Virus record (IMG/VR): IMGVR_UViG_3300015265_000001
Span: 62,001-126,000 of that record
Length of the DNA: 64,000 nt
Direction: 5' to 3' (one strand)
How positions within the stretch are numbered: position 1 is the stretch's first letter; each line of letters starts with the position of its first letter. Below, piece by piece: positions 1 through 64,000 of the stretch. The notes beneath the pieces were generated by a model. The model was not told the origin of the DNA and ran no database searches. It saw only the letters and a list, made by a program, of their open reading frames with translations. The position numbers were made by a program, and so were the translations under genes.

Positions 1-658
1 TCAAACACTTGTAGTGATACATCGACAAGATATCGATCATCGCCTGGTGCTTGGTGTCCTTGCTCAGACTCGACTTGTTGACCCGGTACAGCAGGTATGG
101 AATGGTCAGGTTGAAGGTATCACCCACAACACTCCATTCCTTGTTCACCGCTTTGGCTGCGTGGAGGTTCTCTTTGAGTTCCTCTTCGTCGACGTCAAAG
201 ATCTCAGAGAACCACTGGTTACGGTCCGCTGTGGTGAAGGTGATCTTGTGCAGTCCCAGGTAGGGAGAACCGAAGAACTCCATATGGCTGACCACGCCCA
301 CGCTGCGGGTTACGAATGCATACACGTAACGACGCAGTGCCTTGGCCCACTTCTCATCCACAACCAAGAAGTCGCCGAACTTGTTGCAGATGTCGAGGAT
401 GGCGTGGTTGGTTTCGAAGTTGACGTCCTTCAGCAGAGCCTCGGCGCCGGTTACCGATTGGATCTCGTTGTTATCCAACGGATACAGGTAAAGACCACCC
501 TGCGCCAGGATGCTGTGTTGTTCCATCCCTTCGAACAGACTGAGTACGTCTTCATTCAGATAGTTGAGACGATCCCAGTATTCACGTTCAGCCGATTCGG
601 CCGCTCGATTGCTACTGAGGTCCTCCGGGTTGTACTGTTTCGGTAAAGTGGCGAACAT
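1..658 (-). CDS. Conserved phiKZ-like virion/head protein, partial (runs off the window edge)
   Basis: Translated by hand: ATG at 658 overlaps the upstream TGA (ATGA), with an AAGGAG RBS. It reads MFATLPKQYNPEDLSSNRAAESAEREYWDRL... and appears open to base 1. It contains G-x-E motifs (FEGMEQ, VTGAEA) like the head proteins. Confidence 0.7.
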   Translation of the reverse strand, partial: MFATLPKQYNPEDLSSNRAAESAEREYWDRLNYLNEDVLSLFEGMEQHSILAQGGLYLYPLDNNEIQSVTGAEALLKDVNFETNHAILDICNKFGDFLVVDEKWAKALRRYVYAFVTRSVGVVSHMEFFGSPYLGLHKITFTTADRNQWFSEIFDVDEEELKENLHAAKAVNKEWSVVGDTFNLTIPYLLYRVNKSSLSKDTKHQAMIDILSMYHYKCL

Positions 659-1506
659 CAGAATCTCCTTGGAACAGAGCGACGTACCGCGTCAGTCACA
701 CGTTGACGATCACTGTAAGCCATGCGCTTGGTCCATTCAGTCGTGAGGTATTCATGGTAGTCCTTCCAGGCATCTCGGTATTCCAAGATATCGTCCTTGA
801 TGTCGCTCAAACTGACACCACTACGGATGATGGCTTCCTGGGTAGGTCGGCGGCAGGTGCGATAGATATACGCCTTAACTGCCAGTTCCACGAGGTGAGC
901 AAAGTGTTCATGTTGGCGTGTCGAAATACTGCTCAAACCTTCGTCATACTCCAGGATCATTTTGGCCGACATCGAGTAAGTACCCGAGTTCAAACCAAAG
1001 ATCACGAAGCAGTTGTTGCCGGTCATGTGGATGTTGTTGTAAGTCACCGGCATCTGACGGTTGGAACTGAGGCTGTCGATCAACGCTTCAGTCATGTCCG
1101 TGATCGAGCCCTGACCGCACATGTCGTTGGTATTGGTGCTCATGCCCAGCATACCAGTCGACGAGGTCATCGAACCCAGGTAGATCTCGGTAACCGAAAT
1201 GATCTTGCGACCACCGGTAACGATATCCGGTACGTTGACTTCGATGCAGGCGTTACCCAAGTCGCGGATACGAGCGCCGCTCAGGTCAATGAACTCAGTC
1301 TTACCGCCGTTGGCATTGCAAGCCGGCAGTACAGTACGGTGAATCACTTTCTCACGAATGCCTTGCTCCACGGTGGTGTGGTTCACAAGGTTGTACCAGT
1401 TGCCTGCGAAGTTACCGTTGGGGGCTTCGAAAGCAAGTTTAAGCAGGTAGTCGTCGATGTCACAGTTCGTGACCCGATTGATGGCATAGTCCACCGCATT
1501 ACTCAT
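658..1506 (-). CDS. Putative virion structural protein (phiKZ-like core gene)
   Basis: 282-aa ORF with a GGAG RBS and phage-like codon use. Translationally coupled to the next gene, with a late-type TATG motif upstream. Confidence 0.7.
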   Translation of the reverse strand: MSNAVDYAINRVTNCDIDDYLLKLAFEAPNGNFAGNWYNLVNHTTVEQGIREKVIHRTVLPACNANGGKTEFIDLSGARIRDLGNACIEVNVPDIVTGGRKIISVTEIYLGSMTSSTGMLGMSTNTNDMCGQGSITDMTEALIDSLSSNRQMPVTYNNIHMTGNNCFVIFGLNSGTYSMSAKMILEYDEGLSSISTRQHEHFAHLVELAVKAYIYRTCRRPTQEAIIRSGVSLSDIKDDILEYRDAWKDYHEYLTTEWTKRMAYSDRQRVTDAVRRSVPRRF

Positions 1507-1554
1507 GACGTGTCACTCCTGGAGACGGTGTAAATAATTTGGTTTAAGAGGGGT

Positions 1555-1558
1555 CATA
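1555..1558 (-). promoter_or_regulatory. Candidate late promoter (gcTATG)
   Basis: The phiKZ late promoter consensus is TATG at the start site. The same gcTATGa context occurs at 36377-36380 (minus), and both precede virion genes. Confidence 0.4.
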
Positions 1559-1904
1559 GCATCCCTTTCGGGAGTGATTAACCGAAAGGTACTGACCCTC
1601 TAAAATCGTCTTAAACAACGATGTTTTTCAAACTGGTACCTTAGGGTATCCAGCATGGAGAAAGCTGCTAGGAAACGTTCCTAGGTGGGTTAAAATCGAT
1701 CTTGAGATGAACTCAGGGGTCAGTATAAACCCTCCCACAAAGTCTCCCATTTAAATCTCATCTCACCTATATATTCTATTTGAGATCGGCCGCGGCGGCC
1801 GGGGGGCAAAGGGTATATTTTTGTTTTTCACAGTTCCTTCGGAAAACTTGTTAAGTTTTTATTTTGTCAATTGGCTAATTTCAAAGGAAATTCTTTTCCC
1901 TTCA

Positions 1905-2030
1905 TTATTCGCGTACACGTGCGCGCACGCGCTCCGTGCGCTAAAGAACCTATTAATATATTTATATATTAATATTCTTTATTGCTTTTAAAGCTTTTAA
2001 AAAGCAAAGAAACGCGTGCGCACGCACGAG
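1905..2030. repeat. Symmetric element: alternating purine/pyrimidine GC tracts flanking AT-rich inverted repeats
   Basis: Palindromes at 1918-1929 and 2014-2025. AT inverted repeat 1951-1960/1965-1974. Near-palindrome at 1983-2006. Confidence 0.75.
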
Positions 2031-2041
2031 GTATACAGAAG

Positions 2042-2067
2042 GGTAGAACTTTTCAAACCTAAATCAT
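2042..2067 (+). promoter_or_regulatory. Candidate early-type promoter
   Basis: ggtagaacttttcaaacctaaatcat resembles the motif upstream of phuZ, chmA, the gp68-like gene and the beta gene. Confidence 0.45.
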
Positions 2068-2127
2068 TAGTTTGTCACCTAGAGAACCATATTCTAGAAA
2101 AACGAAATTCGTAAGTGAGGAGTAGAC

Positions 2128-2670
2128 ATGACGACTATCGCGTGGGACGGCATCAAGCTGGTGAGTGATTCACAGGGCACTGCTGGGGTTATTATCCAGC
2201 CAAGTAACTTCAAGAAAATCTACGAGCCTGGAGAAGGCGAGTATTGGGATGTCTTGGGTATTCGTGTTATCGCCGCCGGCATCTCTGGCGACGGTAAAGC
2301 AATCGAGATCATCAAAGAAAAACTTCGCACCGGGATCGACCACAAGACCCGGGTTGATGAACTCGATGAAGTCGCTTTCGGCGTTTTGCTCATCACCGAA
2401 GAAGGCCAGTGCTATCGCTGGCAGATGAACAAACGCCAAGGACGACCAACTCACATGGACTTGCTCCAACTGCTCCCACCGGCAGCAGCAGGATCTGGCC
2501 AAACCTTTGCACTGAGTGTTCTGTCGATTGGCAAGAACGCTGAAACTGCTGTACGTGTAGCCTGCCGACACGATAAGTACTCGGGCGGCGATCTGCAAAT
2601 CTGGGAACTTCCACCAAAACCAGCCGTCAAGTCTAAACGACCTGTGGTTGCCGAACCTACACCCGCTTGA
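2128..2670 (+). CDS. HslV/proteasome-beta-like Ntn hydrolase, catalytic residues intact
   Basis: N-terminus MTTIAWDG..VSDSQ (Thr1 after Met removal), then KKIY, GISGD, AAAGSG and DKYSGG motifs. GAGGAG RBS. Confidence 0.8.
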   Translation: MTTIAWDGIKLVSDSQGTAGVIIQPSNFKKIYEPGEGEYWDVLGIRVIAAGISGDGKAIEIIKEKLRTGIDHKTRVDELDEVAFGVLLITEEGQCYRWQMNKRQGRPTHMDLLQLLPPAAAGSGQTFALSVLSIGKNAETAVRVACRHDKYSGGDLQIWELPPKPAVKSKRPVVAEPTPA

Positions 2671-2685
2671 TCAGGAAAACAAATC

Positions 2686-3336
2686 ATGTCCGTAGCAGCA
2701 TTCGACGGTAAACTTCTGGTCACCGACTCGGCGATCTCCACCGACGGTCAAATCAGCCCAAGTGAATTCCGCAAGATCTACACACCAGACGAAGGGGAGT
2801 ACTGGGAGATCTGCGGGGTCAAAGCAATCGCCTTTGCGTTGATCGCCGTGCCCGTGGTTTATCCACAGTTCCGTAAACTGTTGCAAGAAGGGATGACCCA
2901 TTCCTCTGACGCAATGGTGTTTGATAATACGTTCGACGCAATCGTGATTGGCGAAAATGGGGTCGCCTATCAGGTCATGATGTCTGAATCTGTCAAACCT
3001 GACAAACGTTCTGTGCTGAACATCATCCCGGCTACCGGATACCTCGCCATCGGTCCAGGCGATCAATTCGCAACAGCGGTGATGTCCATCGGTAAGTCGG
3101 CCCGTGCGGCGGTGAAGGCGGCGATCAACCTGTGCATCGAGTGCCACGGCAATCTTCAGTCGTTCGAAGTTCCACCGAAACCTGAGACACCTTCGAAACG
3201 ACCTGAACCGCAGGTTGTTGAGTTGGAGACGGTGGTGGATGACGCGCCATTTGAAGCGACCGAAGCTAAACTTGATCAGGTTGAAAAACTCCTCGAGGAA
3301 GCCGAGAAGGTTCTTGAGACCGTCAAGGGGTCGTAA
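2686..3336 (+). CDS. Divergent paralog of the Ntn hydrolase with an acidic C-terminal extension
   Basis: Aligns by eye to the upstream gene (FRKIYTPDEGEYW vs FKKIYEPGEGEYW; VMSIGKSARAAV vs VLSIGKNAETAV). It has Ser1, GPG for GSG and ECHG for YSGG. Confidence 0.75.
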   Translation: MSVAAFDGKLLVTDSAISTDGQISPSEFRKIYTPDEGEYWEICGVKAIAFALIAVPVVYPQFRKLLQEGMTHSSDAMVFDNTFDAIVIGENGVAYQVMMSESVKPDKRSVLNIIPATGYLAIGPGDQFATAVMSIGKSARAAVKAAINLCIECHGNLQSFEVPPKPETPSKRPEPQVVELETVVDDAPFEATEAKLDQVEKLLEEAEKVLETVKGS

Positions 3337-3722
3337 TTTTCTATGCTATGTGAACTCGTGAGTTTGCTCCTGCTTTGAAGATAGTTAGCCCTGGCGTACC
3401 CGCGGGAATAGTTTGGAGTCCACTACCCGCACCAGTCGATTGTCCCCCATTAACGATCGGCTGGCCTGGCAATACATCGCTGGGAAAAGCTCCACCTGCC
3501 AAAGATATTTCCATCGTGCTCAGTCCTCCTAACCGGGGTCTGAGTGCGGTGGGATTATTTCGCGTTTTTATTTTTTGTTACCGGATAGATATATTTTATA
3601 CTTGCACACGTCATCCGGTTTTTCTCGTAGCTGGGTTTACCGGATGGTGTTATTGGGGGTGGGTCCTACTGTCCTTCGGTTCGCAGGTACTTCTCACAAG
3701 TGTTTACGTCTTTTCTGAGGAC

Positions 3723-3760
3723 AGCCCCTGCGGCCTCGTTTGCAGCAGGGGTTTATTTTT
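3723..3760 (+). terminator. Rho-independent terminator
   Basis: Stem cccctgc (3725-3731) / gcagggg (3745-3751) followed by tttattttt. Confidence 0.6.
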
Positions 3761-3808
3761 CACTTGCGATAAGGATTTTGAGTGATGGAGGCAATGGGTT
3801 GAAGTCAT

Positions 3809-3834
3809 GTAAAAAGATTTCAAGCCTACATTAC
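3809..3834 (+). promoter_or_regulatory. Early-type promoter upstream of phuZ
   Basis: gtaaaaagatttcaagcctacattac. Bases 3818-3834 match 15/17 with the chmA upstream motif and end in a TATATTAC-like box. Confidence 0.65.
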
Positions 3835-3899
3835 TTGTGTGTTGGCCATAAACGGTCTAACGAATTCTTCCAACTGGTAACTCAAAGAGAACATTTCAC

Positions 3900-4898
3900 A
3901 TGAATGCAAACACTTCTGATCTGGCGTATTTCCTCTGCGGTGGTACCGGTATCAACATCGGCGTAGCGCTCAAGAAAGGCACTCACACCGACAACAACAA
4001 AAACGCGTTCTTCGTCGGCCTGGACTCCTCGGACCGCAACAGCTCCAACGACCTCTTCGAAGTCGTGCAGATGGCCGTTGCCAACGATCCTGACCAAAAG
4101 GCCAAAGGCTCGGGTAAAGTCAAGGCGACCAACTACCCGCAGGCTGAGCAGTTCATCACCCAGTTCCTGACCAAGCACAAACCTCGCGATTACAACATCA
4201 TCGTCTGCTCCACCGGCGGTGGTACTGGTTCGATGCTGGCTTTCGTTCTGGCGCGCATGCTGTTCGAACGCGACCACCTGGTCGTGCTGTGCTTCGTCAA
4301 CGACAAGACCTCCCAGGTCGAAGAAATCAACGTCGTGAACAGCTACCGTTCGTACGCGTCGCTGACCACTCCAGGTTCGCTGAACCGCGTCGTGCCGTAC
4401 ATGGAATTCGACAACACCCTGACCAACACTCGCGGTGAAGTCAACCAGATGATCATCGACAAGCTCGATGTGGCCAGCCTGTTCCTGACCAACGACAACA
4501 AGGAACAAGACCACACCGACCTGAAGAACCTGCTGAACTTCAGCAAGCACTACGGCGTTCCACCGTCCATGTCGCGTATTCGCTTCTACGACGAGAAGGG
4601 CGTTGCCGAGTTCAAAGGCAAAGTGCCGGTTGCAGTATCGTCTTTGTTCAGCAACAGCGATGCGGTCATCCCGCGTTTCAACGGCACCGTGATCCGTTCC
4701 ACCGGTGTGTTCGCCGACGGCGTCAAGCGCCCAAGCAATGCCGAAGAACTGCACATGGTCCTGGACCACGGTGAAGCTCTGAAAGAGCTGGAGAAACACA
4801 TCGAAGCCATGGAAACCCGCAAGGTCGAAACTCAAGGGACCTTCACCCAGCAGAAAGATCTCTCTGCCGGCGCGGATGCAAACGGCTTCTTCCTGTAA
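3900..4898 (+). CDS. phuZ: Phage tubulin PhuZ (phiKZ gp39-like)
   Basis: GGTGINIG N-terminal loop, tubulin signature STGGGTGS, and a short acidic/hydrophobic C-tail; 332 aa. Confidence 0.93.
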   Translation: MNANTSDLAYFLCGGTGINIGVALKKGTHTDNNKNAFFVGLDSSDRNSSNDLFEVVQMAVANDPDQKAKGSGKVKATNYPQAEQFITQFLTKHKPRDYNIIVCSTGGGTGSMLAFVLARMLFERDHLVVLCFVNDKTSQVEEINVVNSYRSYASLTTPGSLNRVVPYMEFDNTLTNTRGEVNQMIIDKLDVASLFLTNDNKEQDHTDLKNLLNFSKHYGVPPSMSRIRFYDEKGVAEFKGKVPVAVSSLFSNSDAVIPRFNGTVIRSTGVFADGVKRPSNAEELHMVLDHGEALKELEKHIEAMETRKVETQGTFTQQKDLSAGADANGFFL

Positions 4899-4915
4899 CA
4901 CGGCGTAGTGAGCGT

Positions 4916-4945
4916 AGGGTACCGGGGAGTGATCCTCGGTACCTT
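4916..4945 (+). terminator. Terminator hairpin after phuZ
   Basis: agggtaccgggga-GTGA-tcctcggtacctt with a T-rich tract downstream. Confidence 0.65.
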
Positions 4946-5030
4946 ATAGCTGCTATGTTGTTTTTTGATATCTTTTTCCACCGCCGGCTTCATTACTATG
5001 AGGCATGGTTTTTATAAAGGGGTCTAGAAG

Positions 5031-5327
5031 GTGTCTAGAAGCTTCTGTCTGGATTTAAAATCCTATACCCTAGACGTACCATTGGGTATAGATCAAAATT
5101 GCCTGAGCCGCACGATAACGTCGATGGATCTACATTCCATTTTCGTTGACGAGGGGTTCAACTCATTCGACTTTCCCAGAATCTATCACCGGATCTGGGG
5201 AAATGACATCAACGCGTTAAGGGATCAGGTAGCTAACAAGCTGTTGGGGGTACCTAGAGACGCTGTGGTCAAAATACAGGGCTTTGGTAAACTCCGGCAA
5301 CAAGTACTGGTTACACTGAAATACTAA
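5031..5327 (+). CDS. Hypothetical protein
   Basis: 98-aa ORF with a GTG start; first gene of the small-gene cluster. Confidence 0.5.
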   Translation: MSRSFCLDLKSYTLDVPLGIDQNCLSRTITSMDLHSIFVDEGFNSFDFPRIYHRIWGNDINALRDQVANKLLGVPRDAVVKIQGFGKLRQQVLVTLKY

Positions 5328-5339
5328 AAGGGGCCAGCA

Positions 5340-5888
5340 GTGATCAGATTCGATGTCCTAAACTTAGGCAATAGCTTAGTAATGGAAAAGGACGACATTC
5401 CCGCTGTCAGGGAATCAATTGCTGTACGAATGCTGGAAGCCGTAGTAGAGATGATGAATCATCCAGAACGGACGGATCGTTTGTTAGACCAATTGGGGAA
5501 CGTGTACGAAGAGCACTACGATATGCTGACACCAGATCTCGTGATGCTTCAAGTGAAAGAACGACTGCAAAAAGAAATGAAACGGCGTTCGTGGGATGGC
5601 CGACTTAAAGTCAAAGTTAGCTTTAAGAAGATCTCCCACGCGTTCCATCAGGCCCATATTGAGATGGACCTGGATGCTACGTTGGCGGCATCGGCTAAAT
5701 CTAAGACTGCGCGTAAGCCGCGGCAGAAGGTAACGGCCGATACGATTAACGATAATCCAAGTCAGGAAGCACTCAATGAATTCCTTACAATTGCTGAGCG
5801 TCGGAGTGTTCGGCGACCTCCGAACCTTTCAAGTCGACAACCGACAGCTGTTAGAGAACCTTTTGACCGAGATCGGTACCCTCACTAA
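5340..5888 (+). CDS. Hypothetical protein
   Basis: 182-aa ORF; its 3' end overlaps the next gene by 113 nt. Confidence 0.6.
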   Translation: MIRFDVLNLGNSLVMEKDDIPAVRESIAVRMLEAVVEMMNHPERTDRLLDQLGNVYEEHYDMLTPDLVMLQVKERLQKEMKRRSWDGRLKVKVSFKKISHAFHQAHIEMDLDATLAASAKSKTARKPRQKVTADTINDNPSQEALNEFLTIAERRSVRRPPNLSSRQPTAVREPFDRDRYPH

Positions 5889-6270
5889 CGACTACGTCCC
5901 TCATCTTCATAAAGAGATGGCGTGGGGTGTTTTAGAGATGGCTGTTGAGCAGCTTCGGTTTTCAAAAGGGTTGAATCGTTTCGACTGCCACTATAACCAA
6001 AAGGCGGCGCGTTGTTTTGTTTATGCAGATAAGCTGGAAGAAGAGACAGACAAAATCTTCACCCACATCATCTCGCAGATTATAAGTGCTACCAATAAAA
6101 CGTCACCGGATCATCCTTTTTTATACCAGATCCTTGCAAACGGCGATTTGTTGGTAAGCATGGACGTCAGAGACTACGAGCCTCTGGCAACAGACACCTT
6201 AGAGGAGGAATGCGGCGATGAGCAAGACGTATGGCTTGGCCCTGGGCTGCATTCCGATAGCCTTTGGTAG
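5776..6270 (+). CDS. Hypothetical acidic protein
   Basis: 164-aa ORF with AGGAAG upstream of the ATG. Confidence 0.6.
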   Translation: MNSLQLLSVGVFGDLRTFQVDNRQLLENLLTEIGTLTNDYVPHLHKEMAWGVLEMAVEQLRFSKGLNRFDCHYNQKAARCFVYADKLEEETDKIFTHIISQIISATNKTSPDHPFLYQILANGDLLVSMDVRDYEPLATDTLEEECGDEQDVWLGPGLHSDSLW

Positions 6271-6580
6271 TCGCGGGTTCCATCCTAATGAGACCTGCAA
6301 CCTGGTTACACTGATAATGGGCGTGTGCCGGTATAACGAAGAACCGTACATTCCAGGAGTGGTTGCGGAATTCATCCGTACCGAAATGGATCTGGACCCG
6401 CTGCATGCCCAGATCCTTATCCTGGACGCCTTGGAGACTCTGGTCGACGTAGGCATGCAATTCAGACGAGTAGCCGCCACCGGTTATTTGCAACGTTATG
6501 TAGTACACCCTCACACCATTCTGCTGGAAGTAGACGATGACTATCAAAACCATTACGCACACAATTGCACTTCCACCTAA
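6218..6580 (+). CDS. Hypothetical protein
   Basis: 120-aa ORF with a GAGGAGG RBS. Confidence 0.6.
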   Translation: MSKTYGLALGCIPIAFGSRGFHPNETCNLVTLIMGVCRYNEEPYIPGVVAEFIRTEMDLDPLHAQILILDALETLVDVGMQFRRVAATGYLQRYVVHPHTILLEVDDDYQNHYAHNCTST

Positions 6581-6848
6581 CACCGACGTTGTGCAGTTCT
6601 TGGGTGTGTACCGCAACCTTATGGAGTCGATGCAAGTTCCGCACAACATGGACACGTTCGATTCCGTTGACGGTTTCACGCATCCTATCGAGGAATGCCA
6701 GAAGCAACTGACCACAGCATTCTTTGAGTTCTTCCGCCAATTGCAGGACCTGAAGAACATCTACGGTTCTGTACAGTGCATCAACGCTACGGTAGGTAAC
6801 AGCACGGTCACGTTCATCTTTACCTACCAAGACCTGTCCTCAGCATAA
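6537..6848 (+). CDS. Hypothetical protein
   Basis: 103-aa ORF overlapping the previous gene by 44 nt. Confidence 0.6.
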   Translation: MTIKTITHTIALPPNTDVVQFLGVYRNLMESMQVPHNMDTFDSVDGFTHPIEECQKQLTTAFFEFFRQLQDLKNIYGSVQCINATVGNSTVTFIFTYQDLSSA

Positions 6849-6858
6849 AGAGAACACT

Positions 6859-7218
6859 ATGTGGAAACGCATACTACCCATTGACTACGAAGAACTGGCC
6901 GACCATTTGTTAGCGTCTTATGCGATGGATTGCATGGACTGGCCAGCGGCGCCATTTGATTTTCAAATGTCCAAGAATGTTTTGATCGATCATGTGGAAG
7001 CCATCATGGAAGAGGGCGAGTGTTGCGAAGACACAGTGTTGACAGATATCTTGTTTAAACACCACATCCATGGATCGGTTAAATGCATGCACGTGACCAG
7101 CTTGCCTGGCACGGTTGTAATTCGGAACGGCCATCCTTTGAAGCTTCCGCTCGTTATTATCGAACTTGAATCTCAAGGAGACCTCCCGTATGGCAACCCC
7201 GAATCCTTCACGTGGTGA
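6859..7218 (+). CDS. Hypothetical acidic protein
   Basis: 119-aa ORF in the same operon. Confidence 0.6.
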   Translation: MWKRILPIDYEELADHLLASYAMDCMDWPAAPFDFQMSKNVLIDHVEAIMEEGECCEDTVLTDILFKHHIHGSVKCMHVTSLPGTVVIRNGHPLKLPLVIIELESQGDLPYGNPESFTW

Positions 7219-7603
7219 CATCGTTTCATTCCAGCTGGTAAAGAACGGCATCATCGGGGACGATCGTGTTGATGTAAAAGTCGACGGTCTGATGCAGTAT
7301 TCGACGGCCAGGCTGATCGACCCCCAGTTGGCCATTAAGCACAAAAACCTGTACTCGTACTTCAAAGACAAGGTTCAAAACGTTGACGATCCAAGCGTCT
7401 ACGGTTATCTGGCGCTTATCGGCCGTAATGATAAGTTGGAGGTTATCGGGATCCCTTGGATCAACGATTCAACCTTCCAGCTCATCGACGGCCGTAATGC
7501 GAACATCGTCTGCACCAACTGGCGAGAAGATTTCCGGGCACCTCTGCAAACCTTCATGCAGAGTCTCGGTGCGGCTTACACGATCACTGTGTTCGACAAG
7601 TAA
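7190..7603 (+). CDS. Conserved phiKZ-like protein upstream of the DNA polymerase (gp49-like, probable beta-barrel)
   Basis: ATG at 7190 with an AAGGAG RBS, preferred over TTG 7166. Assignment rests on synteny with the polymerase gene. Confidence 0.6.
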   Translation: MATPNPSRGDIVSFQLVKNGIIGDDRVDVKVDGLMQYSTARLIDPQLAIKHKNLYSYFKDKVQNVDDPSVYGYLALIGRNDKLEVIGIPWINDSTFQLIDGRNANIVCTNWREDFRAPLQTFMQSLGAAYTITVFDK

Positions 7604-7614
7604 GGGTAAACTGT

Positions 7615-7660
7615 CACTACATTCCTCATCAATAGGGGAGTGTAGTGGCCCTTTTCTTTT
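7615..7660 (+). terminator. Terminator hairpin
   Basis: cactacattcct...ggggagtgtagtg stem followed by ttttctttttt. Confidence 0.6.
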
Positions 7661-7716
7661 TTGCAATCTGATTTTTCTTTTGTCACTTATTTGCTTATTC
7701 AGAGAGTATTGTCCAG

Positions 7717-9801
7717 ATGACCGCTGCGGCCCAACATCTGTCTCCCTTCTTAGAAGAAGACTATAAACCGAACCGCGACTTGCTCAAGAACTACCACTAC
7801 ATGGCTGCCGCTTATCTGACGGCCATTTACAAGTGGGATTACAACACAGTACTGGAGCTGGTTGAAAAGGTATTCATTCCAAACCAGAATGGCTACAAGG
7901 AAGCCAAATTTAAAGTATTCAAGAAGAACAAGTACGGCGACCGTGTCCCAGACATCATGCCGGCTCGTGAGTTCTTCAAGACGGTTGAGGACAATAATTG
8001 GCACCTGTCCCCGTCGTTCGTGGCATACACGCACACCAACCAGGAACAGTCGATTAACTCGATTGGTACTGAAACCTTTATTGAATTCCGTCGCCTCTAC
8101 AAAGGCAAGATGAAGGAAGCGATTTCGATTGGCGATAAAGAAGCCACTCAAGCCTTCGACGAAATTCAGAAAGCACTGAAGATCTTTAACAACGCCCAAT
8201 CGGGTGCGTTCTCGTCGTCGGGTACTCCGCTGACGAACAAGTCGGGTCACACCACCCTGACCTCGATCTGCCGTAGCCTGACTTCTACCGCTAACCTCTT
8301 GAACGAGCGGTTGATTACAGGTAACCGGCTACTTCTCAGTTTCAACAGCTCCATGGAACTGTTTATCAGTACCCTGGCGTTTGCTAAGCGTGACAAGATT
8401 CAAGCGGTTATCGACAAGTACCAGATGAACTATGCGACACTTGACCAAGTCATGGACATGGTTAAACGTTGCTCGGCGTATTACTGGAACAACGCTACCG
8501 GCATCGCGGCTATCCGTACGTTCATGGAGAACCTGTCGCCGCTGGAGCTGACGATCATCCTGTGCACGATGGACTTGCGCGGTCTGTACACCACGAACAA
8601 AGAGCTGGTTAGACGGTTCTTCGACGAATGGTGCCAGGTCCCAGAGTTTCCTGCGTCGTTTGAAAACGTTACCACCATCAAGGCGGCTAACGATGACTAC
8701 AAGACACTCTGCACCACGAAGCTGGGTAAAGGCGCCAGTGCTGAACAATCGGCGTATCTCAACGCTTACCACGTCAGCCTGGAAGTTAAGTGGCGTGACT
8801 TCATTGAGGCGTTCCTCAAGGCAGACATTCCGCCGACCGGTATCTTCAACGTCAAAGAGTTGGTACGTGAAAACGTAGTGACTTCTGACACCGACTCCAT
8901 GATCTATTCGATCGATGCTGTTATCGACGACTTCATCACGGATCAGAAAGACGCCCTGGCGTTTAACGGTGTATTGACGTACTTCATTCGTTGTGTGGCA
9001 GTTGACCAGCACGCACGGTTGAGTACCAACATGAACGTGGCGCGGAAGTTCCGCTACCGTCTGAACATGAAGAACGAGTACCTCTTCAGTTCGTACGTGA
9101 CCACGTCTATGTCCAAGCACTATTACGCGTTGCAGTTGATGCTTGAAGGCATTATGTACGATGATCCTAAGTTGGAGCTTAAAGGCGTCCACCTCAGGGG
9201 CATCAAGATCGCACAGAAGGTTCGGGACTTTACGAACAAGCTCATGCGAGACGTACTCAATGCCATCTACAACAAACAGCAACTGGATGCACCGGCTCTG
9301 TTGAAAGGGGTTGGGGATCTGGAGCGTGCGCTCTTTGAAGAGCTGGAGAAAGGTGGTTGGAGCTGGTTGGTTAAGAACGGTATCAAAGAAGAGGCAGCCT
9401 ACAGCAATGCTGATTCGTCGATCTACTTCTACCACGAGATGTGGAAGCAAGTGTTTGCCGAGACCTACGGCGACGCCCCTGAACTGCCGTACCGCGCGTA
9501 CAAGGTAAACGTTACCACCGACAACAAGTCGAAGATGAAGCGTTACATGGAAACCCACGGGGACAATGATGTAGCCAAGCGCATGAATGCGTATATTGAA
9601 ACCAGGGGCGGGATGTCGGCGATCTACGTTCCAGCAGACATGATTGAATCCATTGGGGGTATCCCGAAAGAGATCCTACCGATTGTAGATACACGTTTGT
9701 TGATTGCTCAGAACTTCAAGTCCATTTACGCGATTCTTGAATCGTTGGGCTTGTACATCATGAACGCAAAAGTAACCCGTCTCGTATCTGACGAGCATTG
9801 A
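7717..9801 (+). CDS. Split family-B DNA polymerase, polymerase-domain subunit (phiKZ gp50-like)
   Basis: Region III-like KALKIFNNAQSGA and region I SDTDS; no exonuclease motifs; 694 aa. Confidence 0.85.
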   Translation: MTAAAQHLSPFLEEDYKPNRDLLKNYHYMAAAYLTAIYKWDYNTVLELVEKVFIPNQNGYKEAKFKVFKKNKYGDRVPDIMPAREFFKTVEDNNWHLSPSFVAYTHTNQEQSINSIGTETFIEFRRLYKGKMKEAISIGDKEATQAFDEIQKALKIFNNAQSGAFSSSGTPLTNKSGHTTLTSICRSLTSTANLLNERLITGNRLLLSFNSSMELFISTLAFAKRDKIQAVIDKYQMNYATLDQVMDMVKRCSAYYWNNATGIAAIRTFMENLSPLELTIILCTMDLRGLYTTNKELVRRFFDEWCQVPEFPASFENVTTIKAANDDYKTLCTTKLGKGASAEQSAYLNAYHVSLEVKWRDFIEAFLKADIPPTGIFNVKELVRENVVTSDTDSMIYSIDAVIDDFITDQKDALAFNGVLTYFIRCVAVDQHARLSTNMNVARKFRYRLNMKNEYLFSSYVTTSMSKHYYALQLMLEGIMYDDPKLELKGVHLRGIKIAQKVRDFTNKLMRDVLNAIYNKQQLDAPALLKGVGDLERALFEELEKGGWSWLVKNGIKEEAAYSNADSSIYFYHEMWKQVFAETYGDAPELPYRAYKVNVTTDNKSKMKRYMETHGDNDVAKRMNAYIETRGGMSAIYVPADMIESIGGIPKEILPIVDTRLLIAQNFKSIYAILESLGLYIMNAKVTRLVSDEH

Positions 9802-9808
9802 GGTGAGC

Positions 9809-10183
9809 ATGAGAACAAAACTAACTAAAGCGGATAACTTCCTGTTCTTCCGTGACAGTAAGAATGGGTTGGTGTTTGCAGGTGAGGGTGCTTTTCTGTA
9901 TGAGGATAACTTCGGCATCATGTTGCAGCCGACTGTTGTCCCAGCCCTAAGTGAAGAACTGGATGCTGAGAAAGGCGTCTTCGTTACCTTTAACTACTGT
10001 GACCATGATCACAACTTCTACATCGCTCAGCCGGAAGAAATTCCAAAGCTGTTAAAGGCACTGCATCCTGGCCGCGAGTCTTCGATCGTAGTGGCCCCGG
10101 AATACTACGATTACTTGATGGCCATTAAACGTCAAGCGCATGAGGATTCCTGGACACGCAGTCCTGACCGCATGGGGAGTTAG
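9809..10183 (+). CDS. Hypothetical protein
   Basis: ATG at 9809 with a GAGGTG RBS. Confidence 0.6.
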   Translation: MRTKLTKADNFLFFRDSKNGLVFAGEGAFLYEDNFGIMLQPTVVPALSEELDAEKGVFVTFNYCDHDHNFYIAQPEEIPKLLKALHPGRESSIVVAPEYYDYLMAIKRQAHEDSWTRSPDRMGS

Positions 10184-10188
10184 TCATC

Positions 10189-10563
10189 GTGGGTACCATT
10201 CATTCACTGGCCGATGCCAGAAGGAAAAGACGTCTTCCTGACCATGAAATCAAGGCGCTGGAAGAGACGGGAGCAATCGTCAATCAATACTTCCAGCAAT
10301 ACTTGGCGAGTGCTAAGGAGCTGGCTGAGTTAAGAGCGGCTCTTGACGCACGCAAGGAATTGGTCAAGAGTTGGAAAGGCTGGTTTATTGGTTGGTTCAA
10401 AGGCCCTACCACCAACATGTTGCAGCATGCAGTGGATACCGCCAAGTATCGAACCAACTGGCGACACTCCGAATTCAAAAGAGCCAAGGAAGTATTTGAT
10501 CGGGAGAAGGAAAGGCTCGAAAAACGCATGAACGATATGCAGATCTACCGAACCGATAAATAA
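10189..10563 (+). CDS. Hypothetical helical/coiled-coil protein
   Basis: 124-aa ORF, charged and helical, ending at a convergent terminator. Confidence 0.6.
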   Translation: MGTIHSLADARRKRRLPDHEIKALEETGAIVNQYFQQYLASAKELAELRAALDARKELVKSWKGWFIGWFKGPTTNMLQHAVDTAKYRTNWRHSEFKRAKEVFDREKERLEKRMNDMQIYRTDK

Positions 10564-10577
10564 CGTTAAGTCGACCT

Positions 10578-10611
10578 ACCTCTACTAGCCCCGCAAAGGG
10601 CTAGTAGAGGT
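10578..10611. terminator. Bidirectional terminator, CGCAAA-loop family
   Basis: Perfect 14-bp stem between convergent genes. Confidence 0.8.
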
Positions 10612-10702
10612 TTAGTCTTTTTGCTAATTTTTTGAATTATTGAATGAAATATGGGAGCACTTCGTCGGTTGGACCGTTAAGTCTCCTCCCGTACAATGGT
10701 TT

Positions 10703-11806
10703 TTAACGATAATTGATGTCATTCAGGGTTTTTACTTCTTCGAGCAAATCGCTCAAATGTTTTCTGAAGAACACCTCAGGAACGTTCTTTTGGCGATGCG
10801 CAATCTGCCGATAGAGACGATCGAAATCAACGTTAATGTCCGAGCACTTGTATTTCATCCGGTTACCGATCGACAGGTAGATCGCGCACACTTTCAGCAT
10901 GGCAGGTTCAAATGCCCAACCGGTCTGAGCAAACAACGCTTGGTCTTGTGGATCAACGTAGTTCGTATAAGGAACCCGATACACGTTGTCGATCTGCTTC
11001 AGCATCATCCACAGGTCCTGTAGACGCCTGGCGGTCAGTGCATCAATAAGGAAGAGCAGGAAACCCTTAAACAACTTCCCTTCATTGAGGGTCGTGAACT
11101 TAACGGTTTCGATCTTGATCAGATCGTTCAGCTCTTTCTCCTTTACAAAGAACTCGTAAAGGATGTTGATGACCGACAACTGGTTCTGATACAGCGTGGC
11201 GTGGAACAACGGGTACTGACAGACATACGACGCAATGCCACTGTTGGCTTCACGATTCTCCCGCATGAACAACCACCAGCCTACAGCCAGCGCTACCATG
11301 TCCAAGCCAATGATCGCCACATCGGTGATATCATTGCTGACATTCATGCTTTTCTCGACAGTATGTTTGTACCCGCGCTCCAATACTGTTGAGTAGAGAG
11401 GTATGACCGCTTTCAGATTTTCCAGCTTTAGCGTTTTCTCGTCGTACTGTGTAAACGGATCCAGAAGCACCCAGTGCTCTCTGACGTTACGGCGGTAGAA
11501 GCCATCGGCTTCAGCAAACCCGATTCGATTGATCGAAGTGATCTTGAAAATCGTACACAGTGAATTAGCACGGAAACGTGTATTATCTACAACCTCCTGC
11601 AAGCTCCACGTTGGATCAATCGTCAGGTGACGAAGAATCCCTACCAGCTTGTGTTGGTCTTCGATGTGAAAGGGTGTACGGTCTACATAGGCCCGATAGT
11701 CCTGGCGGTTGAATTCAGTAACACGATGCAGATTCCCCAGGTCAGTGAAATTGCTGCGGGGGTACTTCCGGCTGATATCCTCAGCGGGATAGGCAAAGAT
11801 AGTCAT
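10703..11806 (-). CDS. Conserved core protein (phiKZ gp52-like)
   Basis: Long ORF divergent from chmA. Start placed at MTIFAYP (11806). Assignment rests on synteny. Confidence 0.65.
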   Translation of the reverse strand: MTIFAYPAEDISRKYPRSNFTDLGNLHRVTEFNRQDYRAYVDRTPFHIEDQHKLVGILRHLTIDPTWSLQEVVDNTRFRANSLCTIFKITSINRIGFAEADGFYRRNVREHWVLLDPFTQYDEKTLKLENLKAVIPLYSTVLERGYKHTVEKSMNVSNDITDVAIIGLDMVALAVGWWLFMRENREANSGIASYVCQYPLFHATLYQNQLSVINILYEFFVKEKELNDLIKIETVKFTTLNEGKLFKGFLLFLIDALTARRLQDLWMMLKQIDNVYRVPYTNYVDPQDQALFAQTGWAFEPAMLKVCAIYLSIGNRMKYKCSDINVDFDRLYRQIAHRQKNVPEVFFRKHLSDLLEEVKTLNDINYR

Positions 11807-12000
11807 AATGGCTGTCCGAAACAAATGAGGGGATTTGGAAAATAAAGTGTTACTGCAATTCTCTATTATATGTGAACAAGTCACATCAGAGGAAAGTTCC
11901 TCTACTGGGGACCATTGCGCAATCCGAGAATTTGTGATATGGCATTGAAAGCGATTACTCTATATCATCCCTGCTGAAAGGCGGGGGCGATTTCTGTTGG

Positions 12001-12027
12001 GGTAAGAAATTTTCAAGACTATATTAC
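12001..12027 (+). promoter_or_regulatory. Early promoter of chmA (TATATTAC)
   Basis: An exact phiKZ early consensus TATATTAC lies at 12020-12027, 84 nt before the ATG. Confidence 0.75.
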
Positions 12028-12111
12028 TCATGTAGTTGGTAGTACAGATGTTTGACATTTGTTAATACAACTTCGCTATAGCAAACTATCTTCGTAATAA
12101 GGAAAACACTC

Positions 12112-14130
12112 ATGAGTCTGAATACCGGTTCCGAAAGCACTTCCTGGAACGAGAACAAGCCTACCGAAAACGCCAACCAGGCTCCAGGTGCTACCGGCAC
12201 CATGGCTCCGCTGGATGGTCTGGCCGGCCTGCTGCGTCTTCCTTCGATGACCTCCGACAACCGCAACCTGAAGGAAGTGGCCGAGACCATCGAGAAACTC
12301 GAAGGCATTTACGAGAATGCCAAGAAATCCACCACCAACGAGCTGCAACGCAAAATCGTTCCGACCGTTGAAATGCTGACCCCGTCCATCTCGGCTCAAC
12401 TGCCGGGCGTCGGTCTGTACGTTGTCTTCGACGGCACCATGTACGTAATGGCCGCGCTGTTCTACAACCGCACGCTGAGCATCGGCGTCGAGCGCATCAC
12501 CGTCAACGCCAACAACATCATGCAGCAAATGTCGGCGCCGCTGACCCCGGCTCAGTACCCGAACAACGTGTTCCTGGAAAAGCTGACCTCCCACTACACC
12601 AAAGTGGCCGAAGCTCAGGGCGTGAAGAACGTCAGCGTCATCAACATGATCGTCGTCGACCTGGAAATGCTGCACCACCCAGAAGCCGGCGATCCGAAAG
12701 ACTGGGCTCACCGTCAGGCGAACTACATCGCCTCCGAGTGGGAAGAAGCGATCATGGTCAAGACCGTTCGCGAAATCGTGGCCAAGGGTTACAACATCCC
12801 GGCTCCGTTCGCTACTCCTGACCAGCCATACGGCAAAGACGGCTGCGCCGAAGCCCGCGTTAACGCAATCAGCTTCCGCGCCAGCAAGGCCGGCACCCTG
12901 ACTCCTGACAACATGGAAGTGATCGTTTCGACGATCAACAACAACAACCAGAGCTCCGGCAACTTCCAGGCGAACTCGAAAGAGATCATCCGGGTTACCG
13001 CTGCGGTCAGCCTGAACGGCGTGTCGTGGGAAGATCACCAGCGCTTCATGATGTCGCACCGCTCGCAAGAGCAAATGAACGCGCTGCAACAGTTCCTCGG
13101 CAACTCCATGGGCATGGGTGTCTACCCGTCGGGCTTCAAGCCACTGCGTCCTGTGATCACCGTCGGCACCGTTCAGGCCGGCGAGCAACTCTGCAACAAC
13201 GGCGGTCTGTTCCCGTTCTTCACCGGTCTGTACTCGCTGATGGCGACCAACAACCAGTACGTCTGGTCCGAAGCTCTGCGCCGTCACAGCGTTGGTGCTC
13301 GCGGTAACCTGGCCGACCTGGAAACTCGTGTCGATCAAATGGTCGGTCAGATCCCTGGTGGCTTCCAGAGCCCAGCGCGTATCCGTCTCGACGAGAAGAA
13401 AATGTCGGACACCGAGCTGGTCAACAACTGGATCCGTCAGAACGTTTCGCCGCACGCAACCTTCCAGATCAACCTGATCCCGGCCGGTCCAAATGCGTCG
13501 ATCAACAACTTCTTCTTCCAGCTGGCCAAACAAGGTCAGAACGCGGCGGAAATCAAAGTTGTTATCGCTCTGATCGATGCCATGACCAAAGGCGGCATGT
13601 CCGAAGCCATCCGCGACAACATCAAAGCTGGCACTGGCTGGGTACCGTCCAAACCGGTACTGATCCCAACCGGCATGATCGCTGTCAACGGCCTGGCCGA
13701 GTACGCCGGCAAGAAGTTCAACACCCAGGAACTGGACGAGATGATGATCTCGCACATCAAGGGCCCGAAAGGTCAACTCGCAGCCGAAAGCCTGCTGTCG
13801 ACCATGTACGGCACCGTCCCGGGCGAAGAGTTCAAGCAACGTGCTCAGAAGCTGCGCGTGGAAACCGGTTCGTCGCTGTTCGACGGTCAGGTTCACATCA
13901 ACGGCTGGGCTCAGCCTCACATCTGGGCGCCTGACTTCATGGCCACCATGTCGAAAGCCATGGACTCCATCGGTCAGCTGAACGTTGCCAACAACCTGGG
14001 CAGCTGGCGCAACACCAGCCTGGCTTCGACGCCTGGCATCGGTCTGGCGACTCTGGTTGGTGCTGGTTCGAACAACGCCACCGGCAACGGTCTGGGCGTG
14101 GCGTACAGCATGAACATGCCGTTCATGTAA
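12112..14130 (+). CDS. chmA: Chimallin, major phage nuclear shell protein (phiKZ gp54 / 201phi2-1 gp105-like)
   Basis: 672 aa with a disordered N-tail and extreme high-expression codon bias. Canonical position between the gp52-like gene and the nvRNAP beta' gene. The sequence resembles recalled chimallins. Confidence 0.88.
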   Translation: MSLNTGSESTSWNENKPTENANQAPGATGTMAPLDGLAGLLRLPSMTSDNRNLKEVAETIEKLEGIYENAKKSTTNELQRKIVPTVEMLTPSISAQLPGVGLYVVFDGTMYVMAALFYNRTLSIGVERITVNANNIMQQMSAPLTPAQYPNNVFLEKLTSHYTKVAEAQGVKNVSVINMIVVDLEMLHHPEAGDPKDWAHRQANYIASEWEEAIMVKTVREIVAKGYNIPAPFATPDQPYGKDGCAEARVNAISFRASKAGTLTPDNMEVIVSTINNNNQSSGNFQANSKEIIRVTAAVSLNGVSWEDHQRFMMSHRSQEQMNALQQFLGNSMGMGVYPSGFKPLRPVITVGTVQAGEQLCNNGGLFPFFTGLYSLMATNNQYVWSEALRRHSVGARGNLADLETRVDQMVGQIPGGFQSPARIRLDEKKMSDTELVNNWIRQNVSPHATFQINLIPAGPNASINNFFFQLAKQGQNAAEIKVVIALIDAMTKGGMSEAIRDNIKAGTGWVPSKPVLIPTGMIAVNGLAEYAGKKFNTQELDEMMISHIKGPKGQLAAESLLSTMYGTVPGEEFKQRAQKLRVETGSSLFDGQVHINGWAQPHIWAPDFMATMSKAMDSIGQLNVANNLGSWRNTSLASTPGIGLATLVGAGSNNATGNGLGVAYSMNMPFM

Positions 14131-14151
14131 CAGCCTGCAATGGATCGGTGG

Positions 14152-14195
14152 GCAAGAGGGGTAACACCCTCTTGCTCGCTGGTCTCTTTTTTCTG
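14152..14195 (+). terminator. Terminator after chmA
   Basis: gcaagaggg-gtaaca-ccctcttgc followed by T tracts. Confidence 0.7.
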
Positions 14196-14218
14196 TTTTT
14201 CTGTTTTTGGAGTAGGCC

Positions 14219-15856
14219 ATGGGCAACATGTATCTACCGGAACTCACTCCGTCGAACAAGTTAGCTATTGAAAAGCTGACGCAGTATAGTGAAGAAAACC
14301 TGGACCCGATGCCGTTCTTTAACCGGTACGCAGCGGCCTTCGGTAAGTCACTGGAGGATGATCTTCGTTATTCGGAGCCGCTGTATTGGGACTTCGAAGA
14401 TTACGACTATCTGCACGACACCAGCCGGTTCAAACCAATCTACCTGAATGAGTTCGACTTCAACATCCAGGAAGATCGGGAAGCAATCGAGCGCTTAACG
14501 CGAATGGAGTTCAACGGTAACTCGTTTGACACCGTCGCCAGTTGTAATCCGTCGTGTGGTTACTATCGCGGCAACTATCGCCTGAAGCAGGGCAAAGCTT
14601 GTCCCAAGTGTGGCGAAGTTCCAGAACTCTTCCTCGATCGTGGTGAAGATACCCGGTTGTGGATGAAGCTGCCAGAAGGGGTAAACGGTTTCGTTAACTT
14701 AGGTTTCTTTTCGACCTTCTTTAACAAGATCGGGATTGGCAGTCCAAAGGTCTGTGTACCTCGATACTTTATCGATCCGATTTATCGGGGGCAGATCAAC
14801 AAGCAGAAGAACACCACGGTCAACCTGATTCGCAACATGCTGGACGAACTCCAGATCACGGAAGTTAGCATGAATAGCTTCCAGGAACGTTGCGATGACA
14901 TCATGCACTGGATGCTGGTGGGCAATGGTCGACGTCACTGCACCACTTCGCATGAAGGTGTGGCGCTGATGGACGTTTACCAGAAGTACAAGCACATCGC
15001 GTTCTCCAAGTACATGAAGGTGCCGAATCGTTATGCCACGGTTCTGGAGAAGCCGGGTAAAGACACCTACGCCTATCCTCACCAGCCAATCACGGCGCAG
15101 CTGTATATCGCGATCGCTGATACCAAGCGTTCCAACTCGGTGGTAAAGCTGAGCGCCGCTGATAAGCGACGTAACTGTGACATCGTCGGTAAGAACCTGG
15201 TTAAACTGGCAGACCAATACCGTAAGGTGAACAACCCAAAAGCGTTGTTTGGTAAGCCGGCAATCAACCGTAAGCATGTGGCCTCCGGTGCAGTACCGTT
15301 CACCGGTCGTTCCGTAGTGACGTCGGTAACGGGTATTCTGAACCCAGACGAGTGGATGGTTCCGTGGAAGATGTGTCTGGCCATTCTGGACTACCACATC
15401 ACGGGCTTCCTGTATCGTCGCGGTCATACGCCGTATCAGGCCGCACAACGGATCAGTCGAGCTGCGTATTGGATCGACCCGCTGATTGACGAATTCTTCC
15501 GCGACATGGAAGATAACAACAAAGCCATTATCCAAAGTGGACGTAACCCGTCGATTGAGTTCCTCAGTCTGCGCAGTGCGTTCCTGCGGGTTAACCGGGA
15601 CCTCCGAGACGAAAGTATCCGGGTACCGATTCTGGCCGTTAGTGAATCGAACACCGACTTTGACGGCGACAACCATTATATCGTCCTTATGGCCGATAAC
15701 GAGTCCAAAGCGAAAGCTTACGGCGCGTGGGGTCATCACCAAACGTTGGACCGCAACATTCCGTTTACAGTGGGTGACTACGCTGGTCAAGCGGCGACTA
15801 ACCTCATGAACCTTAATACGCTCATGGCGCAGACGCCGATTATCGACGCAGCCTAA
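14219..15856 (+). CDS. Non-virion RNA polymerase beta' N-terminal subunit (phiKZ gp55-like)
   Basis: Zn ribbon CNPSC...CPKC, GRSV motif, and the catalytic NTDFDGDN. Confidence 0.9.
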   Translation: MGNMYLPELTPSNKLAIEKLTQYSEENLDPMPFFNRYAAAFGKSLEDDLRYSEPLYWDFEDYDYLHDTSRFKPIYLNEFDFNIQEDREAIERLTRMEFNGNSFDTVASCNPSCGYYRGNYRLKQGKACPKCGEVPELFLDRGEDTRLWMKLPEGVNGFVNLGFFSTFFNKIGIGSPKVCVPRYFIDPIYRGQINKQKNTTVNLIRNMLDELQITEVSMNSFQERCDDIMHWMLVGNGRRHCTTSHEGVALMDVYQKYKHIAFSKYMKVPNRYATVLEKPGKDTYAYPHQPITAQLYIAIADTKRSNSVVKLSAADKRRNCDIVGKNLVKLADQYRKVNNPKALFGKPAINRKHVASGAVPFTGRSVVTSVTGILNPDEWMVPWKMCLAILDYHITGFLYRRGHTPYQAAQRISRAAYWIDPLIDEFFRDMEDNNKAIIQSGRNPSIEFLSLRSAFLRVNRDLRDESIRVPILAVSESNTDFDGDNHYIVLMADNESKAKAYGAWGHHQTLDRNIPFTVGDYAGQAATNLMNLNTLMAQTPIIDAA

Positions 15857-15878
15857 CCCAGGTTAAGAGGTAAACACG

Positions 15879-16520
15879 ATGAACAGTGCTGAGGCATTTA
15901 GTTACGCGGTCTCGGGTAGTTATACCGAGAATCAAATGCAGAAGTACGCCCAGTATGTGAATGACTCCACTCAGGCGTTTCAACAAGCGGGTGGATGGCT
16001 GGCACAACAGGCCACGAATGCACTGGAAGGGTTTAATAACTTCCTGACGTCTCGTGCATGGGAAATGGGTAAACGACTCCTGGGTAACTCGGACGGCGAT
16101 TACGTTGGTCGATTTGAAGTCGGTTATCTGGGTTCTGTCGCCGGTCTGCAAGGTGCACAAGGTTTCATGCGCGACTACATCATGGCGCATGCCGGTCTGC
16201 ATCAGGATTATCTGGATGAAAAGATCAGCGGTTACGATGGTAACTTCAGCCCACTGAACGTTGGTATCGCCGAGGAGAATATCTTCTGGCGTCGCGCAAT
16301 GAACGGTATGCTGCATATCGAAGCCAAAGATGACTTGTCTCGGTTGAAGCACTCTCACTACCTGGAAAGTTCAGGCGGTGGATTGTCCTTCCGTGAGCGA
16401 GTCGATGTTCAGAAAACCTGGGCGGCCATTGGTCTTCATCGGACGAAAGCTCTGTTCGATATCACCAGTGAAACCAACCAAGCGTTGAAGGGTGCTGAGA
16501 AGCCCTCAGACGCCGAATAA
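15879..16520 (+). CDS. Conserved core protein (phiKZ gp59/Imp3-like)
   Basis: MRDYIMAH and FWRRAMNG motifs resemble the recalled family; synteny directly after the beta' gene. Confidence 0.55.
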   Translation: MNSAEAFSYAVSGSYTENQMQKYAQYVNDSTQAFQQAGGWLAQQATNALEGFNNFLTSRAWEMGKRLLGNSDGDYVGRFEVGYLGSVAGLQGAQGFMRDYIMAHAGLHQDYLDEKISGYDGNFSPLNVGIAEENIFWRRAMNGMLHIEAKDDLSRLKHSHYLESSGGGLSFRERVDVQKTWAAIGLHRTKALFDITSETNQALKGAEKPSDAE

Positions 16521-16534
16521 GACCGTTCGGATAG

Positions 16535-16570
16535 GCAAGGGAGGGTAACACCTCTCTTGCTTTATTTTTT
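16535..16570 (+). terminator. Terminator
   Basis: gcaagggagg-gtaaca-cctctcttgc plus a T tract; near copy of 14152-14175. Confidence 0.75.
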
Positions 16571-16641
16571 TGGTAGACGCCATCTTACAGCGTTGTCTGT
16601 AAGTTTATTCTTATAGAGGGTCTTTCTATAAAGGAAACGGT

Positions 16642-17049
16642 ATGAGCAGCTATTGCGTAGGTACAATGTCCACTCGCTCAGGATGGGAGGTTAAATCCCC
16701 CCAGGAAGCGATGGCGCTGCATTTCATGTACTGGTTCACGTCCCGGCGTGACCAGGGTAAAGTGATCGGTCAAGTGCCCAGTTTTTATTTTCTCTGGGCA
16801 ACCCATGGTACGACGCCAGAAACCATGGTCGAACGGACGCAAAAAGAATTCGAAACCTACATGAAAGAACTGTTCCCACAAACCGAAGTGTTGGTGGAAA
16901 AACAGACTGTAGCAAACGAACTCAATAACTACCATCTATTGTTATCGGCACGCTCGGTAGTAGATGGTGTGGTTTATGATCTGTCTGAAGTAGTATTGGT
17001 AACAGGCAATCTCTATCAAGTATTGGATAAGGCGAGGCTAGGTAAATGA
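16642..17049 (+). CDS. Conserved core hypothetical protein
   Basis: 135-aa ORF with an AAGGAA RBS, coupled to the next gene. Confidence 0.65.
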   Translation: MSSYCVGTMSTRSGWEVKSPQEAMALHFMYWFTSRRDQGKVIGQVPSFYFLWATHGTTPETMVERTQKEFETYMKELFPQTEVLVEKQTVANELNNYHLLLSARSVVDGVVYDLSEVVLVTGNLYQVLDKARLGK

Positions 17050-17846
17050 GTCAGATGACAAAGCAGGATCGCGATGACATTCTCAAGGAAGACTTTGCTT
17101 TCCTTGAAAACGTTAAAGTACAGGAAATCAACGGCAAGTTGATGATGAGCGACGGCGAACTTCCGTTCAACGTTCAGACTGTGCTTTACGAGAAGGACTT
17201 CGTGCGTGATTGGATGATGGCGTTTGCCCTCGGTAACGATCATGGCAAGAACTACTTCGGTTCCAAAGTCAACGATTGGATGGCCATCAGCGGCAACGGC
17301 ACTCGCGCAGTAATGGTGGTGGATGACGACCACAAGGCGGTATTGATCATTGCGCCGATGATCAGCCACAACCTGAGCGAACGTGAATACCGCATGCTGG
17401 AACAAGCCAGCCGGATGATTCACAGCCACAGTGCCGACACCATGAAGAAGAACGACCCGAACGCAAACCTGGGTCTGGCCAAGGCACTGACCAAGGCACT
17501 CGACGGCAAGAAACGTGTGACGCTCACCGAGATGATCGCTCCCGAGTTCTACGCCAAGTGGGGCGTTATCCCCGAAGTCGAAAAGCAGGTTGTCTACATC
17601 AAAGACACCCTGAACAACAACAAGCGTCCGATCGAAGAGATCAACGCTATCCGCCCTATCCTCTATGCAAACTATCGCAAAGAGCCAGTTACTGCCGAAC
17701 AAGTCGCTCAGGTCAACCGCCTGATGACCGGCAATATGGAATTCCAGTTCAACGAGGAATCCATCAAGGGCGTTAAGCTGGGTACCAAGCAAGGTCCTGG
17801 TGGGGTAGAAGAAAAAGAAGCTCCAGTCGATCCATTGGAGTGCTAA
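17046..17846 (+). CDS. Conserved core hypothetical protein (gp62-like)
   Basis: 266-aa ORF with strong codon bias. Confidence 0.65.
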   Translation: MSQMTKQDRDDILKEDFAFLENVKVQEINGKLMMSDGELPFNVQTVLYEKDFVRDWMMAFALGNDHGKNYFGSKVNDWMAISGNGTRAVMVVDDDHKAVLIIAPMISHNLSEREYRMLEQASRMIHSHSADTMKKNDPNANLGLAKALTKALDGKKRVTLTEMIAPEFYAKWGVIPEVEKQVVYIKDTLNNNKRPIEEINAIRPILYANYRKEPVTAEQVAQVNRLMTGNMEFQFNEESIKGVKLGTKQGPGGVEEKEAPVDPLEC

Positions 17847-17867
17847 TTATCATTAGGGGATTTATCT

Positions 17868-18989
17868 GTGCGTTTTCTATGGAGCTCTGATCACCACACG
17901 TTGCACCCAGTGACACCTACACCCCATATTCTCTCTAACCTGACCCGCTTCCTGATGAAGGAAAACGATCTGGCTAAAGTGGATATGGTGCTGTTTGGCG
18001 GCGACTTCTTTGAGCGTATGGTTGAGTCCCCTAACGAAGACATGTTTAAAGTCAAGGACTGGGGTCGCGATTTCCTGCACTCAGCTCATGACGCTAACGA
18101 GGACCTGATTGCCATCTGGCTTGCAGGTACTGAGTCTCACGATAACAAGCAACCGCGTCACTTTGTAAACCTCGCACCACGGGGCATGGATGTACGTTAT
18201 ATCGACACGTTGTCGATTGAGGTGTTTCACCAGTTAGACGATCTGTCCATTATGTTTGTTCCAGACAACATGGGCAAGATGACGCCGGATGAGATCTGGG
18301 AGCGTGCCCTCCAGGTCTTAAAGGCTAACGGCATGGATAAGGTTGACCTCATTGCCTTTCACGGCGGGTTTACCTTCCAGCTGCATGCTGCTGCTCAAAA
18401 GCACGCTCACCTGCTGGAGCGATGGGAAACCATTGTGACCTACGGGATCTTTGCTGGCCATATCCACAAGCCAGTGCAGAAGGGCAAGTTGTATACCTCG
18501 GGTTCGTTCGATCGTGACAAGCACGGTGAAGAACATCCCAAGGGTGGTTATGTGGTGGATCTGGATAAGAAGAAGAACATCTTTGCTCCCGTCTTTTGGG
18601 AAAACAAGAATGCGCTTCCTTATCTTACCATGACCGTAACGGCGGAGATTACGCCAGAGCAGTTGATCAAAGAAATACACACATTTATTGCAGCACGTAA
18701 ACTTCCACCCTTTTCTCAGATCAGGGTTAAAGGTGCACTTGCTGAGGTCGCTAACCCGATCGTCGAAGTCATGAAAAAAGACTACCCCATGATTGGCTTT
18801 AAGACTGAGAACGAAGTCGAGAAAGGCGTCACTGTTGACGAGACTTTGTTTGACGCTAAACGCTATGAAGGGGTTTCATTAATTAAAGATAACTTAAACG
18901 ATTCTCTACTACCAGAAATCAGCGAGCGGTTGGACCAGCTGGGTATCTCGATAGAAGAAGCGTTTGAGGTGCTGGAGGAGTTCAAATGA
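17868..18989 (+). CDS. SbcD/Mre11-like metallophosphoesterase nuclease (gp65-like)
   Basis: Motifs SSDHH, GGDFF, GTESHD, FHGG and GHIH in the canonical order. Confidence 0.88.
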   Translation: MRFLWSSDHHTLHPVTPTPHILSNLTRFLMKENDLAKVDMVLFGGDFFERMVESPNEDMFKVKDWGRDFLHSAHDANEDLIAIWLAGTESHDNKQPRHFVNLAPRGMDVRYIDTLSIEVFHQLDDLSIMFVPDNMGKMTPDEIWERALQVLKANGMDKVDLIAFHGGFTFQLHAAAQKHAHLLERWETIVTYGIFAGHIHKPVQKGKLYTSGSFDRDKHGEEHPKGGYVVDLDKKKNIFAPVFWENKNALPYLTMTVTAEITPEQLIKEIHTFIAARKLPPFSQIRVKGALAEVANPIVEVMKKDYPMIGFKTENEVEKGVTVDETLFDAKRYEGVSLIKDNLNDSLLPEISERLDQLGISIEEAFEVLEEFK

Positions 18990-19780
18990 GAGCACTGGGT
19001 GCATTAGGCATGTCGGTGGGGACTTCACTGGCATTAGAACTCGGCGGGGACGCTATCCGTTCTGCGGATACCCTGCTGTTCAATCTCAGAACGTTGATCC
19101 GTAACGCTCACGCGGCTTACGAGAAAGATGATGAAGGGGCCAATGACGCTAAGGTCTTGGCCAAAGATGTTGAGGAAGATCTGCTTAAGTTAGGTCACTA
19201 CTTGGAGCAGTTGCGTAAAGGCAAACCGATCCAGATGGTGGTTTACTACCCGTCTTATCGCGGTCTGAAAAGCAAGTACAAACATGCTGACCTAACCGAC
19301 TTCCTCGACAACGGCACCGAGAAACAAAAGAAGTTTGCCAGGCTTACTAAGGACGTTGCAGAAGCCTTAATAAGCAAGCACAAAAAGATTCTGGTCGAAA
19401 CCGATGTGGGAATGCCTGATTTTAAGGGGAACGGCATTGTTATGACGCACCATGTGGTGGACCTGGCAGAGGCTCAGGGCTACGGTCGTCTCTTCCTCTT
19501 GGAATCCTACACCGGAGTGTTAAAACCTTTCACAGCCTGGTACACCAAGCTGACCGGTGGGGAAGAACTGCATTACATGCCGTTTAATCGTCTCACTATC
19601 CAGATCTTTGGTGATCGCTCCACTAACTTCAAGTCGTCTACTAAGGCGATCAAAGATCTTGTGAAGAAGATTGCCTTGGATAACAACTGGACTTCAGCCA
19701 CGTCAATGAGCCGTGTAAGGAACAGCATTAACAATCTGGATAACCCAGTCGACAAAGCTGGCTTGCTGATGATGATTTAA
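18986..19780 (+). CDS. Conserved core protein, possible PIN/FEN-like 5'-3' nuclease fold
   Basis: Pattern LLFNLRTLIRN...VYYPSY...THHVVDL...QIFGD; coupled to the SbcD-like gene. The fold assignment is tentative. Confidence 0.5.
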   Translation: MRALGALGMSVGTSLALELGGDAIRSADTLLFNLRTLIRNAHAAYEKDDEGANDAKVLAKDVEEDLLKLGHYLEQLRKGKPIQMVVYYPSYRGLKSKYKHADLTDFLDNGTEKQKKFARLTKDVAEALISKHKKILVETDVGMPDFKGNGIVMTHHVVDLAEAQGYGRLFLLESYTGVLKPFTAWYTKLTGGEELHYMPFNRLTIQIFGDRSTNFKSSTKAIKDLVKKIALDNNWTSATSMSRVRNSINNLDNPVDKAGLLMMI

Positions 19781-19789
19781 GGATTGCGT

Positions 19790-20032
19790 ATGCGCGATGA
19801 ATTGGAAAAAGTTATCCGTGATTTGACAGCCGAGGTGGACAACCGTATCAGCAGCGCACAATGCCACGATGTTGATACGGCTCCTCTGGAAACGTCGTTG
19901 AAGATGCTGCACCTTATCCCGGAATTGTTCGAAAAGATCAAACACGGCGAACCTGGACATGAGGCCTGGCTGAAGGAAGCAATCAAGTGTCACTTCCTCG
20001 GCCAGCCTATGCCCGAATACGTCGCTCGTTAG
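19790..20032 (+). CDS. Small hypothetical protein
   Basis: 80-aa ORF with an AAGGA RBS. Confidence 0.55.
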   Translation: MRDELEKVIRDLTAEVDNRISSAQCHDVDTAPLETSLKMLHLIPELFEKIKHGEPGHEAWLKEAIKCHFLGQPMPEYVAR

Positions 20033-20114
20033 CACCGTTTTAAATACCACTGCGCGTCCATCCTTATAGGCGCAAACCACCAAATTCTCTGTTTGAACAA
20101 GAAGGAAGATTGTT

Positions 20115-20834
20115 ATGCAACCACAACGTAACGGTGCACCCAGCGGCCAGAAGCGCAAGAAGACGTTTCTGAACGATTACCGTCAGGCACACCCTGCAAC
20201 GGACGCCCCGATCAATGGTGGCAAATACCCTGCTCAACTGATGTTCGAGCAAAAGATCACCGGCCAGATCGTGCTGAAGATCAACGACGGTGTGTTCTCC
20301 GAAGGCAAGTCGACTCACAAAGAAGTCGAACTCGATGCGTACGACCGCGGTCAGCTGTTCGAAGCGCTGAAAGAAGCCGCCGACCTGACCGGCAGCCCGA
20401 ACTTCAAACAAGCCAAGGTTACCCCGGCTCGTCACCAGTTCGTGTTCCAGGGCGGTTCGGGTCGCATGTCCGATAAACCGGTCGTGCAATGCAACTTCGT
20501 GATCACCCGCGAAGATAACGGCGAGATCACTCTGGGTTACACCAAGGGTGACTACAAGGCGGTTATCCGCTTCAAGGGTCCTCGCAGCATGACTGTGATG
20601 ATGCGCAACGCCGCTGGCGAAGTGCACGAAGACAAAGGCGTGATGTCCCGTTGGGCTGTGCGTCACTGGGTCAGCTTCATGAAGCCGGTTCTGGAACGTA
20701 TGGAACTCGAAGGCTGGGAACCACCGAAGCCACGTGGTGATGCCAACAACGGCGGTGGCGGTGGCGGTCGTAACAACGACTACAGCAGCAACGATTCGAG
20801 CAGCAGCACCGATTCTTTCGATGACGACTTCTAA
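20115..20834 (+). CDS. chmC: Nucleus-associated nucleic-acid-binding protein ChmC-like (phiKZ gp67-like)
   Basis: Lies immediately upstream of the gp68-like gene. Beta-rich body with a disordered G/N/S-rich acidic tail. Confidence 0.6.
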   Translation: MQPQRNGAPSGQKRKKTFLNDYRQAHPATDAPINGGKYPAQLMFEQKITGQIVLKINDGVFSEGKSTHKEVELDAYDRGQLFEALKEAADLTGSPNFKQAKVTPARHQFVFQGGSGRMSDKPVVQCNFVITREDNGEITLGYTKGDYKAVIRFKGPRSMTVMMRNAAGEVHEDKGVMSRWAVRHWVSFMKPVLERMELEGWEPPKPRGDANNGGGGGGRNNDYSSNDSSSSTDSFDDDF

Positions 20835-20851
20835 TCGTCCAAATGCGAATA

Positions 20852-20876
20852 AGAGCGGAGGGTAATCCTCTGCTCT
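20852..20876 (+). terminator. Hairpin/terminator
   Basis: agagcggagg-gtaat-cctctgctct. Confidence 0.55.
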
Positions 20877-20922
20877 GCCTAACCCTATAGCTGATAACCG
20901 ATTTTTGAGAATACTCGCTATG

Positions 20923-20949
20923 GGTAAAAAGATTTAAAACCTACATTAT
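20923..20949 (+). promoter_or_regulatory. Early-type promoter upstream of the gp68-like gene
   Basis: ggtaaaaagatttaaaacctacattat, nearly identical to the phuZ upstream motif. Confidence 0.6.
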
Positions 20950-20987
20950 CCCCTTGTAGACAATAAAACTGTTTGGAGTTAAGTAAC

Positions 20988-22547
20988 ATGCTTGAGTTAG
21001 CGATTCGCCGAACCTCCAGCAAAAAGTTTGAAGGGATCCTGATCACATTCAATAATCAAACTATCAAATTCAACGGCGATGCGGCCATCAAACTGGAACG
21101 CACGATCAAGGATCGTAGCGAGGCCACCTACAACCTGTTCGATTGCTTCAATGACTACATTGAAGGCACCATGGATCACGATCAGCAGAAACATCTGTTC
21201 GATCTGTACAACCGCGCGTACGTCATTGTTGAGAGTGGTAAGTTCCAGGATTACAACGAAGACCTGGCTCAACTGAAACCCATCACCGATGAGATCATCG
21301 AGTTCATCAATCCGCCGAAGTACTGTTCGTTTATTCATTACTCGAAATACATGCAGATCCCACGGGACCTGAGTGAAGCGGCGAGTAAGGGTGACTATCC
21401 GAAAGAGACCACCATCACCGATCAAGACTATGTTGAAATGGTCAAGATGGCATTCGTGGTTCGTACAGTATTCCCGATCATCTTCGGCCTGCAATCGCGA
21501 TTCGAAGTAGCGATGGGTAGTGGTGGTTTCAGTGATCTGGCCTGCGGTAACCTGATCAAGGATAATCCGTGGATCACCCAAATGCCTGGCTGGCACAAGT
21601 TGACCACGTATGTCAGGTTTGCATTTGACAAGCGCGGTATCCCAACTCAGCCAGACAGCGTGACCAGTGTTGAGAACTTTGTTGACAAAGTACTTTTTAA
21701 CACGATCTTCAATCGTTTATGCTGTGCCGCTATTCCTGAAACAGAAGAAGGCAAGAACATCGCCACTGCCATTAACGCCTCGGTTAAGCAACACGAGTCG
21801 CTGGGCGGTAACTTCATGCAACGGGATTACCCAAGTGAGTCGGATGACGACAAACGCTCGATGCTGGATAAACACCAGATCAGCGAAGAAGTTCGTTCCA
21901 CCGACGACACAGTAGCGGCCGAGTTCTTCAGCTTTACCCTGTTCGACGAAGAAGACAATCCTCGTTACAAGGATCGCTTCAAGTACACCTGTGCGGCATT
22001 GGGTGTGCAGAACGTTGAGCTGGTGGAAAAGATCTACGACAACCTGTCGCCTCATTGGGACTTCGAGTTGGAAGATCATATCCTCAAGCTGCTGCAATTG
22101 GTGTTTGCATTCGAAACGTCTCCATTCACCTTTGAAGCGGCAGGCTACGATCAACTGATGGCGGCGATCTGTATTGCACAGGTACGTCTGCATGAGCAAG
22201 GTTTCAAGTACTTGCCGTCGGTGATTGGTGCGATCAAGGATCCTAACGGTGAACTGTCGCTACCAGATGGTTTGAACCTGAGCGAGGACGATCGTCAGTA
22301 TCTGTCTTCTATCTGTGAGATTCAAACCCGTAACAACGAAGGTCGCTCGTTTAACGAAGCGATTGTCGCGGCCCAGTCCTTCCTGGATAAGTTTGGCCGT
22401 GGCATCTGGCAATCCAATTTGGAATATGGGGTATTGGATACGCCGGAGACTTATGCATTGGTGCGCCCAGGCAAACTCTTTGCTCTGGAAATCAGTGTAG
22501 AAGTCAAGAACGAATTCATGGCGTTGAACCGTAAAGTAAACGCCTAA
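20988..22547 (+). CDS. Non-virion RNAP sigma-like/promoter-specificity subunit (phiKZ gp68-like)
   Basis: About 520 aa; ATG at 20988 with a GGAG RBS. Canonical position between chmC and picA. Confidence 0.7.
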   Translation: MLELAIRRTSSKKFEGILITFNNQTIKFNGDAAIKLERTIKDRSEATYNLFDCFNDYIEGTMDHDQQKHLFDLYNRAYVIVESGKFQDYNEDLAQLKPITDEIIEFINPPKYCSFIHYSKYMQIPRDLSEAASKGDYPKETTITDQDYVEMVKMAFVVRTVFPIIFGLQSRFEVAMGSGGFSDLACGNLIKDNPWITQMPGWHKLTTYVRFAFDKRGIPTQPDSVTSVENFVDKVLFNTIFNRLCCAAIPETEEGKNIATAINASVKQHESLGGNFMQRDYPSESDDDKRSMLDKHQISEEVRSTDDTVAAEFFSFTLFDEEDNPRYKDRFKYTCAALGVQNVELVEKIYDNLSPHWDFELEDHILKLLQLVFAFETSPFTFEAAGYDQLMAAICIAQVRLHEQGFKYLPSVIGAIKDPNGELSLPDGLNLSEDDRQYLSSICEIQTRNNEGRSFNEAIVAAQSFLDKFGRGIWQSNLEYGVLDTPETYALVRPGKLFALEISVEVKNEFMALNRKVNA

Positions 22548-22582
22548 TTAAACAGAGCAAGCTATCTTCGAGGTTAAGCAAC

Positions 22583-24016
22583 ATGGCAGAAATTACGCTG
22601 GTTAAAGCAGTCTTCGGTATGGGTAACGTCAACCAAGACCACGTTCATCGTCACAACATCTTGGACATGAACACGATGAACATCGACACCATCAAGATGG
22701 AGCAGCATCAAGGTGGCGTTACTCCAAACACCCTGAACACGATCGCTGCCCAGTCTGGCGGTCTGACTACTCGTCCATCAGGGTACGTCAATATCGAGGA
22801 TAGCTGGAACGTCCGTCGTGGTCTCGGCATGTGCAACTTCCTCATCACCAATAACTCGGTTGAAACAGCCGAACTGTCGGTACTGGGTTATCTGACTGGC
22901 GGCGGTGCCAGTCATGAAGGTATCGAGCCTCAGACCATGTTCGTGCCGGTGCGTTGCTGGGACACGCGCACCACGCAGAAGTTCGACAACATGGGCTTGC
23001 CGATGGCGTCGACAGTGATCACCGGCTCCCACCAGTTCCTGATGGGTGACCCAACTGGCCGTGATGAACTGAAATCGGTTCGTCCGCTCGACATGGCTCA
23101 AGAAGTATTGGGTTACATGGCCAGTTCTGCTGATGGCATGAACGACGGGTTCGACGGCATCCTCGCAGCAGACCTGCGTCAGAACGTTGTGATGTCGAAG
23201 ACCGACAACCTCAACCCAACGCACCACGCTCGTGAGCTTCTGCGCATCGCGGCAGCCACTACCACTGAAGGTCAGTACACCGGTATCGCGAACGCGATTG
23301 GTGACGCCATGGTCGGTCCTGGTATCGGTGAATCGCCGTTGACCAGCAACGAGTTCTTCAAGACCATGATGTCGTACAACGGCAGCTTCTCCATGGCGAA
23401 CTTCATGGGCTGGAGCGTGGCTGAGATCAACTCGGTCTTCACCAACCTGCCGGATGTAATGAACATCACGTTGTTGAACCCAGCGGCCACCACAGCGGTA
23501 GACAACACCCTGATCTCCCAGGAATACGGCCGGGCTAACAGCTACGAAACGATCGCGGAAGAATTGGCGTATCTGACCGTGCACATGCTCATCCGTTGCG
23601 GTCTGACTCACCTGGTGTTCAGTGCCACTAACAACCCACACCACTTCAGCGGCCTGGCCGGTTCTGATTCCGGTGTTGAAGTTGTGACGGGTACTTTCGG
23701 TTCGGTACTGGATCATGACGATCATGCTATCAACCGGGTAGAACGCTTCAAGGAAATGCTACGGGGGCTGTTCTTCAGCAAGTACTCGACTCAGTTCGTG
23801 CACACCGCTACTCTGCTGAGTGTTCAGGTTAGTTCCCACCTGTTCGGTGAAACCAGCGTTACCGTGTTCTTCAACGGTGAGCAGGACAAACAACAGACGT
23901 ACGTCAATGCTACGTATGCCATCAACCGGACAAGCACCAACATCACGAACAGCGTGGATGGCCTGGCTGAAGCCCAGAACTTCATGCAGAACATCACCGA
24001 CTACTTTACGAAATAA
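22583..24016 (+). CDS. picA: Phage nuclear import factor PicA/Imp1-like (phiKZ gp69-like)
   Basis: 477 aa, at the conserved position between the gp68-like and gp70-like genes. Assigned by synteny and size. Confidence 0.65.
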   Translation: MAEITLVKAVFGMGNVNQDHVHRHNILDMNTMNIDTIKMEQHQGGVTPNTLNTIAAQSGGLTTRPSGYVNIEDSWNVRRGLGMCNFLITNNSVETAELSVLGYLTGGGASHEGIEPQTMFVPVRCWDTRTTQKFDNMGLPMASTVITGSHQFLMGDPTGRDELKSVRPLDMAQEVLGYMASSADGMNDGFDGILAADLRQNVVMSKTDNLNPTHHARELLRIAAATTTEGQYTGIANAIGDAMVGPGIGESPLTSNEFFKTMMSYNGSFSMANFMGWSVAEINSVFTNLPDVMNITLLNPAATTAVDNTLISQEYGRANSYETIAEELAYLTVHMLIRCGLTHLVFSATNNPHHFSGLAGSDSGVEVVTGTFGSVLDHDDHAINRVERFKEMLRGLFFSKYSTQFVHTATLLSVQVSSHLFGETSVTVFFNGEQDKQQTYVNATYAINRTSTNITNSVDGLAEAQNFMQNITDYFTK

Positions 24017-24025
24017 GGATCCGTC

Positions 24026-25483
24026 ATGAATGAATTGAACAAGCTGTATAAAGCCATGCTGATGGCCTGGGATTGCGTTATCAAGGATGACGCGCGCATC
24101 GTGGTATCCATCAATGGTGACGAGATCCCTGTTCGTATCGACGACATGGACATGTACCTGCCGCTGTCCGAAGTATTGGACGGCAACTGCATCGACAAGG
24201 TGTTCTTCCACCCGGCCTGTGAGAACGTGACCTCGAAGGAAACCGAAGTGTTCAAGGTGATCCGTCGCCTGTCGACACTCAAGCTCCTGAACACGTTCTC
24301 CGAGTACGTCCCGATCATGTTTGGCGTGGCCAGCAAGACGACCAAGCAAGCCTGGCGTCAGAACATCCTCGACATGCTCGAACCGCTCAAGTCGGCCAAG
24401 CGCACTTACCGTGACGAGCTGAAGAAGCTCTTCCAGCAGATGCAAGTCGAAGTCAACGACAACGGCGTGGACAACCGTTTCCTGCACATCAAGGTAACCA
24501 AAGGCGGCGGCCGTGGTAAGACCGGTGAAAAGGTCTACTACAAAGCCAAGCCGGTGTTCCCGTTCTACAACGAGATCATCAAACGCCTGGCACGTTCCGA
24601 GGGTCAGTCTGACAATCAGACCGTTGAGCTGAATGGCTACAGCGTGTCGATCGGTGCACTGAAGTTGGCTGCTCACCTGTTCCAGCAGATCCTGCCGGTC
24701 GTGGAGACACCGGACGATCTCGAGGTCGAGTCGACCAGTCAAGTGGGCGCACGTCTGTGTGCTTACCTGGGTTGCTACTACGAACTCGCCGAGCAGCTGA
24801 ACCGCATCCAGAACACCTTCCGTGCTGACTTCGACAAGGCCGGTGTCTACCCAATCGACACCAACTGGTACGAACACCTGGAAGAGCTGCCTGAAATCTA
24901 TCGTCAAGTGCCTACGCTGGATTACAACAGCCACAACACCCAGGACGAAGAACAGCAGGCCAACACCAACCAGCGCAACAACACCAATCTGTTCTCGGTC
25001 AGTGGCAATCGCAACCAGAACAATAACAACAACCAAAATAACAACAATAACAACTCCAACAACAATAACAGCGGTCGCGTAAACCTGACCAACGGTAACG
25101 ACGGTAGCTACGACACCACCGTACCGCCAATGGAATACGGTGACAACTACCTGAAGACCGAGATCGACTACGCCAACGGTCATGTCAACCACTACGCCGT
25201 CAACAACAACGGCAACCAGGTTATCTATCAGTGCACCCGTTACGCCAACTTGTTGCGTCGTATCGAAAGCAACATGATGAACAACATGGGCATGATGGGC
25301 ATGATGGGGATGGGTGGCATGGGTGGCATGAACATGATGGGCGGCCAGCAATTGGCCAACGGCATGATCCTGCTGCCTAACGGTATGACGGTAATGCCAC
25401 AGCAGCTGCAACAGATGATGCGCCCTAGCACCAGCCAAGGCGCTCCAGCTGGCACCAGCGACTACAGCGTGGCTACGTACTAA
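24026..25483 (+). CDS. Conserved core protein (gp70-like) with an Asn-rich and Met/Gly-rich low-complexity C-terminus
   Basis: 485 aa containing NQNNNNNQNNNNNNSNNNNS and MMNNMGMMGMMGMGGMGGMNMMGGQQ. Confidence 0.75.
   Translation: MNELNKLYKAMLMAWDCVIKDDARIVVSINGDEIPVRIDDMDMYLPLSEVLDGNCIDKVFFHPACENVTSKETEVFKVIRRLSTLKLLNTFSEYVPIMFGVASKTTKQAWRQNILDMLEPLKSAKRTYRDELKKLFQQMQVEVNDNGVDNRFLHIKVTKGGGRGKTGEKVYYKAKPVFPFYNEIIKRLARSEGQSDNQTVELNGYSVSIGALKLAAHLFQQILPVVETPDDLEVESTSQVGARLCAYLGCYYELAEQLNRIQNTFRADFDKAGVYPIDTNWYEHLEELPEIYRQVPTLDYNSHNTQDEEQQANTNQRNNTNLFSVSGNRNQNNNNNQNNNNNNSNNNNSGRVNLTNGNDGSYDTTVPPMEYGDNYLKTEIDYANGHVNHYAVNNNGNQVIYQCTRYANLLRRIESNMMNNMGMMGMMGMGGMGGMNMMGGQQLANGMILLPNGMTVMPQQLQQMMRPSTSQGAPAGTSDYSVATY
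24960..25345 (+). repeat. AAC/AAT and ATG-GGC low-complexity coding repeats
   Basis: Trinucleotide runs at about 25010-25070 and 25272-25343. Confidence 0.8.
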
Positions 25484-25496
25484 GCAGCCATAAGGC

Positions 25497-25540
25497 TAGC
25501 AGCCCTGGGTAATCCCAGGGCTGCTATACCTTTTCTTTTT
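25497..25540. terminator. Bidirectional terminator
   Basis: Perfect 13-bp stem tagcagccctggg-taat-cccagggctgcta plus a T tract, between convergent genes. Confidence 0.8.
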
Positions 25541-25869
25541 TACCCTTTAACTGTATTGCTACGAGATATGGCTTTGTTGAGATCGCTCTCACTGATGGCC
25601 ATAAACGAATGGAGATCGGAGACATCCTGATTGGGATCGTTAATGTCGTTGATAAACGCCGTAGCCCAGCGTAGATGGGCGGGAATATTCATCGATCGCA
25701 TTACACGATAGAAATCAGTGCGGAACGCGTAAAGCATCGCCCGATCAACAATCGGCATCAGCTGGGCCGTACGCAACAGTATTTCTTTTTCAGAACGCAC
25801 TAGAATTTTGAAGGCGTCGGTATAGAAGAACTCTTTACCGTTGTCGGATTCGTTGTTTGGGATCGGCAT
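25540..25869 (-). CDS. Small protein, possibly T4 gp53-like/LysM-like baseplate wedge
   Basis: ATG at 25869 with a GGAG RBS. The motif MNIPAHLRWATAFINDINDP resembles gp53/tail-X-type LWWxIxxxNxIxDP. Confidence 0.5.
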   Translation of the reverse strand: MPIPNNESDNGKEFFYTDAFKILVRSEKEILLRTAQLMPIVDRAMLYAFRTDFYRVMRSMNIPAHLRWATAFINDINDPNQDVSDLHSFMAISESDLNKAISRSNTVKG

Positions 25870-25936
25870 TGCTATCTCCAAGCTAATTGTTAACTGGCTG
25901 CCCCATCCTTTATTGCTATAAGCGATATGGCAACCC

Positions 25937-25960
25937 TAATAAAACTTAAACCTATATCAT
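25937..25960 (+). promoter_or_regulatory. Early-type promoter upstream of the nvRNAP beta gene
   Basis: taataaaacttaaacctatatcat, a variant of the shared motif. Confidence 0.45.
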
Positions 25961-26021
25961 CTTTGAGAATAGGCAGTCGGATCTCTTCGGAGATCGCGTT
26001 TAAGATAATAGGAGAAAGATT

Positions 26022-28298
26022 GTGAGTGATAAAAGTAAGGATTCTCCTGTAGAGGTCCCCCAGGTTGGGCTGGGGCGATTTAAGAAATGGGCTTACCTGG
26101 GTGAGAACCAACTCCATCCAGCAGTAATGGGCGTGTGCGCAAACCTGGTCGTGTTCCCATGGGTATCATCACCTACCCGTATTTACATGGTGGGCAACAT
26201 GATTCCAAAGGCCGTAGTGACCTCTGGAGCCAGCGAGCGTAAACTGAAGACCGGTAACGAATATCAGTACGCCAAGCAAGCCCGTTGCATTCAAGCACCA
26301 TCGAACATGACAGTCGAGGAGATCTTCTACGCTCAATCGGTCAACGGTGGTGAGGGTGACACCGACAAATGGGCGCCGGTGTATGTGGTGTTCCGTAACG
26401 AGGAAAAGGGCAAGTACGATATCATGGAGTTTCCACGATATAACGTACAAAACTCTTACGTCGGCTTCGAGTATGTGTATGACATGAACGTCATGCGCAA
26501 ACTGCGTAAGGGCGCCGTGTTCCCTAAAGGCACAATCTTCGCCAAATCACCTCGCATCAGTAAAGACGGCGAGTGGATGTTTGGTATGGACCTCAAGGTT
26601 GCTCCGGCTTCCTTCCACTATACCGAAGAGGACGGTATCGGCATTACTGAGAGCTGCGCCGCCACCAAACTGCGCTGCATGTTTGAGCATATGCGCTCTC
26701 ACGGCTGGAACGAAGATGAGTGGGTTCCGCTGACTCTGTACGGAGATAGCCCATTCCCGCAAAGTGGTGAGCGTATTCGTGAAGATGGCATTGTGATGGG
26801 TTTCCGTCGCCGTGTCTCTGCGAACGCGCTGGTGTCGCTGACCAAGAAAGCTTTGACCATCCCAGACGAGACTCACGACATCCTGTTCAGGGCGCCGGTA
26901 GACTCTGAGGTCATGTCGGTTGAAGTGATCAGTGAACGCATGAAGAACAAGTCGAATAACCGTTCGACCGAGTACATCAAACAAGCCCACACGAATATGC
27001 TGGAACGTTATGAACGTCGCCAGAATGACATGTGGAACGAAGTCATCCGCTGGCACAGTGGTCGCGTAGCGGCTAACCGCGGCAACAAGATCGCAATGAC
27101 CCGTCCGTTGAACCGGTTCATCCGTTTCGCCAAGGGTAACTATACCATCAACGCCAACACTGGTAAGCCTAACCCGCTGTTCCGTGCTGTGAAGCGTGTA
27201 CGTGTTAAAGACTGGAGTGTGACTATCCGGTTGCGTGAGATCGTATCCGGCCGTGCTAAGTTCAAGATGTCGGGTATGAACGGGGACAAAGGTGTTATCG
27301 TTCGGATTATTCCAGACGCTGACGCACCTCGTTATGATGACGGTACTGTGTGTGACGTGGTTGTTAACAACACACCAGCCTTCCGCCGTCAGATCTTCTC
27401 CATGCTGATGGAACAGTCGATCAACTTTATCAACGTCAACATCCACAAAGAAGTGGTGCAGTTGCATAAAGAAGGCGATTACGTCGGGGCAATGGAAAAG
27501 CTCATGCTGTTCTACGAAACTGGGTTCCCAGAGTTCGCGGAGTTGGTACAGCAAACGATGGTCACCCGCGAAGACATCATCGAGTACGTCAACGAAGTAG
27601 CGGCTACTCAGATCAGTGTGCATGTGCGTAGCGATACCAAGCTCTACGGCGTTGAGATCATCAAGGCCCTGCGTAAGGTGTACAGCTACAAACCTCAACA
27701 CATCACCTTCCGGGATTCCCTGGGTGAGATGGTTCGGTCGGTTAACCCTGTACTGATCACCAACCAGCACTTCATGCTGTTGGACAAGTTCGGTACGGAT
27801 ATGTCGGCGCAGTCTCTGCCGATGTCTAACCCGTTCGGTATGCCAGCCAAGCTTAACGAAGCCAACAAGTATTCCAGTTGGCTACGGATGGTCTGGAACC
27901 GTAACAAGGGTGAAACCGAAGGCCGCCTGACGCTGAGTCAAGTGGGTGCGAAAGAAACCGTTAAGCAGTTGGCAATGGGCTATGCTCCTGAGCTGCGGAC
28001 ACGGATGGCGCAACGTATTGTTCGGGCTGAAGATGGGTTTAACATTAACCAGATCATCAAGCCTGAAGAGTATGGGTTGAACCGGGCAGTGCAAATGTCG
28101 CGGAGCATGCTCAGTGACTCCGGTTATACCCTGCGTCGCGAACTGCCTTCTGATCGTTCGGATTACGAAGCACCGGATGCGTTGATTCCAAGAGCGCGAC
28201 TGGATGAACCTTTACCGGGTAACAGAACTGTTAACCCTGCCGGACTTCGTGCTGACGATGAGTTCGAGAAAGACTTTTTGCATAAGGAGACGTTGTAA
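26022..28298 (+). CDS. Non-virion RNA polymerase beta subunit (phiKZ gp71-73-like), uninterrupted
   Basis: Beta motif KFKMSGMNGDKGVI; GTG start with an AGGAG RBS. Confidence 0.9.
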   Translation: MSDKSKDSPVEVPQVGLGRFKKWAYLGENQLHPAVMGVCANLVVFPWVSSPTRIYMVGNMIPKAVVTSGASERKLKTGNEYQYAKQARCIQAPSNMTVEEIFYAQSVNGGEGDTDKWAPVYVVFRNEEKGKYDIMEFPRYNVQNSYVGFEYVYDMNVMRKLRKGAVFPKGTIFAKSPRISKDGEWMFGMDLKVAPASFHYTEEDGIGITESCAATKLRCMFEHMRSHGWNEDEWVPLTLYGDSPFPQSGERIREDGIVMGFRRRVSANALVSLTKKALTIPDETHDILFRAPVDSEVMSVEVISERMKNKSNNRSTEYIKQAHTNMLERYERRQNDMWNEVIRWHSGRVAANRGNKIAMTRPLNRFIRFAKGNYTINANTGKPNPLFRAVKRVRVKDWSVTIRLREIVSGRAKFKMSGMNGDKGVIVRIIPDADAPRYDDGTVCDVVVNNTPAFRRQIFSMLMEQSINFINVNIHKEVVQLHKEGDYVGAMEKLMLFYETGFPEFAELVQQTMVTREDIIEYVNEVAATQISVHVRSDTKLYGVEIIKALRKVYSYKPQHITFRDSLGEMVRSVNPVLITNQHFMLLDKFGTDMSAQSLPMSNPFGMPAKLNEANKYSSWLRMVWNRNKGETEGRLTLSQVGAKETVKQLAMGYAPELRTRMAQRIVRAEDGFNINQIIKPEEYGLNRAVQMSRSMLSDSGYTLRRELPSDRSDYEAPDALIPRARLDEPLPGNRTVNPAGLRADDEFEKDFLHKETL

Positions 28299-30292
28299 TG
28301 GCCTTGCAAATTAACCTACGGGAGTTTGCCAACCTGAGCGAAAGCCAGGTGCTGCGTTGGCGTGGTTTCCGTATGGCCGTTGAGGTCACGGATGACCATG
28401 GCGAGAAAGTGAAGAGTGACACCTATGCCATGTTGTTAACCTGGCAGGGCATGATGATTCACCGTCAGTACAACAACGTACCGTATTCGGTAAAGGAGAT
28501 CATTCCAACCGGTAAGAGCGTCGTGTATAACAACAAGACGCTCGCCATTCCAATGAACTGGGTTATGGGTGAGATTGGCCCGAACATCCACGACCCAGTC
28601 GAATGGGATGCCATCAAGATGACCATTCACATGTGGCAGACCAAGTTGAATAACTTGATCGTGGTCATGAGTGAGACGTCGGTCATCTCTGCCATGGCAG
28701 AATCGGTAGACGACCTGATTGAAGACCCGGGTATTCGTGAGATCCATCGCAAGGTACTCGACAAGGAAGTCACGATCGATGAAGGTGAAGAGCTGTTCTC
28801 GGTTTACCTGAAGACGTCCGAAACATTGGACTACAACACGGTAGCCTTGCTGGCTCGTACGGGTGGTGTGAGTATCAACCAAGCGTATCAAACGGCGATT
28901 ATTCGAGGGGCGGTATTCGACCTCGATAACACCATCATGCCTAACCCGATCATGACTCGCTATGCGGACGGTGTAACCAACCTGGCGGACGCCATTGGTG
29001 ATAACCGTGGTGCTGGTAAGGCGCTCAACAGTAACGGCCGGGCACTGAAAGACTCGGAATGGTTTCACCGGAAGATTCACTTGTTCACGGCGATTATCCA
29101 TTCCATCGGTCACCAGCAGGACTGTGGGTCGCTTGACACGTTGCCTCTACGTATTGCGTCGACTGAGATGGCTAAGAGCTTGCTTGGCAAGTATCGCGTC
29201 CTGGAAGACGGTACACTTGATCTGATCAGCGTTAAGAACGTGAAGTCGATCAAAGCAGGCGAAGTGGTTAACCTGCGCAGTGTGAGCTTCTGTAACAGCG
29301 CAACCGGTGCACCGTGTGGTGTGTGTTATGGATCGATGAAGTCTGCGATCCCGTACAACCGGATGATGCGGAAAGATGCTAACGTTGGTATGTTTGCTGG
29401 CACCACGATCTGTAACCCATTGGGCCAGAAAATGCTGTCGACCAAACACTTTATCCGCAACGCTACCAGCAAGAAGTTCGTGCCTCATCATCGGGATAAA
29501 GAAATCATCACCTCCAACGGTGATCAGATCTTCCTCGTGAAAGACCTGTGCAAAGAAGGTACTCGACTGATTCTTAAGTCGACCATTGTGAAAGATTTGT
29601 CTGACCTGCGTTCCTTGGACATCATGGACGAGATCGCACTCAGCAAGTTGCCTTACTTTGGTGAAGTGACCTTCCAGTATGAGGTGGAAGACATCATGGT
29701 GGGCGGTACCACCACACAGCAACATCCAGCGCAGACGTCTGTGTCTTCTCGCCGTGCCCGCTTTTCTATGGGGTTCCTCCAGTACATACTGGAGAACAGT
29801 TGGACAGCCATGGACAAGAAGTTCATCTCGGTGGACCTCTCGAAGTGGAATCCCAACGACCCAATGTTTGTGTTACCCTACGTCCGTGAGGACTTGGATG
29901 CACACCGGGCTCGGGTGGAAAACTTCCTTACGTTCAACAAACGTAATGCGGCGTGGAAGAAACAAGTCGTTACGCCGAAAGTATTCGGCGAGGTGCTCTC
30001 GGAGTTCTGGACCTTGATCGATGCTGAAACTAAAGGCATCAACATGGTTTACGTCGAGGTCATCTTGGCTTGTGCGCTGACCAAGAACCCAGCGGAACAT
30101 ACGTATAAGCTGGCAACAGGACCTGGCGATAAGTACTTCTCCAGTTTTGTTACCTGTGTGGATAACCGTGGTTCGGGTACGATGTCGATCTTTGAACGGC
30201 AGCAAAACATCCTGAACCTTCCGAAAACCTTCGCGGTTAAAGACCGTCAACCAAGCGTGTTGGAATGTTTCCTGCAACACGCGGTGTCATAA
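28298..30292 (+). CDS. Non-virion RNA polymerase beta' C-terminal subunit (phiKZ gp74-like)
   Basis: Bridge helix LKDSEWFHRK, DCGS and Zn motif CNSATGAPCGVCYG; trigger-loop region LSTKH. Confidence 0.9.
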   Translation: MALQINLREFANLSESQVLRWRGFRMAVEVTDDHGEKVKSDTYAMLLTWQGMMIHRQYNNVPYSVKEIIPTGKSVVYNNKTLAIPMNWVMGEIGPNIHDPVEWDAIKMTIHMWQTKLNNLIVVMSETSVISAMAESVDDLIEDPGIREIHRKVLDKEVTIDEGEELFSVYLKTSETLDYNTVALLARTGGVSINQAYQTAIIRGAVFDLDNTIMPNPIMTRYADGVTNLADAIGDNRGAGKALNSNGRALKDSEWFHRKIHLFTAIIHSIGHQQDCGSLDTLPLRIASTEMAKSLLGKYRVLEDGTLDLISVKNVKSIKAGEVVNLRSVSFCNSATGAPCGVCYGSMKSAIPYNRMMRKDANVGMFAGTTICNPLGQKMLSTKHFIRNATSKKFVPHHRDKEIITSNGDQIFLVKDLCKEGTRLILKSTIVKDLSDLRSLDIMDEIALSKLPYFGEVTFQYEVEDIMVGGTTTQQHPAQTSVSSRRARFSMGFLQYILENSWTAMDKKFISVDLSKWNPNDPMFVLPYVREDLDAHRARVENFLTFNKRNAAWKKQVVTPKVFGEVLSEFWTLIDAETKGINMVYVEVILACALTKNPAEHTYKLATGPGDKYFSSFVTCVDNRGSGTMSIFERQQNILNLPKTFAVKDRQPSVLECFLQHAVS

Positions 30293-30306
30293 ACTCCGAG
30301 TCCTCC

Positions 30307-30342
30307 CATTAGGGGGGACTTCGGTCCCCTCTTAATGTTTTT
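30307..30342 (+). terminator. Terminator with a C(UUCG)G loop
   Basis: cattaggggggac-ttcg-gtcccctcttaatg followed by ttttt. Confidence 0.7.
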
Positions 30343-30354
30343 GAGGCTTTTGGT

Positions 30355-32691
30355 ATGAGGCAAGTCGCTACAGTATCAATGGGTCACACTTACCTGCGAA
30401 TCTTTGGGTACTACGGCGATTTCTGTGCAAAGGTTATTATTCCCTTCTGCCGTGCTCATTTGTACAAGGTTGGTAAAGTCCCAGTGCCTGGTAGCAACAA
30501 ACAGGCCTGGAAAGTAACCCACGTGTTCGCTCAGTCTAACCACGACAAAACTGAGTATCGGATTCCCGTAAGCTTAATGAAGGAATTCATTGAGTTTGCA
30601 CAATACCGGGGTTACAACCCTGCCCGGATTGCAATTGAAATAGAGCCAGAGATCGAAGGCGCTGATTGCGAATTTGAACTACGGCCTGAAATGTCCACCC
30701 CTCTGCCTGAGCAGGAGGAATGGATTGAATATCAACTGGCTGAGGGGGCGATCAAAATCAACAACGCCCCCACGGGCGGCGGTAAAGCGTTAGCCAACGA
30801 TACACCGGTCAGAACCGTGCATGGATGGCGTCCTATTGGGCAGCTCAAGGTCAATGACTTGGTCATGGCTCCTGACGGCTCTATGACGTACGTTACAGGT
30901 GTTTTCCCACAAGGGAGAACCCCAACCTACCATCTGATGTTTGAAGACCGTAGGAGCGTTGTGGCGTGCCCTAACCACCAGTGGGAAGTGCGCGCAGAAG
31001 GAGAGACTGAGTGGCAGGTTCGCACTACCCAGCAGTTGGTGGACAGTGGGAAGACTTGGTACATTCCTTTAACAGCCAGTGAACGTAATCCTGATCGTGG
31101 GGATATCATCGAACCTTACCTCATTGGTAAGACCGACCGTATCCTCGGCGAGAAATATCTGGAAGGTTCTCACTCTCAGCGGATGGCTTTGTTGCGCGGT
31201 CTGCTAGATAACGGTGGTGAGCCACAAGCTGACGGCTCGATCCTCTTCAAGACCGAATACGGTATTACGGCCAAGATGGTTCGTGACCTGGTTCGGAGCA
31301 TTGGCGGTATTGCTGAGGCCAAGTTCAGGAAGTTCAAGAACTCGGTTATTCTCCGTCATCGGACCCCGGAGATCCTCTTCACTGATGAGGCAAAACAGGA
31401 CAAGCTACGGAACTCGGAGAATCGTGATCTGGCACTGAAGATTGTGTCCATCGTCGAATCGAACCCCACCGAGACCACCTGCATTGCCGTAGAGCACCCG
31501 AGCCACTGCTTTGTGGTAAAGGACTACATCGTTACCCACAACACCTACATGAGTCTCTATACGGCCGTTAAACTCGGCAAGCGTGTTCTCATTACGGTAC
31601 AACCGCGTTACATCACCACCTGGATCAATGACATCGATAAAACGTTGATCATGAAACCAGGCGATGTGGTTGTGTGGGAAAACTCGTCGTTGCCATTACT
31701 GGGAGAAAACATCGAAAAGGGACTCCTCAATCCTAAGATCGTTATCGTGCCGTTCTCCAGGATTTCGGGGTATTTGCGTAACAACCGTAAAGACCCGGAT
31801 GCGGTTCCGCTTGGCAAGATCTTTGAACAGATCAACCCAGGTCTCCGCATTGTGGACGAAGGGCATGAATCGTTCCATGAGATCTGTCTGTCGCTGTTCC
31901 ATGGTAACGTTAAGAAGTTGATTACCAACTCAGCTACGTTGAGTGGTGATGACCCGTTCATGAATCGGATGTACAACTTCATGTTACCGATCAGTCTCAG
32001 GCTTAAGGAACCTGAACCTGAAAACTATATCGACATTGTTGCTTACATGTACCACTTGTGTCAGCGCAAGTTCTTCTTGAAGACGATGCAGTTCGGTAGC
32101 TATAACGACATGGCGTTGGAGGCGTCCATTCTGCGAAGTCCTGTCTTGACTGAGTTCTACTTCAAGATTGCGAAAAGCATGTTCATCGAGTATTACCTCG
32201 GTATCGGTGAACCAGGAGAACCGGGGTACATACCACCCATCAGGGAGCCGGGTACCAAGTGTCTGTTCTTCTTCTCGCGTATTGAAATGTGCGAGACCAT
32301 GTTGGCGATGTTTCAAAAGACATTCCCCCACCTGGACTTCTGTACCTTCCTCGGTACGAAAGATAAGAAGACTCCGACGAAGTATCTGGAGCATGAGATC
32401 GTCATTACCACGCCGGGCAGTTGCGGTACGGGTAAGGACATCCCTGGGTTGGTCAGGACGTTCTGTTTCCATACGGTCTTCTCGACCCAACGGAACAAAC
32501 AGATGATTGGGCGGCTACGTCAGTTCCGCGGCAAGTTCTCCCACTTCATTGGCAGGATCACGCCAATGTTTATCTTCGCGTTCTGCAACGACATCGGTAA
32601 GCACCAGGAGTGTTTCCAGAAGCGGCGTATTGCTTTTGCCAGTAAGGAAAAGAGCTTCAAGCTTATTGAATCTAACTGCTCGCTCAATTAA
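30355..32691 (+). CDS. SF2 (UvsW/DEAD-like) helicase, phiKZ gp75-like, containing an intein
   Basis: Walker A APTGGGK|T is split by the intein. DEGH, SAT and QMIGRLR motifs follow. Confidence 0.9.
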   Translation: MRQVATVSMGHTYLRIFGYYGDFCAKVIIPFCRAHLYKVGKVPVPGSNKQAWKVTHVFAQSNHDKTEYRIPVSLMKEFIEFAQYRGYNPARIAIEIEPEIEGADCEFELRPEMSTPLPEQEEWIEYQLAEGAIKINNAPTGGGKALANDTPVRTVHGWRPIGQLKVNDLVMAPDGSMTYVTGVFPQGRTPTYHLMFEDRRSVVACPNHQWEVRAEGETEWQVRTTQQLVDSGKTWYIPLTASERNPDRGDIIEPYLIGKTDRILGEKYLEGSHSQRMALLRGLLDNGGEPQADGSILFKTEYGITAKMVRDLVRSIGGIAEAKFRKFKNSVILRHRTPEILFTDEAKQDKLRNSENRDLALKIVSIVESNPTETTCIAVEHPSHCFVVKDYIVTHNTYMSLYTAVKLGKRVLITVQPRYITTWINDIDKTLIMKPGDVVVWENSSLPLLGENIEKGLLNPKIVIVPFSRISGYLRNNRKDPDAVPLGKIFEQINPGLRIVDEGHESFHEICLSLFHGNVKKLITNSATLSGDDPFMNRMYNFMLPISLRLKEPEPENYIDIVAYMYHLCQRKFFLKTMQFGSYNDMALEASILRSPVLTEFYFKIAKSMFIEYYLGIGEPGEPGYIPPIREPGTKCLFFFSRIEMCETMLAMFQKTFPHLDFCTFLGTKDKKTPTKYLEHEIVITTPGSCGTGKDIPGLVRTFCFHTVFSTQRNKQMIGRLRQFRGKFSHFIGRITPMFIFAFCNDIGKHQECFQKRRIAFASKEKSFKLIESNCSLN
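30787..31542 (+). mobile_element. Class-3 intein (Ala1, WCT triplet), 252 aa, with a degenerate LAGLIDADG remnant
   Basis: Starts ALANDTPV and ends YIVTHN before a +1 Thr. Block B CPNHQW, block F TTCIAV, block G VTHN, endonuclease remnant LLRGLLDNGG. Confidence 0.9.
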
Positions 32692-32725
32692 TATAGGCGA
32701 GTATCCCTAATAACGGACAGTTGAT

Positions 32726-33166
32726 ATGCACAAGTTTGCAAGTGGTACAAAGACTGTCACCAAGGCTGTGATACTGGATTGTCCCGGCCTTGGTTTGGCC
32801 GGGGATCTGGTAAGTACCGTTGTTGGTGAATCCATTTCTGATTTCCTGCTCAACCTGACAGATGTTGATTGTCGTATTGATGATGAGTGGTACTACTCAC
32901 TTCTAAGAGAGCGTCTTTATAATGACGACGGGGAAGTGATCTCCTGGTGGTATTCCGAACAGGAGAAGTTGATGTTCGAACGAGACCCGTACGGGCACGT
33001 AATGTTGTATGGCCAACAGGTAAGCAACTATCTCGAGGTCATTGCAAGAATGAACGAGGAAACCATTAACCTGCTCTATTCCAGTCTGGCTATGGAAGAG
33101 ATCACGGTGAGTAGTTTGAACCTCAAAGATAAGCTTATACTTCTTGTGAGAGGAAGACAACCATGA
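32726..33166 (+). CDS. Hypothetical acidic protein
   Basis: 146-aa ORF coupled to the next gene. Confidence 0.6.
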   Translation: MHKFASGTKTVTKAVILDCPGLGLAGDLVSTVVGESISDFLLNLTDVDCRIDDEWYYSLLRERLYNDDGEVISWWYSEQEKLMFERDPYGHVMLYGQQVSNYLEVIARMNEETINLLYSSLAMEEITVSSLNLKDKLILLVRGRQP

Positions 33167-33540
33167 CTGTTAAGTCCCATTTTATCCCTACACCGGGGAT
33201 CGAGCAACTGCCGCACTACTACTGCATCCAGAAACTGATCGAAGAACGTATCCGGTCGATTCTCCAGGGTGATTCGTTTGTGGACAAGTCCCACTTCCTG
33301 GTGACCAACTTCCTGCAAACCCCAACGACGTTCACCACCCCGGAACAGGTGAACAAGCACAACAACGAGATGGCCAAAACCATCCTCAAGACGTTCGAGG
33401 AGTTTGAAAAGACTCCGGAGTATCACGACGCCATTCTCCAGCTGAAGCCTTACGAGAATGCGATGTTCCAGATTGTTAGCACAACCTACGTGGGCGTTCA
33501 GGTGATGCTGACGATCGAGGACAAGGAACCGGTCAGTTAA
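33163..33540 (+). CDS. Hypothetical protein
   Basis: 125-aa ORF with a GAGGA RBS and a TAATG overlap with the next gene. Confidence 0.65.
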   Translation: MTVKSHFIPTPGIEQLPHYYCIQKLIEERIRSILQGDSFVDKSHFLVTNFLQTPTTFTTPEQVNKHNNEMAKTILKTFEEFEKTPEYHDAILQLKPYENAMFQIVSTTYVGVQVMLTIEDKEPVS

Positions 33541-34082
33541 TGCTGTCCTTTATCCTTAAGCTCGATCCTGAAACCCGTGAGGAACTCTATTCGGATGTTG
33601 CGTTAGAGTTCCTTGACTTGATCATGCTGGAGGCAATTTTCGTTATCTTCCAGATGGCGAACCCATATGACTATCCACTGGTAGACGATATCGAATACCT
33701 AGCGGATGATCCGGATTCACAGTTTGAGGCTTCAGTAGAGTATCTGCTGGCAGTCTTGGCTGAAAAGAATCCACTGGACGGTATCGTGTTGCCTAATCCC
33801 GATCTCGTGGAGTACGATCCAGGTTATCGAGACGCTATCATGTGCAAGTTGGGTGTTACGGTCGATGCATTCAGTGCAATGAACGACCCTTCTGAAATGG
33901 AGTCGATTAAGAGAATCTTGTCGCAGCCTGGTTTTAAGAAGCGGTTCAATTTTGCCACCCTGCATTTAAAGGATCGCGTTGTTTTCAACATTACGCCCAA
34001 TGCGTTAGATCAGTTAGGTATGCCCACCATTGGACCTACGGCTCCGATGTTAACCGGATTACCTATGTTACCCCCATGCTGA
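33540..34082 (+). CDS. Hypothetical acidic protein
   Basis: 180-aa ORF ending at a convergent terminator. Confidence 0.6.
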   Translation: MLSFILKLDPETREELYSDVALEFLDLIMLEAIFVIFQMANPYDYPLVDDIEYLADDPDSQFEASVEYLLAVLAEKNPLDGIVLPNPDLVEYDPGYRDAIMCKLGVTVDAFSAMNDPSEMESIKRILSQPGFKKRFNFATLHLKDRVVFNITPNALDQLGMPTIGPTAPMLTGLPMLPPC

Positions 34083-34087
34083 AACTG

Positions 34088-34127
34088 TATAACTCTACCA
34101 GCCCCGCAAAGGGCTGGTAGAGTTATA
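34088..34127. terminator. Bidirectional terminator, CGCAAA-loop family
   Basis: Perfect 17-bp stem; near copy of 10578-10611. Confidence 0.8.
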
Positions 34128-34146
34128 TAACAGCTTTATTTTTTTG

Positions 34147-35445
34147 CTATTTGACAGAAGTTTTGAGGTTCAACTTGGCGCGCTTACGACCCGCCTGGTG
34201 GTGAGCCTTCATACGTTGCAACATGAACTCAGTAGGAACCCGTACCACTTCCGCAGACAAACGAGCCGCCAGTTTACCCAGGCCTTCACCCAAGCACGTC
34301 TTGCAGTAGTTGCCGTCAGGCGACAAGCAGAACTGAGGAACCCGCATGTTGACTTTCTTGTTGATCAGGGTCTGGAACACTTCAGGAGTGATTGCCGTTA
34401 CCGTCTCGCCCTTCATGTAGAACCCGCCAATCCAACCACGGTTATCAGGTGTCAACATGATCGGCTCAGTACGAGGAGTACCACAGTCGATACCCTCTAC
34501 CTTGCCACGACCTACCAGACGCAGGGTTTCTTTCACCTGACTACCACCTTCACCGGTTGCCATGGAGCGAGAGTACGCACCTGCTACCGCGGCGTTGGTC
34601 TGAGCAACAACCTGTTCAGGGTCAAGACCTTCATCCAGACTGCGAGGCAATGCAATCCAGCCGTTACCCGAAGGATCTTCTTCAATACCGAACGCAATGA
34701 ACATACGCTTACGCGCGGTACTGATGAACTTGTCGTTGATGAAGAAGTTCTTGCTCTTGCCTTTGAGCATCTCTTCCCGGTCCATTTGAACCAGTTCTTC
34801 AACGGCCGCTGTAAAGGCTACAGCGTCGTTCATCTTGCCTTCGGCCTTCAGCTTGGCAAAGAGTTCAGCTTTGCGCTTAAGCACCGCAGGAGAGACCGAG
34901 AGGGCATCTACGCCACCAGGTTTAACAAAGAACGAACCCAACCCTTCCAGATAGTAGCAGTTCTCAGTAAACTTCAAGCAGTCGTCCACAGAAGCCTTGT
35001 CGTCAGGAACCGACTCCCCTTCCTTGGGATTATCGACCATGAGTCGACTGATATGTCCTTCAATCAACTTCTTGGTAAAGCCCTGATTAACATAATCCAC
35101 TTTACCCTTGAACGGCTCCCACCAGAGGACGATGTTGAACAGCATCAAACCAAAGGTGGATTCCATCGCTACACCCTTGAGCACAGGGTGGAAGTCACCA
35201 GGGAAGGAATACTTGTCATCCATGACAGCAAATGGTTCGTTCACATTGCCGTCGAGCTGAACCTGTTTGCCATCGATCATGGCGTGGAACTTACCGCCTT
35301 CTACAAAGACAGCTCCCGGTACGTGTTTAAAGAGTCCGGATGATTCCTCGTCTTCAAACTGGATCGAGATGATCGACTGTACTGAGGCTTTGTAGGTATA
35401 ACCCAGGTCGTTAAACCAATGCTTCAAGTAGTCAAGTTTATTCAT
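34147..35445 (-). CDS. Virion RNA polymerase beta'-like subunit (phiKZ gp80-like)
   Basis: Bridge helix ATGEGGSQVK, DCGT, and Zn motif CLSPDGNYCKTCLG. Start MNKLDY overlaps the upstream stop. Confidence 0.85.
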   Translation of the reverse strand: MNKLDYLKHWFNDLGYTYKASVQSIISIQFEDEESSGLFKHVPGAVFVEGGKFHAMIDGKQVQLDGNVNEPFAVMDDKYSFPGDFHPVLKGVAMESTFGLMLFNIVLWWEPFKGKVDYVNQGFTKKLIEGHISRLMVDNPKEGESVPDDKASVDDCLKFTENCYYLEGLGSFFVKPGGVDALSVSPAVLKRKAELFAKLKAEGKMNDAVAFTAAVEELVQMDREEMLKGKSKNFFINDKFISTARKRMFIAFGIEEDPSGNGWIALPRSLDEGLDPEQVVAQTNAAVAGAYSRSMATGEGGSQVKETLRLVGRGKVEGIDCGTPRTEPIMLTPDNRGWIGGFYMKGETVTAITPEVFQTLINKKVNMRVPQFCLSPDGNYCKTCLGEGLGKLAARLSAEVVRVPTEFMLQRMKAHHQAGRKRAKLNLKTSVK

Positions 35446-36343
35446 GGCTGAGATCCAGGGTACCAATCATCTTCTCAACTGCCAGCAAAGCCAGGTGATC
35501 AGTGATGACGTTATTGACAAGAACCAGGAGCTGCTCGCGAAGGGTATCGCTATTCAACTCACTGATGAGGTAAAGACCCATGACTTCTTTGCCGTAAGCG
35601 ATTTGGTTGTCCATTGACGGGTAGTCGAGGAGCTTAGCCAGATCCGGTTTAAAGAAGTTCAGGAGGGTCTCTACAGGGCTCCCTACGCGGCCGTTGTGGA
35701 TAACGTGCTCATACGCCAGGGTGCTCTCGATAAGACCCTTGTTGGCCCGTATACGCTTGATCAGGGTAATGGGGATACCTTCCTCTACATCACCGGTCAA
35801 GAGGTTGTCGCGGATAGCCTTTAAAGTTACCTCGCTAACATCTTGTAGTAGCAACTCGTAATTAACGAGAGAGACACTGTCACCCACGTATTTCTGGAAA
35901 ATCAGCAGAAACCGTTCCACAGGGGGGATGTCAACAGAATCCAGAATGTCACCCAGACCAATGACGTCTTCGTAGTGGTCCATATCGTGGAAGAAGTTAC
36001 CGACATTGATCAGCTCCTCAGCACGCTCGTGAGTGACCTCATCCAGGTTGATAATAAAACCAAGACGGGTCAACACATCGATTATATTGTTGGTGATCAG
36101 TTCGTAGATCTGTTTCTTTTTGAGGGGGGTATCAAAAGTTTCATCTACGAGGATTTCGGTGATGACGTTTTGCAACAGGGACTCGGGGACATTCAAAAGA
36201 ATTAAATTGAACCCGTCGGTCAATATTTTAGCTTGAGGGTCGGGGATAGAGGCCTTGAAGTCAACCCAAATACCACCGATGAGAGTAGCGGCGAGATCTT
36301 CATCCGCACCCATCACCACTACTTCGTCAGTCTCAATATTCAT
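35438..36343 (-). CDS. Conserved hypothetical (probably virion) protein
   Basis: The real start is likely MNIETD (36343, AGGA RBS). The longer track ORF is an antisense shadow. Confidence 0.7.
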   Translation of the reverse strand: MNIETDEVVVMGADEDLAATLIGGIWVDFKASIPDPQAKILTDGFNLILLNVPESLLQNVITEILVDETFDTPLKKKQIYELITNNIIDVLTRLGFIINLDEVTHERAEELINVGNFFHDMDHYEDVIGLGDILDSVDIPPVERFLLIFQKYVGDSVSLVNYELLLQDVSEVTLKAIRDNLLTGDVEEGIPITLIKRIRANKGLIESTLAYEHVIHNGRVGSPVETLLNFFKPDLAKLLDYPSMDNQIAYGKEVMGLYLISELNSDTLREQLLVLVNNVITDHLALLAVEKMIGTLDLSHE

Positions 36344-36376
36344 TGGGGCTTTCCTACCGTTAGTTAACCAGGGAAT

Positions 36377-36380
36377 CATA
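36377..36380 (-). promoter_or_regulatory. Candidate late promoter (gcTATG)
   Basis: TATG 34 nt upstream of the minus-strand operon that includes the virion RNAP subunit. Confidence 0.4.
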
Positions 36381-36382
36381 GC

Positions 36383-37165
36383 ATGAGCACTAAGCAAGTA
36401 CAAAAGAAAGCCAAACGCGCCCAGGCCTCCAAACAGAAAAAGAAACGGGCCAACGTGGAGCGTAACAGCATTCAGTTCAACCTGGGTCGTCGTGAGATGG
36501 CGCGTATCGCCAAGACCCCTGAAGGTATCCAGGCAGCCGAAGCCAAGCTGCGTTACGACATCGCCACCAAGGGCGTGCTGCAAACGGCACTCGACCTGAA
36601 GAAGGATTTCGAGAAGACCAAGGAAAAGCTGAACAACATCGAGGTGCTGAAAGGCATCAACCAGATGATCCCAATCCTGGGTAACATCCACGGTGTGGTT
36701 GAAGTCACCAGCAAACTCGTCGACATGAAGAAGACCACCCTGACCTCCGAAGAGCAGGGCATGATCGACGAATACGATCGCAAGGTTGTGGGTATCGCTG
36801 AAGACATCCACGCGATCTTCGAGTTCATCAACAAAGAACAAGAAGTCGAAGAGTACATCGAAATCTTCATGCACTACACCGACCTCCTGGCCGAAGTGAC
36901 CGAGTTCAGCATTCCTGAGCTGATGGAAAAGGTGCTGCGTCCTCGCGAAGAAATCATCAACGAGTACGTGCGCGAACACAAACACGAAGGCGAAGACAAC
37001 TACACCTTCGGCATGCGCCTGCACGGCGAGCGTATCACCCGCGTCCAAGCGGTGTACCGCACCCTTCCGGCCGGTGAAGTTCCGTCTTCTGTCAAGAAAC
37101 CAATCGAAGGCACCATTCTTCCTGAAGATGCTTTCGAAGACATCGGCGCCAAACAAGTCAACTAA
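36383..37165 (+). CDS. Conserved hypothetical protein with a basic N-terminus
   Basis: 260-aa ORF with strong codon bias. Confidence 0.7.
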   Translation: MSTKQVQKKAKRAQASKQKKKRANVERNSIQFNLGRREMARIAKTPEGIQAAEAKLRYDIATKGVLQTALDLKKDFEKTKEKLNNIEVLKGINQMIPILGNIHGVVEVTSKLVDMKKTTLTSEEQGMIDEYDRKVVGIAEDIHAIFEFINKEQEVEEYIEIFMHYTDLLAEVTEFSIPELMEKVLRPREEIINEYVREHKHEGEDNYTFGMRLHGERITRVQAVYRTLPAGEVPSSVKKPIEGTILPEDAFEDIGAKQVN

Positions 37166-37187
37166 CCATTACGCAAGGAAGTAGTAC

Positions 37188-38918
37188 ATGAGTACCGATC
37201 TCCCTCAAGATCCACTGGAACAAGATTCGCCGGCTGAAGTTGTAGCCGCAAAACCTGCTCCAGCTCCAGCACCTACCTATCGTGATGTGCATACTGCTGC
37301 CAACACCACGATGAAAGAACGACTGGTCCCTGAAAACGAAGTCATCCGTGACCTCACCGAAGAAGAGCGCCGTGACGGCGGTTTCCTGACGGTTTTCCTG
37401 GGTAACCGTAAAGAAGACATCCTCAAGGCCCAAGGTCTGATCGGTCGCTGGTTGGCTTACAGCGGCGCCAAGGCGGTGTTCGATGAAGAGCGCATGCCTG
37501 AATCGGTGTTCAAGAAGGCCGAAGCGGATTGGCTTCAATTCATCGAAGCAACCTTCCCTGGTAAAAGTTCTGACGAAGTGTCTACTCACGCCAGTGAGCT
37601 GTACGCCTTCATGTCGGAAGTCCAGGACGAACTGAAGATCCGCACCACGATCCTCAATGAGGCTGGTGTGTCCAACGTCTCCAACCGTGGTGGTGTGGTT
37701 ACTGGCGACATCGTGGGTAAGAAACCTTCGGCCTCGACCAAGGGCTTCTCGCATCGTGAGAACATGCGTCGTCGTGCTGCTCGTAAAACCTCGAGCGGTT
37801 CTGACAAGCTGTCTTACGACGTGCTGTGCCGTGACTCGTTTGCACTGTTCGCCTTCTCGCGTACCAACCATACCGAGATGGGTTCTCTGATCAACGACAT
37901 CCGTCGCACCATTACCGGCTACGTTCAGCAGATCGGTAACAACAGTGCTGTGTTGGCACGTATCGCTTCGATCCGGGTAATCTGGAACTTCATTGCGAAA
38001 CGCATCACCAACGCCAGCGTAACGGATCTGGCAGACTTCAACCAGCTCGCCAACGTGATCCTGTTGACGGACATGGATGCGATCATCACTGCGCTGATCG
38101 AGTCCACCAACAGCAAGGGTATCAACCTGAACCTGCGCTGCTTGTCTGGCAGCTGTGACTGGGAAGCCTTCAACCTGGTGCAGGCGTCGAAGCTGCTGCG
38201 TCAACGTCACCACATCACGTCTGACGAAGATGAAGCTATCTACGCCAACCTGATCAACGGCCACGCCAAGTACACCATGGAAGAAACTCGTGCGATGAGC
38301 CGTGCTTCGACCTATGGTCTGGAAAGCAACCGCGTCTACAACGACGATCGTTCGATGTACCTGGAATGCGCTCCGCCTACTCTGGCTGAAGCCTTTGCTG
38401 CGTTCGACTTCTTCATCGGCGAAATCAACCCTGAGCTGGCCGAGATCCGCACCAAGGTCATCGACCCGGCGGAATACCAGACCCAGGTCACGATGGTCCA
38501 CAACAACCTCGGTTCTACCGAGTTTATCCACTGGGTGCAGAAGCAAGTTGACCTGCCGGCGGAAAACACCGACGAGGAAGAAACCGTATTCCTCCGCAGT
38601 GAGATTCCGGATGCTGAGTTCAACGGCGGTCTGATGGACGTGCTGCGCGACCAGGAAGACCTCAACCGCAACCTGGTCAAGTTCGTCCTGAACAAGACGC
38701 CGTACATGTCGCGTACCTTTATGGGTGTGCGTAACTACGTGTGTCCGAAGTGCCGGAAGAACATGGGTGACCTGGAAGACCCTGAAGGTCTGCTGGATCG
38801 GAAGTTGGGCTACACCCCAATCGACCCTGTTATGAGTTTTTTTACCCTCACCCAGTGGGCAATCCTCAAGCAGACGTCCGTACAAAGCAAAGTCAAGTCC
38901 GAAGCCCTCTCGGAATAA
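37188..38918 (+). CDS. Putative baseplate-hub/tail assembly protein (T4 gp26-like region with Cys motifs)
   Basis: 576 aa with RCLSGSC and CPKC motifs and an AAGGA RBS. The function is inferred. Confidence 0.55.
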   Translation: MSTDLPQDPLEQDSPAEVVAAKPAPAPAPTYRDVHTAANTTMKERLVPENEVIRDLTEEERRDGGFLTVFLGNRKEDILKAQGLIGRWLAYSGAKAVFDEERMPESVFKKAEADWLQFIEATFPGKSSDEVSTHASELYAFMSEVQDELKIRTTILNEAGVSNVSNRGGVVTGDIVGKKPSASTKGFSHRENMRRRAARKTSSGSDKLSYDVLCRDSFALFAFSRTNHTEMGSLINDIRRTITGYVQQIGNNSAVLARIASIRVIWNFIAKRITNASVTDLADFNQLANVILLTDMDAIITALIESTNSKGINLNLRCLSGSCDWEAFNLVQASKLLRQRHHITSDEDEAIYANLINGHAKYTMEETRAMSRASTYGLESNRVYNDDRSMYLECAPPTLAEAFAAFDFFIGEINPELAEIRTKVIDPAEYQTQVTMVHNNLGSTEFIHWVQKQVDLPAENTDEEETVFLRSEIPDAEFNGGLMDVLRDQEDLNRNLVKFVLNKTPYMSRTFMGVRNYVCPKCRKNMGDLEDPEGLLDRKLGYTPIDPVMSFFTLTQWAILKQTSVQSKVKSEALSE

Positions 38919-39391
38919 TCGAAAGGGTCAACAATCGAATACCTTTCAGCCCTGTGTTCGTTCAGGTTAACAATAACCTCTTGGGTAAGTCCATGTCGGA
39001 AGTTACTCCGGAGGCTATGTCGTTTAACGAGTCCATGTTGCATGATTTGAACATGAACTACTACACCCCTGCCACCATGGATCCGTTCTCCTCAGTTGCT
39101 TACATTCCTGGGGAGAACGAGTTTTACCATGAGTGGTCGTTTAAATCTGTCGGCAAACGTTATGGGTATAACAAACTTCACGAGATCCTTCCTTTGAGGG
39201 ATTACATGGAGATGCCCATGTGTATGCTCGATGATTTGCTCACAGGGGTGACTGAGGGACGCGTGCAGCGAGATACCTTCGATAATCCACCTGATCCTTC
39301 CGGTAAGTCCAAGATGCCGAACATGAAGGATAGCAACAACGATCTGAAAGAAATAATGCGACAACTGGGTTTGGACAAAAAAATGCTTTAA
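38855..39391 (+). CDS. Downstream partner ORF in the -1 frame (candidate frameshift extension; alternative start 38993)
   Basis: The frame is open from 38786 across the T7 run and overlaps the upstream gene. No well-spaced strong RBS. Confidence 0.65.
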   Translation: MGNPQADVRTKQSQVRSPLGIIERVNNRIPFSPVFVQVNNNLLGKSMSEVTPEAMSFNESMLHDLNMNYYTPATMDPFSSVAYIPGENEFYHEWSFKSVGKRYGYNKLHEILPLRDYMEMPMCMLDDLLTGVTEGRVQRDTFDNPPDPSGKSKMPNMKDSNNDLKEIMRQLGLDKKML

Positions 39392-39497
39392 CTACCGCCT
39401 GCCTCCAGGGTCCCTCCGGGCCCTGGGGGTATGGCCGTATTTTATGCTGAAACCATTTTAAATGGTAGCCTATAACTCTCTACGAAAGGGCCCTTTC

Positions 39498-40133
39498 ATG
39501 AGCAAAAATGATTACACGCCACCTGAGAGCGAAGATCTCAGTGGTGAAGAGACCCCAGCGGTCGCTGCTAAATCCGCAGCACCGGCTCCTCTCATTCTCG
39601 CCAATACCGCGCCAAAAGAAACTGCTCCTGCCGAGGCTACTTTCCAGGCAGAGCCGCTGGTCATCAACGTTGCCAAGATGGTTAACGCCAAAGGCGATGC
39701 GACCACCGACGTTATGGTTGCGCGTATCAACCGTCACGTGGAATTCCTGGCAGGGCGTAAGCGCTTCAAGGACAAGAAGGAAGAGCAGGACGAACAGATC
39801 AGTTTCATCGAGACGATCGGTAACTCCATGCGCCTGGACTTCGAACAGTTCGCCATCGTTACCGACGACCTGCTCACCGTCGTCCGCGCCAACCCCGAAG
39901 TGTTCTCCGGTGGTCTGGCCTTCCGTTACACCGTCGGTCTGGACAAGAAATATCCGGCTCAGGCCATTCGCCTGTACCACACGTACATTCAGTTCCTGAG
40001 CATGGTCGCCAAGAACTGGGAAGCGCGGTACAAGCTGAACTCGTTGATCGATCTGGCCAGTGTCATCACTGACCTCAATCGCAAGGGTAAGGAAAACGTT
40101 ACTCAGTACTTCCGCTACCTGACCAACGTGTAA
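39498..40133 (+). CDS. Conserved hypothetical protein with a Pro/Ala-rich N-terminal linker
   Basis: ATG at 39498; TATG motifs at 39430 and 39443 upstream. Confidence 0.7.
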   Translation: MSKNDYTPPESEDLSGEETPAVAAKSAAPAPLILANTAPKETAPAEATFQAEPLVINVAKMVNAKGDATTDVMVARINRHVEFLAGRKRFKDKKEEQDEQISFIETIGNSMRLDFEQFAIVTDDLLTVVRANPEVFSGGLAFRYTVGLDKKYPAQAIRLYHTYIQFLSMVAKNWEARYKLNSLIDLASVITDLNRKGKENVTQYFRYLTNV

Positions 40134-40187
40134 CCACCCCCCACAGCCGTCAAATTCACACAACCCCTCCTTGCAAGGAAAGAACAA

Positions 40188-41273
40188 ATGGAATACGTAG
40201 AAGGCTCCTACCAACCTGATGGCGACGGCTTTGGTCTTCCCGATGTACCGCATGTCGAGATCATGTTCGAGGCCCTCAAAGACTCTGCCGATCAAATCGA
40301 CGCAGACGTGACGGGTACCGAATCCCTCTCCCTGACCCAGGCTCAGGTTTACGCTCAAGGCGTGCTGATGTCCGCTGGCGTTATCAGCGGTGCTCAAGTG
40401 ACCGGTAACGAAGGTGTGTTCTCCGCCATCGGCAACGGCTTCAAAGCGGTGTACGACTACATCGTTAAAACCTTCAAGTCCATCTGGGACTTCTTCTTCA
40501 GCCGTGACAGCGCCAAAGACGCTGAAGTGGCCAAAGAAGCCTGCAACGAAAACGCTGCTGAACTGCAAGCGGCTGTTTCGGGCACCCAGGACGAAGCCAC
40601 CGCTGACAAACAACTGAACGCGATGGCCGGCAACGTATCCGAAGGCACCGCCAAGGACATTGCTGCCGCGAAGAAGAAAGGCCTCAAAGAGAAGCGTGAC
40701 GCTGTCAAGGCCGCTCTGAAAGAAATGGGCAAGATGAACAAGAAGGCTCAGGCTACCCTGGCCAACGTTGTGGCTGCTGCTGTTAAGGCGAAGAAGGCGT
40801 TCCTCACCGCTTCTACCGCTGACGGTAGCGATAAAGAAAAGCAGGCCGCTGCTCACCTGTCGGGCAATACCGATTTCACCGACAACGCCGTCGATATGGC
40901 CGGTATGGTTACCAAGTTCATGACCCGCGACGCTCAGTTCCTGAGCAAGCTGGAAAAGGCTCCTACCATTACCGAGCCGGCCGCTGCGATCCAGTTCAGC
41001 AAAGACTGTGCCGCCAACATCGTGTCTCTGAAAGCGTTCTCCGACGAATTCAAGAACAAGAAGTCGGCTATCGACAAACTGCTGACCTCGGCCGAAGCGA
41101 AAATGAAGAAGGCCAAAGATGCGAAGGACAAATCTGAACTCCAGAAAGACATCGCCGCTCTGCGTGTGATCGTTGGTACTGGCGTGAAGGTGTCCAAGCT
41201 GATCGAAGCCAACTACACCCGCGTTACCGATGCGTCCAATGCCCTGAACAAGGTCTTTGGTATTGCTGCATAA
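40188..41273 (+). CDS. Internal head protein paralog (propeptide plus amphipathic helix)
   Basis: VTGTES and VTGNEG followed by VFSAIGNGFKAVYDYIVKTFKSIWDFF. Confidence 0.7.
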   Translation: MEYVEGSYQPDGDGFGLPDVPHVEIMFEALKDSADQIDADVTGTESLSLTQAQVYAQGVLMSAGVISGAQVTGNEGVFSAIGNGFKAVYDYIVKTFKSIWDFFFSRDSAKDAEVAKEACNENAAELQAAVSGTQDEATADKQLNAMAGNVSEGTAKDIAAAKKKGLKEKRDAVKAALKEMGKMNKKAQATLANVVAAAVKAKKAFLTASTADGSDKEKQAAAHLSGNTDFTDNAVDMAGMVTKFMTRDAQFLSKLEKAPTITEPAAAIQFSKDCAANIVSLKAFSDEFKNKKSAIDKLLTSAEAKMKKAKDAKDKSELQKDIAALRVIVGTGVKVSKLIEANYTRVTDASNALNKVFGIAA

Positions 41274-41287
41274 GCGTCGATCGTGAA

Positions 41288-41329
41288 TATAAGCTCTCCT
41301 ACTCCTTTACGGGAGTAGGAGAGCTTATA
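41288..41329. terminator. Bidirectional terminator, CGYAAA-loop family (minus orientation)
   Basis: Perfect 18-bp stem with loop tttacg. Confidence 0.85.
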
Positions 41330-41335
41330 GCTGCT

Positions 41336-43195
41336 TTACGCGGCTTCTTTAATTGCTTCTGGTACAGCTTGGGCTTGACGTGCTTCTCGTTCTGCTTTTG
41401 CTTTAGCAGCACTTTCTTGCAGTTGCTTCAACATGTCGCCGTAACCCAGTTCTTCCAAACCTTTCTCAAAGTCGGATTGCAGTTTGTCTGCTTGTGGGAA
41501 ACGGAACAGGTCATGACTCAGACCCATGGCATTCGCTTGAGTACTGCTGGCATAGTTCACGGCAATCTCCCGGAACTTCATGTCGTTAGCACCCTGAATG
41601 GCATAGACTTCCATCTGAGTTGTTTTGTTTGCAGCATTCGCCGCAAGTGTGCCAGTTGGGTATGCACCCTCAACGTCAAGGTCGTCAGTGAGACCACGCC
41701 CCGCACTGATAACGTCATCCAGTCCGATAAAGATAGCCCGACCCATGTCCGCGTTCTTCTCGGTATCGAGAAGGGCAATCCAGTTGTCGAGTGTCGGTAG
41801 ACGTTCAGTAAAGGTCTTATCACGTTTAGCAGGCGTGCTGCCCCAGACGTAACCATGCTCACGCGCAATGAAGGACAGGGTGTCAGCGATCAAACGTGGT
41901 TGCGAAACGAAGTTGAAATACTCCGAGTAACGCAACAGCATTGGAATCGACAGAACAAAGTCCAGAGTGTTTTCGTTGATCTCTTCGATCGGGAAGTTAT
42001 CCCCGATGTTGTACATCGAATACAGATACGGATAATGCTTCTGCATGTATCGATGCCACTGAGGAGACCCTGGAAGCTTATCCATGCCTTCTTCGGTATA
42101 CAGCTTACCCTTGACCTTCTCCCGTTGTGCAGTCGCCTCCAACGAGTAACTCTCGAGCTTACCCGAAGAGAACCGTTTGATGGCATAGCCCGACATTGCA
42201 TCTGCCCATTGCCATGTAGCCACACAACGAACAGTTGGGAACTTCTCTTGCGGTTCAAGTGGAGTACGGTCGCCGTTCTCTTTAACCTTGTGAGTACGAC
42301 CAAGGTTGAGTTCGTACATCCGGTACTCTTTTGGAACACGAGGATCGCAATACACGTCGGCAAGGTTATAACCCTCAGACCGCAATGCACGCTCACACGC
42401 TTCCATATCGTAAGCTGCGTTCCAGCTCAGTACCCAGTCTGGTTCCCACTCGTGGAACTTCTGAATACACGCAAACGCTACCTGACCCGGCGTATCAAAC
42501 AACTCATACTGAACCGTACAGCCTCGACGATCCAAATGTTCTTGCAGATACTTCTTCTCGGCCGCTTTTAACTCAGCCAAGATCGCAAAGTCGGTTAATC
42601 GTATCTTGGGGTCGATCTTGTCCTGTCGGCTCTGATACCACCCACGACAGGCTGCGAAGTAAGCTTTGTCTTTCATGGTGACCGAAGCCATCATGATAGG
42701 TTTCACTTCACCGATTGCTTCCATGTCGGCTTCAACGTCGAATGCCGCAATGGTGTACTTTTCTTTTTCCTGGTATTCCGCATACCGTTTAAAGAACTGT
42801 TGCTTCAAATGCACGGCAGGTGTTTGATCAAGACCAAACACATACTGAATACCTTTACCCGATTTGATGTCGTAGATCGTTGAGCTACGGTCAGCTGCCC
42901 CAAACAGCTGCTTCTTTACTTCAAACGGGATCTGGCGACGGTTGCAACGATACTCACGAACATACCGCTCTTCGATGTAATCCTTAGGTTGCTGAAACTT
43001 GCGGTGCTGTTCCTTGATGATCCAGAACGGCTGTTTGTAATTCTCGTAAGACTTGAAGGTTGTGGACCGAGTACCGTCCTCATGGATGTTGGTGATCTTC
43101 GCTGTGAGGAGGTCTTTGGTTTTGTCCCAGCGATGCTCTGAATAATGAGCATGTTTGCAGACTTTCGCGATAATTGGTGAAAGATTTTGTGTCAT
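41336..43195 (-). CDS. Split family-B DNA polymerase, 3'-5' exonuclease plus region-II subunit (phiKZ gp82-like)
   Basis: ExoI FDVEAD, ExoII WNAAYD, ExoIII YNIGD and region II DLDVEGAYP. Start MTQNL (43195) has an AGGA RBS. Confidence 0.88.
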   Translation of the reverse strand: MTQNLSPIIAKVCKHAHYSEHRWDKTKDLLTAKITNIHEDGTRSTTFKSYENYKQPFWIIKEQHRKFQQPKDYIEERYVREYRCNRRQIPFEVKKQLFGAADRSSTIYDIKSGKGIQYVFGLDQTPAVHLKQQFFKRYAEYQEKEKYTIAAFDVEADMEAIGEVKPIMMASVTMKDKAYFAACRGWYQSRQDKIDPKIRLTDFAILAELKAAEKKYLQEHLDRRGCTVQYELFDTPGQVAFACIQKFHEWEPDWVLSWNAAYDMEACERALRSEGYNLADVYCDPRVPKEYRMYELNLGRTHKVKENGDRTPLEPQEKFPTVRCVATWQWADAMSGYAIKRFSSGKLESYSLEATAQREKVKGKLYTEEGMDKLPGSPQWHRYMQKHYPYLYSMYNIGDNFPIEEINENTLDFVLSIPMLLRYSEYFNFVSQPRLIADTLSFIAREHGYVWGSTPAKRDKTFTERLPTLDNWIALLDTEKNADMGRAIFIGLDDVISAGRGLTDDLDVEGAYPTGTLAANAANKTTQMEVYAIQGANDMKFREIAVNYASSTQANAMGLSHDLFRFPQADKLQSDFEKGLEELGYGDMLKQLQESAAKAKAEREARQAQAVPEAIKEAA

Positions 43196-43212
43196 GGGTT
43201 TATCCTGCATTT

Positions 43213-43216
43213 TATG
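43213..43216 (+). promoter_or_regulatory. Candidate late promoter (TATG) for the head operon
   Basis: TATG in the short divergent spacer upstream of the virion genes. Confidence 0.35.
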
Positions 43217-43278
43217 CCCGCTTTTAGCGCTATATCAATGGCGTCCCAGTATTAAATATCTTTGAGGAGTACAGGTGC

Positions 43279-44682
43279 ATGATCTCGATGGATTTTTTGA
43301 AACGGCCTGTTGGAGGACTGGAGTTCATTAACTTCCAGTCAACTGACTTTTATCGCAAGATGTCGACGTACCTTGAAGGTCAGATCAGTCCAGACGGTGT
43401 CCTGAGCAAAGAATCCATTCCAGGAATCAAAGCACTCATCGAGGAGTTCACTGGCTTCAAGAACATCGACATGAAATTCTCGAAGAGCGGTAACCTGAGT
43501 GTTGACACCGGTTACTTCTCGCCGAACCATGTGCTGAACAACGCCATGGTAGACGAGCTCCTGAAGCCTACCCAGACCACCATGTACCGTTGGTTCGTAC
43601 AGAACAAGGACAAGGTGTTCAAAGGCGGCATCGATTACAGCACTGGCAAAGTGCTCGGTAGCTTCCAGACTGTTCCGGTAACCTTCCAGATCAACCCCGA
43701 TCTCCACGCAACCTTCCCCGCAGAAAAGGTGAAAAAGTTCGGCGTTCCCCTGGGCGGCATTCTGTCTGGCGCCATTGCTCATGAAATGGGTCATGTGTTC
43801 AGTGGCTGTATGATGCTGCTCACGATCGCTTCTGACAACGTTTATCTTAAGAGTGCTCTACGGTACTACCGAGAAGCCGAAGACGTCTCAGATCGCGTTG
43901 TGGTGCTCAAGGACGTTGCTTCCCTGCTGGACGTACCGGCAGCCAAACAAGGTGAGCTGCAACAACTGGCTCAAGACCGTGACGACAAAACCGTCTTCCT
44001 CTACTTCGACAAATTAATCGCCCAACGTAATATGCGACGTAGTTTGTCAGTGGGCGTAGAAGCTATGTCTTCCGAAGTAGTGGCCGACATGTACGCGATC
44101 CGCATGGGTTGTGATAAAGGCATTATCGCCGCTATCGGTATCCTGACTGACCAGGGCTGCATCATGACTGTGGTAAACAGTTTGATGATCGCCGCAGTGA
44201 CCACCATCATCGCATTGCCGGCCTGGATCTCCATGACGGTCTCTGTCGGCATGGCAGGTGCGTTCTTCATGGCGCTGGTCTTCTATATGTTTATCTTTGT
44301 CCTGAACTACTTCAGCAAAGGTTACTCGGGGGTCTACAACGCCGACCACCGTCGCTTTGAAGACGCTGCTCGCCAGTTGATTCAAAAGCTGAAAGAAGAC
44401 GACAAGATTCCGTCCTCCGAGAAGAACACCTTGGCTAATGAAATTCAGGTACTGTTGGCGCACGCCAATACCCTGCGTCCTTGGTACGAGAGTACCGTGA
44501 TCCATCGCTTCATGGGTTGGGTGTTCAGCCAGGCTGACTTCAAGGCTCAAGAAGTTGAACACTACACCTCTGTGGTCGCCAACCATGAGGTGAACACCAT
44601 CGCTGTTAAATTGGCCAACCTTAAAGCACGTCGTGATGGAACCGACAAAAGTCGGGAAGAAAACAAGACGTACGAATTCTAA
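43279..44682 (+). CDS. Virion protein with an M48-like zinc metallopeptidase signature and a hydrophobic segment
   Basis: HEMGH (43780-43794), a downstream EVVAD, and a hydrophobic stretch of about 50 aa. Confidence 0.7.
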   Translation: MISMDFLKRPVGGLEFINFQSTDFYRKMSTYLEGQISPDGVLSKESIPGIKALIEEFTGFKNIDMKFSKSGNLSVDTGYFSPNHVLNNAMVDELLKPTQTTMYRWFVQNKDKVFKGGIDYSTGKVLGSFQTVPVTFQINPDLHATFPAEKVKKFGVPLGGILSGAIAHEMGHVFSGCMMLLTIASDNVYLKSALRYYREAEDVSDRVVVLKDVASLLDVPAAKQGELQQLAQDRDDKTVFLYFDKLIAQRNMRRSLSVGVEAMSSEVVADMYAIRMGCDKGIIAAIGILTDQGCIMTVVNSLMIAAVTTIIALPAWISMTVSVGMAGAFFMALVFYMFIFVLNYFSKGYSGVYNADHRRFEDAARQLIQKLKEDDKIPSSEKNTLANEIQVLLAHANTLRPWYESTVIHRFMGWVFSQADFKAQEVEHYTSVVANHEVNTIAVKLANLKARRDGTDKSREENKTYEF

Positions 44683-44708
44683 CCCCTCCCCTTGCAAGGA
44701 ACTTTACC

Positions 44709-45104
44709 ATGTCGCATTTGATCCATGTCATCGAATTCAAGAAAGCCCTGACCGAGAAGGGTATCACCTGCCCGATCGAGCAAAGCAAGCTGCTGGCCGA
44801 ACCTTTCACCCGCGCCCTGATCCGTCGTTCGTACCGTCTCGGTGGTTGGACCACCGCAATGGATGAGTGCACCTGGGCCATGCTGGAGAAGTGGAACTCC
44901 GTGTCCCCTATCCCGGCAGCGCTGATCCACAAACAAGCCCAGGTTCGCATCAACATGCTGAACGGCGCGATGATGAACACCGGTACTCTGCCGTGCAAGA
45001 AAGGCTACACCTCCATCGTGAACGACATCGACGTGGGTGAACTGCCTTCCTGCTCCGTCCTCACCGATTACCTGGTACGCGAACTGGAGGCCAACCGTGA
45101 GTGA
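44709..45104 (+). CDS. Small putative virion protein
   Basis: 131-aa ORF with an AAGGA RBS in the head operon. Confidence 0.65.
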   Translation: MSHLIHVIEFKKALTEKGITCPIEQSKLLAEPFTRALIRRSYRLGGWTTAMDECTWAMLEKWNSVSPIPAALIHKQAQVRINMLNGAMMNTGTLPCKKGYTSIVNDIDVGELPSCSVLTDYLVRELEANRE

Positions 45105-46611
45105 TTCCGCTACTTCGCAAATCGATGATTACCAACAGATTGGTAACTCGAATCCGGTTGACTCTTATCAACCAGGTGAAAACAAACAACGTATCGACCT
45201 GACGGAATACTACCAGGTCAGTGAACAGAACAACGCCACCGTTATGGTGATGGGTGCTGAACAACTGAACCTCGGTCGTTTCTCCAAGCAGGTTGCCCGC
45301 CACCTCAAACTCAAGGGCGTCGAGAACTATGACCCTTTCCCTTCGGAGCGTAACGCTCGTATGGGCGCTGAAGGCTTCTTCAGTGCGGTCTACAACGGTT
45401 TCAAAGACTTCATCGAAACCATCATTCGTTACATCCGCATGGCCATCGACTGGGTCGTCGACATGGTCAAAGGGATCTTTGGCTTCCGCAAGTCGGAACG
45501 TATCACCAAGGCCATCGATGACTCGCTCGGCGATCTGAAGAAAGAGTTCGAAGACACGCTGATCAGCTTCGGTTTCAATGTGGCCGAGTACAACGTCGAG
45601 AACTTCCTCGGCGATCTGCCGAAGGGTCAGGATCGTGTTGCTCAGATCTACCTGCTGAAGAACAAGCTCGATAGCGATATCGAACAAGTCAAGAAGCTGG
45701 CGACCTGTGTTCCGCTGATCCAACAGTTGAACGCCAAGGTCAAGCAATCCACTGACAAGGTGACGATCGCCCAGAAACGCCTGAAGAAAGTAATCCTGGA
45801 CGAGTACAACCGTTCGCGTGTACGGGCCAACGCCGGTAACCGTGTGAACGGCGAAGCCTCCAGCGAAGTGGTGGTCATCTCCAAGGCCATGCATGAAACG
45901 GTGCTGACCCTGGGTGTTGAAGAGATCTCTGGTCTGATGACCAAGCTGTACAAAGATCTTTACAGCCTCGACTTCTCCAATGAAGAGCTGGCCAACAAGT
46001 TCGACCAAGTGCAGAACCGTCTGAAGACTGAAGTCGTCAGCAGTGCTTCGGTTGTGGCCCGTGTGGATGTTTCGGCTACCCTGCTGGAAATCCAGCGTCT
46101 GAACGTTCGTTACCAGGAACTGATGGACGACGAGGTAGACATCTCGAAGGTCAACTGGAAAGCACTGGGTGAGATCATCGATAAGTCTGATTCTGAAAAG
46201 ATCAGCTCGATGGCCAACTACTACAGTGCTCCTCAGCTGCTGGCGGACTACCAGGCTCTTTCGGTGGCTACGCGTAACTTCACTCAGCTGTGCTACTCGA
46301 TCAACAAAGAAGTACTGCGGGTCGAGAAGCAGATCGTCAGCCTGGTCGAGTGGTACGGTCGTATCCACGCCTACTACTACAGCGGTGTTCTCGGTGACAT
46401 CGAGGGTATCGAGAAGGCTGTCAATGAAGCGCGTGCAAAAGGTCTCAATCCGATCATCGAAGGCCGAGTGTTCATCAAGGACGCAGACGCCAAGACGTTC
46501 GGCGAGAAGCTGACGGCCAACGTGAACTTCGCAATCCATAACGATATTGGTGGGGTGAAGACCAGCCTCAACAACTTCACCAAGCAAATCGGGGCAGGTA
46601 AATTGCTATGA
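45097..46611 (+). CDS. Internal head protein paralog
   Basis: GTG at 45097 with a GGAGG RBS. RMGAEG is followed by FFSAVYNGFKDFIETIIRYIRMAIDW. Confidence 0.75.
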   Translation: MSDSATSQIDDYQQIGNSNPVDSYQPGENKQRIDLTEYYQVSEQNNATVMVMGAEQLNLGRFSKQVARHLKLKGVENYDPFPSERNARMGAEGFFSAVYNGFKDFIETIIRYIRMAIDWVVDMVKGIFGFRKSERITKAIDDSLGDLKKEFEDTLISFGFNVAEYNVENFLGDLPKGQDRVAQIYLLKNKLDSDIEQVKKLATCVPLIQQLNAKVKQSTDKVTIAQKRLKKVILDEYNRSRVRANAGNRVNGEASSEVVVISKAMHETVLTLGVEEISGLMTKLYKDLYSLDFSNEELANKFDQVQNRLKTEVVSSASVVARVDVSATLLEIQRLNVRYQELMDDEVDISKVNWKALGEIIDKSDSEKISSMANYYSAPQLLADYQALSVATRNFTQLCYSINKEVLRVEKQIVSLVEWYGRIHAYYYSGVLGDIEGIEKAVNEARAKGLNPIIEGRVFIKDADAKTFGEKLTANVNFAIHNDIGGVKTSLNNFTKQIGAGKLL

Positions 46612-47366
46612 GCCGACAAGCCATGTGGGAAGAGATCGTCAAGCTGAAGGGTGTGGCGGAAGTTACTACCCAGACGTACATCGACGAACTCGAATCCCTG
46701 ATCAACGCAATGGAAGACGGTGGGTTGCCACTGCCGGTTGCCGCAAAGCTCATCCGCGGTATCTGGGGTAACAGCTCTCGGGCTAACTCCCTGATGGTGC
46801 AGTTGTCGGAATGCTTCCCAGAGACCAACAAGTCTGTGGTGTTGTACGCCGGCCTGCCAGCTGAAGAAGCGCGCAAGCAACTGGGAGAGCTCAAGGAAAC
46901 CCGCGAGTACTTTGAACTGATCTACACCTACATCGATCAGGTGGTAAACATCACCATGAAAGGGTTGGTGGCGGCCGAGTTCACTGTCGAAAACCAATCA
47001 CGGTTGAATGACTTCCGTTGCGAGGTGTTGAAATACATCGCGTACACGGGTGACTACTTCTACGAAGCTGAGCAGATGTTGAAAGACGGTTCGCTGCTTT
47101 CGTGGGATCAACTCAACCGTGTGCCGGATGTGGTGATCAATGGTGATTACCTGTTCGTCAACGAGTTCAAGGCAAACTTGTCGAAAGCCCATGCTGATTA
47201 TCTGGAAGGTACGTTCAAACCAGATGTGAAGCTGTCGGGCTACAGCCTGAAGGACTTCTCCTGGCGCACCAGCGACATGTGCAACAAGTTGAAGCTACCG
47301 TTCATGTTCGCCGAGTACCTCAATTCGAAGTATCCTGGCGAAACACTCGAACAGTCTGCTGAATAA
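46608..47366 (+). CDS. Hypothetical protein
   Basis: 252-aa ORF coupled by an ATGA overlap. Confidence 0.7.
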   Translation: MSRQAMWEEIVKLKGVAEVTTQTYIDELESLINAMEDGGLPLPVAAKLIRGIWGNSSRANSLMVQLSECFPETNKSVVLYAGLPAEEARKQLGELKETREYFELIYTYIDQVVNITMKGLVAAEFTVENQSRLNDFRCEVLKYIAYTGDYFYEAEQMLKDGSLLSWDQLNRVPDVVINGDYLFVNEFKANLSKAHADYLEGTFKPDVKLSGYSLKDFSWRTSDMCNKLKLPFMFAEYLNSKYPGETLEQSAE

Positions 47367-47383
47367 GTTACACCGGCCATAGA

Positions 47384-47417
47384 CCTACCCTACCTCCTTT
47401 GCGGGAGGTAGGGTAGG
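47384..47417. terminator. Bidirectional terminator, CGYAAA-loop family (minus orientation)
   Basis: Perfect 14-bp stem with loop tttgcg. Confidence 0.8.
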
Positions 47418-47429
47418 CTTATAGCCGCT

Positions 47430-50360
47430 TTACACCGGACCCATGTTAACCATGGATACATCGTGAGGCAGGTAGACGATGTCGATATCTTCCTTGATCG
47501 ACAGCAGACCGTCTGAACTCACCTGCAACAGTTTGCGGATACTGAAGCCTGTCAGGCTGTCAGCGTTACTGATTACATCCACCGTGCTATCACCAGCCAC
47601 AGCACTCAGCTTAACCGCCACCACTTCAGGAGAAGCACCGTCCTTCAACTTGGACACCAGATCGTTCACGCTGACTGTTGTTGCACCAAACAGATTCGTG
47701 TTGAGGATCTGCGGAGTGCTGGCATCCAGCGAGTCTTTCAGGCTCAGGTTCTTCATACCTGATTTGGTCAGGTAGTACGTCACTACGAAACTCAGGTCCT
47801 GACGAAGGTACGACGTGTAGTTGCTGTTTACAACAACCTTCTGATAACCCAGCTTATTACGCGGCTGATATACCAGACTCGTTTGATCGAGTGCAGACGA
47901 TGCAAAGGAAGCCATGTCCTGACTGATCACGTTCACGAAGTAATCTTTGGTTTCTTGGGCAAACTGTTCGTCATAAGCGTCATGACTGAAGTAGTAAGCC
48001 CCATCGAAGCCGATGAAGTCCCAGTGATAGAGTTTCTCACGAGGTGCCACTTCGATGTAGTTACCCTGAGCGTCCATCATGTAATCGTCTTTGGTGTATT
48101 CCAGCATGATGCGAGGCGGTACGTTGTTATCGTACATGATATCGCCAACCTGGTGCTCTACTTGAGCCACACCATCGATGAAGATGATCTCCTGGTTCTC
48201 GTTGCGCTTGTAGATGGTCTCAGTGTAGGTCAATGGAATATCGACCCCATACTTCTTGTACTGCGCTTCACCGACCAGAGGACGGATACGGCTGTACAGG
48301 TTACCCAGCTTCTTGCCCAGCACAACGTCGTACTGAGTTTCGATGATTGCCACCATCGGCACCGAGAACAGACTCTGGTCAATCTTGTCATCCGAAGCCG
48401 TTCCAGTGTTGCTCTTATCGCCCTGGAAGGTAAAGATGAACGTCATGTCCAGTTCCAGCGGAACGCCGGTAGTAGGCTGAGTATTACCAAACTGACGGAA
48501 GTTGGTGAAGTAGATCACATCGTTAACGTCGACATCAAAACGACTGTCCAACGTAAACTGCCAGATGCGTTCACCCGATTCGGTCAGACCGTACAGCGTA
48601 CCTGCAATGCTGGCCAGGCTGTTCGTGTCTTCAGGCTGAACCGACAACTGAACGCCCACAGTGGAGTCATCCAGTTCCTGATAGCTTTTACCTGACGCTG
48701 TCACAAGCGTAATCAGATAACCGGTATCGGTCTGCTCGATAGCCGCAGTCCCAACCCCTACGTCGATACCCAACAGTTTGTTCTCGTCCTTGAACAACTG
48801 GCTCTTGAACTTAGGTTCGTCGAGGTGATAGGTACGCAGCACAGCCTGGTTGTTGGTCAGGTCCATCACGTAGTAGAACGGCGTGTAGACCAGCGTGGTA
48901 GCGGCAATCAGATCGACCTTGGCTTCGTTGCTCTTCGCTTCGTAGCTGTTCTTGGTGACCTGGTTAATCAGCACCGTTGTAGGCTGACTGATGTCAAACA
49001 ACACGTTGTGCGGAATGGTGACACGCTGACCGTTATCGATCACCACCCCACTACCGATCAGGCTGTTAACCGATGCCAGATAGCTACCCACGAAACATGC
49101 CATAGGTGCGAACAGCTTCTTGTTGTCCTGGATGCGAAGTTCCTTGGTCAACGAGTAGCTACGCTTGGTCATGTAGTCGATCGACTTAACCGAGTTGTAA
49201 CCGTAGTTCTCCACGGTACCGACCAGGTTGTTTTCAGTGATCGGCAGATTACGCTGACGACGACCCGAGATGAACGAAGCTTTCATTTGCTCAAACGGAA
49301 TGGCGTTACTACCACCAGACGTCTGAGTCATAGCACGCCACGCCATACCGCCCGAAGACTTCAGACCGGACGAATAAGGACCGAGGGTACCAGCACCGAA
49401 ACGATAGTCCTGGTAGTTAACCCCCACATCACCGATAGCTGTTTGGGTGAAATCTTTGGTCAGCTCGCCCTTGGTGGTGTAGGTATAGATGTCGATGCTA
49501 CCGATACCCAGACCGTTGGCGATATAGACGTCAGGAATCTTGAAGTAGTACTTCTGATTGCTAACATCCAGGTTCAACGCCAGCGTGACCGTGTTAGGGT
49601 CGAATACGTCCTGGTTATAAGTGACGAGGATTTCGGTCTTGACACCACTGGCTGTCATGAAGGCCCGGACCGAATACAGATAGTCGGGGAAGTCCACTTC
49701 GCCATTGCAACCGGAACTCAGGTTAGATGTGATGTTCTCGGTAGGCTTGCAGGTCAACTGACGGCAAGGAATCACAACCGTTAGGTAGCCGTTCGGTGTA
49801 ACACGTTTCTCCAACAGGTTATTGGAGATCGGGTTAACGGGGTTGTTGGTGGAGTCATCGTACACCACCTGGAAGCCCGTCTGCTCACTGTAACGGATTT
49901 CAATGCCGTTCTCGATTGCAAAGACGTAGCCACCAAAGGTGAATTCGCTGTCCTTAGGCAACAGCAGCATTTTGTACGTGAAGGTGCTCTTGCCCAGGGT
50001 AACGGTTACGTCCTTGGCCAACGTCATGAACACAGTGGTGTTGATGGCGTATTGTAGGTCCATGATCGATGGCGTACCGAACATGCCAACCTGCTCTTCT
50101 TCAGACATGTGGCGACTGAGGTCGGCAGTACTGCGAGCGTGAGCGGGAAACATCTTGGCCACTGCGTCGTCGAAACGATTGAGCAGGCCATGAGCGGTAC
50201 CCAGGATGATGTCGGTACCCAATATAAACGGGTGAGTCTTGCTGTTGAGCTTTACCGAACGCCCGAAGTAGTTTTCCTCTACCTGGTTAACGATTCGGTT
50301 AACCCCACGAATGGGGTTGTTTGCCAATGCAATAAGTTCAGCTGGTGTAATGTCGGCCAT
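47430..50360 (-). CDS. Large baseplate (wedge-like) structural protein (phiKZ gp87-like)
   Basis: 976 aa, beta-rich; SGGSNA..FEQMK resembles gp6/gpJ-type baseplate proteins; synteny. Confidence 0.65.
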   Translation of the reverse strand: MADITPAELIALANNPIRGVNRIVNQVEENYFGRSVKLNSKTHPFILGTDIILGTAHGLLNRFDDAVAKMFPAHARSTADLSRHMSEEEQVGMFGTPSIMDLQYAINTTVFMTLAKDVTVTLGKSTFTYKMLLLPKDSEFTFGGYVFAIENGIEIRYSEQTGFQVVYDDSTNNPVNPISNNLLEKRVTPNGYLTVVIPCRQLTCKPTENITSNLSSGCNGEVDFPDYLYSVRAFMTASGVKTEILVTYNQDVFDPNTVTLALNLDVSNQKYYFKIPDVYIANGLGIGSIDIYTYTTKGELTKDFTQTAIGDVGVNYQDYRFGAGTLGPYSSGLKSSGGMAWRAMTQTSGGSNAIPFEQMKASFISGRRQRNLPITENNLVGTVENYGYNSVKSIDYMTKRSYSLTKELRIQDNKKLFAPMACFVGSYLASVNSLIGSGVVIDNGQRVTIPHNVLFDISQPTTVLINQVTKNSYEAKSNEAKVDLIAATTLVYTPFYYVMDLTNNQAVLRTYHLDEPKFKSQLFKDENKLLGIDVGVGTAAIEQTDTGYLITLVTASGKSYQELDDSTVGVQLSVQPEDTNSLASIAGTLYGLTESGERIWQFTLDSRFDVDVNDVIYFTNFRQFGNTQPTTGVPLELDMTFIFTFQGDKSNTGTASDDKIDQSLFSVPMVAIIETQYDVVLGKKLGNLYSRIRPLVGEAQYKKYGVDIPLTYTETIYKRNENQEIIFIDGVAQVEHQVGDIMYDNNVPPRIMLEYTKDDYMMDAQGNYIEVAPREKLYHWDFIGFDGAYYFSHDAYDEQFAQETKDYFVNVISQDMASFASSALDQTSLVYQPRNKLGYQKVVVNSNYTSYLRQDLSFVVTYYLTKSGMKNLSLKDSLDASTPQILNTNLFGATTVSVNDLVSKLKDGASPEVVAVKLSAVAGDSTVDVISNADSLTGFSIRKLLQVSSDGLLSIKEDIDIVYLPHDVSMVNMGPV

Positions 50361-51437
50361 TTACTTAGCACCCCAGTATTCCATTTCCATCGAGTTCAGG
50401 TTAATCCAGGGGTAGCACAACGCGTAGTTAGCTGCGTAGTACTCACTGAACTTCAACTTGCGGTAGTTGTTTTCCCGAACGCTTGGGTTCATGTTTGGAT
50501 TGAAGAACAACGTCGTGCGGTTAAACATGTCCGCCAGACGCATGTTGTTATAACGGAAGATCACACTTGGGAAGTTGATCTCTACTTCGTCCTGACCCTG
50601 GCCGCGCAAACTGTTCTGCGTGCGGTCAATGGTACTGAAAGCACCCGACGGATAAGTGTTAGGCCAGGAGTAACCGTTGCAGTAGATCCCTTCAATACTG
50701 CGCATGTTCTTGTTCATGATGATGTGATAGATGCGCACATCATAATCACGGTAATTCTGGATCAGAGCTTCGCTGTACGGTTCCATCCCTTCATCGCCCA
50801 GCGTTACCCCTTCGATGTAGTGGTTGATCACGTCGAAGATAAACGGTACCACGTTGGGCTTGGGGTTGTGAAAGGTCAACCGCATGTCGTAATCGTAGTT
50901 GACCTTCAGGATCCCATTGGGGTACTGGTAGACTTCTTTACGAATACCGGGAGTCGATTTCTCTACCGGCATGTTGATGTCTGGAAACCCCGAAGACACC
51001 TTACACAGGTTGGTCAAACAGCCCATCCATGGATACAGCGGATCCAGCATTTCACTGTTACCGCTGTTAGCCCGTCCCCACACTGGGTCCAACAACCCTT
51101 TAACGTAATGTTGTAGGGTGTTGCGAGTTGGGTTGTACAACGGCAACATTTGAGGATGTTTTATCACGTTTTCATCGGATAAGTTCAACAAAGGCCGGTT
51201 AATGAAGACTAATCCTATGGTGTCGTCGGGGATGGGAGCCAACTGGTTCCCAGGGCCTAGAATTCGGACCCCTTTCAACATGTTGATCAGTGCACTTGAG
51301 TAACCCGGTCCGCCGTTTTCTCGAAATGCGTACTCAAGCCAGTCCTCGTAGGTCTGGCTGTTCAGATCACTTGTGGGTTCTTCATTCCCTGGGGTCTTGT
51401 CGTACCACCCGCTATACAGATTCGGATCATCCGCCAT
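50361..51437 (-). CDS. Tail-tube-fold baseplate protein (phiKZ gp88-like)
   Basis: Start MADDPN with a GGAG RBS. YDYDMRLTFH and WPNTYPSG motifs are typical of tube-fold proteins. Confidence 0.6.
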   Translation of the reverse strand: MADDPNLYSGWYDKTPGNEEPTSDLNSQTYEDWLEYAFRENGGPGYSSALINMLKGVRILGPGNQLAPIPDDTIGLVFINRPLLNLSDENVIKHPQMLPLYNPTRNTLQHYVKGLLDPVWGRANSGNSEMLDPLYPWMGCLTNLCKVSSGFPDINMPVEKSTPGIRKEVYQYPNGILKVNYDYDMRLTFHNPKPNVVPFIFDVINHYIEGVTLGDEGMEPYSEALIQNYRDYDVRIYHIIMNKNMRSIEGIYCNGYSWPNTYPSGAFSTIDRTQNSLRGQGQDEVEINFPSVIFRYNNMRLADMFNRTTLFFNPNMNPSVRENNYRKLKFSEYYAANYALCYPWINLNSMEMEYWGAK

Positions 51438-51470
51438 TTCTCTGGCTCCCATTAATGAAGGTAATTAAAA

Positions 51471-52574
51471 ATGATTGGTAACGTACTAGGTCTGGGGTCT
51501 TACCTGCTGGACATTGCAAGTAAGCTTTATCCCGATAGCAAAGACATAAACTCCGCCGCCAAGGTGGCGGGCCAGGTTCAACGTTCATACAATGTGGTCT
51601 CGACCACGTCGGTGCATCAGAGCGCTAACCGCGCTATCATTGCGCCAATGGTAGGTATCGAACAGTCGCTGTTGCACCAGGAATTCATGGCCGACCTCAT
51701 GCAGATCGTCATGATGCGTGACGTGGTCGCTACCCTGACTCACCTGGCGCTGGAAGGCTCTGTGGCGATGGGTGTCAAAATCAAGGACATTATCGGATCA
51801 ATCAACCCGAACCGCGCCGGTATGATGTCGATCCAGGGCTGTGAAGCTTTCGACAACAGCATCCCGAACAGCGACAAGCAGGAAAAGAACCCTGAGCAGG
51901 ATTACGTCCAAGTGGGCGGCAAGTCCATGCCAGACCTGCAAGAGTACACCCCGCTGGCCATCGGTAAAGTGGTTAACGCCACGCTGCATACCGAACGTGG
52001 TGGCAAGATCGACTTCCCGTTGACCTTCCGCCAGATCCCGGTTCCAATGACCACCAAGGACCTCAAGCGTACCTTCTCGGCCGCCAAGATCGAGGAAGGC
52101 TTCTGGGCTCGCCTGGATATGGTCCATACCAAAGAGATCACCAGCCCTGAATTCCTCAGTGGTCGTGACATCATCAAGGAACGCTTCAACATCAAGAACG
52201 AAGAGATGTCGGGCTACTACAAAGAAGCCCTGCGTCGTGAAACCGGTAACAAGCTCACTGCTGTGCGTACCGGCGTGGTCAGCTTCAACAGCATGGCCAA
52301 CTCGTTCATCATGTCCCAGGAAGCGGCTACTCAGCTGGAACTGGATATCGGTAAACGTTTCCGTGACCCCAAGTCGCGGGAAGCCATCTTCAAGGCTGTG
52401 GTGGCGAACACCATCGTGGTCTGCAACGAAGACCGCGGCATCTACACCTTCTACACCCACGGCAGCGATATGCCTGAAGTTTACACCCGTAAGGATATCG
52501 CCATCAAATCCAAGAAAGATTCCGGGTCTAACACCCTGGCGGATCTGGTCAAGTTGCTCAACGGAGGCATGTGA
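51471..52574 (+). CDS. Major internal head protein (gp89-like)
   Basis: 367 aa with an IQGCEA cleavage-like motif; first gene of the head cluster. Confidence 0.65.
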   Translation: MIGNVLGLGSYLLDIASKLYPDSKDINSAAKVAGQVQRSYNVVSTTSVHQSANRAIIAPMVGIEQSLLHQEFMADLMQIVMMRDVVATLTHLALEGSVAMGVKIKDIIGSINPNRAGMMSIQGCEAFDNSIPNSDKQEKNPEQDYVQVGGKSMPDLQEYTPLAIGKVVNATLHTERGGKIDFPLTFRQIPVPMTTKDLKRTFSAAKIEEGFWARLDMVHTKEITSPEFLSGRDIIKERFNIKNEEMSGYYKEALRRETGNKLTAVRTGVVSFNSMANSFIMSQEAATQLELDIGKRFRDPKSREAIFKAVVANTIVVCNEDRGIYTFYTHGSDMPEVYTRKDIAIKSKKDSGSNTLADLVKLLNGGM

Positions 52575-53455
52575 TGGACATTTTTTCCTACGTCGGGAAA
52601 GTCAAAACGGTAAAGAAGAATGAGATCCTCGGATCCATCCTGAACGTCAAGGTTGCCGGTGAGGACCTCAAAGCGGGTCTGGAAAACCTGAAGAGCAACA
52701 ACATCGATCTGAGCGATCACATCGAGAACTGGGTCATCACCAAGAGCCTGAAGAAAGCGGTAACCGCTCAAGGCTTCCGCGGTGATGATCTGCTGGGCAT
52801 TACCCTGCACAACCTGGCGTCCATCGACCAACTGACCACTGCGTTGACCAAAGCTGTTAACAGCTACAAGGAAAACCTGTGGGACGGTAAGCTGATGACT
52901 GTCAAGCAGGCCAACCTGCTGAACGTGATCGAGTTCCTGAACTTCTGGATCCGTTACACCCGTATGGTCTACGACGTACTGTTGACCATGAACAACCAGG
53001 GTGTTGATCCTGCGCGTTACCTGCAACCGATTGACCTGAAGTTCATCAACGGTACCGCGTCGTTCTACAACAACTTCAGTGTCGACCTGCTGCGCGGCGC
53101 AGCCTCGATCATGAAGAACATGGAAAACCTGCCGGACATCGAGATCACTCAGACCTCGCTGGACGTCATGGAAGCCACCGGCGGTAAAACCCAGGTAGAC
53201 CTGCTCAACAAGGGCTTCGGTATTCACCTGGTACTGCCTATGTTCTGGCTGGGCCTGGGCTGGAGTAAGATCCAGGGGCTGCGTATCGAGAAGATGCGTC
53301 GCGACAACGAATACTTTGCGATGAAGATCTCTCAGGCGATCAACAAGCGCAACGGCACGAATGACCCTGAGCTCGATCGTCGTATCGAGATCTACCAGGA
53401 CAAGATCATTCGCAACGACCACACCATTGCAGAGATCGAGGCCGACTATGCCTGA
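52571..53455 (+). CDS. Internal head protein (gp90-like)
   Basis: 294 aa, coupled, with a hydrophobic segment GIHLVLPMFWLGLGW. Confidence 0.65.
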   Translation: MMDIFSYVGKVKTVKKNEILGSILNVKVAGEDLKAGLENLKSNNIDLSDHIENWVITKSLKKAVTAQGFRGDDLLGITLHNLASIDQLTTALTKAVNSYKENLWDGKLMTVKQANLLNVIEFLNFWIRYTRMVYDVLLTMNNQGVDPARYLQPIDLKFINGTASFYNNFSVDLLRGAASIMKNMENLPDIEITQTSLDVMEATGGKTQVDLLNKGFGIHLVLPMFWLGLGWSKIQGLRIEKMRRDNEYFAMKISQAINKRNGTNDPELDRRIEIYQDKIIRNDHTIAEIEADYA

Positions 53456-53966
53456 ATTTCGCCGGGGTAACAACGGGTACGTCAGCGCTCAACTCAGTGA
53501 TGGCGAGCTGGCAACCATGTTCAAGAACCTGAAACACCTCCGTCAGGATGCGTATCAGGATTTCGAGCTGATCATGAAAGGTGACGTAACCATCGAAACC
53601 CTGCGTGAAGTGACTGCCCTGTGCGGCACCTCCTTTGCAGGGTGGATGGAAGTCAACTTCGATAACGGCAAAGGTCCGCTGTCGGATCTGGTGCGTGACA
53701 TTGTTCACTACCTCAACGGTCGTTGCGGTCACCGCCAGTTGATCACGTCATTGAGCATCCAGGAGAACAAACTCCAGGACGCGGCCAGTACCCGTTATGG
53801 TACTTACACTCCCACTGTTCGCACAGGTGGCCATGCGGCCTTCTTGCAGGATGGGGACAAGGTCTATGACAACGACCTCTACCGCCTTATGGCAGGCGTA
53901 GGAGCGGGTGTCGTCGGACGTATCTTCCTGCTCCTCGGAGGAGATAACTACTATGGGGCAAATTAA
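53448..53966 (+). CDS. Putative virion protein
   Basis: ATG at 53448 with a GAGG RBS. Confidence 0.65.
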   Translation: MPEFRRGNNGYVSAQLSDGELATMFKNLKHLRQDAYQDFELIMKGDVTIETLREVTALCGTSFAGWMEVNFDNGKGPLSDLVRDIVHYLNGRCGHRQLITSLSIQENKLQDAASTRYGTYTPTVRTGGHAAFLQDGDKVYDNDLYRLMAGVGAGVVGRIFLLLGGDNYYGAN

Positions 53967-55266
53967 CCAGGATTTGCAACTGGCTGCTGAGATGGCGGCA
54001 ATCTCTGCTGTTAAGTCTGCTGAGATCGTCAGCCTGGCCAAAGACACCGGTGACCTGGATCGCTTCCAGAACCGTCTGGACGATAGCAAGGATCGAGTGG
54101 CTCTGGTTAAAACGGTGCTTGAAGGCACCGAACCTCACCAGGTTACACCAGAGCTGGTAACGGCGATGGATAACCAATTGGTGCGGGCCAATGCCGACAT
54201 CCCTCCTGTATCGGGCCTGGACGCCGTAGAAGGCGCGGAAGCACTCGGCCGCTCCCTTCTACCGGAAGATTACCTCTTAACACGCCTGATGGGCTGTGAG
54301 AGCTTCCTGGGCGATTTCTTCCGCAAGTCGAAGGAAGTCGTAGGTCGTATCAACGACGGTTTCCGTGAAGCGTATATCGTGTTCACGCAAAACCAGGAAA
54401 GTCTGCTGGAAGCTGTTGAGGCGCTGGAAAAGGGTATCGAGGCAACCCCTCGTTTCGACGAAGGCCGTGAAAACCTGCTGCTGGGTGCTCGTCTGTTCAA
54501 CCTGTTCAAGGTTAACGGCCAGATCTCCGGTGACTGGACGGGTGATGTCAGTAAGTTGAGTCGCACCATTTCGGCGGTGAGCTCGAACTACTACCTGAAC
54601 AGCAAGAACAACATGAACGCGATCCTGAGCTTCTTTGGCGGGTTCTCCGGGTTGGATCAGCAGCTGGGTCTGGAACGTTTCCTCGACCTGCCGTCTCAGC
54701 TGCCGTCGACTCCGTTCAAAGAGTGCAACAAGCCCAACAAGGACTTCACCACTGGTCGTGTTACTGCGAAACAGTCGGTAGAGCTGATGGGCGGGGCGTA
54801 CTTCATCGACATCCGTCAAACCAAGCCGAACTACCGTATGCACACGGTAACTGACGTGGAGCAGTTCCTGCACATTTACCTCAATGAGGAAATGACGGGC
54901 TTCGAGAACAGTTCTGAAGTGGTTTACCCGAAACTGGGTAACGAGACGAAGAGCCTCTCGAGTCAGCAGATCAAGGTGATTGCAAAACACCTGAAAGAAC
55001 TGCTGAAGGAATGGACCAAGGTCTACGAGGCCGGCGATAAGTACAAACTGGCGGACAGCGATTACAACGATGTTGCCAAAGGTATTTACGAGTCGCAGAT
55101 GGATGACGAGCTTAAGGACAAAGTCCTGAGTGCGTTCTCGTCGATCGTTCGTCGCAACCAAATGGAGTTGCTGAACCTTCGGGCTGTGGTGACCTCCTAC
55201 CTGACCCTGGTTATTCACGGCTTGATCGAGCTGTCGAATCTCTCGGTTAAGGCTAACACGCCGTAA
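53953..55266 (+). CDS. Internal head protein paralog (phiKZ gp92-97 cluster)
   Basis: ATG at 53953 with a GGAGG RBS; VEGAEA and LMGCES motifs. Confidence 0.75.
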   Translation: MGQINQDLQLAAEMAAISAVKSAEIVSLAKDTGDLDRFQNRLDDSKDRVALVKTVLEGTEPHQVTPELVTAMDNQLVRANADIPPVSGLDAVEGAEALGRSLLPEDYLLTRLMGCESFLGDFFRKSKEVVGRINDGFREAYIVFTQNQESLLEAVEALEKGIEATPRFDEGRENLLLGARLFNLFKVNGQISGDWTGDVSKLSRTISAVSSNYYLNSKNNMNAILSFFGGFSGLDQQLGLERFLDLPSQLPSTPFKECNKPNKDFTTGRVTAKQSVELMGGAYFIDIRQTKPNYRMHTVTDVEQFLHIYLNEEMTGFENSSEVVYPKLGNETKSLSSQQIKVIAKHLKELLKEWTKVYEAGDKYKLADSDYNDVAKGIYESQMDDELKDKVLSAFSSIVRRNQMELLNLRAVVTSYLTLVIHGLIELSNLSVKANTP

Positions 55267-55277
55267 GGAGGCTAGCC

Positions 55278-56291
55278 ATGAGCACTACCCGTCGTATGTA
55301 CCAGAACTGCCTGGAGAATCATCTGGAGACCATGGAGGAGCAGAAAGGGCTGGAACAAACCGGCCAGTTCATGCTCGCTGCTCCACACCGGATGAAGATC
55401 AGTGTCGAGGGCAATGAAGACTTTATGGAGAACGCCAAAGAACTGGGGGCGGGTCTTTTTGAAGTCAGCAAGTGGGTTGGCGGTAAGACTGTCGATCTGT
55501 TTGGCAAAGCTCTCGGTGCGGCTGGTTCTGGTTTGTACCGTGCTTTCAGTGACAACGACACCTTGATCAAAAAGCTGTTGCAGAACTTCAGCAAGGTCGA
55601 GGATCACGAGTTGAACCTCAGTAAAACCACGATTGCTCTGATTACCGCCAATGGTGACATTGACCGTATTGGGCATGATATGGACACTCTGCTGAGCACG
55701 TTGGATGCACTGGATAAGCACAGCAAAGAGATTCTGAGTTACCTGGACAAGCAGCTGATCGTCGCCCGTAAACTCAAGAGTGCTTCGTCTGCTGAGAACA
55801 TCTTCGCGGTTGTAGAGGAGTTCGAGGCCCTGAAGTACCCTACGTTTAAGCTGCCGCATTCCAAGGGCACTACAACGTTCTCTGACCCATTGCCAGGGGG
55901 TAAGGTCTGGGAGTGTGTTTACGGTGACGGCAAACACCCTAAATATGTTATAGGTGGAGACGCGCCTGCTGAGGCCGGGTCCTCCGTGACCTTATCCAAG
56001 TCTGAAGTCAGTTCTCTGCTGACCAAGCTGGACAAGATCAACTCTATGCACAAGCGCTTGAAGACATCGTACGACAGTTACTTGAGCTTCATCAAGAGCT
56101 GGTCTGAGATGGTTAAGTCAGTCGACGCTAACCTGGCCAAGTTGGATAAGGTTAGTTCGAGCGCCATGGCAGAGGGTGAGAAACTCCTCTCCGGTGAAGC
56201 CAATGCCTTGGCATTCTATAGCGGATTCACTCCTCGGGTGGTCAGCTACACCGACAGGTACATTCATGGTGTGCTTGGTGTTTTCGCTTAA
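55278..56291 (+). CDS. Internal head protein paralog
   Basis: AAGGAGG RBS; SVEGNED followed by an amphipathic helix. Confidence 0.75.
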   Translation: MSTTRRMYQNCLENHLETMEEQKGLEQTGQFMLAAPHRMKISVEGNEDFMENAKELGAGLFEVSKWVGGKTVDLFGKALGAAGSGLYRAFSDNDTLIKKLLQNFSKVEDHELNLSKTTIALITANGDIDRIGHDMDTLLSTLDALDKHSKEILSYLDKQLIVARKLKSASSAENIFAVVEEFEALKYPTFKLPHSKGTTTFSDPLPGGKVWECVYGDGKHPKYVIGGDAPAEAGSSVTLSKSEVSSLLTKLDKINSMHKRLKTSYDSYLSFIKSWSEMVKSVDANLAKLDKVSSSAMAEGEKLLSGEANALAFYSGFTPRVVSYTDRYIHGVLGVFA

Positions 56292-56342
56292 ACCGTTTGC
56301 AAACAAACATTTTCCTTCGTTAACGAAAAAGGATACATAGCT

Positions 56343-57605
56343 ATGAGCGGTATTGACTTTCTGAACATGTTCAAAGGCGCCGAAGAACTGGAACTGGAAG
56401 GCGGCGAAGGCGGCCCGGTGGTTGACGCAGTCGAAGACGTCGTGAAGACCGAACTGGCCGAAGTGACCGTGGTCATCGAAGAACAATCCAACGCCATCGA
56501 GAAGCTGGTCGACCAGGTCGAAGATCTGGAAGAAGCAGTCGAAGAAGCGACCGAAGTCGTCGAAGGCATGGAATCCCTGATCAACTCCGGCAACTTCAAC
56601 GGCCTGGCGTTCAGCCAGCTGTACAACCGCGGCGTGAAGCTGGGTAACAAGCTGGGTGCCAACATCCAGGGCGAGCGCATGGGCGCTGAATCCATCACCG
56701 ACGCGTCGACCGCCGAGATGATGGCTCGCCAGGGCATGGAAGGCATCATGGACTCGATCAAGGAATACGGCAAAAAGGCCGTTGACTTCATCAAGCACAT
56801 CTTCAACTCCGTGATCGCGTTCTTCGTGTCGATCTTCGACAAGGCCGCCGGCCTGGAGCGTCGTTGCGACAACCTGAAGAAGCGTGTCGAAGACAGCACC
56901 AAGCTGAAAGAAACCGTGAAGCTGGGCGGCTGGAACGTCTTCATCGACTACGCCAAAGGCGGCATCGCTTCCGTGAAATCGGCTGGCTTCGAAGCCACCC
57001 AGGGCGCGATCGCCAAGCTGTGCGATCTGGGCAAGAACGTTTCCGGCGTTACTCTGGAAGAGTTCAAGTCGGCCTACAGCGGTCTGATCTCGGCTGTCAA
57101 AACCGACGCGAAAGCGGCCGGCAAGTACAACGAGAAGAAGGCTGGCAACCAGGACATCCTGATCGGCGTCGCCAACGGCATCCGTATCCAAGTGTCGTAC
57201 ATCGACAGCGAACTCAAGACCATGGCCGAAGCTGCTGCTGCTGCTCGTAGCCTGAAACTGGTCGTGATGAAGGACCCTGAAGCCAAGAAGCTGACCAGCG
57301 GCGAAGTCAAAGCCAAGACCGACAAAGCCGGTCTGCTGAAGGCGATCACCGAAGTTCGCACCATCGGCGCGTTCATCCGCAACACCAAAGTCGCCAAAGC
57401 GTTCAGCGCTGCCGAGCGTGACCGCGTTGTGGGTTCCCTGAACGCCATCAAGGCTGGCGACAACGAGAAGGCCGCCGACATCAACGGTCAGGTTACCCTG
57501 ATCAAGGCGATCTACAGCTCGACTTCCACCATGGCCACCAACGTGACCAAGATGGCTGTCAACGCTGCTGGCGCCACCCTCGACTGCGTTGCTGCTCACG
57601 TCTAA
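56343..57605 (+). CDS. Abundant internal head protein (phiKZ gp93/94/95-like family)
   Basis: Acidic propeptide with VEGMES, RMGAES and RQGMEG, then an amphipathic helix; extreme codon bias. Confidence 0.8.
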   Translation: MSGIDFLNMFKGAEELELEGGEGGPVVDAVEDVVKTELAEVTVVIEEQSNAIEKLVDQVEDLEEAVEEATEVVEGMESLINSGNFNGLAFSQLYNRGVKLGNKLGANIQGERMGAESITDASTAEMMARQGMEGIMDSIKEYGKKAVDFIKHIFNSVIAFFVSIFDKAAGLERRCDNLKKRVEDSTKLKETVKLGGWNVFIDYAKGGIASVKSAGFEATQGAIAKLCDLGKNVSGVTLEEFKSAYSGLISAVKTDAKAAGKYNEKKAGNQDILIGVANGIRIQVSYIDSELKTMAEAAAAARSLKLVVMKDPEAKKLTSGEVKAKTDKAGLLKAITEVRTIGAFIRNTKVAKAFSAAERDRVVGSLNAIKAGDNEKAADINGQVTLIKAIYSSTSTMATNVTKMAVNAAGATLDCVAAHV

Positions 57606-57642
57606 CAAGGCCTGAGCTGGTCGTTGTAACACCGTAAGGTAG

Positions 57643-57672
57643 CTACTAAGGGCGAGCAATCGCCCTTAGTAG
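57643..57672 (+). terminator. Terminator hairpin (GCAA loop) followed by a TATG late motif (57676-57679)
   Basis: Perfect 13-bp stem. Confidence 0.7.
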
Positions 57673-57749
57673 TCTTATGGCTGCATTTTGTTTTTTCAAG
57701 GGATGCTATAGGTTTTGCTACATATCCTTTTTTAACAGGTACTTCTACC

Positions 57750-58805
57750 ATGACGCAACCAGTGCTTGCTCGACGTTTTATCAATACCCCAACTGTTGAA
57801 GCACTCTACAACGCCGAGAATCCTGAGAGCGTTGTGGATGCACCCGATGACAAGATTGACGACCTGTCGGACGAATACGACAAAGTTGATGGTAACGAAT
57901 CCCTCTACTATCAATACGTCTTTTCCCAAATCCCTCGTAAGCCAGAACTCGATACCGTTCAAGGTACCGAAGGCTTCATGAGCTGGATTGGTGATATGGT
58001 CAGTTCGCTGATCGCGGCTGTAAAGAACTTCTTCAAGTGGGTGTTCAGTTTCTTCACCGGCAAGAAAGAAGTGGCGGCTCGCAAGAACAAAGATCTCGTC
58101 GATAAGCTGGATAAGAACGGGGTCAAGAAACACTTCACGCACTATCCCCAGGGTTACATGAACCTGTGGGCCAGTAAGGCCAAGATCCCAGCGAACCTGG
58201 ATTGGATGCCTAAGGCTATTGATGGCTGGCATGAAGCCACTGGCAAGGTGCAAGCTTACATCAAAGAAGTGGGTAACACTGCTCGTGAGGCTGAAGCACT
58301 GTTTACTGGCAAGCAGCTGAGCCAGACCAAGGAAGCCATGGAGAAGCTCTTCAAAGAGCACCATGAAGCGCTTATCAAGATCTTTGGTAAGGACCCTGCT
58401 CCCTTCATTGGCGGTACCACTGTTTCGATCACTGCTCACGGCAAGCTGTCGTTGAAGGTAGATCCTGATCTGTTGGAGTCCGACAAGAACGCGGGCTTTA
58501 TCAGCAGCGAATCGACCACCCGTTCGATTGCCAAAAGCTTGGAATCGATGAACATCGTGTTCGAAAGCATGATCAACAAATCGGTCGAGTTGGAAAAGGT
58601 CTTCATCAAAGGGCTTAACAGTAGCCTTTCCTTCTCCAAGAAAACTGAGCAAGAGAATCAGGCATCGGCAAGAGCGATCGCTTCCGCGCTCGAAGAGATC
58701 GTGCGCAATGGCATGGCTGGGATCAAGGTATTGGAGACCCTGGTGTTCAAGGTCTACAACACGACCACCAGCATTGTCTCCAGCAGCATCGACGTGAAAG
58801 GATAA
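57750..58805 (+). CDS. Internal head protein paralog
   Basis: VDGNES and VQGTEG followed by FMSWIGDMVSSLIAAVKNFFKWVFSFF. Confidence 0.75.
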   Translation: MTQPVLARRFINTPTVEALYNAENPESVVDAPDDKIDDLSDEYDKVDGNESLYYQYVFSQIPRKPELDTVQGTEGFMSWIGDMVSSLIAAVKNFFKWVFSFFTGKKEVAARKNKDLVDKLDKNGVKKHFTHYPQGYMNLWASKAKIPANLDWMPKAIDGWHEATGKVQAYIKEVGNTAREAEALFTGKQLSQTKEAMEKLFKEHHEALIKIFGKDPAPFIGGTTVSITAHGKLSLKVDPDLLESDKNAGFISSESTTRSIAKSLESMNIVFESMINKSVELEKVFIKGLNSSLSFSKKTEQENQASARAIASALEEIVRNGMAGIKVLETLVFKVYNTTTSIVSSSIDVKG

Positions 58806-58811
58806 TTCATC

Positions 58812-59297
58812 ATGCGCTTGAATTGTTTTAACAAAACCTTGTTGGTGGCGATGGCCATGGAGCAACAGGGGATTGATGGATTGAATCCACGTTTCGGTAC
58901 GGGGCGGTCGGTTAGCGACAATGTGTTCAGTTATGTCGAGCAAGGTAGTGCCGGTGCTGGTCTACTGATCGATAAGGTGGATTTGGGCGAGTTGTTCAAA
59001 GGCATTCCCCAAGACATCAGTGGTCTGACCTTTGGTGCACCTGAAACCGCCAACCTGCAACCTATCGATGATCTGGTGGACAGTCACGTAGCAGAAAGTC
59101 TGGTGGTTCTCGATAACGTGGATTATGCCGACGCTGCTGACGAAATGAGTGTCCTGTTCTTTAACTGGTTACGGTTCGTGGGTTTGAGCGATCTGACTCG
59201 CTTCGAAGTTGAGCTGGGTACGAGCGACGGCTATCTCCACGTAACTGCTCGCCGAGCCACCTACTACCGCGGCACCGTAGTCATCAAGTATCAGTAA
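58812..59297 (+). CDS. Hypothetical (possibly virion) protein
   Basis: 161-aa ORF in the operon. Confidence 0.6.
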   Translation: MRLNCFNKTLLVAMAMEQQGIDGLNPRFGTGRSVSDNVFSYVEQGSAGAGLLIDKVDLGELFKGIPQDISGLTFGAPETANLQPIDDLVDSHVAESLVVLDNVDYADAADEMSVLFFNWLRFVGLSDLTRFEVELGTSDGYLHVTARRATYYRGTVVIKYQ

Positions 59298-59307
59298 GGA
59301 GAAGGGA

Positions 59308-60729
59308 ATGAATTTGTACTTTGAACTGGGGTTGCTCGGTATGCTGATGTCCGGTAAGGCCGGACAGCTGGACCCCGAAAAGAACGCACACATGATCGAG
59401 CTGCTCAATACCCTGGGTTTGGGTTACGCAGTTAATGTCACTGAAGAAGGGATGGATCGTGTTAAGGAACGTCTGTTCTCGGTGATTGCCGCAATTGAAG
59501 ACCGCTTGGCTTACTTCGACGGCAGTGAGCTGGAAGTCAACTGGCCGGTCACTCAGTTCCTCAACGAACTGTTGAACGACGCCAAGAACGGTGGTATTAC
59601 TCCAGAGCGCAATATCGCCATGCAGGTGTGCGCGCTGGGTAACAAGACCAGCGAGAACATGGGCGGTGGTGCAGTTAACGACTGGATCGAATTTGCCAAC
59701 AACCACCTGCGTTACTTCCTCGAGATCTACGAAGGTCACGAACAACCGAACATGGTGGGTATTCAGTTCAACATCCGCATGATGGAATATGCGGAGCGGG
59801 TACTGAATATCATCGACGTGTTTGTGACCAGCCGCCTTGGCATGTTGATGGGCGCAGAGGAATACGCTCCTTCCCAACTCGAAGACCTGCCGGAAGCTGT
59901 AGCAGTAGATTTCGATGAGCCGGAAGACTGCAAGCGTGATGACGACTGTGACTGCGGTTGCAAGTTCGACCACACACTGCAACTGATTCAGGGCATGGAA
60001 GATTACCTGAACGGCGAGGACACCTTTGCGTCCAACTACCTCATTGGCGTTGCAAACGCACGTAACGCTCATATGGGCGCTGTGACGGGTACTGAGGGCG
60101 CAATCCTTGACGGTATCAAGGAAATGGCTACAAAGGCCTGGGAAACGATCTCAGCGTCTTTCAAGGCTATCAAGGATTGGTTTACTTCCTCCGATGAGAA
60201 GGATGCAAACAAAGCCACAGCAGATTCCGGTGATGCCAACAAGAAGGATCTGGCGGCGGCCAAGGAAACCTCTGGTGATCAGATCAACCCTGCTGCCAAG
60301 GCCGGGCTGGTAAAGCTGGCTGCCGAAGCTGACCCATCTGGTGCCTTCAGTACCATCGTGGGTAGTCTTAATAGCAAAGCCGACGCGGCCACCGCTATTG
60401 ACAAGCTGTTGGGTCTGTTGAACAAACAGAGTGGCTACGGCGAAGCACTCGGTGCGGCAATGGAGTTGGCCCAGCAAAAACTGGCGGAGTTGAAGACCGC
60501 GGCCAGTAACGTGTCTGGTAAAGATGAGTCCAACAAGGAAGTCGTCGCCACTACCCGCAAGTCGACCCAGGAGAAGGTCGCTGCTGCGAAGGATAGCCTC
60601 AAGGGTCTTAAGGATAAGGTTACTGCCCACAAGAAGCTGGTAAGCGGCATCCGTAAGGCCGTTGCTGGTATCAACACCAAGATCTTCCCTGCGGCAGAGC
60701 CTGCTGAACCTAAAGCTAAAAAGGAGTAG
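59308..60729 (+). CDS. Internal head protein paralog with a long N-terminal extra domain
   Basis: AAGGAG RBS. A CKRDDDCDCGC linker is followed by IQGMED, VTGTEG and the amphipathic helix. Confidence 0.7.
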   Translation: MNLYFELGLLGMLMSGKAGQLDPEKNAHMIELLNTLGLGYAVNVTEEGMDRVKERLFSVIAAIEDRLAYFDGSELEVNWPVTQFLNELLNDAKNGGITPERNIAMQVCALGNKTSENMGGGAVNDWIEFANNHLRYFLEIYEGHEQPNMVGIQFNIRMMEYAERVLNIIDVFVTSRLGMLMGAEEYAPSQLEDLPEAVAVDFDEPEDCKRDDDCDCGCKFDHTLQLIQGMEDYLNGEDTFASNYLIGVANARNAHMGAVTGTEGAILDGIKEMATKAWETISASFKAIKDWFTSSDEKDANKATADSGDANKKDLAAAKETSGDQINPAAKAGLVKLAAEADPSGAFSTIVGSLNSKADAATAIDKLLGLLNKQSGYGEALGAAMELAQQKLAELKTAASNVSGKDESNKEVVATTRKSTQEKVAAAKDSLKGLKDKVTAHKKLVSGIRKAVAGINTKIFPAAEPAEPKAKKE

Positions 60730-60733
60730 TGAG

Positions 60734-61432
60734 ATGGCCTTGGAAAACGTTCACCCAGAGGTGCTTGCTCGTATTACAAAGCAGCTCCCTGAAGGCTACA
60801 CGGTTCTGAGTGCAGAATCTGAATCTGAAACCAGCGCCGTGTTCGCCGTTGAAAAGAACGGTGTTCAGCAAAAGGCCAAAATGAGCAAGGGTAATCTCCT
60901 GCGCGTTATGGCTCACAAGGCACCCGAGGTTTCAGCCAGCGAAGGGGATTCTCTGAGTTTGGTGATTCAGGAGCTGTCCGACGCATACGGACTCCATCTG
61001 TTGGACAAGGTGGATTACGACGTGGAAGACAAAGTGGTTGAGTTTGGCGGTAAGCCTCAGTACTTGGTCTCTGTGCCGATGCTGAATACCAGTATCAGCC
61101 TGAGCGGGGTATTGATCTTTACCGTTAAAGACAAGGCTGCTGCACCACGCCCTGCCGAATGCATTGCTGTTGATCTGGAAGAACAGCGGGTTCGTCTGGC
61201 TCTTGGGGGTAAGGTGTTCCAGGTTGCCGATCCAGTTGGTGTGGATAACCATCTTTCTCAAGAGCTTGCAGAAAAAGTCGCTGAGTTTGTGAACTCCCTC
61301 GGCTTTAAGTTGTCGCTGGAAGTAGACGACTTCCAGAACGCTGAAGTTATCAGCCAGTTGAATGACGGTATCTCCAACCTGATCATTCTCCAGCTGAGCG
61401 GCGGTCTGGTTACACCTGTTCGCTGGAAGTAA
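60734..61432 (+). CDS. Hypothetical (possibly virion) protein
   Basis: ATG at 60734 with an AAGGAG RBS. Confidence 0.65.
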   Translation: MALENVHPEVLARITKQLPEGYTVLSAESESETSAVFAVEKNGVQQKAKMSKGNLLRVMAHKAPEVSASEGDSLSLVIQELSDAYGLHLLDKVDYDVEDKVVEFGGKPQYLVSVPMLNTSISLSGVLIFTVKDKAAAPRPAECIAVDLEEQRVRLALGGKVFQVADPVGVDNHLSQELAEKVAEFVNSLGFKLSLEVDDFQNAEVISQLNDGISNLIILQLSGGLVTPVRWK

Positions 61433-61448
61433 CATCCTTACTGGTTTG

Positions 61449-61490
61449 TAGTGGAAGGGGATACCTTCCACTACTTATCTTTTTATTTCT
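61449..61490 (+). terminator. Terminator
   Basis: tagtggaagg-ggata-ccttccacta plus a T-rich tract. Confidence 0.7.
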
Positions 61491-61507
61491 TTATTGAGCA
61501 TAGCGCC

Positions 61508-63025
61508 ATGATGCTGAAATCAATCGTTATGTCTGAGGATGACTACGCATCGTTCTTTCGCCCTGCGGTGTTGGATTCTCTCAGACAAGTTCTTAAGTAC
61601 TACAGCTTGGATAACGCCTCGCAAATCATTTACAACGGCGAGAATGATGTTGCTAAGCTGATCGGCAGTAACAGCGATGATGGTCTCCGTGGTGATATGT
61701 TCACTGACGGTATCTTCCGCAACAAGCTGTTCATTGTGGTAGAAAAAGAAGACACCCCATTTAACACCGGTTATTCCAACCAGCGTCGTGAACCGACCGA
61801 ACGTCCGGTATGGTTAACCGAGGAAGAAAAGCCAATGGGTCTTTACCCGGCTTTTTCAGGCGTCAAGGTTAACGTGTCAGTCGTGGCGTCGTTTAACAGC
61901 AGTAAGCTGGCAGACCACTACGTGCGTCGCATTAACCGCCTGCGTGACAACCAAATGGCAGATATGGCTTTCAGTGCCACTGTCCACCTGGGTGTTAACA
62001 ACAGCATCATTGCGTGTATGCAAGACATCCATGCGCTGATCCTCAAGAATGACCCCGCCACGCCAGAGTTTGGGCTGTGGTTCAACAAGTATTGCCGTGT
62101 TCCCTTTACCACGATCAGTAACGTGGCGGGTAAGAACAAACGCCTGGTAGTGCCTCAGCGGCTGGACTACATTGGCATTCAGTTCTCTGATGCTGAAATC
62201 CAACGGGCACGTCGTGGTAGTTCCAGTAAGTTTGAAGCCGAGTTTAAATACTCCTTCTACTTCAACGAATTCACCAATTGGGAGTTCTTCTACCCACTGG
62301 ACGTTTATCAGGATGAGATCCCAGAGAAATGGATCCCTATTCCTAATGAACAGTTCACTCGTCCTTTCAACGTACGGACGGCTCCAGAAGTAGCGTGGGG
62401 GTTGTCTAACCAAACCACTCGCCAAACGGAAGCCCCCTACTTCCTGAAGTTACCCAAGCACGATCCTTGGGTTATGGCACGCATGCCTTTCGTGCAGCCG
62501 ATCATTCAGGCACGTCTTGCAGTAGAAGACGTTGAGGGTCAGGAGCTGGTTAACATCTTCGACATCCCTGGCTTTAAATGGAGCGAACAGGTTAAAGCGT
62601 ACATGCTGCGTCGTCACAAAGTGGCGTTTACCCAGTATGCCACGCCGTTCCTGATCTGGGTGTACAGTAATGACCTGCGCATTCTCCCTACTCAACTGAG
62701 TATGGATGAGACAGGCTCTGTAACGCTCTCTCGCAAGCCTACGATGAAAAACGTGCACCACATCGTGGTAACGCTTGATTATTCGATACGCGACTACACA
62801 GACGACTTCTGGGACGATCTGAGCAAGAACCCCCAGGACCTCAATCTGTTGCCCGCTATCTTCCCATGGTACCACTGGAATAAACTTCCGCAACCATGGC
62901 TGAATCACATCAACCAAATCCGCAAGGACATCGACAAAGGCTTAGGCCTGCCGGGGGATAATCCTACCCGGTACATGATGAACCTCGGGCTTAACAGTTA
63001 TGTATTGGTAGAGGACAAACGTTAA
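61508..63025 (+). CDS. Virion structural protein (neck/tail-completion region, phiKZ gp98-like)
   Basis: About 505 aa; assigned by synteny after the head cluster. Confidence 0.6.
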   Translation: MMLKSIVMSEDDYASFFRPAVLDSLRQVLKYYSLDNASQIIYNGENDVAKLIGSNSDDGLRGDMFTDGIFRNKLFIVVEKEDTPFNTGYSNQRREPTERPVWLTEEEKPMGLYPAFSGVKVNVSVVASFNSSKLADHYVRRINRLRDNQMADMAFSATVHLGVNNSIIACMQDIHALILKNDPATPEFGLWFNKYCRVPFTTISNVAGKNKRLVVPQRLDYIGIQFSDAEIQRARRGSSSKFEAEFKYSFYFNEFTNWEFFYPLDVYQDEIPEKWIPIPNEQFTRPFNVRTAPEVAWGLSNQTTRQTEAPYFLKLPKHDPWVMARMPFVQPIIQARLAVEDVEGQELVNIFDIPGFKWSEQVKAYMLRRHKVAFTQYATPFLIWVYSNDLRILPTQLSMDETGSVTLSRKPTMKNVHHIVVTLDYSIRDYTDDFWDDLSKNPQDLNLLPAIFPWYHWNKLPQPWLNHINQIRKDIDKGLGLPGDNPTRYMMNLGLNSYVLVEDKR

Positions 63026-64000
63026 TGGGACTCAAGGCCACGCCGCTGGGGTCGGTCATTCCGCCAGAACCGGAACGCCCCAAGATTTACAGTAACACGT
63101 ATAAACACTCCATCGTAGACTCGGCCTATACACCTGAGACCAGTCTGCTGTCGATGGTGGACGGTACTCCGCGATTGATGGAGTACTACCGGCGCAAGCT
63201 GATGCCAGATGAAGAACTCAGCCAGTTCCAACCGGATAACGCTGCTGTTTACCAAAGCTACACCCGCATCAAGAATTTGGTCGGTAAACAGGACGGTGCA
63301 GGGGCTTACGCATTTGACCCTACCAAGGGTGAAAGTGCGACAACCTTTGAAATGTGGCTTGCGTTCGATCTCAATCCCCTTCAGTGGGATGTGGCGATCA
63401 TGGATGCGGGCGAGGGTCGAGCTGGGCTCTACCAGATCAAAGAGCAACCAGAAATCCGCAACGATACTTCAAACAAGGTTTACCTCTGCACCTTTGAGAA
63501 ACTCGGTATCCTTACCGAAGACATCATGGCACAGCTGGAGATCCGTGTTGTTGAAGAACTGGTCTACTCGAAAGACTCGGCACTGCATGGTGGGATCTCC
63601 ATCATTACTCAGCCGGAGTTCAACACGGCCAAGGAACTGTTCAACTGGCGGTTGACGATTGCCAACTACATCATGAACGAGTTCTACTGGAACCCTGAGC
63701 GCACCATTGCCTGGGAAGACAAGAACGGTCGGAAGATCTACGACCAGTACCTGGTTAAGTTCCTGGCAGGACAAATGCCAGCGGACCTACGTACGTCTTA
63801 TCCACCGATCAACCTGTTCTCTACCCAATACGGTGGACGGGAGTACGGTGGTTTCGGTGACATCAATATCTGGGAAGTTCTGATGCGTGGGGATTTCAAT
63901 CTCCTGCCAGTTGCCAAGAACTCCACGATAACGATCGTGTCGACCAACCGCCTGATCAATACCCGTCAATACGGTAACTTGCGTTCCAGCAAGTTTGATT
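63025..64000 (+). CDS. Virion structural protein (phiKZ gp99-like), partial
   Basis: ATG overlaps the upstream TAA (TAATG). It reads MGLKATPLGSVIPPEPERPKIY... and appears open to the window end. Not in the ORF track. Confidence 0.7.
   Translation, partial: MGLKATPLGSVIPPEPERPKIYSNTYKHSIVDSAYTPETSLLSMVDGTPRLMEYYRRKLMPDEELSQFQPDNAAVYQSYTRIKNLVGKQDGAGAYAFDPTKGESATTFEMWLAFDLNPLQWDVAIMDAGEGRAGLYQIKEQPEIRNDTSNKVYLCTFEKLGILTEDIMAQLEIRVVEELVYSKDSALHGGISIITQPEFNTAKELFNWRLTIANYIMNEFYWNPERTIAWEDKNGRKIYDQYLVKFLAGQMPADLRTSYPPINLFSTQYGGREYGGFGDINIWEVLMRGDFNLLPVAKNSTITIVSTNRLINTRQYGNLRSSKFD

What the first reader, a model, noticed from the sequence alone, without database searches (positions are those of the whole stretch)
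2128..3336. Tandem active plus degenerate proteasome-beta/HslV-like pair: a possible phage heteromeric mini-proteasome
Seen: two adjacent, clearly paralogous Ntn-fold ORFs. Copy 1 keeps the HslV/20S-beta set (Thr1, SD, K in KKIY, GxSGD, GSG, DxxSGG). Copy 2 has Ser1, ALIAV, GPG and ECHG at those positions, and gains an acidic, probably coiled-coil tail of about 40 aa. Known: 20S proteasomes pair catalytic beta with non-catalytic alpha subunits of the same fold, while HslV is homomeric and needs HslU; no AAA+ partner is in this window. Inference: a duplicated catalytic/regulatory pair, expressed early (it shares the promoter motif of phuZ and chmA), that could degrade host defence proteins or mature phage proteins.
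Basis: partly seen in the sequence, partly recalled or inferred. Interest (0 to 1): 0.72.

Follow-up and report, generated by a model that had tools for sequence, protein, structure and literature searches.

The report
Paired HslV-like peptidases in jumbo phage
A nucleus-forming jumbo phage from soil carries two adjacent, co-transcribed copies of a bacterial-proteasome-like (HslV-type) peptidase, one with the full catalytic set and one with a weakened but actively conserved active site and an acidic tail. They probably work as a mixed particle with no phage-encoded ATPase, but what that particle degrades is unknown.

Summary
ORFs 2128-2670 (180 aa) and 2686-3336 (216 aa) are paralogues (36% identity, E 2e-34). 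Both belong to phage family PHROG 1040 and model with high confidence as the HslV/20S-beta Ntn fold (Z 17 to HslV, residue 2 on Thr1).

Copy 1 has every catalytic residue of a family in which those residues are 85-97% invariant. Copy 2 keeps Ser1, Asp17 and Lys33 but has lost the second shell (Ser129 to Pro, Gly47 to Ala, Gly170 to His).

Copy 2 is not a pseudogene. Core dN/dS is 0.02-0.28, like copy 1, and Ser1 is kept across a codon-family switch.

The pair lies 14-16 nt apart behind an early-type promoter motif shared with phuZ, chimallin and a GroEL-like gene. It recurs in at least 13 related metagenomic loci. Relatives hold one copy (phage EL), two canonical copies, or three.

No AAA+ gene exists in the complete 227-kb genome, and the family lacks HslV's second apical helix. 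A complex prediction supports copy1-copy2 contact (0.69 against a best control of 0.00), but paralogues of a ring former are expected to pass.

The "active plus alpha-like dead subunit" reading is only partly supported: copy 2 may be weakly active. This is a new variant of a known kind, and targets are unknown. A conserved structured RNA lies just downstream.

The parts
2052..2070 (+). Early-type phage promoter motif (TTCAAACCTAAATCATTAG) 58 nt upstream of the copy 1 start
   Evidence: Exact pattern match here and upstream of phuZ, with 0 expected by chance. About 14 sites with 2 or fewer mismatches occur genome-wide, all on the + strand, including upstream of chimallin and a GroEL-like gene. 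It is conserved upstream of copy 1 in L013, L005, L017 and L007. It equals the annotated 'putative phage promoter' of phage EL. The only bioinformatically conserved motif in RNAP-encoding jumbo phages has proved to be the early vRNAP promoter wherever tested (PMC7598289).
2079..2097 (+). Conserved palindrome CTAGA-N9-TCTAG in the 5' leader of the operon
   Evidence: Present with the same arms in window, L013, L005, L017, L007 and L018. Function not tested.
2128..2670 (+). Copy 1: 180-aa HslV-type Ntn threonine peptidase with a complete catalytic set (Thr2, Asp14, Lys30, Gly54, Ser123, Asp149, Ser152, Gly153)
   Evidence: PHROG 1040, E 2e-30. AF2 pLDDT 97.2. VIA Z 17.1 to E. coli HslV, rmsd 2.3 A over 143 aa, with residue 2 on Thr1. 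hhalign to E. coli HslV gives 97.3%, E 2.5e-11. A profile against the PDB aligns the TT..D..K, GSG and DxxSGG motifs with 20S beta5. Residue tally. Core dN/dS 0.07-0.23.
2611..2643 (+). Conserved proline-rich C-terminal motif PPKPAVKSKRP of copy 1
   Evidence: The motif P-P-x-P-x-x-x-S-x-R-P follows the last strand in both copies, in EL gp015 and in most jumbo-phage members. It is modelled with pLDDT above 90. It is absent from the FishSpeaker pair and from L011 copy 2, and the 140-162-aa proteins of small contigs end before it.
2671..2685 (+). 15-nt spacer with an AGGAAA ribosome-binding site between copy 1 and copy 2
   Evidence: The spacer is 14-16 nt with a purine-rich site in all 8 clade loci. 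The genes abut (0 nt) or overlap (4 nt) in L011 and L012. No terminator-like site on the + strand lies between them.
2686..3336 (+). Copy 2: 216-aa paralogue with Ser2, Asp14 and Lys30 kept. Gly54 to Ala, Ser129-equivalent to Pro124, Asp166-equivalent to Cys150, Ser169-equivalent to Cys153, Gly170-equivalent to His154
   Evidence: PHROG 1040, E 5.5e-17. AF2 pLDDT 93.5. VIA Z 17.0 to HslV with residue 2 on Thr1. Orthologues P0001-P0009 all start MS. Core dN/dS 0.02-0.28. Ser1 codons are TCC, TCT and AGC. The core is acidic (pI 4.7-5.7) against pI 6.1-8.9 for copy 1.
3172..3204 (+). Conserved proline-rich motif PPKPETPSKRP of copy 2
3205..3333 (+). Variable acidic C-terminal tail of copy 2 (43 aa, net charge -9) ending in an amphipathic helix (residues 194-215, nt 3265-3330)
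   Evidence: Helix predicted, pLDDT 87-96 for the last 16 residues. Tails of orthologues differ in length (22-43 aa) and sequence, and all are acidic. In contigs of relatives this stretch is replaced by other letters of a different length (joints 3143/3176/3194 to 3333/3346).
3340..3790 (+). Conserved structured RNA region downstream of the pair. It may be the operon's 3'UTR with a terminator-like hairpin and T-run at about 3519-3580, followed by a second element that ends in a hairpin and T-run at about 3728-3775
   Evidence: 81% mean column identity across 8 loci, higher than the flanking coding sequence. 69 predicted pairs, 20 with compensatory changes. The + strand consensus fold has z -10.4 and -9.6, against -1.2 and -4.1 on the - strand. 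No Rfam family or tRNA matched. Whether it belongs functionally to the peptidase operon is unknown.
3819..3837 (+). Second copy of the early-type promoter motif, upstream of phuZ (3900-4898)
   Evidence: phrog_4733, tubulin PhuZ, E 3.6e-75.

Best explanation
The two genes form an early-expressed operon encoding two paralogous subunits of an HslV-type, self-compartmentalising Ntn peptidase.

Shown. Both proteins have the HslV/20S-beta fold. Copy 1 carries the complete Thr1-Lys33-Asp17 triad, the Ser129/Asp166/Ser169 second shell and the Gly47 turn. Copy 2 keeps Ser1-Lys33-Asp17 but has lost Ser129, Gly47 and Gly170. Copy 2 is held by purifying selection as strong as that on copy 1. The genes are 15 nt apart behind one promoter motif of the class that also precedes phuZ, chimallin and a GroEL-like gene. 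The pair is conserved in a clade of about 215-230-kb EL-like phages. The genome has no AAA+ gene.

Inferred. After the initiator Met is removed, copy 1 is the efficient protease. Copy 2 is a catalytically attenuated (perhaps silent) partner that co-assembles with it. The only arrangement the predictor returned stacks a copy 1 arc on a copy 2 arc through the H3/H4 face, which would give a double ring with one strong and one weak ring. The acidic, exchangeable helical tails of copy 2 would project from the particle as docking or gating modules.

The family lacks the second apical helix that in HslV carries the HslU-tail pocket residue L88. The particle is therefore more likely to be ATPase-independent (like BPH or Anbu), or served by an unrelated factor, than a client of host HslU.

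Its substrates are not indicated by any data. They could be host or phage proteins early in infection.
For: Paralogy. Family. Fold. Motif-level alignment to 20S beta5 and HslV.

Family-wide invariance of catalytic positions (n=163): T1 140, D17 157, K33 151, G47 152, S/T129 150, D166 141, S/T169 143, G170 140. The copy 2 clade is variable at exactly the second-shell positions and invariant at S1, D17 and K33.

Purifying selection and the Ser codon switch.

Conserved tandem arrangement and spacing.

The tree places a fully canonical second copy (L009_2) as sister to the Ser1 clade, with a long stem of 0.55.

Promoter class.

No AAA+ gene. H2 deletion.

Predicted copy1-copy2 interface: ipSAE 0.69 against a best control of 0.00. 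That mark was reached by 58 of 80 solved complexes and 2 of 110 mismatched pairs.

Systematic charge difference between the cores.

Independent recurrence of a Thr1 plus Ser1 pair in another lineage (L040, with Lys33 to Arg) and in phage FishSpeaker.
Against: No experiment exists for any member of this phage family. The complex score is expected for paralogues of a ring-forming family. It cannot separate hetero- from homo-oligomers, it used cores truncated at residue 166, and it assumed 3+3 chains.

Ser1 can be a competent nucleophile (PMC4792962), so 'attenuated' is a judgement from Ser129 to Pro and the glycine losses, not a measurement. Sister lineages keep two or three fully canonical copies, so co-assembly of an inactive subunit is not needed to explain tandem copies.

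Independence from host HslU rests on one deleted helix and was not tested. Ring size (6 or 7) is unknown.
Confidence: 0.5

Rival explanations
1. Both copies are active peptidases that have sub-functionalised. Copy 2 is a Ser-nucleophile variant with a different specificity or regulation. It acts either in its own homo-oligomer or as a second kind of active site in a mixed particle, as beta1, beta2 and beta5 do in the 20S.
For: Ser1, Asp17 and Lys33 are invariant in every copy 2 orthologue, and Ser is kept across TCC/TCT/AGC codons. Yeast beta5-T1S keeps 55-60% activity and D166N keeps about 40% (PMC4792962). Cys at the Asp166 column is the state of E. coli HslV and of Thr1 family members such as P0037. 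The L007/L018 sub-branch of copy 2 still has Ser/Thr at positions 129 and 169. Sister phages carry two or three canonical copies.
Against: In the window's sub-branch Ser129 is Pro or Asp, at a position that is Ser/Thr in 150 of 163 family representatives. Gly47 is Ala and Gly170 is His. These positions vary among copy 2 orthologues, as expected when catalytic constraint is relaxed. The stem of the Ser1 clade is long (0.55).
Confidence: 0.3
2. Copy 2 has left proteolysis altogether and works apart from copy 1 as a binding protein. For example, it could be a decoy ring that titrates a host factor (HslU or a defence protein), using the old substrate cleft and its acidic tail.
For: There is strong purifying selection together with a relaxed second shell. 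The acidic core and the rapidly exchanged acidic tail suggest an evolving interaction surface.
Against: Copy 2 is never found without copy 1 immediately upstream. The spacer is fixed at 14-16 nt in all 8 aligned clade loci, and the gene coordinates agree in the 7 IMG/VR loci. The predicted contact with copy 1 uses the canonical ring-ring face, which is conserved. The family lacks the HslV helix that bears the HslU-tail pocket residue.
Confidence: 0.12
3. Copy 2 is a decaying duplicate with no function.
For: It has lost several residues that are near-invariant in the family.
Against: The reading frame is intact in all 15 loci translated (the window, seven loci, seven). In the eight with codon alignments, core dN/dS is 0.02-0.28 at dS 0.3-1.0, equal to copy 1. 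Ser1, Asp17 and Lys33 are invariant. The model has pLDDT 93.5.
Confidence: 0.02

Closest known systems
Bacterial HslV (ClpQ), peptidase component of HslVU (MEROPS T1B), e.g. E. coli b3932
   Same: Best structural match for both copies: Z 17, rmsd 2.0-2.3 A over about 143 aa. hhalign 97.3%. The mature N-terminus is made by Met removal alone, with no propeptide. Size is about 175 aa. Thr1, Asp17, Lys33 and the GSG motif are present.
   Different: No Pfam or NCBIfam model reaches its cut-off. About 13 residues are missing where HslV has apical helix H2, which bears L88. There is an 8-aa family insert, P-x-E-G-E-Y-W, and a proline-rich C-terminal motif. No HslU gene is adjacent or anywhere in the genome. 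There are two diverged paralogues instead of one gene.
Eukaryotic 20S proteasome beta ring with active (beta1, 2, 5) and inactive (beta3, 4, 6, 7) paralogues
   Same: Paralogous Ntn subunits of one fold, some fully catalytic and some with a degraded active site, kept by selection because they are presumably built into one particle. The second triad (Ser129/Asp166) is the part lost in copy 2.
   Different: Only two paralogues. No alpha-type subunit: neither copy has the N-terminal extension. No propeptide. The heteromer is predicted, not shown. Copy 2 keeps a potential Ser nucleophile, whereas, from my own knowledge and not checked here, the inactive eukaryotic beta subunits lack one.
Partner-less bacterial proteasome homologues BPH and Anbu
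   Same: BPH (5ovt/5ovs) scores Z 16.0-16.1 with both models. Like them, the phage proteins have no cognate AAA+ gene. That BPH and Anbu lack one is from my own knowledge of the literature and was not checked here.
   Different: Z is no higher than for HslV or 20S beta, so no specific relationship is shown. The phage proteins are shorter and come as a diverged pair.
PHROG 1040 'peptidase HslV family' of phages, e.g. Pseudomonas phage EL gp015
   Same: Same family (E 2e-30 and 5.5e-17). In EL the gene sits at the same place: DUF7484 homologue, HslV-like gene, about 500-nt gap, promoter, PhuZ, DNA polymerase. EL gp015 is 36-39% identical and has the same C-terminal motif.
   Different: EL and nearly all of the 108 isolate records have a single copy at that place. 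The window's clade has a Thr1 copy plus a Ser1 copy with a tail. No member has been studied experimentally. The held literature has only annotation-level mentions.

Membership tests
Proteasome-beta/HslV superfamily (Ntn hydrolase, MEROPS family T1) | Four-layer alpha-beta-beta-alpha Ntn fold with the nucleophile at the first residue of the mature chain | tested here: met
   AF2 pLDDT 97.2 and 93.5. Foldseek probability 1.00 to 20S beta and HslV. VIA Z 15-17, with model residue 2 aligned to residue 1 of HslV and 20S beta.
Proteasome-beta/HslV superfamily (Ntn hydrolase, MEROPS family T1) | Catalytic triad Thr1-Lys33-Asp17 | tested here: met
   Copy 1 has Thr2, Lys30 and Asp14. Copy 2 has Ser in place of Thr, with Lys and Asp kept. 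So this feature is met for copy 1 and met only with a Ser substitution for copy 2.
Proteasome-beta/HslV superfamily (Ntn hydrolase, MEROPS family T1) | Second shell Ser129 (GSG), Asp166/Ser169 (DxxSGG) and the Gly47 turn | tested here: inconclusive
   Copy 1 has all of them. Copy 2 has Pro124, Cys150, Cys153, His154 and Ala54. Cys at the 166 column is also the HslV state, so only Ser129, Gly47 and Gly170 count as losses.
Pfam PF00227 Proteasome / NCBIfam proteasome and HslV models | Score above the curated cut-off | tested here: not met
   No Pfam hit at E<=1 for copy 1, and none relevant for copy 2. The best NCBIfam hit is 15.3 bits against a cut-off of 224.
HslVU system | Cognate HslU (AAA+ / AAA_2) unfoldase encoded with the peptidase | tested here: not met
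   PF00004 and PF07724 are absent from the complete genome, while the controls matched in 14 of 14 genomes. No homologue of the HslU-like RAY gp116 was found. Use of the host's HslU is not testable here.
HslVU system | Apical helix H2 region that forms the HslU C-tail pocket (L88 region) | tested here: not met
   hhalign puts about 13 gap positions in copy 1 opposite HslV residues of about 70-90. The model has a single helix (56-68) between strands 45-54 and 82-90. That this region binds HslU tails is from my own knowledge.
HslVU system | Dodecamer of two stacked hexameric rings | not testable with these tools
   Only a 3+3-chain prediction of truncated cores was run. Its contacts use H3/H4 and the 18-25 loop. 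Ring size was not determined.
   Copy 2 begins M-S at the same alignment column as copy 1 and HslV Thr1. Its extension is C-terminal.
PHROG 1040 (phage 'peptidase HslV family') | Significant match to the family profile over the whole domain | tested here: met
   E 2.1e-30 (residues 1-169) and 5.5e-17 (residues 1-181).

The most novel reading that the evidence does not exclude
EL-like nucleus-forming phages build an ATPase-independent, hetero-oligomeric mini-proteasome: one ring of fully active Thr1 subunits stacked on one ring of attenuated Ser1 subunits. The exchangeable acidic helical tails of the Ser1 subunits recruit or gate substrates. The particle is made from the earliest (virion-RNAP) promoters together with the nuclear shell, PhuZ and the phage chaperonin, and it serves host take-over or counter-defence. 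The repeated, independent appearance of Thr1 plus Ser1 tandem pairs (window clade, L040, FishSpeaker) would then replay in miniature the active/inactive beta-subunit divergence of the eukaryotic 20S.
Probability: 0.22. Interest if true: 0.78.

Novelty: new variant of a known kind. Interest (0 to 1): 0.52.

Why it matters
Phage HslV-like genes are annotated in hundreds of genomes, but none has been studied, and they lack the ATPase that HslV needs. This clade offers a natural series for studying how a homomeric Ntn peptidase becomes a heteromer with unequal active sites: one copy in EL, two canonical copies, and one canonical copy plus a Ser1 copy. It also poses the question of what a partner-less proteasome homologue does in the first minutes of a nucleus-forming phage infection. 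A cultured phage with such a pair, Shewanella phage FishSpeaker, makes the question experimentally tractable.

Tried and rejected
1. I suspected that RAY gp116, the nuclear 'HslVU family' protein of Prichard et al. (bioRxiv 10.1101/2023.02.24.529968), was a homologue. It is a 569-aa HslU-like ATPase, not HslV-like, and it has no counterpart in this genome. The two 179-aa ORFs after it (gp117, gp118) are unrelated to the family.

2. Single-sequence searches of the PDB, Pfam and NCBIfam gave nothing significant. Only profiles and structure show the relationship.

3. The CxxC motif (C-I-E-C) of copy 2 looked like a new redox or metal site. However, Cys at these two columns also occurs in canonical Thr1 members and in E. 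coli HslV, so I dropped the idea.

4. Megablast against isolate phages found nothing. The phage is known only from metagenomes.

5. Expression evidence from public runs failed. The two 'RNA' runs look like DNA and hold only relatives.

6. A literature search for the phiKZ early promoter sequence that I remembered returned only irrelevant papers. I rely instead on the review PMC7598289.

7. Rfam and ARAGORN found nothing in the conserved downstream region.

8. I did not run the count of structure pairs or build a covariance model for the RNA. The first needs a long typed structure string, and a model of this length exceeds the calibration limit.
Full report
**1. The observation**

The window is bases 62,001-126,000 of a 226,985-bp IMG/VR virus record with direct terminal repeats, rated 100% complete. 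ORFs 2128-2670 (180 aa, copy 1) and 2686-3336 (216 aa, copy 2) lie on the + strand. They sit between a DUF7484 gene (658-1506, - strand) and phuZ (3900-4898), with a DNA polymerase gene at 7717.

The two proteins are 36% identical over 175 residues (E 2e-34). They are the only copies in the genome.

**2. The family**

Neither protein reaches any Pfam or NCBIfam cut-off, and single-sequence searches of the PDB are empty. Both match PHROG 1040, 'peptidase HslV family' (E 2e-30 and 5.5e-17).

An exhaustive phmmer search finds 542 cluster representatives at E<=1e-3. Nearly all of them align from residue 1. A profile of 109 members hits 20S beta5/beta8 (E 3e-8) and HslV (E 3e-6) in the PDB. It aligns TT..D..K with Thr1/Asp17/Lys33, GSG with Ser129, and DxxSGG with Asp166/Ser169/Gly170. 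hhalign against E. coli HslV gives 97.3% probability, E 2.5e-11.

AlphaFold2 models are confident, with pLDDT 97.2 for copy 1 and 93.5 for copy 2. Both superpose best on HslV: Z 17, rmsd 2.0-2.3 A over about 143 residues, with model residue 2 on Thr1. BPH and 20S beta follow at Z 16. The Ntn fold is therefore established for both copies.

The family differs from HslV in three ways:
- About 13 residues are missing where HslV has its second apical helix. The model has a single helix, 56-68.
- There is an 8-residue insert, P-x-E-G-E-Y-W.
- In most jumbo-phage members a proline-rich motif (PPKPETPSKRP) follows the last strand. It is modelled with pLDDT above 90.

**3. The active sites**

Catalytic positions are close to invariant across 163 family proteins:

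| Position | Count of 163 |
|---|---|
| Thr1 | 140 |
| Asp17 | 157 |
| Lys33 | 151 |
| Gly47 | 152 |
| Ser/Thr129 | 150 |
| Gly130 | 159 |
| Asp166 | 141 |
| Ser/Thr169 | 143 |
| Gly170 | 140 |

Copy 1 and its seven orthologues have all of these residues.

Copy 2 and its orthologues always have Ser1, Asp17 and Lys33, but they vary at the second shell:
- Gly47 is A, G or S.
- Ser129 is P, D, T or S.
- Asp166 is C or N.
- Ser169 is C, S or T.
- Gly170 is H, G, A or D.

Not all of these changes are losses. E. coli HslV itself has Cys and Thr at the 166 and 169 columns. Canonical Thr1 members such as P0037 carry Cys at both. What remains for the window's copy 2 is Thr1 to Ser, Ser129 to Pro, Gly47 to Ala and Gly170 to His.

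Huber et al. (PMC4792962) provide the yardstick:
- Yeast beta5-T1S keeps 55-60% of its activity.
- D166N impairs activity by about 60%.
- Ser129 and Asp166 form a second triad that is needed for efficient proteolysis.

Copy 2 is therefore best described as attenuated. It is possibly silent, but it is not demonstrably dead.

**4. Selection**

I made codon alignments of eight loci and computed Nei-Gojobori estimates. Where dS is 0.3-1.0, core dN/dS is 0.02-0.28 for copy 2 and 0.07-0.23 for copy 1.

Ser1 of copy 2 is encoded by TCC, TCT or AGC. The sister sequences L007 and L018 use different codon families, so Ser has been held, or regained, through a two-step change. The pseudogene reading is refuted.

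Both genes have two- to three-fold higher dS than the adjacent phuZ and DUF7484 genes. The nearest relative (L016) differs mainly in the copy 2 tail, which points to recombination at this spot.

**5. Distribution and history**

Phage EL has the same neighbourhood but only one copy: gp014 (DUF7484 homologue), gp015 (HslV-like), a gap of about 500 nt, the promoter, then PhuZ.

tblastn finds the family in 108 isolate phage records, all below 60% identity. These include SPN3US-like, Erwinia, Klebsiella, Aeromonas and Vibrio phages and some 40-50-kb phages. All 108 have a single place with the copy 1 query. Shewanella phage FishSpeaker is the one listed record with two places with the copy 2 query. 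It has a tandem pair upstream of PhuZ, with a Ser1 copy and a Thr1 copy.

Metagenomic relatives of 210-230 kb show a series:

| Arrangement | Loci |
|---|---|
| Thr1 plus Ser1, as in the window | L005/6, L007/8, L013, L016, L017, L018; IMG/VR L027-L033 |
| Two canonical Thr1 copies | L009, L011, L012, L034 |
| Three canonical copies | L038/39 |
| Independent Thr1 plus Ser1/Arg33 pair | L040 |
| Single copy | L035, L036, EL |

About 35 small (10-50 kb) viral contigs have one short MTT copy of 140-189 aa.

In the tree the copy 1 clade (support 99) and the Ser1 clade (support 100, stem length 0.55) are separate. The fully canonical second copy of L009 is sister to the Ser1 clade (support 94). The L011, L012 and FishSpeaker pairs branch elsewhere. 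Duplication therefore came before attenuation, and tandem duplication has happened several times.

The family is an accessory gene in Chimalliviridae, not a core gene.

**6. Expression**

The 19-nt motif at 2052-2070 recurs at 3819-3837 before phuZ, with 0 expected by chance. Allowing up to 2 mismatches, about 14 sites occur genome-wide, all on the + strand. They include sites upstream of chimallin (window 12112-14130, phrog_4795) and a GroEL-like chaperonin.

The motif equals the annotated promoter of EL and is conserved upstream of copy 1 in the orthologous loci. According to PMC7598289, the one motif that can be found bioinformatically in RNAP-encoding jumbo phages has proved to be the early, virion-RNAP promoter wherever transcripts were profiled. 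Early expression is thus a reasonable inference, not a measurement.

The two genes are 14-16 nt apart with a ribosome-binding site in all clade members, and they abut or overlap in L011 and L012. Co-transcription is therefore very likely.

**7. Partner**

The complete genome has no PF00004 or PF07724 match, while the controls matched in 14 of 14 genomes. It also has no homologue of the HslU-like RAY gp116. Because the H2 region is deleted, I consider dependence on host HslU less likely than independence. This was not tested.

**8. Assembly**

One prediction was run, with three truncated cores (residues 1-166) of each copy. It gave ipSAE 0.69 against a best control of 0.00. That mark was reached by 58 of 80 solved complexes and by 2 of 110 mismatched pairs.

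All copy1-copy2 contacts use helices H3/H4 (126-151) and the 18-25 loop. From my own knowledge, this is the face that joins the two rings in HslV and the 20S. The model therefore stacks a copy 1 arc on a copy 2 arc.

The tool itself warns that relatives of known complexes pass from memory, so this supports a heteromer but does not show one. The cores differ systematically in charge: pI 6.1-8.9 for copy 1 against 4.7-5.7 for copy 2. Copy 2 tails are always acidic but are exchanged between lineages.

**9. Verdict**

- **Best explanation (0.5):** an early operon for a two-subunit HslV-type peptidase in which copy 1 does the cutting. Copy 2 is an attenuated, tail-bearing partner.
- **Rival A (0.3):** both copies are active and have sub-functionalised.
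- **Rival B (0.12):** copy 2 works apart from copy 1 as a binding protein or decoy.
- **Rival C (0.02):** copy 2 is a decaying duplicate. The selection analysis refutes this.

The alpha/beta analogy fails, because copy 2 has no N-terminal extension. The better analogy is the active and inactive beta paralogues of the eukaryotic 20S. Substrates are unknown, and the suggestion that the particle degrades host defence proteins has no evidence behind it.

This is a new variant of a known kind.

**10. Noticed in passing**

The 563-nt stretch between copy 2 and phuZ is more conserved than the genes around it, at 81% column identity over 8 loci.
- It has 1-nt indels that rule out a conserved ORF.
- It has 69 predicted base pairs, 20 of them with compensatory changes.
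- It folds far better on the + strand. For 3340-3585, z is -10.4 on the + strand and -1.2 on the - strand. For 3586-3790, z is -9.6 and -4.1.
- It matches no Rfam family and no tRNA.
- It is unique in the genome and absent from EL, L011, L012 and FishSpeaker.

It looks like one or two structured RNAs, either a 3'UTR element of the peptidase operon or small RNA genes. It deserves its own follow-up.

Noticed in passing
window 3340-3790 (+ strand): The 'intergenic' stretch between copy 2 and phuZ is more conserved than the flanking genes (81% column identity in 8 loci). It has 69 predicted pairs, 20 of them compensatory, and folds much better on the + strand (z -10.4 and -9.6, against -1.2 and -4.1 on the - strand). 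It contains two hairpin-plus-T-run sites (about 3519-3580 and about 3728-3775) and an invariant loop, TATATTTTATACTTGCACACGTC, at about 3590-3615. There is no Rfam or tRNA match. It is unique in the genome and absent from EL, L011, L012 and FishSpeaker. It is probably one or two undescribed structured RNAs.
   Followed up: partly
window 2079-2097: A palindrome, CTAGA-N9-TCTAG, lies in the 5' leader of the peptidase operon. It is conserved in all clade members, including L018, which lacks the canonical promoter motif at that spot.
   Followed up: no
window 12012-12030 and 20934-20950; G000:C1 15380, 39426, 44456, 133339, 166203, 174411, 176541, 191295, 198982, 221688: There is a genome-wide family of about 14 promoter-like sites with consensus TTTTCAAACCTAyATTAyT, all on the + strand. 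They lie upstream of chimallin (window 12112-14130), a GroEL-like chaperonin (G000 199049-200737) and several genes of unknown function. This is probably the early vRNAP promoter set.
   Followed up: partly
G000:C1:199049-200737 (outside the window): The phage encodes a 562-aa GroEL-like chaperonin (phrog_5725, E 5e-119) behind the same promoter motif as the peptidase pair. From my own recollection phage EL also encodes a chaperonin, which I did not check here. A chaperonin and peptidase pairing in protein quality control is an untested idea.
   Followed up: no
window 1905-2035: GC-rich palindromic arms (CGTGCGCGCACG at 1918-1929, CGCGTGCGCACG at 2013-2024) flank an 83-nt AT-rich core full of short palindromes, just upstream of the operon promoter. 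Contigs of relatives break here.
   Followed up: no
window 2128-3336 compared with 658-1506 and 3900-4898: Both peptidase genes have synonymous divergence two to three times that of the neighbouring phuZ and DUF7484 genes. Against the nearest relative (L016), dS is 0.07 for copy 1 and 0.31 for copy 2, and the tail is replaced. The locus looks like a recombination mosaic.
   Followed up: partly
L038/L039 2001-4044; L040 2001-3365; L002 4396-5600: Other jumbo phages show three tandem canonical copies (L038/39), an independent Thr1 plus Ser1/Arg33 pair (L040), and a Ser1 plus Thr1 pair in which both copies have lost the GSG serine (cultured Shewanella phage FishSpeaker). Some family representatives start with Gly1 (P0048, P0053, P0057, P0063, P0079).
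   Followed up: partly
L015 4353-6062 (Erwinia phage RAY gp116): The nuclear 'HslVU family' protein of phage RAY is an HslU-like ATPase of 569 aa without an adjacent HslV-like gene. This is the mirror image of the present phage, which has HslV-like genes but no ATPase.
   Followed up: yes

What the first reader, a model, noticed from the sequence alone, without database searches (positions are those of the whole stretch)
38786..39391. Candidate programmed -1 frameshift (T TTT TTT) fusing the 576-aa tail-assembly-like gene to the next ORF
Seen: the gene ends ...ATG AGT TTT TTT ACC, giving a correctly phased X XXY YYZ heptamer at 38837-38843. The -1 frame is exactly the frame of ORF 38855..39391. 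It opens after a TGA at 38783-38785, has no stop across the site, and lacks a well-spaced strong RBS. Two consecutive TTT codons are unusual in a gene that uses mostly TTC. The predicted products are 576 aa and about 734 aa, with junction PVMSFF-YPHPVGNPQ. Known: lambda G/GT and P2 E/E' tail chaperones use -1 frameshifts, P2 on a T run. Inference: a chaperone-style frameshift in a jumbo myophage; I do not know of one described in this family. Caveat: the gene is not next to a tape-measure gene.
Basis: partly seen in the sequence, partly recalled or inferred. Interest (0 to 1): 0.7.

Follow-up and report, generated by a model that had tools for sequence, protein, structure and literature searches.

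The report
Conserved -1 frameshift in jumbo-phage core gene
A core gene shared by all nucleus-forming jumbo phages (phiKZ gp77 family) carries a deeply conserved slippery T-run that most likely lets ribosomes shift back one base, making a second, about 160 residues longer protein that no genome record examined annotates.

Summary
Gene A (37188..38918, 576 aa) carries an in-phase T_TTT_TTT at 38837-38843. The -1 frame is open from 38786 to 39391.

Comparative evidence strongly supports a programmed -1 frameshift.
- All 55 related loci examined (phiKZ, EL, 201phi2-1, SPN3US, PCH45, a Bacillus phage and IMG/VR contigs, down to about 15% identity) keep NNT_TTT_TTY in phase; the Bacillus phage has TTA.
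- In the 34 loci tabulated, the preceding codon encodes eight different amino acids yet always ends in T.
- The next ORF is always in the -1 frame and open from the heptamer. It has no conserved start: the first start codon of any kind is 87 codons downstream in phiKZ.
- The 74-nt "intergenic" stretch evolves as -1-frame coding.
- Two -1-frame prolines just after the slip site are invariant, while the overlapping 0-frame residues vary.
- In the window's own genome this is the only in-phase T_TTT_TTY in about 190 genes.

Gene A is Chimalliviridae core gene cg18 (phiKZ gp77). It lies among RNA-polymerase and DNA-polymerase genes, not in a tail module. Its fold weakly resembles T4 gp26-type baseplate-hub assembly chaperones.

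I found no conserved stimulatory RNA structure and no published description. No protein or RNA evidence was available.

The parts
37188..38918 (+). Gene A: zero-frame ORF, 576 aa. It is Chimalliviridae core gene cg18, the homolog of phiKZ gp77, EL ORF047, 201phi2-1 gp136 and Goslar gp081.
   Evidence: ORF. phrog_4585, E 1e-97. tblastn to EL, RisingSun and others. Profile hit to phiKZ gp77, E 8e-15. cg18 in Table S3 of PMC10299810. AF2 model pLDDT 84.7, pTM 0.84.
38837..38843 (+). Slippery heptamer T_TTT_TTT (X_XXY_YYZ). Zero-frame codons are AGT TTT TTT. Proposed site of tandem tRNA-Phe -1 slippage.
   Evidence: Sequence. In phase in all 55 loci examined. In the 34 tabulated the preceding codon is always NNT (8 codon types), the first Phe codon is always TTT, and the second is TTT 20, TTC 13, TTA 1. 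Unique in its own genome.
38843..39391 (+). -1 frame continuation of the long isoform: 182 codons plus the stop at 39389-39391. Predicted long product is 734 aa (residues 1-552 of A plus 182).
   Evidence: Open frame. phrog_19747, E 2e-33. Always in the -1 frame and open for 151-185 codons in relatives. This domain is homologous across both halves of the family (hhalign prob 93.9, E 1.5e-7).
38844..38918 (+). Dual-coding overlap. In the zero frame it encodes the last 24 residues of A (part of a predicted C-terminal helix) plus the stop. In the -1 frame it encodes YPHPV... and a disordered linker.
   Evidence: Fewer variable columns here (15 of 75) than in flanking segments. -1-frame Pro at positions 4 and 6 is invariant in 23 of 23 loci, while the overlapping zero-frame residues vary. 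Helix 547-575 in the AF2 model. First 30 residues of the -1 part have pLDDT below 50.
38919..38992 (+). Apparent intergenic gap that is coding in the -1 frame (...IIERVNNRIPFSPVFVQVNNNLLGKS).
   Evidence: Codon differences among 7 relatives (syn:nonsyn) are 52:33 in the -1 frame, against 15:74 and 3:79 in the other two frames. Variable columns concentrate at -1-frame third positions. ATG 38993 is replaced by ATC, CTT or ACC in relatives.
38993..39019 (+). Internal ATG codons at 38993 and 39017. They are possible but non-conserved independent starts of a short B-only product.
   Evidence: SD scores. Starts are not conserved in relatives.
38898..38928 (+). Small local hairpins around the zero-frame stop: TCCGA-AGCCCTC-TCGGA at 38898-38914, or GCCCT...AGGGT at 38904-38928 with TAA in the loop. 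Role uncertain and not family-wide.
   Evidence: A stop-in-loop hairpin is only modestly enriched over control positions (Wilcoxon p 0.007) and is absent in EL, Miami and L038.

Best explanation
Gene A (cg18, the phiKZ gp77 family) is expressed as two N-terminally identical proteins.

Most ribosomes read straight through the T run and terminate 25 codons later. That gives the 576-aa form, which ends in a predicted amphipathic helix.

A fraction of ribosomes slip back one base. With tRNA-Phe on TTT in the P site and tRNA-Phe on TTT/TTC in the A site of U_UUU_UUY, both tRNAs can re-pair with UUU in the -1 frame. These ribosomes then read YP.P, a roughly 25-residue disordered linker and a roughly 120-residue helical domain. 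That domain is what databases annotate as a separate small ORF. The result is a 734-aa form.

Shown here:
- the signal;
- its phase;
- family-wide conservation against codon bias;
- absence of a conserved start for the downstream ORF;
- protein-coding constraint in the -1 frame, beginning right at the slip site and running through the apparent intergenic gap.

Inferred:
- the shift happens on the ribosome rather than during transcription;
- its efficiency is low to moderate, because no conserved stimulator was found;
- the fixed ratio of short to long form matters for function.

The protein's role is unknown. The best lead is a T4 gp26-like baseplate-hub or tail assembly chaperone. That would make this the jumbo-phage counterpart of the lambda G/GT arrangement.
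For: (1) Heptamer conservation. NNT_TTT_TTY is in phase in all 55 loci examined, spanning 86% down to about 15% identity, from hosts ranging from Pseudomonas to Bacillus. In the 34 tabulated loci, the preceding codon encodes 8 different amino acids but always ends in T. The first Phe codon is always TTT, while the second toggles between TTT and TTC, so synonymous change is not saturated out.

(2) Own genome. TTC is preferred 2032 to 797. Only 7 of 142 Phe-Phe pairs start with TTT. This is the only in-phase T_TTT_TTY in about 190 genes.

(3) Frame relation. ORF B is in the -1 frame in every locus and open from the heptamer for 151-185 codons. That includes the 218-nt annotated gap of phiKZ.

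(4) No conserved start. The first ATG, GTG or TTG of the -1 ORF lies 87 codons after the heptamer in phiKZ, 89 in AgentSmith, 62 in RisingSun and 68 in L030.

(5) Coding signature. The 74 nt after A's stop evolve as -1-frame coding: 52 syn to 33 nonsyn, against 15:74 and 3:79. -1-frame Pro4 and Pro6 are invariant in 23 of 23 loci, while the zero-frame residues on the same bases vary among L/H/R/Q and T/I/S/A/R/V.

(6) No in-frame fusion. None of 34 protein clusters is an in-frame fusion; lengths are 535-606 aa. Both forms therefore seem to be kept.

(7) Not an assembly error. An independent metagenome contig also has T7. The site is present in many independently sequenced phage genomes, among them phiKZ and EL.
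Against: There is no direct evidence of the long protein. No proteomic, ribosome-profiling or RNA data covered the site; the RNA runs did not reach it.

No conserved 3' stimulatory structure was found. Local folding downstream is no stronger than in control windows. A long-range stem was not supported. No upstream SD-like stimulator was noticed by eye.

The conserved Phe-Phe dipeptide explains part of the T run on its own.

In this window an internal ATG at 39017 with GGAGG could also give a separate short product.

Transcriptional slippage would give the same protein and was not excluded.
Confidence: 0.78

Rival explanations
1. Transcriptional slippage. The phage or host RNA polymerase adds one extra U at the T6-T8 run in a fraction of transcripts. 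Ordinary translation of those mRNAs then gives the same 734-aa fusion.
For: The site is a homopolymer run of T6 to T8. No ribosomal stimulator was found. These phages use their own unusual multisubunit RNA polymerases, whose slippage behaviour is not known to me.
Against: What is conserved is the phase of the X_XXY_YYZ pattern. The T at the third position of the preceding codon is kept through 8 amino-acid replacements. That matters for tRNA re-pairing, whereas run length is what matters for RNAP slippage. Many clades keep only T6 (NNT TTT TTC), shorter than the runs of about 9 known to me to slip efficiently. The run is never lengthened beyond 8.
Confidence: 0.12
2. Two ordinary genes. ORF B is translated only from its own internal start (38993 or 39017 here), and the T run is a by-product of a conserved Phe-Phe dipeptide.
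For: All GenBank records examined annotate it this way. ATG 39017 has a GGAGG nearby. Phe-Phe is conserved at the protein level.
Against: Start codons are not conserved and often lie far inside the conserved domain. Sequence upstream of every candidate start evolves as -1-frame coding. The frame relation is -1 in every locus. The NNT and TTT choices go against codon usage.
Confidence: 0.05
3. Artefact or decay. A homopolymer sequencing error, or a recent frameshift mutation, splits what is really one gene.
For: Homopolymer runs are error-prone in some sequencing chemistries.
Against: The same arrangement appears in more than 50 independently sequenced genomes, among them phiKZ and EL, and in an independent metagenome contig. 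The zero-frame tail is itself conserved in length and character, at 21-27 codons in the window's half of the family. No in-frame fused version exists among 34 clusters.
Confidence: 0.01

Closest known systems
Lambda G/GT and P2 E/E+E' tail assembly chaperone frameshift (the conserved -1 frameshift of long-tailed phages, Xu, Hendrix & Duda 2004; cited from my own knowledge)
   Same: A slippery heptamer lies a few codons before the end of the upstream ORF. The downstream ORF is in the -1 frame and has no start of its own. The two products share an N-terminus and the long form gains a C-terminal domain. The arrangement is conserved even where sequence is not. P2 also slips on a T run. Residues 199-336 of A resemble a tail-assembly-chaperone fold (PF08748, TM 0.59 over 102 aa).
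   Different: The upstream product is 576 aa rather than about 100-150 aa. The gene is not between the tail-tube and tape-measure genes; it sits among RNA-polymerase and DNA-polymerase genes. There is no HMM-level relation. Binding partners are unknown.
T4 gp26 (PF12322, baseplate hub assembly chaperone; Leiman et al. 2010, PMC3004832)
   Same: The C-terminal two thirds of A give consistent structural hits to gp26-like 'baseplate hub' proteins. BFVD: prob 0.96-1.0, TM by target 0.45-0.56. ESM Atlas shape: TM 0.56 over 248 aa. ESM features: 84 of 100 named hits. The homologs carry no virion-protein note in the phiKZ and 201phi2-1 records, whereas neighbouring genes do.
   Different: There is no sequence-profile match. 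A is more than twice as long and has an extra N-terminal helical region and a four-Cys site. No frameshift is known to me in T4 gene 26.
E. coli dnaX tau/gamma and IS-element orfA/orfAB -1 frameshifts
   Same: Tandem slippage on an X_XXY_YYZ heptamer in a bacterial translation system sets a fixed ratio of two isoforms.
   Different: dnaX uses A_AAA_AAG with an upstream SD-like element and a downstream hairpin, and the shifted product is the shorter one. Here no conserved stimulator was found and the shifted product is the longer one.

Membership tests
Programmed -1 ribosomal frameshift site (X_XXY_YYZ tandem-slippage class) | Slippery heptamer in the correct phase of the upstream ORF | tested here: met
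   T_TTT_TTT at 38837-38843. In phase in all 55 related loci examined.
Programmed -1 ribosomal frameshift site (X_XXY_YYZ tandem-slippage class) | The -1 frame is open across the site and continues into a conserved coding region that has no conserved start of its own | tested here: met
   Coding signature upstream of any start.
Programmed -1 ribosomal frameshift site (X_XXY_YYZ tandem-slippage class) | Stimulatory element: a 3' hairpin or pseudoknot 5-9 nt downstream, or an upstream SD-like sequence. Common but not universal. | tested here: not met
   No excess folding energy downstream against control windows (p 0.36-0.83). Long-range stem not supported (p about 0.5). Only lineage-specific candidates, for example an 8-bp stem 9 nt after the phiKZ heptamer.
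Programmed -1 ribosomal frameshift site (X_XXY_YYZ tandem-slippage class) | Trans-frame protein actually produced | not testable with these tools
   No proteomic or ribosome-profiling data were available. The RNA runs did not cover the site.
Tail assembly chaperone G/GT-type frameshift pair | Two overlapping ORFs joined by a -1 shift near the 3' end of the first | tested here: met
   The shift lies 25 codons before A's stop. It lies 10-47 codons before the stop in relatives.
Tail assembly chaperone G/GT-type frameshift pair | Position between the tail tube (major tail) gene and the tape-measure gene | tested here: not met
   Neighbours are RNA polymerase beta-type subunit and DNA polymerase genes in EL, RisingSun and FishSpeaker, and a helicase and RNAP subunit in phiKZ.
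Tail assembly chaperone G/GT-type frameshift pair | Chaperone fold or family (for example PF08748) | tested here: inconclusive
   ESM Atlas shape match TM 0.59 over 102 aa for residues 199-336. No HMM match in the genome.
T4 gp26 / PF12322 baseplate hub assembly chaperone | Sequence-profile match to PF12322 above the curated cut-off | tested here: not met
   No hit at E up to 1 in 16 family members, at E up to 0.1 for the window protein, or in the whole genome at E up to 10.
T4 gp26 / PF12322 baseplate hub assembly chaperone | Shared fold | tested here: inconclusive
   BFVD hits to gp26-like proteins have prob 0.96-1.0 but TM only 0.45-0.56 by target. ESM Atlas TM 0.56 over 248 aa. An AFDB cluster named 'Baseplate hub subunit' scores prob 0.80. 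Nothing in the PDB.
Chimalliviridae core gene cg18 (phiKZ gp77 / Goslar gp081 / RAY gp267) | Homology to phiKZ gp77 and conserved synteny | tested here: met
   Profile hit to phiKZ gp77, E 8e-15. phrog_4585 matches all 16 diverse members. Table S3 of PMC10299810. Synteny with EL ORF044-051.

The most novel reading that the evidence does not exclude
cg18 is the long-missing tail or baseplate-hub assembly chaperone of phiKZ-like nucleus-forming jumbo phages, and its G/GT-style -1 frameshift is an ancient, family-wide and probably essential feature. Unusually, the frameshift works on a bare U_UUU_UUY with no conserved stimulator, in a gene that has moved out of the tail module. On this reading, the small 'hypothetical' ORFs annotated downstream of gp77 homologs in hundreds of jumbo-phage genomes are not genes. 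They are the C-terminal domain of a second isoform.
Probability: 0.35. Interest if true: 0.75.

Novelty: new member of a known kind. Interest (0 to 1): 0.64.

Why it matters
Nucleus-forming jumbo phages are heavily studied, yet cg18 is still listed as a hypothetical core gene. None of the 21 GenBank records I inspected, and none of the papers I searched, mention recoding in this family; those papers include two reviews from 2025-2026.

If the frameshift is real, it would:
- correct the annotation of a core gene across the family;
- remove a spurious small ORF from each genome;
- predict a protein of about 80 kDa that can be sought in existing phiKZ, PhiPA3 and Goslar proteomics;
- show that a bare T-run heptamer has been maintained by selection from Pseudomonas phages to a Bacillus phage;
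- offer a genetic handle, through synonymous disruption of the slip site, on the function of cg18.

If the gp26 / tail-chaperone resemblance holds, the conserved tail-assembly frameshift rule would extend to a phage group where, as far as I know, it had not been found.

Tried and rejected
RNA structure
- Long-range stem between the C-rich segment right after the heptamer and the purine-rich segment after the zero-frame stop. It looked attractive in several MFE folds, but duplex energies are no better than controls across 38 loci. Rejected as a family-wide feature.
- Excess local RNA structure in the 45, 70 or 110 nt after the heptamer. None was found against control windows.
- Hairpin with the zero-frame stop in its loop. 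It is only modestly enriched and absent in several clades. The tail length varies from 10 to 47 codons across the family, so a fixed-distance or ribosome-queue model is unlikely. Kept as a side note only.

Function of gene A and ORF B
- Pfam, PHROGs, PDB sequence and PDB/Swiss-Prot fold searches for A and B gave no informative hit.
- The AF2 model of the B part is of low confidence (pLDDT 58) and was not searched.

Other checks
- Megablast to phage records found no near relative.
- Public sequencing runs: the RNA-labelled runs hold only short contigs that miss the site. Transcript slippage therefore could not be assessed.
- Sigma-70 promoter and terminator scan between A and B found nothing on the + strand.
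- The GenBank labels 'ZipA-like cell division protein' and 'baseplate protein' on homologs have no HMM support here.
- The 734-aa fusion was not folded, because a trans-frame sequence cannot be derived letter for letter from one frame.
Full report
**1. The observation**

The window is part of a 226,985-bp IMG/VR phage record with direct terminal repeats.
- Gene A runs 37188..38918 on the + strand (576 aa).
- Its codons near the end read ATG AGT TTT TTT ACC. T_TTT_TTT at 38837-38843 is therefore an in-phase X_XXY_YYZ heptamer.
- The -1 frame is closed by TGA at 38783-38785 and then open to the stop at 39389-39391.
- The predicted products are 576 aa and 552 + 182 = 734 aa, with junction ...PVMSFF|YPHPVGNPQ.

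**2. Is it more than chance? The window's own genome**

I called about 190 genes with a self-trained codon model.
- TTC outnumbers TTT 2032 to 797.
- Of 142 Phe-Phe pairs, 87 are TTC-TTC, 48 TTC-TTT, 4 TTT-TTC and 3 TTT-TTT.
- The only in-phase T_TTT_TTY in any called gene is this one.
- Three T7 runs and the single T9 run lie outside called genes. Two more T7 runs fall within the first 15 codons of a called ORF, upstream of a probably mis-set start.
- An independent soil-metagenome contig of a 99%-similar strain has the same T7 with no indel.

**3. Relatives**

Gene A and the downstream ORF are syntenic with EL ORF047/048, RisingSun gp53/54 and FishSpeaker. A profile of the family finds phiKZ gp77. 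The core-genome study of nucleus-forming phages lists gp77 as cg18, 'hypothetical protein' (Goslar gp081, RAY gp267; PMC10299810 Table S3).

I examined 55 loci in all:
- the window;
- 34 IMG/VR loci at 22-86% identity;
- EL, RisingSun, FishSpeaker, ZK_P1, Miami, PDCC-1, VP4B, AerS_266, pEt-SU and phiKZ;
- 201phi2-1, Xoo-sp14, RSF1, Ea35-70, PCH45, Bacillus phage AgentSmith, SPN3US, Asesino, Halocynthia phage JM-2012 and Vibrio phage Yong XC32.

A few IMG/VR loci are the same phages as GenBank records. The 45 loci reduce to 35 non-identical sequences.

Every locus has NNT_TTT_TTY in phase, with TTA as the last codon in AgentSmith.

In the 34 loci tabulated:
- The preceding codon is AGT 13, AAT 7, GTT 5, GCT 3, ACT 2, CTT 2, GGT 1, TAT 1. 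That is eight amino acids, always ending in T.
- The first Phe codon is TTT 34 of 34.
- The second Phe codon is TTT 20, TTC 13, TTA 1.

The variation at the second Phe codon and in neighbouring codons shows that synonymous sites have turned over. The retained T and TTT therefore reflect selection on the nucleotides that a -1 tandem slip needs.

**4. The downstream ORF**

In every locus it is in the -1 frame relative to gene A. The -1 frame is open from the heptamer for 151-185 codons.

It has no conserved start. The first ATG, GTG or TTG in the -1 ORF lies 87 codons after the heptamer in phiKZ, 89 in AgentSmith, 62 in RisingSun, 68 in L030 and 63 in pEt-SU. In phiKZ the annotated 218-nt gap between gp77 and PHIKZ076.4 is entirely open in the -1 frame. 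My estimate from base composition is that this has roughly a 1% chance in a genome of about 37% GC (GC content from my own knowledge).

In the window's close relatives, ATG 38993 is replaced by ATC, CTT or ACC.

**5. Coding signature**

Seven relatives at 81-87% identity were compared.

| Segment | syn:nonsyn, -1 frame | syn:nonsyn, zero frame | syn:nonsyn, +1 frame |
|---|---|---|---|
| 74 nt between A's stop and ATG 38993 | 52:33 | 15:74 | 3:79 |
| Body of ORF B | 66:45 | 9:102 | 8:99 |

The gap behaves like the body of ORF B. The dual-coded overlap has fewer variable columns, 15 of 75.

In 23 loci of the window's half of the family, -1-frame residues 4 and 6 after the slip are Pro in 23 of 23. 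The zero-frame residues encoded by the same bases vary among L/H/R/Q and T/I/S/A/R/V. The -1 frame is therefore read from the slip site itself, which no downstream initiation can explain.

The extension domains of the two halves of the family are homologous (hhalign prob 93.9, E 1.5e-7). No in-frame fused homolog exists among 34 protein clusters, whose lengths are 535-606 aa. Both isoforms therefore seem to be maintained.

**6. Mechanism**

The best explanation is tandem -1 slippage of two tRNA-Phe on U_UUU_UUY.

I looked for stimulators and found none that is conserved.
- Folding of the 45-110 nt downstream is no stronger than in control windows.
- A long-range stem suggested by several MFE folds is not supported across 38 loci.
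- A hairpin with the zero-frame stop in its loop is only modestly enriched and is missing in several clades.
- Lineage-specific candidates exist, for example the phiKZ stem GGCCTCGA/TTGAGGCC starting 9 nt after the heptamer.

Efficiency is therefore unknown and probably modest.

Transcriptional slippage would give the same protein. It is disfavoured because what is conserved is phase rather than run length, and many clades keep only T6. It is not excluded: the RNA runs did not cover the site.

**7. What the proteins are**

Gene A folds confidently (pLDDT 84.7, pTM 0.84).
- It has four invariant cysteines: C318, C323, C519 and C522.
- A C-terminal helix spans residues 547-575 and begins at the Phe-Phe. 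The frameshift replaces most of this helix with YP.P, a disordered linker and a helical domain. The model of that part is of low confidence, pLDDT 58.

PDB and Swiss-Prot fold searches and all HMM libraries are uninformative.

Three searches point to T4 gp26-type baseplate-hub proteins (PF12322):
- BFVD Foldseek, prob 0.96-1.0, TM by target 0.45-0.56;
- ESM Atlas shape, TM 0.56 over 248 aa;
- ESM features, 84 of 100 named hits.

Residues 199-336 also match a tail-assembly-chaperone family (PF08748, TM 0.59 over 102 aa). T4 gp26 is listed as a hub assembly chaperone (Leiman et al. 2010, PMC3004832).

There is no sequence-level support, so this is a lead, not a membership.

The gene neighbourhood is RNA-polymerase subunits, DNA polymerase and a helicase, not tail genes.

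**8. Comparison with known systems and novelty**

In architecture this matches the lambda G/GT and P2 E/E' pattern. It fails two features of that family: position next to the tape-measure gene, and small size.

None of the 21 GenBank records inspected annotates a join or ribosomal slippage at this locus.

Full-text searches found no paper describing it. The core-genome paper and two recent reviews of jumbo and nucleus-forming phages contain no mention of frameshift. The two reviews were also checked for 'slippage' and 'recoding', with no mention.

I rate it a new member of a known kind: a well-understood recoding mechanism in an unreported, family-wide and ancient location.

**9. Verdict**

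- Observation: confirmed.
- Interpretation as a -1 frameshift fusion: strongly supported by comparative genomics.
- Not shown: the protein-level proof, the efficiency, whether slippage is ribosomal or transcriptional, and the function.

Noticed in passing
window 37158-38885 (-), 34147-35466 (-), 12076-14259 (-), 45061-46587 (-) and others: Many genes have an almost full-length open reading frame on the opposite strand. One example is a 575-aa antisense ORF opposite gene A. These are probably shadow ORFs, created because codon usage avoids TTA, CTA and TCA. They could mislead gene callers.
   Followed up: partly
window 16560-16572 and 34134-34146; genome C1:16506 region; near copy at C1:45989: The exact 13-mer CTTTATTTTTTTG recurs in intergenic positions: three exact copies in the 227-kb genome, two of them in the window, plus one near copy. 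About 0.01 copies would be expected by chance. It is a candidate phage promoter or terminator motif.
   Followed up: partly
whole genome (G000): There is a strong codon-pair bias at Phe-Phe. TTT is almost never the first codon (7 of 142 pairs), although it makes up 28% of Phe codons overall. This suggests genome-wide avoidance of slippery T runs.
   Followed up: partly
gene A residues C318, C323, C519, C522 (window about 38139-38753): Four cysteines are invariant or nearly so across the whole cg18 family, arranged as C-x4-C ... C-P-x-C. This suggests a zinc site built from two distant knuckles, close to the conserved TPIDP..FF segment.
   Followed up: no
L019 (phiKZ NC_004629, minus strand, 71684-71903): The annotated 218-nt gap between gp77 and PHIKZ076.4 is open in the -1 frame and contains no start codon of any kind. 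An 8-bp GC-rich stem (GGCCTCGA/TTGAGGCC) starts 9 nt after the phiKZ heptamer, which is unusual in this AT-rich genome.
   Followed up: partly
window 39377-39383: An A7 run (GAC AAA AAA ATG) lies four codons before the stop of the -1 ORF. It is not in slippery phase and probably has no consequence.
   Followed up: no
GenBank records of homologs: Homologs of gene A carry conflicting labels: 'ZipA-like cell division protein', 'baseplate protein' and 'baseplate hub assembly protein'. None has HMM support here. Only the baseplate-hub labels agree with the weak structural matches.
   Followed up: partly
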